From Fonticula alba ATCC 38817 (Eukaryota > Protista > Nucleariida), in NCBI GenBank assembly GCA_000388065.2, contig KB932212.1: a DNA stretch of 25,608 nucleotides. The stretch is one strand, 5' to 3'. The position numbers and the translations under genes are program-made. The stretch's first letter is position 1, and every line of letters begins with the position of its first letter. A model generated the notes under the pieces. It saw only the letters and a list, made by a program, of their open reading frames with translations, made no database searches and was not told where the DNA came from. Shown here one piece after another: positions 1 through 25,608 of this stretch.

Positions 1-26
1 GCCCGGCCAACCTGGGCGCCTGGAGT

Positions 27-57
<31 letters not shown>

Positions 58-380
58 CGGGCCAACGGGGGGGCCCGGGGTCGGGAACGGTGATGCCTGG
101 TGTGTCTGCCTCTTGCCAGGTCAGTCAGTGGGCCCTGGTATCTCTCTCTCCCCCCCCTCCCCCCAGGGGGTGTGCGCCTGTGTATGCGGGACGACTGTGC
201 GGCACGTCCGCGCGGGGGGTCTCTCTCTCTCGCAGCAGCAGCAGCAGCAGCAGGGACGCTTTTAAGCTACTGCCGCGCTCGGCACCGGGCACTGCTCGGG
301 GGGAGACTAGGTCACTCCCTCCCCCCCCTCCTGCCACCCTCTTTGGTTTCCTCCTCCTTCTTCCTCCTTTCCAGAACGAT

Positions 381-2901
381 ATGGTCACCCCTGCGAGCCT
401 CTCCACCTCCCTCGAAGTCCGTTCCGTCCCCTGTCCGTCCCCCTCCTGCGCGTGCCTGCCCCCCCTCTACTCACACGCCGGCTGATGCATACACACACAC
501 ACACACTCCCAGGCGCTGGGCGTCTTCCCTGGTGACTTCGCCCTCCTCGGCACCGATACCCTGTACGTCCTGCCGGCGCATTTCTCCCGCCTCCGGGCCC
601 CCGGCCGCGCCTCACACCCACTGACACCCGACGACGCCCAGCCTCCTTGGAGCCGGCGCCAAGACCCCCGAGCACCTGATCACCAGTGCGCTCGAGCATG
701 CCACCCAGGAGGCCGGGATTCTGCGTGTGGCCCATGTGCGGGATGTCTTCGACCGCGATGTCAAGGCCCGCGCCACCCTGTCCAGCGTCATCCGCTTTCA
801 CCCGGCCCCCGCCGGCACCTTCGGCGAGGGTCTGCTGGTGGAGCTGCTGAAGGTGCGTACTCTCCGGACGCGCCCGGACACACACGCACACACACACGCA
901 CACACACACGCACACACACACGNNNNNNNNNNNNNNNNNNNNNNNNNNNNNNNNNNNNNNNNNNNNNNNNNNNNNNNNNNNNNNNNNNNNNNNNNNNNNN
1001 NNNNNNNNNNNNNNNNNNNNNNNNNNNNNNNNNNNNNNNNNNNNNNNNNNNNNNNNNNNNNNNNNNNNNNNNNNNNNNNNNNNNNNNNNNNNNNNNNNNN
1101 NNNNNNNNNNNNNNNNNNNNNNNNNNNNNNNNNNNNNNNNNNNNNNNNNNNNNNNNNNNNNNNNNNNNNNNNNNNNNNNNNNNNNNNNNNNNNNNNNNNN
1201 NNNNNNNNNNNNNNNNNNNNNNNNNNNNNNNNNNNNNNNNNNNNNNNNNNNNNNNNNNNNNNNNNNNNNNNCGCACACACACACACACACACGCGCACAC
1301 ACACACACGCACGCACGCACGCACGCACGCGCGCGCACACACACGCACGCGCGCACACACACACACGCACACACAGATGCTGACCCCCTCCCACCCGGTG
1401 TGACCACTATGTGCTCAGGACTCCTTCACCCCGGCCCACCGGATCCGCCGCGTGGACGTGTACGAGCGCTCGGCCGCCGAGGCCCCCTTCGGGCTGGTCT
1501 GCTCGGATCTCAGCCTGCCGAGCTTCCTGCGCACCTTCCAGACCCCCTGCCCCGGGGGCTCGAGCTCCTTCGGCCGACGTGCGGCCCGGTCCAGCGCGTC
1601 GGCCGTGCTGGCCGTCTGCCCGGTGGATGTGCTGGCCGCCGACCCGGCCGCCTGGGTGGCCGGCTTCCGCGGCAAGCAGTCCTCCAACCGCGTGCTGATG
1701 GTCGCCCCATCGGCCTTCACCTCCAACGCCGAGGCGGCCCAGGACAACTACTTCATGGCCGCGGCCGCGGCCGGAGAGAACCCCGCGGCGACCCCGGCGG
1801 CCGCGGCCTCCGATGGCAGTGAGTTTGTCCTGCGCGAGCATGCCGGCCTCGTGGCCGAGATGGAGGCCCATGGCGTGTCCGTCGTCCTGGCCAGCCACTC
1901 GTATGTGCATGACACCCCGGATGCCTGCTTCCCGAACAACTGGTTCTCCACGCACATTGTCCGTCCCGGGGCCGAGGCCGGGGCCACCTCGGACAGCGTC
2001 GGCAACAGCAAGCTCAAGGTCCTGTACCCGATGAAGTGCGAGAACCGCCGCCGTGAGCGTCGCCCCGATCTGGTGGCTCTGCTGTCGAAGTGCGTGCCGG
2101 TGCCCGGCTGCCCGATGGGCTTCCCGCGGCTTCCGGCCTGCCGGTTTGCCGGTCGCCCCTCCATGCGCCGCCCGCGCCCCTGCATGCATGCCCCTGACCG
2201 ACCGTTGCCTTTGTGTTTGCCTTTCTTGTCTCCCCGGCGCGCGCCTCCCCAATGCGTGGCTCCCCTCGCGCTCCTCCTTTCCTCGTGCTCTTCTTGTCGC
2301 CCCGCCCCCCCCCCCCCCCCGACACACACACACACACAGCCTCGGCTACCAGGAGACCATCGACATGTCGGCCCCCGAGACCGCCGGCCAGGCCCTCGAG
2401 GGCACCGGTGTGCTGGTGCTGGACCGTGTCAACCGGGTGGCCTACGTTGCCGCGTCGGAGCGCGCCCAGCCGGAGCTCGCCGCCCAGTGGGCCGAGCGCC
2501 TGGGCTACCGGGCCGTGGTCTTCACCGCCACCGACATCAACAACCGCACCATCTACCACACGAATGTCATGATGGCGGTCGGCACCTCGGTGGCCGTGGT
2601 GTGCCTGGAGTCGGTGGACAATGCCGAGGCCCTGCGCCAGTCCTTCGCGGCCACCGGCCACGAGGTGGTCGACATTACCCGGCAGCAGGTGCAGGAGATG
2701 TGCGGCAATGTGCTGGAGGTCGAGTCGGCCACCGGGCTGCCGGTCATGGTGATGAGCGCTCGCGCCCGGGCGGCCTTCACCCCGGAGCAGATCCAGACCA
2801 TTGAGAAGCACTGCCCCGGCGGCATTGTGGCCGCGGACCTCGGCAATCTGGAGCGCATCGGCGGCGGCAGCGCTCGCTGCACCATTGCCGAGCTCTTCTG
2901 A
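381..2901 (+). CDS. Amidinotransferase/pentein-fold hydrolase (CtlX/arginine-deiminase-related) with N-terminal extension; exons 381-416, 513-562, 642-852, 1419-2089, 2340-2901; 509 aa if the gap hides no exon
   Basis: Spliced product contains QSSNRVLMVAPSAF, QDNYFM, DTPDACFPNNWFSTH, LYPMKCENRRRERR, LEGTGVLVLDRVNRVAY, IYHTNVMMAVG, CGNVLEV and the terminal GGGSARCTIAELF (nucleophile Cys at 2878-2880), all typical of CtlX-like amidinotransferase-family proteins. Donors GTCCGT 417, GTACGT 563, GTGCGT 853, GTGCGT 2090 and acceptors at 512, 641, 1418, 2339 give one continuous frame (1530 nt). The 5' exons are less certain, and intron 3 spans an N gap. Confidence 0.85.
878..1375 (+). repeat. (CA)n/(CACG)n compound microsatellite in intron 3 of gene 1, interrupted by assembly gap 923-1271
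   Basis: CACACACG-type repeats are read directly on both sides of the N run. Confidence 0.9.
923..1271. other. Assembly gap
   Basis: Run of N flanked by CA microsatellite. Confidence 1.
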
Positions 2902-5753
2902 TGAGAGGCCCCATGGCGGCGGGGAGGGGGGCGTGCACAGGGGGGCGGCGCCCCGAGGCGCGCGCGCGGGCCGCCAACACGGCGGCACACCCGTGCACCG
3001 CCGCGAGTGCCGCCGTGGCTAGAGGCCGGCACGGACCGCGGCGCGTACGCGGCCCCCCTCCTCGGTCTGCCAGCTTGTTTGTTTTTTTTTCTCCGTCCCC
3101 CCTCCCCTGGGGAGACTGTCCAATACACCGGATGGCTGCTCTTCTGTGTGTCCCCTCTTGCTTTTTTTTTGTTCCTGTGCCTCCCCCCGGCCTGTGGGGC
3201 ACCGCCGCCGCCGCCCGGGGCGCGGGGTGCGGGCAGGGCCGCTGCGACGCGCGCGGCGGCACGCGCGCCAGGGGGCCGACTGCCGGCAAACGGGGCCTCC
3301 TGCCGACGGACCAGTGGTGCGCCGGCGCCTCTGGGGCGCAGAGCGCACTTAATTCAGAACGCCGGCGCCATGCCCCCGGGGCCGCGGAGCGCCGGGAGTG
3401 TGAGAAAGTTGCGGGGCCCTCGAAACAGCCACCCATCTGCCGATGGAGCAGTGTCCGTGCGCAGGACCCCCGGCGCACGGGGTGAACCCGGCGCAAGCAT
3501 CTGACCCCGCCAGGCAGGTCAGGCGCGCGATGTCGGGAATGCGGCCTCCCGTGCGGGCGGGTGTATGTGCCCGGCTGGCGGCCTCCCTGCCCCCCCCCCC
3601 CACCCCCCCCCCGGGGGGGGGGTGGGGGTCGGGAGGCCATGCCCGGCGGGGCCATGGCGCCTTGGCCCCTCCCCGGGAATTGGGCCCAAACCAAGCGGCA
3701 ACCCTGGCCGATCTGCGGCCGGCCGCGTCGCCGCCAGGCGTGAGAGGCGGCGGCCGACGGCCGGCGCGCAGCGGGACCGGGGCGCGCCCGAGCCGGGGTG
3801 TCCTGCGCTTGGCGAGGGGGGGGGGCGCTTGGTGGCGGCATCCTTTTGTTGCATGTGGACGTCGCTGGCGAGGCGACACGCGCGGGGGGGGCGGCGGGCG
3901 CAGGCGGCCATCGGACGCAGCCGCCCTTTGCCCGGCCGCCGGTGTGTCCCGGCACGCATGCCCAGGGGCGGTGGCGGAGCCGGCCCTCCGGCGCGCTCCA
4001 CCCCGGGCCGGTCAGCCGGAGCCGCGGGGGAGAGCAGTTCCCGCCGCGCCCGCCCCCTCCTCCGAGTCCCAAGACCAGTCCGGTGCAGGGCACGGGCACC
4101 GGAAACACACACGCATCCCTGCCCTGCCGGGGGCCGGGGGGCCGGGGGGGGGGGGGGCTAGGCCGCGTTTGGTGGCCCGGGAGGATCTGGCTTTACAGAA
4201 TCGCCCATTGGCCGGCGGCTGCAATAACCTGCCCCGACCGGCCCGGCGCGCGTGCGCCCCCCCCGCGCGCGCGTCTGTATGCCCGGCGCGCGCGCGCGCC
4301 CGTCGAAAGAAGGTGGGCCGATCGTCTGCGCGCCCGACCCTCAGAGCCCCGTTGGTCTGGGCTGGCCCCTTCTGTGTGGGCCCTGCCGGAAGGGGCCCGG
4401 GCCCGTTGCCCCCAGACACGGTCGGGGGGGGGGGGGGGGGGGGCCCGGGGGGGCGGGGGGCCGGGGGGGGGGGGGCGACCCGGGGAGCCGGCTGCCCGGC
4501 GTGGCGGGCGGACTGGGTGTGTGGGGAGGAGGCGCGCCGGAATAAGCACGCTCGGGCTGGGGCCGCCGCGGGAGCCACGCCAAAAGTTCGCCCCAGAGTG
4601 CACCCGGGCGCCGGCGGCCCCCTAGTCGGGTGCACCCCGGGCCCCTGAGCTCCCCATCCCCCGCCCCCGCCCCCCTCCGCCCGCGGTGCGCCGATGGCCG
4701 CCCGGGGCGGAGCGGCGCCGGGCCCGGCGGAGCTCCGCCCACTGTTGGCGCCCCGGCGACACGCGCGGGGCCCTTCCGCCCCTGCGCCCTGTGCTGCGCG
4801 GCCGCGGCCCGGGGGCCCGGGGCGCGCTCTCCGGTCCATCTCCCTGTGCTCCCTGCCGGCCCCGGACGGGAGCCGGCCCGGCGCGAGCGCGGGGGAGGGG
4901 GGGCGGGGCGAGGAGCGCCGGCGGCACGGATGCGCCCTTAACGCATTCGCCCTCCACAGCCGCCCGGGGGCGGCGGGCCCGGGGACATCGGCAGATTAAT
5001 AGAGCCGGTCTTGGGCCGGCACCGGCCGATCGGCCACGCCCCCGGCCGATTCGCCGGCCGATTCGCCGGCAAGCCGGGCCCGCAGAGCCGCCCGGCGCCG
5101 GGCGGCGATTCCCCCGAAGTGTTAACAGACGTCTCCGAGTCCGCCCGGCTGGCCGGCCGGCCGCCCGCCCCCCCCCTCCACGCTACCCGGCAACCGATGC
5201 CGCCGCGCATGGGGGACACGGGGGGGGGGGGGGGGGGAGAGGCCCCGCCGACTCGCGCCGGAGGAGGGCACCACGCCGGGCGGTTGCCCGATGCGCCCCC
5301 ATGAGTAATCGGCCGACCCCGATCCGGGCCTGCCTTGCCCCCCCCCCCCCCGCGCCTGTGGATCTGTGCCCGATCCCCTCCCCTTCTCGGCCCCGGCCAG
5401 CCAGGCGGCCGGTGTGTTTGTTTTCCCCCTTTCCCCGGCCCTTCCCCCCCGGGGGACGCAATCAGAAGGCCGGCCGGCCGGGCGCACGCGCCCGCAGACG
5501 GCAAGCTGTCCAAGGCCGCACTGGTGTGCTCCACGGCCCCCCCCCCCCCCCCGGCCTTGGGGAGGGCCAGCCGCCGCTGCCGCCCCCCAGCCCCCCCCCC
5601 CCCGGTCCCAGGCTGGAACTAGGATCTAGTTGGCGCCGCTGACCCGGGAATCCGGCTGTTGGCCAGCTCCCACATTATCCCGAGGGGCAAACAAGGCTGG
5701 CGGAAGGCGACCGGCAGACTGGGGGGGGGGGGTGCTCTCGCCGGGCAGGGCGG

Positions 5754-6598
5754 NNNNNNNNNNNNNNNNNNNNNNNNNNNNNNNNNNNNNNNNNNNNNNN
5801 NNNNNNNNNNNNNNNNNNNNNNNNNNNNNNNNNNNNNNNNNNNNNNNNNNNNNNNNNNNNNNNNNNNNNNNNNNNNNNNNNNNNNNNNNNNNNNNNNNNN
5901 NNNNNNNNNNNNNNNNNNNNNNNNNNNNNNNNNNNNNNNNNNNNNNNNNNNNNNNNNNNNNNNNNNNNNNNNNNNNNNNNNNNNNNNNNNNNNNNNNNNN
6001 NNNNNNNNNNNNNNNNNNNNNNNNNNNNNNNNNNNNNNNNNNNNNNNNNNNNNNNNNNNNNNNNNNNNNNNNNNNNNNNNNNNNNNNNNNNNNNNNNNNN
6101 NNNNNNNNNNNNNNNNNNNNNNNNNNNNNNNNNNNNNNNNNNNNNNNNNNNNNNNNNNNNNNNNNNNNNNNNNNNNNNNNNNNNNNNNNNNNNNNNNNNN
6201 NNNNNNNNNNNNNNNNNNNNNNNNNNNNNNNNNNNNNNNNNNNNNNNNNNNNNNNNNNNNNNNNNNNNNNNNNNNNNNNNNNNNNNNNNNNNNNNNNNNN
6301 NNNNNNNNNNNNNNNNNNNNNNNNNNNNNNNNNNNNNNNNNNNNNNNNNNNNNNNNNNNNNNNNNNNNNNNNNNNNNNNNNNNNNNNNNNNNNNNNNNNN
6401 NNNNNNNNNNNNNNNNNNNNNNNNNNNNNNNNNNNNNNNNNNNNNNNNNNNNNNNNNNNNNNNNNNNNNNNNNNNNNNNNNNNNNNNNNNNNNNNNNNNN
6501 NNNNNNNNNNNNNNNNNNNNNNNNNNNNNNNNNNNNNNNNNNNNNNNNNNNNNNNNNNNNNNNNNNNNNNNNNNNNNNNNNNNNNNNNNNNNNNNNNN
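5754..6598. other. Assembly gap
   Basis: Run of N. Confidence 1.
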
Positions 6599-6600
6599 CA

Positions 6601-6652
6601 GGCGGAGCGGGCGGAGCGGGCGGAGCGGGCGGAGCGGGCGGAGCGGGCGGAG
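6601..6652 (+). repeat. Tandem 9-mer (GGCGGAGCG) x5 plus a partial copy
   Basis: Read directly: five exact units plus 7 nt, just after the gap and upstream of the ATP-grasp gene. Confidence 0.9.
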
Positions 6653-6967
6653 GGGAGGGGGGGGGGGTACTTGGGGCACCCCCGTGCTGGCAGCCCCCAA
6701 GTACGGCCCCCTCCCCCCTGACACGCTCGCGCTCCGCTCCTCTCCCTCAAGAGAAGCGACCCGAAAGAACACCCCCACCCCCACACACGCCCGCACACGC
6801 CCCCCGCGCGTCGCCGATCCCCGAGACCGGACCGCCGCATCCGCGCACGCTCTCTCCCCCCCTCCCCGACACACGGCCGACGCATCGTCGTGCTCCCTGC
6901 CGCAGCAGCGTGTCACACCGGAAACACACGCAGGCACATCTCCCCCCTCCTGTCCGGCACCTTATTT

Positions 6968-7142
6968 GTGCGTCCTCCCGCCGGGCGCTGTCTGGGATCC
7001 CCCCCCCCGCACATACACCTGCCCCCTTGTCGTGTGTGCCTCTCTGACACCCCCACCACTATCACTGTCTCGTGCACACACACACGCACACGCACACGCA
7101 CACGCACACACACACACACACACGCACACGCACACGCACACG

Positions 7143-7177
<35 letters not shown>

Positions 7178-7181
7178 ACAG
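6968..7181 (+). other. Probable 5'-UTR intron of the ATP-grasp gene, containing a (CA)/(CACG) tract at 7075-7180
   Basis: GTGCGT donor at 6968 matches the donors of the coding introns. The CA tract ends in CAG at 7179-7181, 14 nt before ATG 7196. Confidence 0.55.
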
Positions 7182-7195
7182 CCCCCCCCCAAGCC

Positions 7196-10120
7196 ATGTC
7201 CCCCTCTGCTGCCATCCCCCTGAGCGCGCGCCAGCCGCCGACGGCCGAGCACCTGCCCGGCGCGGCGCCAGTCCCCGCTGACGCCCCCGGCGCCATGGTC
7301 ATCCACCCCGAGGACCCGGTCACCGCCAGCATGTTCTACTACCCGAAGGTGGTGACCAAGCAGAAGTTCCTGGACCAGGCCGAGGCCGGCCTGCCGGACG
7401 AGGCCATGATCGAGGTGCCGCGCACGCACCCGCTGGTGGTGGAGTTCCTGGGGCTGCCGGCGCGGGAGATCGCCGCCCGGTACGCCGCCCGCCATGAGGG
7501 GGTCTGCCCGGAGGAGCTCCGCCGCCGGGTGCTGGCCTACCTGCCGCGGCACTTCTGCTGGGCCGGGTCGGATCTCTTCTGCGTGGAGCACGCCCTGGAG
7601 GAGACCTCCACCACGACGGTCACCACCACGGTGGTGGCCCCGGTGGATGCCACCGACGCGGTTCCCGAGCACCTGCCGGCGGCCGATGACGGCGGCGCCA
7701 CCACCCAAACCGAGGCCTCCACCGAGACCACCAACGACCCGGCCGGCGGCATGGTCACCTCTTCGACCACGGTCCGCACGACGTCCATCGCCTCGGGCCA
7801 GGTGTCGGACCTGACCGGCGACGAGGTGGCCGCCGTGGCCCTGGCCTCGGTCGAGGGGGCCGTCTCGTCGTCGGCCTCGGCCCCGGTCCCGGCCCCGGCC
7901 CCGGCCCCGTCAGCCGGCTCCTGCGCCGGATGTGGCGGTGCCGCCTGCGATGGCGCCGGCGAGGGGCCGGTGTCGCATGCGCTCGCCAGCAAGAGCGCCA
8001 TGCCGCTGATGGCCACCACCCGCACGGTGACCGAGTGCTCGACCACGGTGGAGCTCCGCCGCGGCCGGCAGATGATCATCATCGAAACCAACTCCTGTCC
8101 CAGCGGTGTCAAGTCCATGCCGTGGGCCGTGCACGCGGGCCTGGCCGCCGCCGGGCCGGACCCGGCCACCAATGCGGCCACCCGGGCCGCCGAGCCCGCC
8201 GACGCCGCCCCCCCGGCCACCGGGCCGGATGCCATGCTCGGTGGGTACATGCGCATCGCCCGGGACACCTTCATGCCGCTGATCAAGCGCCACACGCGCC
8301 GGCATCCGGAGCTGGCCTCCGGCCGGCTGGCGGTTCTGTACGACAAGAACCCGATGGAGGCCCGGGCATATGCCCATGCCTTGGCCCGGGCCAGCGGCGA
8401 GCCGGTCCTCTGGGCCGAGTGGACCCAGCACGATGTCCCGGCCGAGGGCCCGGTGGACTTTGCCCGGAGCCCGCTGGTCCGGCGCGACGCCCAGGGGGTT
8501 ATCTGGGTGCGCGAGGGCCCGACCACTTGGCATCCCCTGCGCGCGGCCTTCCGGTATGTGACCCAGCGCCCGTGGAACCGGCTGCCCGCCACCCCGGTGG
8601 CCGGCGGGACCCTGGTCCTGAACCCGGTGCTGGCCTGCCTGGCCGGCGGCCGGAACAAGGCCATCGCCGCCTATGCCTATGGCGCCTTCAATGCCAATGA
8701 TCAGCACCGCCGGTCGGGGCTGCAAATCCGCGCCCCGGCCACCTGGCCCAGCATCACCCTGGATGAGGTGGAGATGAGGGTGCGCAATCTCCAAGGCCAC
8801 GCCGTGGTCAAGGTGCCCTACGCCAATGCCGGCCAGGGGATCTACACCATCACCAATGACGCGGACTTGCAGGCCTTCCTGGCCGAGGAGCGAGCCAAGG
8901 CCAGTGCCGCCGGCGGCCCCGGCGGCAGCTATGACCGCTATGTGGTCCAGCGCCTGATCGGCCACCGGGACTGGTCGGGGGCGCTGAGCCTGCCCCCGGC
9001 CCCGGCGGCGTCGGTGGTCCCGCCGCTGGCGACCCTGTCCACGGCCGGCGGTCCGGCCCCGGGCGCCGACGAGACCACCGCCTCGGCGTCGGGGTCCTCC
9101 TCTTCCGGGGGGGGGCTTGGCGTGGTGGCCGGTGCCGCCCCTCATGCCACGGCCCCCGGGGCTGTGCTCTCGCCGACCGGGGCCGCCGCCGCCGCCGCCG
9201 CCGCCGGGTCGGCGGCCTTCGGTGACCTGCTGCCCGGCCAGACGACGTCCCTCCTGCCCGGGGCGCCGGCCATCGTGTACCCGGGGAATGTGGAGCTGGC
9301 GGCCGATTCGCAGCAGTCGGCGGCCATGGCCGCGGCCATGGCCGCCGTCTCGGCCATCCCCACCACCACCAAGACCTCGCACTCGACCACCGTCACCCAG
9401 CAGATGGAGCGCGTGTATCACCAAAACCGCCGGTGCCTGGGGGACAATGCCGATGGCGACCCCTCCTCGGATGAGCCCTTCTATGTGGCGGACCTGCGCA
9501 TGATGGTGGCGGCGGACTTGCGGCCGCGCGGCGGCCCGGACGCCGACCCCGACGACCCCTTCACCCTGCTGGAGGATGAGGCCGCCACCGCGGCCAACCC
9601 CAACCGCATGATCTTCCGGCCGATGGCCATCTATGCCCGGCGTGCGGCGGCCCCGCTGGAGGCCAACCTGGACAAGGCCTCGGCCACCAGCTGGGACATG
9701 CTGGGCACCAACCTCAGCGAGAAGCGCCCCGATGGCACCTGGACCACGGCCACCCACCGGCTGATCACCGCCGACGAGGAGCACTTCCCCACCCTGGGCC
9801 TGGACCTGGATGACCTGATCGATGCCTTTGTCCAGACGTGCATGAGCGTGGTGGCCATCGACCAGATGGCCGATGACTTGCTGGTTCGCCCGGCCGCCGA
9901 CCAGCCGCCGCCGCCGCCGTCGCCGGCACAGCAGCACCCGTCGGGCCAGGCCGACCTATGTGGCGGTGGCCCTGCCTCGCCTCGGCCGGTCGGCCGGCCG
10001 GCCGATGCCGGCCTCGTGCAGACCGCCTTCGACCGGGAGAAGTTCAGCGAGCTGGTCAAGAATGACGAGGCCTTCATGTCGGAGGTGGCTCGCGGGGACT
10101 TCGTCAGGCCGCCGCAGTAG
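7196..10120 (+). CDS. Uncharacterised ATP-grasp amide ligase, circularly permuted motif order, single coding exon, 974 aa with long low-complexity insertions
   Basis: Open frame with strong C/G third-position bias. Motifs: WAGSDLF (D at 7571), MIIIETNSCPSG (E-x-N at 8084-8092), AVLYDKNPME, AAFRYVTQRPWNRLP, LNPVLACLAGGRNK, AVVKVPYANAGQGIYTI (K at 8810), YVVQRLIG (Q at 8948), VADLRMMV (9491-9499), SWDMLGTNLS. These match ATP-grasp lid, nucleotide-binding and metal-binding motifs. The start was placed after the CA repeat and acceptor, not at the ORF-track start 6890. Confidence 0.8.
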   Translation: MSPSAAIPLSARQPPTAEHLPGAAPVPADAPGAMVIHPEDPVTASMFYYPKVVTKQKFLDQAEAGLPDEAMIEVPRTHPLVVEFLGLPAREIAARYAARHEGVCPEELRRRVLAYLPRHFCWAGSDLFCVEHALEETSTTTVTTTVVAPVDATDAVPEHLPAADDGGATTQTEASTETTNDPAGGMVTSSTTVRTTSIASGQVSDLTGDEVAAVALASVEGAVSSSASAPVPAPAPAPSAGSCAGCGGAACDGAGEGPVSHALASKSAMPLMATTRTVTECSTTVELRRGRQMIIIETNSCPSGVKSMPWAVHAGLAAAGPDPATNAATRAAEPADAAPPATGPDAMLGGYMRIARDTFMPLIKRHTRRHPELASGRLAVLYDKNPMEARAYAHALARASGEPVLWAEWTQHDVPAEGPVDFARSPLVRRDAQGVIWVREGPTTWHPLRAAFRYVTQRPWNRLPATPVAGGTLVLNPVLACLAGGRNKAIAAYAYGAFNANDQHRRSGLQIRAPATWPSITLDEVEMRVRNLQGHAVVKVPYANAGQGIYTITNDADLQAFLAEERAKASAAGGPGGSYDRYVVQRLIGHRDWSGALSLPPAPAASVVPPLATLSTAGGPAPGADETTASASGSSSSGGGLGVVAGAAPHATAPGAVLSPTGAAAAAAAAGSAAFGDLLPGQTTSLLPGAPAIVYPGNVELAADSQQSAAMAAAMAAVSAIPTTTKTSHSTTVTQQMERVYHQNRRCLGDNADGDPSSDEPFYVADLRMMVAADLRPRGGPDADPDDPFTLLEDEAATAANPNRMIFRPMAIYARRAAAPLEANLDKASATSWDMLGTNLSEKRPDGTWTTATHRLITADEEHFPTLGLDLDDLIDAFVQTCMSVVAIDQMADDLLVRPAADQPPPPPSPAQQHPSGQADLCGGGPASPRPVGRPADAGLVQTAFDREKFSELVKNDEAFMSEVARGDFVRPPQ

Positions 10121-11217
10121 CGAGCCGGCCAGCGCGGCCGGCCCCTTTGTTCCCCGCGCCGCCAGCGGGGCATACACTGTGCATGCATGATGTGACACCA
10201 CCGGGGCCCCGGCGATCGGATCGGCCGGGCGAGAGCGGCGCGAGGAGGGGGGAGAGGACTCACGCCGGCAAAGACCACCGCGAGCGAGGGCGCGACGCCG
10301 CCGCCGCCGCCGCCGCCGCCGGGAGAGCGACGCGCCAAGGAGCAAGGCCACTCGCGCACGTGCACGCGCCTGTGCGGCCCTCTCCCATGGCGCCGGGCCA
10401 CATGCGCGCGCGTGGCCGCGTGGCCGTGTGCCTGTCTCTGCTTTCCCCCCGATGTGTTCCCTCTCTCTCGCTCTCTCGCTCTCCCTCTCTCGTCCTCCCC
10501 TCCCTCCCCCGCTGCCCTGCTACCTCCCTCCCCTCTCTCCCTTGCTCCCCCTCCCCTGTGGCGGCCTCCCCGACCTAGACTGGGCACCGGAGTGTGATGC
10601 CTGCTGCCTGTTGCAGCTAGCGCGCCGCGCCGGCTGCCTTCCACACCCACACCCACACACACACACACGCCTTTTCATCCCCCATTTGTAAAATATCAAC
10701 ACACTCCCAAAGTCATCCCCGCACCGCCCTGCCCTGCCCTGTGTGCGTGTGCGTGTGTGCACATTTCTGCCATGGGAGCCCCGGGACACGCTCGCGTCAC
10801 ATGGCGAGCCCATGCACATTCCCATTCCATAGCGTTGTACCCACGCTCTGCACATGCGGGCCGTAGGCGCGCTCGCACCTCAGCCATTCCTGCCCCGGGG
10901 CTCCCATGTGCGCCCCCGGCCCGTGCGCAGTGTCAGCTCGCCCCCCCCCCCCCCCCCTGGCTGAAGCATCAGTTGTACGTGGGTGTGCGTGGGTGCGTGC
11001 ATGGGCGCGCATCGGCGTCGGTGTATCCCCGCGCCAGATGCGTGCCTCGTCTATTGGGTTGGGTCAGCAAGCCAGCTTGGCAGAAGGGGGGAGGAACCCC
11101 CGGGGGGATCACGCTAGAATACATGAAAAGAGGAAGAGGGGGGGAGGGGGACAAATGAAAGAGAAGGCAGTAACACAAGGACAGAAGGGGGTGGCCAGCA
11201 CCGAGGCGCCATCCATG

Positions 11218-14169
11218 CTAGTCCTGCTTCGATGACGGGGCCGCGCCCCCGGTCGATGTCGGACTGCGCAGAGACTGCCGGCTGAAGATCCCCGCGTAGG
11301 GCACAAGCCCGGGGCCCGGGCCGCTGGCCGGTCGCCGGGCAAACGGCCCCGACCCGGCGTCCATCCCGCCGACGGCACTGCTGCCGCCTCCCGGGGCCAG
11401 CGGCCCGGAGGCCGACCCACTGAGCGCGAATTCCCCATGCGGGCCCAGGAGCCCACCCGTGCCGGACGACCCGGCGCCAGCACCGGACCCAGCCCCCCCG
11501 GAAAAGGCGAAGGGCTGGCCCCGGCGCCGGCCGAGCCCCGGCCGCGGGGACACCAGCGCCCCGGCCGCCGCCGGCAATCGGGTCCGCCACCAGGCGGTAT
11601 CCAGCGAGTAGGTCCGCAGGAGGTTGTCCCCCTCATCGGTGTCGCCCGGGCCATCCGGGCGCTCTTGCAACGGCGGGTACAGGGAATTCTCATCATGAAT
11701 GGAGGCCATGCTGGGGACCCGATCAATGCCGGACCCAGCCCCGGCGGCCCGGGCCACCAGCCCGCCGCCCATCGGACCCCCGGGACCATGCTCCGACAGA
11801 AGCGAATGCTGCTGCTCGAGGGCACTGGCGGCCACGGCCGCACCACCGTCACCGGCCCCGCCATCCGGCGGGCACTCGCACTCCGCGCCATCCGGCCCGG
11901 CAGGAGCCCCACATTGGGGGCACTCATCCGGCCCGGCGATCGGCGAGTCGGGCGGTGCGTGCTCCCCGACCGCGGTCTGGTGGCGCTGCTGCTGCTGCTG
12001 CTGCTGCCCGCCTGCCAGGCCGGCCGCCGGGTCCACATGAGGCACCCCCTGGATCAGCTCATACCGGCCATTGACGAGCTCCATGTGCACGATGCCGGCA
12101 TTCTTCAGCTGCCCGGCCCGGTCGAACTTTTCCACACTCCACCGGTAGTAGCGCATCAGGAAGAGACGAATGGACAGCCCGTGCGAGACAATGACAATGG
12201 TCCGCGGCCGGGCGGCCCCCCGCCGGCGCATCAGCCGATTCAAGGACTCCAGGAAGAGCGACACCCGGTCGAAGACATCGGCCCCGGACTCGCCGCCGTC
12301 CGGGAACCGGAAGAAGAACCGCCCCAGGCGGCTGCGACGCTCCCACAGGGCCCGCTGGGCCTTCTCCGACCGGGGCTGCAAATTGCCGCAATCCTGCTCC
12401 CGGAGCCGGGGGTCCTCGATGACCCGCGGCGAGAAGTCCATCCACTCGGGCGGGATCTCCTCCTGGAGAGCCTGCAGGGTTTGCTTGCAGCGCTCATAGG
12501 GGGAGGTGTAGAAAAGGAGCAGCTCATTGTGCCCGGACCCGAGGCCCAGATGCCGGCCATCGGCCGACCCGGCCGGGTGCTCCTGCTGGCGCTCATCCAT
12601 CCGGTCGTACATGCGCACAAGCCGCGTGAGCCGGGCCCCGGCCGCGCGGGCCTGCTCCCGGCCGCGCTCGGTCAGGCCGATCTGGCTGTCCGGCGTGCGG
12701 GAATACACCGACGGGTCGACATTGGCCTCGGATTCCCCATGGCGGACCAGCAAAATCCGCCGGGGGGCCGTTCGCAGGAAACGCCGGTTGTCCGCCTCCT
12801 CGATCCACCGGAGCAGCAGCGCCCCGATGGCATCGCGCAGCCGGGCCAGCAGGGCCGTCAGCAAGTCCCCCAGCCAGAGGGCCCATTGCCGCAGCAGCAG
12901 CACCGGGGCCAGCAGCAGGCGCCACAGCCCGGCCACCGTCGGCCCGGAGGCCCCGGATGGCGAGGGGCCCGGCGGCCGGGAAGCCCGGTCGAACCTCGAC
13001 CCCGGGCCCGGGGGTCCATCCGCCGGGCGCGGCGACGACAGGCACGCCTGCAGCCAGGACCCCAGGCCAAAGAGGTCGCCCAGTCTGGCGGTCGGCTCGG
13101 AGGGGGGCGGGAAGGGGCGCTTCGTCCTCGGGGCCGGCTGGGAAAGGAGATCCTGCAGCGAGGCCTCCGACCGGAGGCTGGCCGACCGGGAGGCGGGGCC
13201 CTCCGGGGTCGAGCCCCCGGCCGTCACCATCGGCAGGGTGCCGGCCGTCAGGATCTGCGACGCCGAGGGCGACGAAGAGGTGGTGGAGGCCGGCGAGAAG
13301 GGCCCGGCCAGGTGGCCTGACATGCCGGCCCCCGGGCCCGGGGCCCCCCGGCGAATGGTCACCGCCCCGGGGGAGATGACCGGCAGCGGGATGGACGGGG
13401 CCGATGCGCGGCGCTGGCGCTCCGGCGTCACTTGCAGCAGGCTGGTGAGGGACTTGCCGCGGAGGGGGGCCGACCCGGGCCCGCCGGTGGCCGAGGCCGG
13501 GAAGCCTGCCGGCCCGGGGGAGGGCTGGCGCTGGGGGCCCGAACCCCCGGGGTATGGGCCCTCCTCGGCCACCGGGGCCAGCGGCCGCAAGTCGGGCCGG
13601 CTGATGATGATGGTCGGGTTCGGGGCCGGGGGCGCCACCAGGCTGTCCAGGGTGTCTCGCGAGGAGGAGGAGGAGGAGGAGGAGGAGGAGGGGGAGGTGG
13701 TGGAGGTGGAGGCCGGGGCGGAGGAGGACACCTCAGTGCTGAGGGCCATGTGTGTCAGCCCGCCGGAGGGGTTGACCTCGATGCTGGAGGACTCGTCGTT
13801 GGACGAATCGGCCGGGCTCAGGGATGCGTCTGCCGGCTGCCCGGGGATCCGGCTCATGGTGATGAAGCGCGGGCTGTAGGGCAGCGGCCGACGACCGGCC
13901 CCGGCCGAGCTGCGTGACACATGCGATGCTGGGGCCGGTGCGGTGTGGGGATCGCCTCGCGGGAGCGCCAGCGGCTCGGCGACGCCTCCAACCGGCGTGG
14001 GGCCCTGGGTGGTGGCGGGCCCCGCATCGTCGGGGGGGCTGAGCGGCTGCTCGATGGCCTCTCGCGAGGAGACGGGCGAGATCGGGCCTGGTGCAATCAT
14101 GGGCGGTGGCGGAGCAAGTGCTGACGGTGATGACGGCGAAAGTGCATGACACTCTTCGGTGGCACCCAT
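11218..14169 (-). CDS. Histidine phosphatase superfamily branch 1 (phosphoglycerate mutase-like, Det1/AT74-like broad-range acid phosphatase), 983 aa with long disordered N- and C-termini
   Basis: RRILLVRHGESEAN (RHG at 12737-12745), LTERGREQA, FYTSPYERCKQT, DPRLREQDCGN, GRFFFRFPDGGESGADVFDRV and IVIVSHGLSIRLFLMRY (second His at 12181-12183). First plausible ATG at 14169 (MGATEECH...). The ORF track extends it to 15918 only by reading through Ns. No intron is needed. Confidence 0.85.
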   Translation of the reverse strand: MGATEECHALSPSSPSALAPPPPMIAPGPISPVSSREAIEQPLSPPDDAGPATTQGPTPVGGVAEPLALPRGDPHTAPAPASHVSRSSAGAGRRPLPYSPRFITMSRIPGQPADASLSPADSSNDESSSIEVNPSGGLTHMALSTEVSSSAPASTSTTSPSSSSSSSSSSRDTLDSLVAPPAPNPTIIISRPDLRPLAPVAEEGPYPGGSGPQRQPSPGPAGFPASATGGPGSAPLRGKSLTSLLQVTPERQRRASAPSIPLPVISPGAVTIRRGAPGPGAGMSGHLAGPFSPASTTSSSPSASQILTAGTLPMVTAGGSTPEGPASRSASLRSEASLQDLLSQPAPRTKRPFPPPSEPTARLGDLFGLGSWLQACLSSPRPADGPPGPGSRFDRASRPPGPSPSGASGPTVAGLWRLLLAPVLLLRQWALWLGDLLTALLARLRDAIGALLLRWIEEADNRRFLRTAPRRILLVRHGESEANVDPSVYSRTPDSQIGLTERGREQARAAGARLTRLVRMYDRMDERQQEHPAGSADGRHLGLGSGHNELLLFYTSPYERCKQTLQALQEEIPPEWMDFSPRVIEDPRLREQDCGNLQPRSEKAQRALWERRSRLGRFFFRFPDGGESGADVFDRVSLFLESLNRLMRRRGAARPRTIVIVSHGLSIRLFLMRYYRWSVEKFDRAGQLKNAGIVHMELVNGRYELIQGVPHVDPAAGLAGGQQQQQQQRHQTAVGEHAPPDSPIAGPDECPQCGAPAGPDGAECECPPDGGAGDGGAAVAASALEQQHSLLSEHGPGGPMGGGLVARAAGAGSGIDRVPSMASIHDENSLYPPLQERPDGPGDTDEGDNLLRTYSLDTAWWRTRLPAAAGALVSPRPGLGRRRGQPFAFSGGAGSGAGAGSSGTGGLLGPHGEFALSGSASGPLAPGGGSSAVGGMDAGSGPFARRPASGPGPGLVPYAGIFSRQSLRSPTSTGGAAPSSKQD

Positions 14170-14361
14170 GCTGTGTGGGAGCGCACGAGAGAGGGAGACC
14201 GAGAGAGAGAGAGAGAGGGAGGGGGGGGAGGCGGCAGGAGGAGGGAAGGGAGGGAAGACGGAGGGAGGGAAGCGGGGGCAGGGATATGCTTGGCCGATCG
14301 GCGAGGCGGGCAGGGGGGGGGGGGGGGTGCCTGCGGGAGGCATGCTCCCAGCCCGGGGGCG

Positions 14362-14895
14362 NNNNNNNNNNNNNNNNNNNNNNNNNNNNNNNNNNNNNNN
14401 NNNNNNNNNNNNNNNNNNNNNNNNNNNNNNNNNNNNNNNNNNNNNNNNNNNNNNNNNNNNNNNNNNNNNNNNNNNNNNNNNNNNNNNNNNNNNNNNNNNN
14501 NNNNNNNNNNNNNNNNNNNNNNNNNNNNNNNNNNNNNNNNNNNNNNNNNNNNNNNNNNNNNNNNNNNNNNNNNNNNNNNNNNNNNNNNNNNNNNNNNNNN
14601 NNNNNNNNNNNNNNNNNNNNNNNNNNNNNNNNNNNNNNNNNNNNNNNNNNNNNNNNNNNNNNNNNNNNNNNNNNNNNNNNNNNNNNNNNNNNNNNNNNNN
14701 NNNNNNNNNNNNNNNNNNNNNNNNNNNNNNNNNNNNNNNNNNNNNNNNNNNNNNNNNNNNNNNNNNNNNNNNNNNNNNNNNNNNNNNNNNNNNNNNNNNN
14801 NNNNNNNNNNNNNNNNNNNNNNNNNNNNNNNNNNNNNNNNNNNNNNNNNNNNNNNNNNNNNNNNNNNNNNNNNNNNNNNNNNNNNNNNNNNNNNN
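14362..14895. other. Assembly gap
   Basis: Run of N, followed on the right by a G homopolymer. Confidence 1.
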
Positions 14896-16534
14896 NGGGG
14901 GGGGGGGGGATGCCCGCCCGCCGTCCCCTGGAACTCGATCATCCCCAGGCCGACCGGGACGGAACTGTACCTGGGAAGTAGCCCACCCCCCCCAGGCTGG
15001 GACAGCGTGAACATAAACTACCCCCCCCATGCTCGGCGCCTCCGCCCGCGAGGGGTGGGGATAGGCCGGCGGCCAGCCGGCTGGAGCGCATCTTTTGGCA
15101 GGTCTTTCCGGGGCGCACGCGCCGCAGGGAGGGCGGCTGGACATATACTGGGTACAACAGCCCCCCCCCCCCCCCGGGCAAGGGGCGCCTGCACCTGGTG
15201 GGGGAGAGCCCCGGGCACCGTACTCACCAACGGCAGGGGGGGGAGAGGGGCGGGAGCCGCGCGCACGCGTTCCTGGTGCAATGCCACACCGAGAAGACGG
15301 CCTCCGCCGTATGCGACGAGACGCGCTTGGCCGAAGAGACGGCGAGGGCCGCCGGCCCACCCCTGGATAGACGAGCCAGCGGGGCATCCCCCGGGCTTTT
15401 GGCTGCCTTCCCCGAAGAGAGGGGCCGTGCCAGGGGGGTGGCAGCCCTCGCCGGGGAGGAAGTCGCGCGTCGGGCCGCGAAGCCTGGGCGAGATCCTCCG
15501 CGTCCCCCGCGCGCATCCCCGAGTCCGGGGGCATGTGCCCAGGCGAGGGGAGACAGACACAGGGGCTGAGAGCTGGCCGACGCCTGGCCGGCGATCCCGA
15601 CGGATTGCCGCACTTTGACATTCGGGCGTGATCCTCCCCGGGGCTGGTCAGCCGCGGCGTGTTCACGTGCGGGGTTCTCGGTTTCACGCCGGCCGTGCGC
15701 GTCGCCGCCCCCGCCGACGAGGAAACAAACTCCAGGGTGAGGCACACGCATCGCCTGGCGCCCCGTAGCCCGGCCCCGGCGGCTGGCGCACACCGCACCC
15801 GCCGGGCGTTAAGGCGTCCGCGGGGCGAACAACGCACGGGCTCCGCCCCCCACGACCAAGTGCCGCAGGGGGGGGGGGGGGGGGGGGGAGGAAGCAGAGG
15901 CCGGGCCAGTGCCCGCACCGCGCTGCCCCCACCGCTGCCGCCGACACAGCCTTCCTCGCGTGCTGGGCCAGCTTAGCAGAGCAAGGGCGTTGGAAGGCCG
16001 ATCATTCAATTAACGTGCCACCTACTCTGTCCGGCCGGCTGGCGCGTATGCGCGCGCGACACGCAAGTGCCTTGCTTTGGCGGCTGCCGGCCCGGCCGGG
16101 GGGGGGGGGCGAGGCTCTGGCGCCCGCGAAAAAGGCAGCGGCAGTCGGGGGCGGCGGCAGCGCGCGCGCGCGCGCGTCAATGTTTTCATGCTTATGCCCC
16201 CGAGCCGAGGGTCCGGGGGGGGGGGGCTAGTAGGGCGGCAGACCGGGTCGGGTGACCGCTCACGCTTTGTGCCCAGCCAAGGGCCAACTGGATCGCCCAG
16301 GCCCAGTCGGGGTAGAGGGGGGGGGGGGGGAAACGCATCGAGTCCGCCTTCACGCCTGCAAGCATGCCGCGGGTGCATGCGCACCCGGAAGAGACCCGCG
16401 GAGGAGCGCACGGCCAAGAAACAAGGGGCGCCAGGCCACTCCTGATGGCCGGACGGCCCGCCCGCACCCCCTGAGTGAAGATCCCGCCCCCCCCCCCCCC
16501 CCCCCCTCTTCTCCCCCTCCTTTCCTTTCTCTAA

Positions 16535-17763
16535 ATGACCATGTCCGTCGAGCAGAAGGCCACCAACATCACCTGGCACGCCGGCGAGTTCACCCACGCC
16601 GAGCGCTCTGCCCTCCTTGGCCAGAAGGTGCGCCCTCCCCCCTCCCCTCTTCTGGCTCGACACCCCCGCGCGCCCAAGGGTCGCCCTACTAACCTCAACC
16701 TTCCCCCTCCCCCGCGGCCATGTGACACAATGCACACACACACACACGCACACACACGTACCTTATCAACGTGCAGGGCCTCACCATCTGGCTCACCGGC
16801 CTCTCCGCCTCCGGCAAGTCCACCATCGGCGTCGCCCTCGAGCAGACCCTCCTCAACAACTGTGCGCAGCCGCCCCGCACCCCTCTCCCGGCTTTGACCC
16901 ACACATCAGGCTCTCGCCCGCCTCGCCTCCTGCCCATATGCTCACACACACACACACACACACACACAGCCGTCAACGCCTACCGCCTGGACGGCGACAA
17001 CATCCGCTTCGGCCTGAACAAGAACCTCGGCTTCTCGGACGCCGACCGCCAGGAGAACATCCGCCGCGTGGCCGAGGTTGCCAAGCTCTTCGCCGACGCC
17101 TGCACCATCACCATCGCCTCCTTCATCTCCCCCTTCAAGGCTGACCGCGATGCCGTGCGCGCCCTGCACGAGGCCGCCAACCTGCCCTTCATCGAGATCT
17201 ACGTCGACGCCTCCCTCGACACCCTGAAGGAGCGCGACCCCAAGGGCCTCTACAAGAAGGCCCTGGCTGGTGAGATCAAGGGTACGTCAACAAGCCCTCC
17301 CCGTCCCCGCCTCTTCCCCCTTCCCCATGGGGGTGTATCCCGGGTTTCTGACTGCTCGGCTGCTCGGCTGCTGCCCCTTCCCCCACGCCTCGGCCATGCG
17401 CACCAGACTTCACTGGCATCTCCTCTCCCTATGAGGCCCCGGAGAAGCCGGAGCTGCACCTCAAGACCGACGCCTCGTCCGTCGAGGAGTGTGTCCAGGT
17501 ACGCGTCGCGCCGAGTGGCGCAAGGCTCTTTCGCCCATGTATCTGTGTGCATTTTTGGCCCCGCCCCCTCTCCCTCCCCCCTCCTCCTCCTCCTCCTCCT
17601 CCTCCTCCTCCTCCTCTCGAGGAAGGGCGAGACACCGCGAGATCTCCCCGTGAAACTGGCCGTCTCCTGACACCCGAGAAAAAAAAACACCCGTGTGCGT
17701 GCGTAGGCCATCCTGGACTACCTCCGCGAGAAGGACCTCCTCCCCAACAAGACCTCTGCCTGA
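16535..17763 (+). CDS. MET14: Adenylyl-sulfate (APS) kinase, standalone fungal type; exons 16535-16627, 16777-16861, 16970-17281, 17407-17498, 17707-17763; 212 aa
   Basis: The spliced product has ATNITWH, the P-loop [84 protein letters not shown]. All four introns have GT(A/G)CG(C/T) donors and AG acceptors with compatible phases. Confidence 0.96.
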
Positions 17764-17941
17764 TTGCCCATTGCATGGAGACGCCGCTGGCTTGCACACA
17801 CGCCCGCCGCGAAAGCCGTGCGCAGGTGCTGCTGCCGTTGCCCCACCCAGCAGGACGCGGAAGAGAAAAGGGGGATGTGCATACACACAAACATGCGCGG
17901 CCGTCGCCGTGCGTGATGTGCCCGAGCCGTCCTTTTCCCCC

Positions 17942-17947
17942 AATAAA
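17942..17947 (+). terminator. Candidate polyadenylation signal of the APS kinase gene
   Basis: AATAAA about 180 nt after the stop codon, in otherwise GC-rich sequence. Confidence 0.4.
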
Positions 17948-18220
17948 AAAGCCCCCCCCCCCCCCCCCGTGTCTTGTGGAGGAACTGCCCATGCCCCTTC
18001 GCGCATCCTCAAATGCACAAATGCCAACCAACCGGCCCTAGATTCAGATTGTCCACAACACATGCCCGAGAAAAAAAACAAAAGAAAGGCGGGGCAGTGC
18101 ATCTTCTTGATTTGGGGCTGCCGTGTGTCCGGGGCCGGCGCACTGTCTGTACATTCACAGCTACCCCCCCCCCCTCCCCCTACCTCACCCCCCAACACAC
18201 GCATAGACATCTACATCAAA

Positions 18221-18294
18221 CACACGCACACGCACGCACACGCACGCACACGCACGCACACGCACGCACACGCACGCACGCACACACACACACA
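18221..18294 (+). repeat. (CACG)/(CA) compound microsatellite before a probable 5'-UTR acceptor (CAG 18301-18303) of the 2H gene
   Basis: Repeat read directly; the acceptor is inferred from the same architecture in coding introns. Confidence 0.8.
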
Positions 18295-18318
18295 AGCAGA
18301 CAGGACGTCGCCAACATC

Positions 18319-19784
18319 ATGTCTCGCGCGGGAAAGGTCGCCGCCCCGTTCGTCCGTCAGCCTGGTCCGCGGAAGAAGCTGACGCACTTCCTGTCCTTGC
18401 GTCTGCTGCTGCCGGCCGGGATCCCGTATTCCCCGCCGGCGGCAGACTCATGGTCCCCGGTCAGCCTGGCCAGTGTGGCGTCGACGCTGACTCCGGGCAG
18501 TCGCGAAGCTGACACCGCTCTGCTGGTGGCCCACGCCCAACAACGGGCCGTGCTGCGGATGGCCGGCACCCAGGACCCCGAGGCCCCGGCGCACGCGTCA
18601 CGCCTGGCGGATGCCCTGCGCGGCTTGCTAGTCCCACCGGCCACCTTGCATCTGACCCTTGGCTTGATGGATCTCGCCGCGCCGGAACGCCTGAGCCTGG
18701 CCCAGCAGACACTGCGCGATTTGGCGCCTCGCATGTGCGTTGTCTTTTTCGGCCAGAGCAATGCCGACCGGAGGTCGGGCCATGCCTTTGGCGCGTGTGC
18801 GCGCCCCCCCCCCCCCTCGCTGACGCACCGCCTATGCATTCGCACGTGCATCCCCACAGGCGCCACATTGTCCAGGCTTCCGAGCTGCCGGTCCAACTTG
18901 GTGCGATCGATGTTTTCAGTCGCCCCGGCGACACACCGATTCCCAGTACGTCGCGTGTGCCCCGTCTGTCTGCTGGGCCCTCCTACCACTCGTCTCTGAG
19001 TTCGGCGCTGAGCACACCTGACCGTCCCGCCCCCGCCCGCCCCCCCCCCCCCTCACCCCTCCTCTCGTGCACACACACACACACACACACACAATGCCAC
19101 GATTACCACCAACAGGCCAGGCCTCCGTGGTTTTCTCCAGCGTCCCGCGCCCAACCAACGAGCCGCTATTCACCCTTACTGGTAAGTGGCATCACTTTGA
19201 ACTGCTGACAATGTGCGCGTGCGCCGCTCCTTTGCTAATCACATCTCCTTTCCCGATCGCCGCCAGAGTTGCTGGTTGATACCTTCGTGCAGGCGGGTCT
19301 AATGGATGCCTCCTTTCGCAAGTTCCATGTTCGTGCCGCCTCCTGCATGTATGCGCATCTACCCATGCCTCGCGGCGGCCCATGCCCCTAACCCTATCCT
19401 CGCGTGTGTGTGCGCACACACACATACACACATGCACATGCACATGCACATGCACATGCACATGCACATGCACATGCACATGCACATGCACATGCACATG
19501 CACATGCACATGGCCAGCTCCATGCCACACTGATGAAGCGGCGGTTTGATGCCGCGCCCGACCCGATTGATGCATCTAAGGTGGTTGGGCGGTTTGTTTT
19601 CGGCACCGAGCCCGGACCGACTCCGGGGAATATGACCGATGTGGTGCTCTCGGCACCGGGAGTCCAACTGTGCCAGCTCAGCGGCAATGCCGGCTCGCGC
19701 TTCAACACGCGCGGCAACTTCTACGTCAGCGATTGCGATGTTGATTTCGCCGTCCGCGAGGGCGAGCCTGTGCAGGACGTCTAG
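18319..19784 (+). CDS. 2H phosphoesterase, ASCC1 C-terminal/AKAP7-like domain; exons 18319-18734, 18860-18945, 19116-19181, 19267-19328, 19518-19784; 298 aa
   Basis: THFLSLRL at the N-terminus, first HxT motif PATLHLTLGLMDL, QLGAIDVF, ASVVFSSV, DTFVQAGLM, second HxT motif FHLHATLMK. Donors GTGCGT 18735, GTACGT 18946, GTAAGT 19182, GTTCGT 19329; the joined exons total 897 nt in one frame. Confidence 0.8.
19429..19512 (+). repeat. (CACATG)14 perfect hexanucleotide microsatellite in the last intron of the 2H gene
   Basis: 84 nt of exact units, ending 5 nt before the end of the intron (acceptor AG 19516-19517). Confidence 0.95.
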
Positions 19785-19857
19785 TGGCTGGCTGTGCGCC
19801 GGGGAGCGCGGGGCTGGACACACCTCGCCACCCCTGCGAACAGCAGGCAGGAGTCCC

Positions 19858-19863
19858 AATAAA
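19858..19863 (+). terminator. Candidate polyadenylation signal of the 2H gene
   Basis: AATAAA about 75 nt after the stop codon. Confidence 0.45.
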
Positions 19864-20101
19864 AGTGACACTGAGGCAGCAGCGCCATGCACGCTGCGCC
19901 CCGCCCACCCGGGCGGAAGCGGGCACCAGGCACACATGGCTGGCCGGGCGGAGGGCAACAAAGGCTGATCCCCCTGGGCCGGGGCTCGATCGGCGGGCGC
20001 GCAGATAGGTGCCAACGCTCTGGGCGCGTGGGGCAGCTCGGCCGGAGGCGTGTTTCGGGCTCGTGTGCCGGCAGCCTGCCTCCGGCCTCAGGGGGACCGG
20101 C

Positions 20102-20103
<2 letters not shown>

Positions 20104-20137
<34 letters not shown>
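20104..20137 (+). repeat. G34 homopolymer (G-quadruplex-capable) upstream of COA6
   Basis: Read directly; this is the longest of many G/C runs in the window. Confidence 0.9.
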
Positions 20138-20250
20138 CTCGAGTGTCGGGAGAAGGCCTTCTTCTTCGGGAGCCTGGCTGCGGCGGCGCCACCCCAGCGC
20201 CCGGGGCAGAGCACAGTCCCCCCCCCCTCTTCTTCGCTTTCCCCTCCAAC

Positions 20251-20803
20251 ATGACCGACCAGGCCCAAAATCCGCCCCCCGCCGCCGCCGCCCCTGCTGC
20301 GGCCCACCCGCCGGCCATGCGCCGCGAGGCCCGCCTCGCTTGCTGGGCTGCCCGTGACGCGTTTTTCGCCTGCGGCACCGCCAACCAAACCCATGTCTAC
20401 CGGGTCGGCACAACCATCGACGCGCCCGGCATGACCGAGAAGGACATCGCCGCCGTGGTACGCCTCTCTCTCTCTCTCCCCCTCTCCCAAGACCTGCTCC
20501 GCCTCGCCCCCTTCGCCCATCCCCCCGGTGCGTCCTCTCGTATGCTGACACCTAGCTTGCTGCGCGCCCGCACACACGTGCGCCCTCGCCACGTACCAGC
20601 CCTGCGGCCCGGAGCTTGTCGAGTTCCGCAAGCTCTGCCCGGCTGTCTGGATCGACCACTTCGAGAGCCGGAGGAAGGCCGCCGAGTACCAGAAGTATCT
20701 GGAGGAGCACCCCCCGCAGTCGCGGATTGAGGAGCAGCTCGAGCGCATGGAGCAGCAGAAGCGCGCCAGGCAGCAGCAGCAGCAGCAGCAGCCGTCGCAG
20801 TAG
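20251..20803 (+). CDS. COA6: Cytochrome c oxidase assembly factor 6 (COX6B-like CX9C-Xn-CX10C protein); exons 20251-20457, 20600-20803; 136 aa
   Basis: RLACWAARDAFFAC (CX9C) and CGPELVEFRKLCPAVWIDHFESRRK (CX10C followed by P-x-x-W-x-x-x-F-x-x-RR). The CW-x-ARD pattern fits COA6 rather than COX6B. Donor GTACGC 20458, branch-like GCTGAC near 20544, acceptor 20599. Confidence 0.88.
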
Positions 20804-21235
20804 CGGCCGCAGCGCGCCCCTGTGCCCTGCCACCCCCTTCATAGACACGCCCCGGCTGCCTCGCCCACAGAGGATCATAATAATACAAGGATGGCGTCGT
20901 GCCTTCCTCCCCTCAAGCCCGCGCATACAAAACGAAGACCCAACCCCGCCAAAAGAAGAGCAACACATGGGGACAACCGATCGGAAGGGAGGGGGGGGGG
21001 GGGTGAACAGAGGTGGGTTGTCATTCGGGGGGGGGGAGGGGGGGAGCGCGTGTCCCCGTAGGCATGGGGAGGACCACGCGAACACGCATGCGCCCGGAGG
21101 GAGGGGCGCCGAAGGAAGGAAGCAGGGGAAGCTATGACATGTACGAGCCGGGCTCAGGCTGCATCCACAATAGGGAGAGGGGCGCGGAGGCCGGCTGACA
21201 CCGTACACGAAAAGGACAGATGCCCGTTCTCCTCC

Positions 21236-22851
21236 TTAGGAGGAGGCCTCGGTGACCTCGGTGATCTTGCCCTCCTCCTTGGGGGCAACCTGATCAAGGG
21301 GCTTCATGGCCGGGAACAGGAGGACCTCCTACGAGAGAGATAGAGAGAGAGAGAGGGGGGGGGGAGAGGAGGGGGGAGGCCAAGTGCCCGGGGCAGTCGG
21401 TATGCGCGCATGTGTGTGAGCAGAGGGGGGAAAAAGAAAAAAAGCACAAAGAAAGTCATCCACCAGCAGGCACGGGGGACACGCGACGACACGGGCATAA
21501 ATGCTGGAAGCCACACACACACACACACACACGTGCCGCCGCTGCGCCACCCCACCTTTTTGAGACGCACCTTGATGTTGTTGGAGTCAGTCAGGAACAT
21601 GACCAGGCGGTCGACACCGAGACCCCAGCCACCGGTGGGCGGCAGGCCATACTCCAGGGCAGTGCAGAAGCCCTCATCCGGGACCTGGGCCTCATCATCA
21701 CCGGCGTCCTTGTCCTTGGCCTGGTCGGCGAAGCGCTGGCGCTGGACAGCCGGGTCGTTGAGCTCGGTGTAGGCATTGCAGATCTCCTTCTGGCAAACGA
21801 AGAGCTCGAAGCGCTCAGTGGCCCCGGGCATGGACCGGTGCTCCTTGGCCAGGGGGGACATGAGCACCGGGTGGTCGGTGATGAAGGTGGGGTTGTCGCA
21901 CTGGACCTCGAGGAAGTGCCCGACCAGCTTGTCCAGCAGACGGGCGCCGGTGCGCGGAGCCGAGCAATCGATGCCGTACTTGACACAGGCCTCATCCAGG
22001 AAGGCGGTGGCCTCGTCGGTGCCCAGCTCCAGGGCAGTGGGGAAGGGCCGGCCAAGGTCCACATGCTTGGCCAGCTCGTCCATCATGGACAGACGGCGGA
22101 AGGGCGGGGTGAAGTCCACGACCTTCTTCTCGCCATCCGGGCCATCCGGATGGTAGGTCAGGGTGTAGGACCCGTTGATCTCGAGGACCAGCTTGGAAAT
22201 CAGCTCCTCGGTGAGGTTGATCAGATCATGGTAATCGGCGTAGGCCATGTAGAACTCGCAGGTGGTGAACTCCGGGTTGTGGGTCAGGTCGATGCCCTCG
22301 TTGCGGAACTGACGGCCGAGCTCGTACACCCGGTCCAGACCACCGATGACCAGCTGCTTGAGGAACAGCTCCGGGGCAATGCGCATGAACAGGTCCATGT
22401 TCAGGGCATTGTGGTGGGTGACGAAGGGCTTGGCCGTGGCACCGCCGGCGATCATGTTCATCATGGGGGTCTCCACCTCGAGGAAGCCCATGTTGTTGAG
22501 GAAGTTGCGCACGAAGTTGATGGTCTTCGAGCGGGTGATGAACTTCTGCCGGGTGGCATCGCGCATGATCAGGTCCAGGTAGCGCTGGCGGTAGCGCAGC
22601 TCCTGGTCCTTCAGGCCGAAGTGGGCCACCGGCAGGACGTGCAGGCAGGGCGACAGCAGGGTGATCTCCCGGGGGAAGATGGACAGCTCGCCCTTCTTGG
22701 ACTTGCCGGGGTAGCCGCGGACACCGACGATGTCACCACGACGGAGGACACCGTGGATCTTCTTGAAGTCGCCCTCGGTGAGGTCCCTGGCAAGTGGGTG
22801 AAGGGGGAGGAGGGGGAGTCAGGAAGGAGTAGAGAAGGGGAGACAGGGTCC

Positions 22852-22920
<69 letters not shown>

Positions 22921-23538
22921 CATCTGTCAGCAAGGCAACGCACTGAGGAGAGGACAGGATCTGCAGGGAGACAGCCTCGGACTTGATGGTGTAGAAGACC
23001 AGGCGGCCCTGGACACGCTTGACCATGATGCGCGCGGCGATGGACACCTCCTCCTCGGTGTTGCACTCGCCGTCGGCGATGCCGGAGAAGCGAGCCACGA
23101 ACTCCGGGATGGAGATGCTGACGTGGAACTTGTGCGGGTACGGGCTGATACCCTCATCCTGCAGGGCCTTCAGGGAGCGCACGCGGTGCTCGAAGTACTG
23201 GCGCGGGTCGAGCTCGGCCTCGGCGGCCTCAGAAGTGCCGGAGGCGGCCTTGGCGGCAGGCTTGGGGGGAGCGGCGGCGGCCTTCTCCTTCTTGGCCTGC
23301 TCCTTCAGCAGGCGCTTCTGGGCGCTGAGCGGGACGCCAGCAAGGGGAGGCCCCGCATGGGGGAAGGAACCCGGGTCAGCAGGGGAGTGGGGCGGGGGCA
23401 GGGGGGGGGGCCATGTGGGATACGAAGCCGGGCGTACCTCTTGCTGAGGGGAGCGGCGCCGTCAGCCGGCGGGGCAGCGGCATCGACGACGACGTTCTCC
23501 ACGGGGGTATCGACGGGGGTGGCGTTGGGGGCAGTCAT
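21236..23538 (-). CDS. KARS1: Lysine--tRNA ligase, class II, eukaryotic cytosolic type; exons 23538-23438, 23324-22944, 22786-21571, 21328-21236; 596 aa
   Basis: [145 protein letters not shown]. Three introns with GT(A/G)CG(C/T) donors keep one frame (1791 nt). Confidence 0.98.
22854..22920 (-). repeat. (CA)n on the coding strand [(TG)n on +] in LysRS intron 2
   Basis: Read directly. Confidence 0.95.
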
Positions 23539-23568
23539 GGTGTTGAAAAATGGCGAGGTGTCCGGGGG

Positions 23569-23726
23569 CTGGGAGGGGGGGAGGACGGGAAGCGGCGGGG
23601 AGGTGAGCGAGGAGATGCATGTAGGCAAGGGGGGAGAAAGAGAGAGAGGGGGGAGGGAGAGAGAGAGAGAGAGGAAGGGAGGGAGAGGAGGTGAGCGAGG
23701 AGATGCATGTAGGCAAGGGGGGAGAA

Positions 23727-23759
<33 letters not shown>

Positions 23760-23782
23760 AGGGAGAGGAGGCGAGCACTCAC
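23569..23782 (-). other. Probable 5'-UTR intron of the LysRS gene
   Basis: Minus-strand GTGAGT donor at 23782, long CT-rich tract, and a CCCAG acceptor ending at 23569, 30 nt before the ATG. Confidence 0.55.
23599..23736. repeat. 50-bp exact direct repeat (23599-23648 and 23687-23736), period 88, within GA-rich sequence
   Basis: GGAGGTGAGCGAGGAGATGCATGTAGGCAAGGGGGGAGAAAGAGAGAGAG occurs twice. Confidence 0.9.
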
Positions 23783-24451
23783 GGGAGCAACGATCAGGCC
23801 AGATATTCAAGCTAGAGGTCGACCCCTGGGGAGGGGGCCCGGCGCCTGGGTCGCCGAAAAAGAGACAACAATGCCCAGGCGTCGCTGGCAGAGCAATCCG
23901 CCGAGCCGGCAGGGGCGGCGGGGCTCCCCCCGCCCTCGGGGGGAGAACGGGGTCGAGGGGGCAAACGCGTGGCTGTGCAACAAAAGCAGGCGCCGGCCGA
24001 GGAGCGGGGATGGGGGGGCGCGCGTGCGTCAGCGCGGCAAGCAAGGGTGCGACCCGACAACTGCCCACCCTCGTCGCGATGCGGCAGGTACTTCGGGCCG
24101 GCCGACGCGGCGCGGGTCCTTCCCGAGCCGAACCCCCCCACCCCCCCCCCCTCGCGCCGCCTGCCGCCCCAGAACACAGGCACGTACTTCGACGAGCATC
24201 CCCCCTCCAGCCGGAACACACGCGGGCAGGCATGCACGCCCCAGGCAAAAGACCCCGATCGGTGGAGGGGTTGCGTCTGGACCTCGGTGCTGGGCAAGTG
24301 TGCTCGGGCTACACACGCCCACACGCCCACACACGCGCGCGCGCGCGTGGCACCCCAGCCCCCGTACGCCAAGGGGGCAAGGGGGTCACAGCCGATCTCC
24401 GTGCCCTCGCCTCCCTCCTGGGGGCGGAAAGAAGGGCTGGGGAGGGGGGGG

Positions 24452-24741
24452 NNNNNNNNNNNNNNNNNNNNNNNNNNNNNNNNNNNNNNNNNNNNNNNNN
24501 NNNNNNNNNNNNNNNNNNNNNNNNNNNNNNNNNNNNNNNNNNNNNNNNNNNNNNNNNNNNNNNNNNNNNNNNNNNNNNNNNNNNNNNNNNNNNNNNNNNN
24601 NNNNNNNNNNNNNNNNNNNNNNNNNNNNNNNNNNNNNNNNNNNNNNNNNNNNNNNNNNNNNNNNNNNNNNNNNNNNNNNNNNNNNNNNNNNNNNNNNNNN
24701 NNNNNNNNNNNNNNNNNNNNNNNNNNNNNNNNNNNNNNNNN
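24452..24741. other. Assembly gap
   Basis: Run of N between a G run and a C run. Confidence 1.
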
Positions 24742-25289
24742 CCCCCCCGGCGGCGAGAGACTCCCCCGCCGGGAGCCTGGGCCGGGCGACTTTCACAATG
24801 GCCCGTGCGAGGGCGTTCACAACGACAGATGGCGGGGGGGAAAGCGGCAGGGAACATGGACCGGGAACGCCCGCACGGGTGCGACCAGGAAAGCACCCTC
24901 ATGCCCGCGCAAGGGTCGCCTGAGTTCAAATAACACCGCCCCCGGGGGGGCGATCGCCCCCGGCCCTGCGGCGTTGCGCATGGGAGGCGGGGGACCCGGA
25001 AAGCGGGCGGCCCCTCTCGGGCGGCGTGTGCACGCGCGCGCCGGCAGGCCTCTCCTTGCGGCCCTCCTCCCCCGCGAAGGCGGCGGGCCGAGACTGGGCG
25101 CCAGGCGGTCGATGGTTGCGTGTGATCGTGGGGTCATGTGTGCTCAAATGGTGTTTTGATTTTCGGTGAAATCGACGCTATGACCGCGGGGGGCCAGCCG
25201 CTTCTTAGGTCGCGAACAGCGGCAGCCAGGCCCAATTCAATAGAGACCAGTCACCGGCAAAGGGCCGTCGCCCGAACCGGGGGCCCGGG

Positions 25290-25608
25290 GTAAGACATAA
25301 ATGAAGTATCGGCAAAATAGCGGCCCGGAGGGTTGGTGACAAACGCCCCCCGGTGTGGGCACGGCAGGCGGCGGGCGGGGAGACACCGGCACACGCAGAC
25401 ACACACATGCGCGCGCGCGCGCATGTGCGCCATTGGCCTTGGGGGCCGAGTGCTTCTCTACACAGCAGCGTGCTCGAGAGGGAGAGAGAGAGAGAGAGAG
25501 CGGGCGGTGGTGATGGCGGCACGCCGGGAGACTCTGCGACGGCCTAGACATGGACAGTGGCACCAGGGGCCCCAGGCTGGGAGAGCGCCTGCCGCCGCGG
25601 ACCCCCCC
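25290..25608 (+). other. Possible 5' end (UTR intron plus start codon) of a further + strand gene running off the window
   Basis: GTAAGA donor-like site at 25290, a CA-rich stretch, a CTACACAG acceptor-like site near 25465, and ATGs at 25513 and 25550 that are both open to the window end. No recognisable protein. Confidence 0.2.

Follow-up and report, generated by a model that had tools for sequence, protein, structure and literature searches.

A probable circularly permuted ATP-grasp ligase of Fonticula alba, from an unprofiled family partnered by an AstE/AspA-type deacylase

Enzymes of the ATP-grasp superfamily phosphorylate a carboxylate to an acyl-phosphate, which is attacked by an amine to give an amide, ADP and Pi. 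Glutathione and trypanothione, both central metabolites, are products of enzymes with the permuted topology, as are natural products such as E-64. The described proteins that lie structurally closest to the ligase analysed here all act on small molecules. They comprise PDB 3k1t from Methylobacillus flagellatus, deposited as a 'putative gamma-glutamylcysteine synthetase' and presumably a member of Pfam PF08886 (GshA; TIGR02049); eukaryotic glutathione and homoglutathione synthetases (GS; PF03917; 2hgs, 1m0w, 3kal); glutathionylspermidine/trypanothione synthetase (GspS) and YgiC/YjfC (2io7, 2vps, 7uk6, 7uk8); and Cp1B (9cjn), a ligase of the fungal E-64 pathway. Cp1B, which couples a dicarboxylic acid with an L-amino acid, is a Pfam-less permuted ATP-grasp whose catalytic D141, E163 and N165 lie near the N-terminus; genes for a PLP decarboxylase and a 2OG oxygenase share its cluster (PMC12568646).

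The Fonticula alba gene lies in a window of 25,608 nucleotides, the whole stretch of DNA that was analysed. Its family has no detectable sequence relation to 3k1t, carries signatures of its own (RYVTQRPW, CLAGGRNK and GTNLS), has a constant AstE/AspA-type partner and occurs in organisms with ordinary glutamate-cysteine ligase (GCL) and GS. Structural alignments with eukaryotic GS give about 11-14% identity, but the window protein has no Pfam match and Fonticula GS is a separate gene. Unlike GspS, the family does not match PF03738, and its hydrolase partner is a separately encoded zinc AstE/AspA enzyme rather than a fused amidase. Cp1B is found by Foldseek at E 2.9e-7 and is likewise Pfam-less and permuted, with an N-terminal catalytic D/E/N; however, it shows no sequence similarity to the window family, in which oxygenase and decarboxylase neighbours occur at a minority of loci only. 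Moreover, the second amide bond of E-64 is made by an ANL enzyme, in contrast to the GshB-like ligase beside the window family, and the Cp1B system has no described deacylase partner. The family is unnamed and has strictly conserved active-site motifs, a conserved three-gene operon and no Pfam or NCBIfam profile. We read the window gene as an intact, probably active permuted ATP-grasp carboxylate-amine ligase that would make a small amide and be paired with a hydrolase that breaks it, with a probability of roughly 0.78.

An open-frame scan found the frame open from 6890, with the first ATG at 7196 and the stop at 10118-10120 (Table 1). When a profile of 35 homologues was searched against the Fonticula genome, it matched the window ORF (G000:C12:611312-614143, E 8e-171) and revealed a single-copy gene with no internal stops. 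Motif positions given in the first-pass annotation were exact: the D of WAGSDLF at 7571, the E-x-N of IETNSCPSG at 8084-8092, the K of VVKVPYANAGQG at 8810, the Q of YVVQ at 8948 and the D of ADLRMM at 9491. RLAVLYDKNPME was placed at 8324-8359, and the order along the protein is D126, E297-N299, K539, Q585, D766.

Table 1. Positions of the ligase gene and its features in the window
Feature	Position	Strand	Evidence
Circularly permuted ATP-grasp ligase CDS (predicted), complete, single-exon, 974 aa + stop	7196..10120	+	Open frame; GC3 ~0.9 throughout
WAGSDLF strand with D126, predicted first Mg2+ ligand	7559..7579	+	D126 >=90% conserved; model strand 122-132, pLDDT 93
Insert 1, ~152 aa, Thr/Ala/Ser-rich, in the turn of the D...E-x-N hairpin	7586..8041	+	Missing from all aligned homologues; GC3 0.90-0.98; residues 198-272 pLDDT <50
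IETNSCPSG: E297-x-N299, predicted Mg2+/ATP motif, with S-C-P-S-G loop	8081..8107	+	E, T, N, S, S, G invariant in 35; pLDDT 91
Insert 2, ~32 aa, Ala/Pro-rich	8126..8221	+	Gap in all homologues
Pre-ATP-grasp (Rossmann-like) N-domain, starting at RLAVLYDKNPME	8324..8620	+	Residue 1 of LysX/ArgX/RimK/Ddl aligns to model 374-377
Signature blocks RYVTQRPW and CLAGGRNK, Gly-rich, Arg/Lys-bearing	8552..8659	+	Invariant in 35 sequences
VVKVPYANAGQG: predicted ATP-binding Lys K539 and Gly-rich lid loop	8804..8839	+	K539, P541, Y542, N544, G546, G548 invariant
YVVQ hinge strand; Q585, predicted adenine contact	8939..8950	+	Q585 invariant
Insert 3, Ala/Ser/Gly/Pro low-complexity, ~130 + 22 aa around a degenerate H-x-x-T block	8978..9460	+	Gap in homologues; pLDDT <50 at 596-708 and 731-758; GC3 0.86-0.96
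ADLRMM strand (D766-x-R768)	9488..9505	+	D766, R768 >=90% conserved; model strand 765-773
YARRA ... GTNLS block	9632..9718	+	R815, T838, N839, L840 invariant; GTNLS in 169/255 family sequences
Insert 5, Pro-rich, ~43 aa, ahead of the last two helices	9887..10015	+	Gap in homologues; pLDDT <50 at 912-940

The ATP-grasp motif set (Lys, Gly-rich loop, hinge Gln and the Asp...Glu-x-Asn Mg2+ ligands) is present in the window protein and recurs across 255 family sequences and fragments. Among the 35 homologues, E297, T298, N299, S300, S303, G304, K306, K539, P541, Y542, N544, G546, G548, Q585, R815, T838, N839 and L840 are invariant, D126, D766 and R768 are at least 90% conserved, and the window protein has every invariant residue. 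On sequence grounds, its motifs are not a chance occurrence. The motif W-x-G-x-D-x-F is recurrent in the family, and its D126 is the counterpart of the Asp that stands ahead of E-x-N at the C-terminus of canonical ATP-grasps. The hinge pattern [FY][IV][VI]Q occurs in 185 of the 255 sequences, RYVTQRPW in 120 and CLAGGRNK in 161; the last two blocks are predicted to bind substrate or phosphate. We equate the YARRA...GTNLS block with the substrate/phosphate block R...N-x-x-GG found in RimK/GshB-type ligases. One homologue (P0012) has weak matches to the RimK and YheCD profiles (residues 329-448 and 332-399, E ~1e-3), which, to judge from the position of the lid block in the family alignment, probably cover that region.

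E-[ST]-N was found in 125 family sequences and fragments, as ETNSCPSG in 86 and ETNSSPSG in 16. The Cys beside E-x-N, earlier singled out as an unusual active-site neighbour, is therefore present and common but not universal (86/125); a role as catalytic thiol is improbable, given that Ser takes its place in about 13% of the motif-bearing members. In homologue P0015, an element with no Pfam match, called intein-like from its junction residues only, interrupts exactly the E-x-N motif.

The structure model of the window protein, with pLDDT 86-97 over the conserved core, has the three-domain alpha/beta ATP-grasp fold in which ATP is clasped between lid and C-terminal domain. On another model, permuted enzymes align from residue ~58, whereas LysX, RimK and Ddl matched residues 184-495 only, and did so with their own residues 1 to ~230-250. 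The D/E-x-N segment of these canonical enzymes comes after that aligned part. On the window protein's own model, residues 376-890 match residues 1-230 of the canonical chain, and GS and GspS align from residues 15-43. The D...E-x-N hairpin is N-terminal to the pre-ATP-grasp domain and co-linear with the permuted enzymes, not with the canonical C-terminus. This comparison of permuted and canonical enzymes bears out the ATP-grasp fold and permuted topology first proposed from the order of the motifs.

Third-position GC is 0.86-1.00 across the inserts, the same as in the conserved blocks, which all share one reading frame. Three GTRCGY hexamers occur in the ORF, none of them at an insert border. 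Introns hidden in the ORF are ruled out by the uniform GC3 and the lack of a splice-like hexamer at the insert borders; the inserts are low-complexity sequence that is translated as part of the window protein. All five are disordered decorations of the Fonticula copy, and advice to remove them before modelling proved needless, as the fold was recognised with them left in.

The window protein sits on a long branch of a quick tree, and because of this and of the 152-residue insert inside the catalytic hairpin, loss or change of its activity is possible. At the extreme, it would be a catalytically dead or non-ligase ATP-grasp, such as a synapsin-like nucleotide-binding scaffold or a kinase, or a copy inactivated by its inserts. 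We give this very little credence: the invariant family residues are all retained, the conserved core is confidently modelled, the intact 974-codon frame together with GC3 indicates a gene under selection, and the partner deacylase of Fonticula is intact as well.

Neither the window protein nor the family profile had a significant match in Pfam, NCBIfam or the PDB, and sequence profiles gave no significant link from the family to any characterised ligase; sub-threshold RimK, YheCD and ATP-grasp matches lend weak sequence support to ATP-grasp membership. The window protein does not match eukaryotic GS (PF03917/PF03199) in Pfam at E up to 1, and PF03738, PF04174 and PF14403 match neither it nor its homologues. 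CP_ATPgrasp families are associated with alpha-E and transglutaminase genes; the neighbours of the present family are instead a GshB-like ligase and an AstE-like deacylase. TTL/TTLL (PF03133) and RimK (PF08443) gave no match over the curated cut-offs, RimK reaching 18.6 against 21 bits in one homologue, and these sub-threshold scores together with the permuted order argue against membership of either group. The earlier placement of the protein outside GS, TTL and other named families thus holds. An hhalign comparison of the family profile with an alignment of the GshB-like neighbours, an attempt to see the permutation in the sequences themselves, returned only uninformative probabilities below 1%. 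Literature searches on the family, its locus tags and the operon combination found nothing.

In bacteria, the ligase gene opens the operon, with a GshB-like gene (PF02955, 1e-29) and then an AstE/AspA-like gene (PF24827, 1e-33) downstream on the same strand. Eighty loci were fetched, and among the 73 with a recognised ligase ORF the GshB-like gene is present in 47 and the AstE/AspA-like gene in 52. The latter occurs in 36 of the 48 Bacteroidota loci that have enough downstream DNA, and adjoins the ligase in Myxococcota too. These conserved partners, the deacylase and, in bacteria, also the GshB-like ligase, suggest a synthetase/hydrolase pair, and the operon context narrows the options for the substrate. 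Polyamine genes (Arg/Orn decarboxylase, agmatinase-family and deoxyhypusine-synthase-like) lie inside the operon in two loci (L057, L060), and polyamine-synthesis genes adjoin it in about ten more; such genes accompany ~12/68 Bacteroidota loci, and common descent of closely related genomes may account for part of this association.

The ligase might be a divergent glutamate-cysteine ligase of the PF08886 (GshA) type, which it resembles in structure and language-model features only, working with its GshB-like neighbour to make glutathione or a close thiol analogue. This is very unlikely. PF08886 did not score on the window protein or any of the 35 homologues and found nothing above cut-off in five carrier genomes. 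A separate search for PF08886 proteins to compare with the family had no match in 301 genomes from the phylum to which G006 belongs, evidently the wrong phylum for such proteins. Fonticula has a canonical GCL (PF03074, 1e-79) elsewhere in its genome and a GS (PF03917; G000:C6:2039688-2041956) separate from the window ligase, but no GshB-type or second ligase was found there with PF02955, PF08443 or a bacterial GshB-like query. Two Myxococcota carriers that were checked have GCS2 and a strong gshB of their own, and the ligase there does not adjoin a GshB-like gene. Furthermore, the GshB-like neighbour scores 140 bits, far under the glutathione-synthase cut-off of 272.

Directly upstream of the operon on the same strand are SET-domain genes in nine loci and 2OG-Fe(II) oxygenase genes in seven, both typical protein modifiers that would equally fit protein modification. 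A protein- or peptide-tagging ligase, of the RimK, TTL/TTLL or CP-ATP-grasp tagging type, with the M14-like AstE/AspA protein as its de-tagging carboxypeptidase, would also accord with the RimK-family scores of the operon's second ligase, with a RimK-type neighbour in Naegleria, and with the name 'peptidase M14' borne by some AstE-like relatives in their sources. We nevertheless think it unlikely: the neighbourhoods examined hold no conserved gene for a small-protein or peptide substrate, the nearest structures listed above are all small-molecule enzymes, the partner hydrolase best matches the small-molecule deacylases DoeB, AstE and aspartoacylase, and polyamine genes lie inside the operon at some loci.

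For eukaryotes, the deacylase partnership is based on co-presence in Fonticula and on phylum-level overlap in fungi. An orthologue of the operon deacylase lies in Fonticula at G000:C8:124405-125486 (52-54% identity), on a contig other than that of the ligase; the gene has two exons, of which exon 1 was used to seek relatives. The bacterial SET neighbour, used as a query, had no match in Fonticula. The only useful eukaryotic neighbourhood is that of Naegleria fowleri, where the RimK-type ligase gene lies downstream of the ligase copy, on the same strand; those of Podila, Rotaria and two metagenomic contigs were uninformative.

Under the preferred reading of a small-amide synthetase, ATP would be clasped between the lid domain (K539, the Gly-loop 544-548 and Q585) and the C-domain, which, by analogy with known ATP-grasps, the N-terminal hairpin carrying D126, E297 and N299 would complete structurally while holding the Mg2+ ions. 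The substrate carboxylate would be phosphorylated, and amine attack on the resulting acyl-phosphate would release the amide with ADP and Pi. The product may be a small amide of N-acyl or gamma-glutamyl type, perhaps a conjugate of an amino acid or a polyamine, and the AstE/AspA-type zinc deacylase would be the hydrolase acting on it. It is possible, as a more tentative proposal, that the two enzymes make and break a gamma-glutamyl, dicarboxylate or polyamine conjugate serving as an osmolyte, buffer or store, a metabolite common to Saprospiraceae, Myxococcota and scattered eukaryotes; a whole, widely distributed metabolite pathway would then have been overlooked. As this is an unprofiled family of ~950 clusters with conserved motifs and an operon, its product is very likely an unrecognised metabolite or modification, to which the compact bacterial members and their operon offer a testable route.

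The family comprises ~950 representative clusters, mostly bacterial and mainly from Saprospiraceae and Myxococcota, so the enzyme, earlier described as eukaryotic, is not specific to eukaryotes. Scattered eukaryotic members come from non-flowering plants (mosses, ferns, conifers), early-diverging fungi, amphioxus, rotifers, Trichinella/Trichuris, Naegleria (N. fowleri), Cafeteria and Reticulomyxa. Members bearing a source name include no flowering plant or vertebrate, and since parasites (Naegleria fowleri, Trichinella, Trichuris) are among the named carriers, the pathway would also be of practical interest if a systematic survey agrees. Fonticula gains one more gene pair in common with bacteria and early fungi. 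The quick tree, whose weak backbone did not separate vertical descent from transfer, places eukaryotes in at least three groups, with Fonticula joining Trichinellida through a flagged long-branch join.

Structural comparison supported the permuted ATP-grasp fold that the first-pass annotation had read from the order of sequence motifs. We folded a compact homologue from a Polyangia MAG, P0003 (537 aa; the family alignment gives 46% identity to the window protein), with the family alignment and obtained a model with pLDDT 86.7 and pTM 0.87. Its best Foldseek matches in the PDB were circularly permuted ATP-grasp ligases: 3k1t, a putative gamma-glutamylcysteine synthetase (2.6e-9), 3n6x, the putative glutathionylspermidine synthase Mfla_0391 (7.8e-8), 2io7, E. 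coli glutathionylspermidine synthetase (GspS; 8.7e-8), 1m0w, yeast glutathione synthetase (GS; 2e-7) and 9cjn, the fungal E-64 pathway ligase Cp1B (2.9e-7), followed by YgiC/YjfC, trypanothione synthetase and human and plant GS. The window protein itself was modelled with an overall pLDDT of 65.6 and 86-97 in the core blocks, and best matched GS and homoglutathione synthetase (~2e-5). Canonical ATP-grasp chains, residues 1-250, aligned to residues 374-890 of this model only; GS, GspS and YgiC/YjfC aligned from residues 15-43 onward. Motif order and both structural comparisons thus support a circularly permuted topology for the ligase, like that of GS and GspS, the outcome that the first-pass annotation had named as support.

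All the motif coordinates given earlier proved exact. Across 35 aligned sequences including the window protein, E297, T298, N299, S300, S303, G304 and K306 are invariant, as are R453 to Q457, C481 to K488 (CLAGGRNK), K539, P541, Y542, N544, G546, G548, Q585, R815, T838, N839, R855 and D872; D126, D766 and R768 show conservation of 90% or more. The catalytic residue set is thus intact, and this conservation suggests that the window protein is probably catalytically competent, rather than an inactive copy. The Cys next to E-x-N had been singled out as an unusual active-site neighbour. Among 125 sequences in which the motif was found, the residue is Cys in 86 and Ser in 16, and this replacement makes a thiol role unlikely.

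In a JGI metagenome homologue, P0015, an insert of ~540 aa separates ETN from SCPSG precisely at their junction. Its first residues are Cys-Leu-Asp-Glu-Asn-Met and its last are Val-Gly-Asn, followed by Ser. It matched none of the Pfam models, but resembles an intein whose middle part is the size of a homing endonuclease. Since active sites are typical intein insertion sites, its position fits the ETN/SCPSG loop being the most constrained site.

Positions of features (window nucleotides unless residues or a fetched locus, L, are named; G000, Fonticula genome, with contigs C4 and C8)
Feature	Position	Strand	Description or basis
N gaps	923-1271, 5754-6598, 14362-14896, 24452-24741
Ligase open frame	6890-10120	+	translation
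(CA)n microsatellites	7105-7166		immediately 5' of start codon
First ATG of ligase frame	7196	+
D126 of WAGSDLF	7571	+
E297-x-N299 of IETNSCPSG	8084-8092	+
RLAVLYDKNPME	8324	+
K539 of VVKVPYANAGQG	8810	+
Q585	8948	+
D766-L-R	9491	+
Insert 1	residues ~131-282		family alignment
Insert 2	residues ~311-342		family alignment
Insert 3	residues ~595-755		family alignment
Insert 4	residues ~772-805		family alignment
Insert 5	residues ~898-940		family alignment
Neighbour gene	11218-15918	-	long low-complexity protein with putative histidine-phosphatase (PGAM-like) domain
Neighbour gene	16771-17670	+	putative adenylyl-sulfate kinase with introns
Neighbour gene	21304-22629	-	putative lysyl-tRNA synthetase
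Fonticula deacylase	G000:C8:124405-125486 (L081 1501-2582)		two exons
Ddl-like open frame	G000:C4:1444489-1446480 (L096 331-2322)		664 aa
N. fowleri ligase cluster	L087 1180-10586		ligase and RimK-type genes on same strand
Podila verticillata ligase paralogues	L083 10001-13062, 21083-23062		611 and 612 aa
P0015 insert	P0015 residues ~106-645		intein-like
P0057 ligase domain	P0057 residues 881-1365		annotated fusion

Relative to its homologues, the window protein carries five low-complexity inserts, with pLDDT below 50 over most of their length. We considered introns as their origin and ruled them out: third-position G+C is 0.86-1.00 across all 50-codon windows of the ORF, inserts too, the conserved blocks all share one reading frame, and the sequence taken as the Fonticula 5' splice signal, GTRCGY, occurs three times in the ORF, each within a conserved block and none at the edge of an insert. 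We conclude that the inserts are translated. The product from the first ATG (974 aa) is identical to the database entry; upstream of it, 6890-7195 is mostly (CA)n repeat, and the mechanical ORF start yields a Thr-His repeat translation. G+C is 64-80% in 1-kb windows free of N runs. The ligase is single-copy in the Fonticula genome, and its three neighbours, judged by eye from translations, look unrelated to it.

As the first-pass annotation had held, the protein belongs to neither GS nor TTL/TTLL: it had no Pfam match, and Pfam, NCBIfam and PDB sequence searches came back empty even with E cut-offs of 1 or 10, as did a 35-homologue profile against PDB chains. Scanned singly, the 35 members gave only sub-threshold matches to canonical ATP-grasp models (RimK 1.5e-3, YheCD 1.2e-3, ATP-grasp 0.019); in homologue P0012 these spanned 329-448 and 332-399, where the family alignment places the K-loop to hinge region. 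The family is large. Searching 1.84 billion representatives with the family profile gave 953 clusters with E no higher than 1e-3, 331 of them at 1e-30 or better, and bacterial and archaeal species genomes hold at least 583 loci, mostly in Saprospiraceae/Lewinellaceae (Bacteroidota) and Myxococcota. In the ESM Atlas it appears as 'hypothetical protein' clusters (the largest with 699 members) sharing no Pfam family. By source name, eukaryotic carriers include ferns, lycophytes, mosses, Marchantia, conifers and Closterium; Cafeteria, Reticulomyxa and Naegleria fowleri (two copies); the fungi Podila, Ramicandelaber and Scutellospora; and the animals Branchiostoma (several paralogues), Rotaria, Trichinella and Trichuris. 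No angiosperm or vertebrate names occurred among the source-named sequences, a survey that was not systematic. In a quick tree with a weak backbone, eukaryotic groups intermix with Myxococcota and Fonticula sits on a long branch. The Podila verticillata paralogues lie ~8 kb apart. Judging by its locus tag, Mp_Vg00360, the Marchantia polymorpha copy (P0021) may lie on the male (V) sex chromosome. In Trichinella pseudospiralis, the 1409-aa protein P0057 is annotated as a fusion of the ligase domain with a CTF18/RFC-like AAA+ protein, probably through the merging of gene models.

The nearest structural and language-model neighbour of the family is 3k1t, which we take to be of the PF08886 type, and a divergent glutamate-cysteine ligase (GCL) is a rival, though unlikely, reading. 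PF08886 itself failed to recognise the family in 35 homologues and five carrier genomes. Fonticula has its own eukaryotic GCL (PF03074, 1.3e-79) and GS (PF03917, four exon matches) elsewhere in the genome, and in each of the two Myxococcota carriers examined, strong GCS2 and gshB genes are separate from the ligase. These results rule out a housekeeping role in the glutathione pathway.

Clustering the ORFs of 80 bacterial loci, in 73 of which the ligase ORF was recognised, revealed two conserved same-strand genes downstream. One encodes an AstE/AspA-type zinc deacylase (~327 aa; PF24827, 1.1e-33; best sub-threshold match DoeB), present in 52 loci; where a Bacteroidota locus extends 2.5 kb or more downstream, 36 of 48 have it. 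It also adjoins the ligase in Myxococcota, in some cases without the second ligase. The other, in 47 loci, is a GshB-like ATP-grasp protein (~336 aa; PF02955, 1.3e-29) scoring 140 bits, far under the GshB equivalog cut-off of 272. In two loci (L057 and L060), polyamine genes of three types (arginine/ornithine decarboxylase, agmatinase-family and deoxyhypusine-synthase-like) stand between ligase and GshB-like gene, and such genes flank the operon in ~10 others. Less frequent neighbours encode MscS channels, in 15 loci, a SET-domain protein, in 9, and a 2OG-Fe(II) oxygenase, in 7.

By analogy with the synthetase/amidase GspS and with Cp1B (PMC12568646), we infer that the ligase would form an acyl-phosphate with ATP and then a small N-acyl- or gamma-glutamyl-type amide, such as an amino-acid or polyamine conjugate, which the partner deacylase would hydrolyse. 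A less likely alternative to such a small product is protein or peptide tagging, which the first-pass annotation had entertained.

The Fonticula orthologue of the deacylase lies on a different contig from the ligase. Its exons, ~143 nt apart across CT/GC-rich sequence, are 52-54% identical to the operon protein and free of stops; there may be a further 5' exon, as homology begins 5' of the first possible start codon. A search with exon 1 placed it closest to proteins of chytrids, kickxellomycetes and mortierellomycetes (63-70% identity), with Saprospiraceae next, and these fungal phyla overlap those carrying the ligase. Searches of the Fonticula genome turned up no GshB- or RimK-type ligase, and the bacterial SET protein that precedes the ligase in 9 loci had no match there. 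A separate Fonticula open frame has a Ddl-like ATP-grasp domain (PF07478, 2.5e-15). In N. fowleri, the ligase is followed by a RimK-type ATP-grasp gene that is no orthologue of the GshB-like gene of bacteria, with divergent ABC exporter genes upstream; this bacterial-style cluster may reflect gene transfer. The second N. fowleri paralogue (a 90% cluster) is on another contig.
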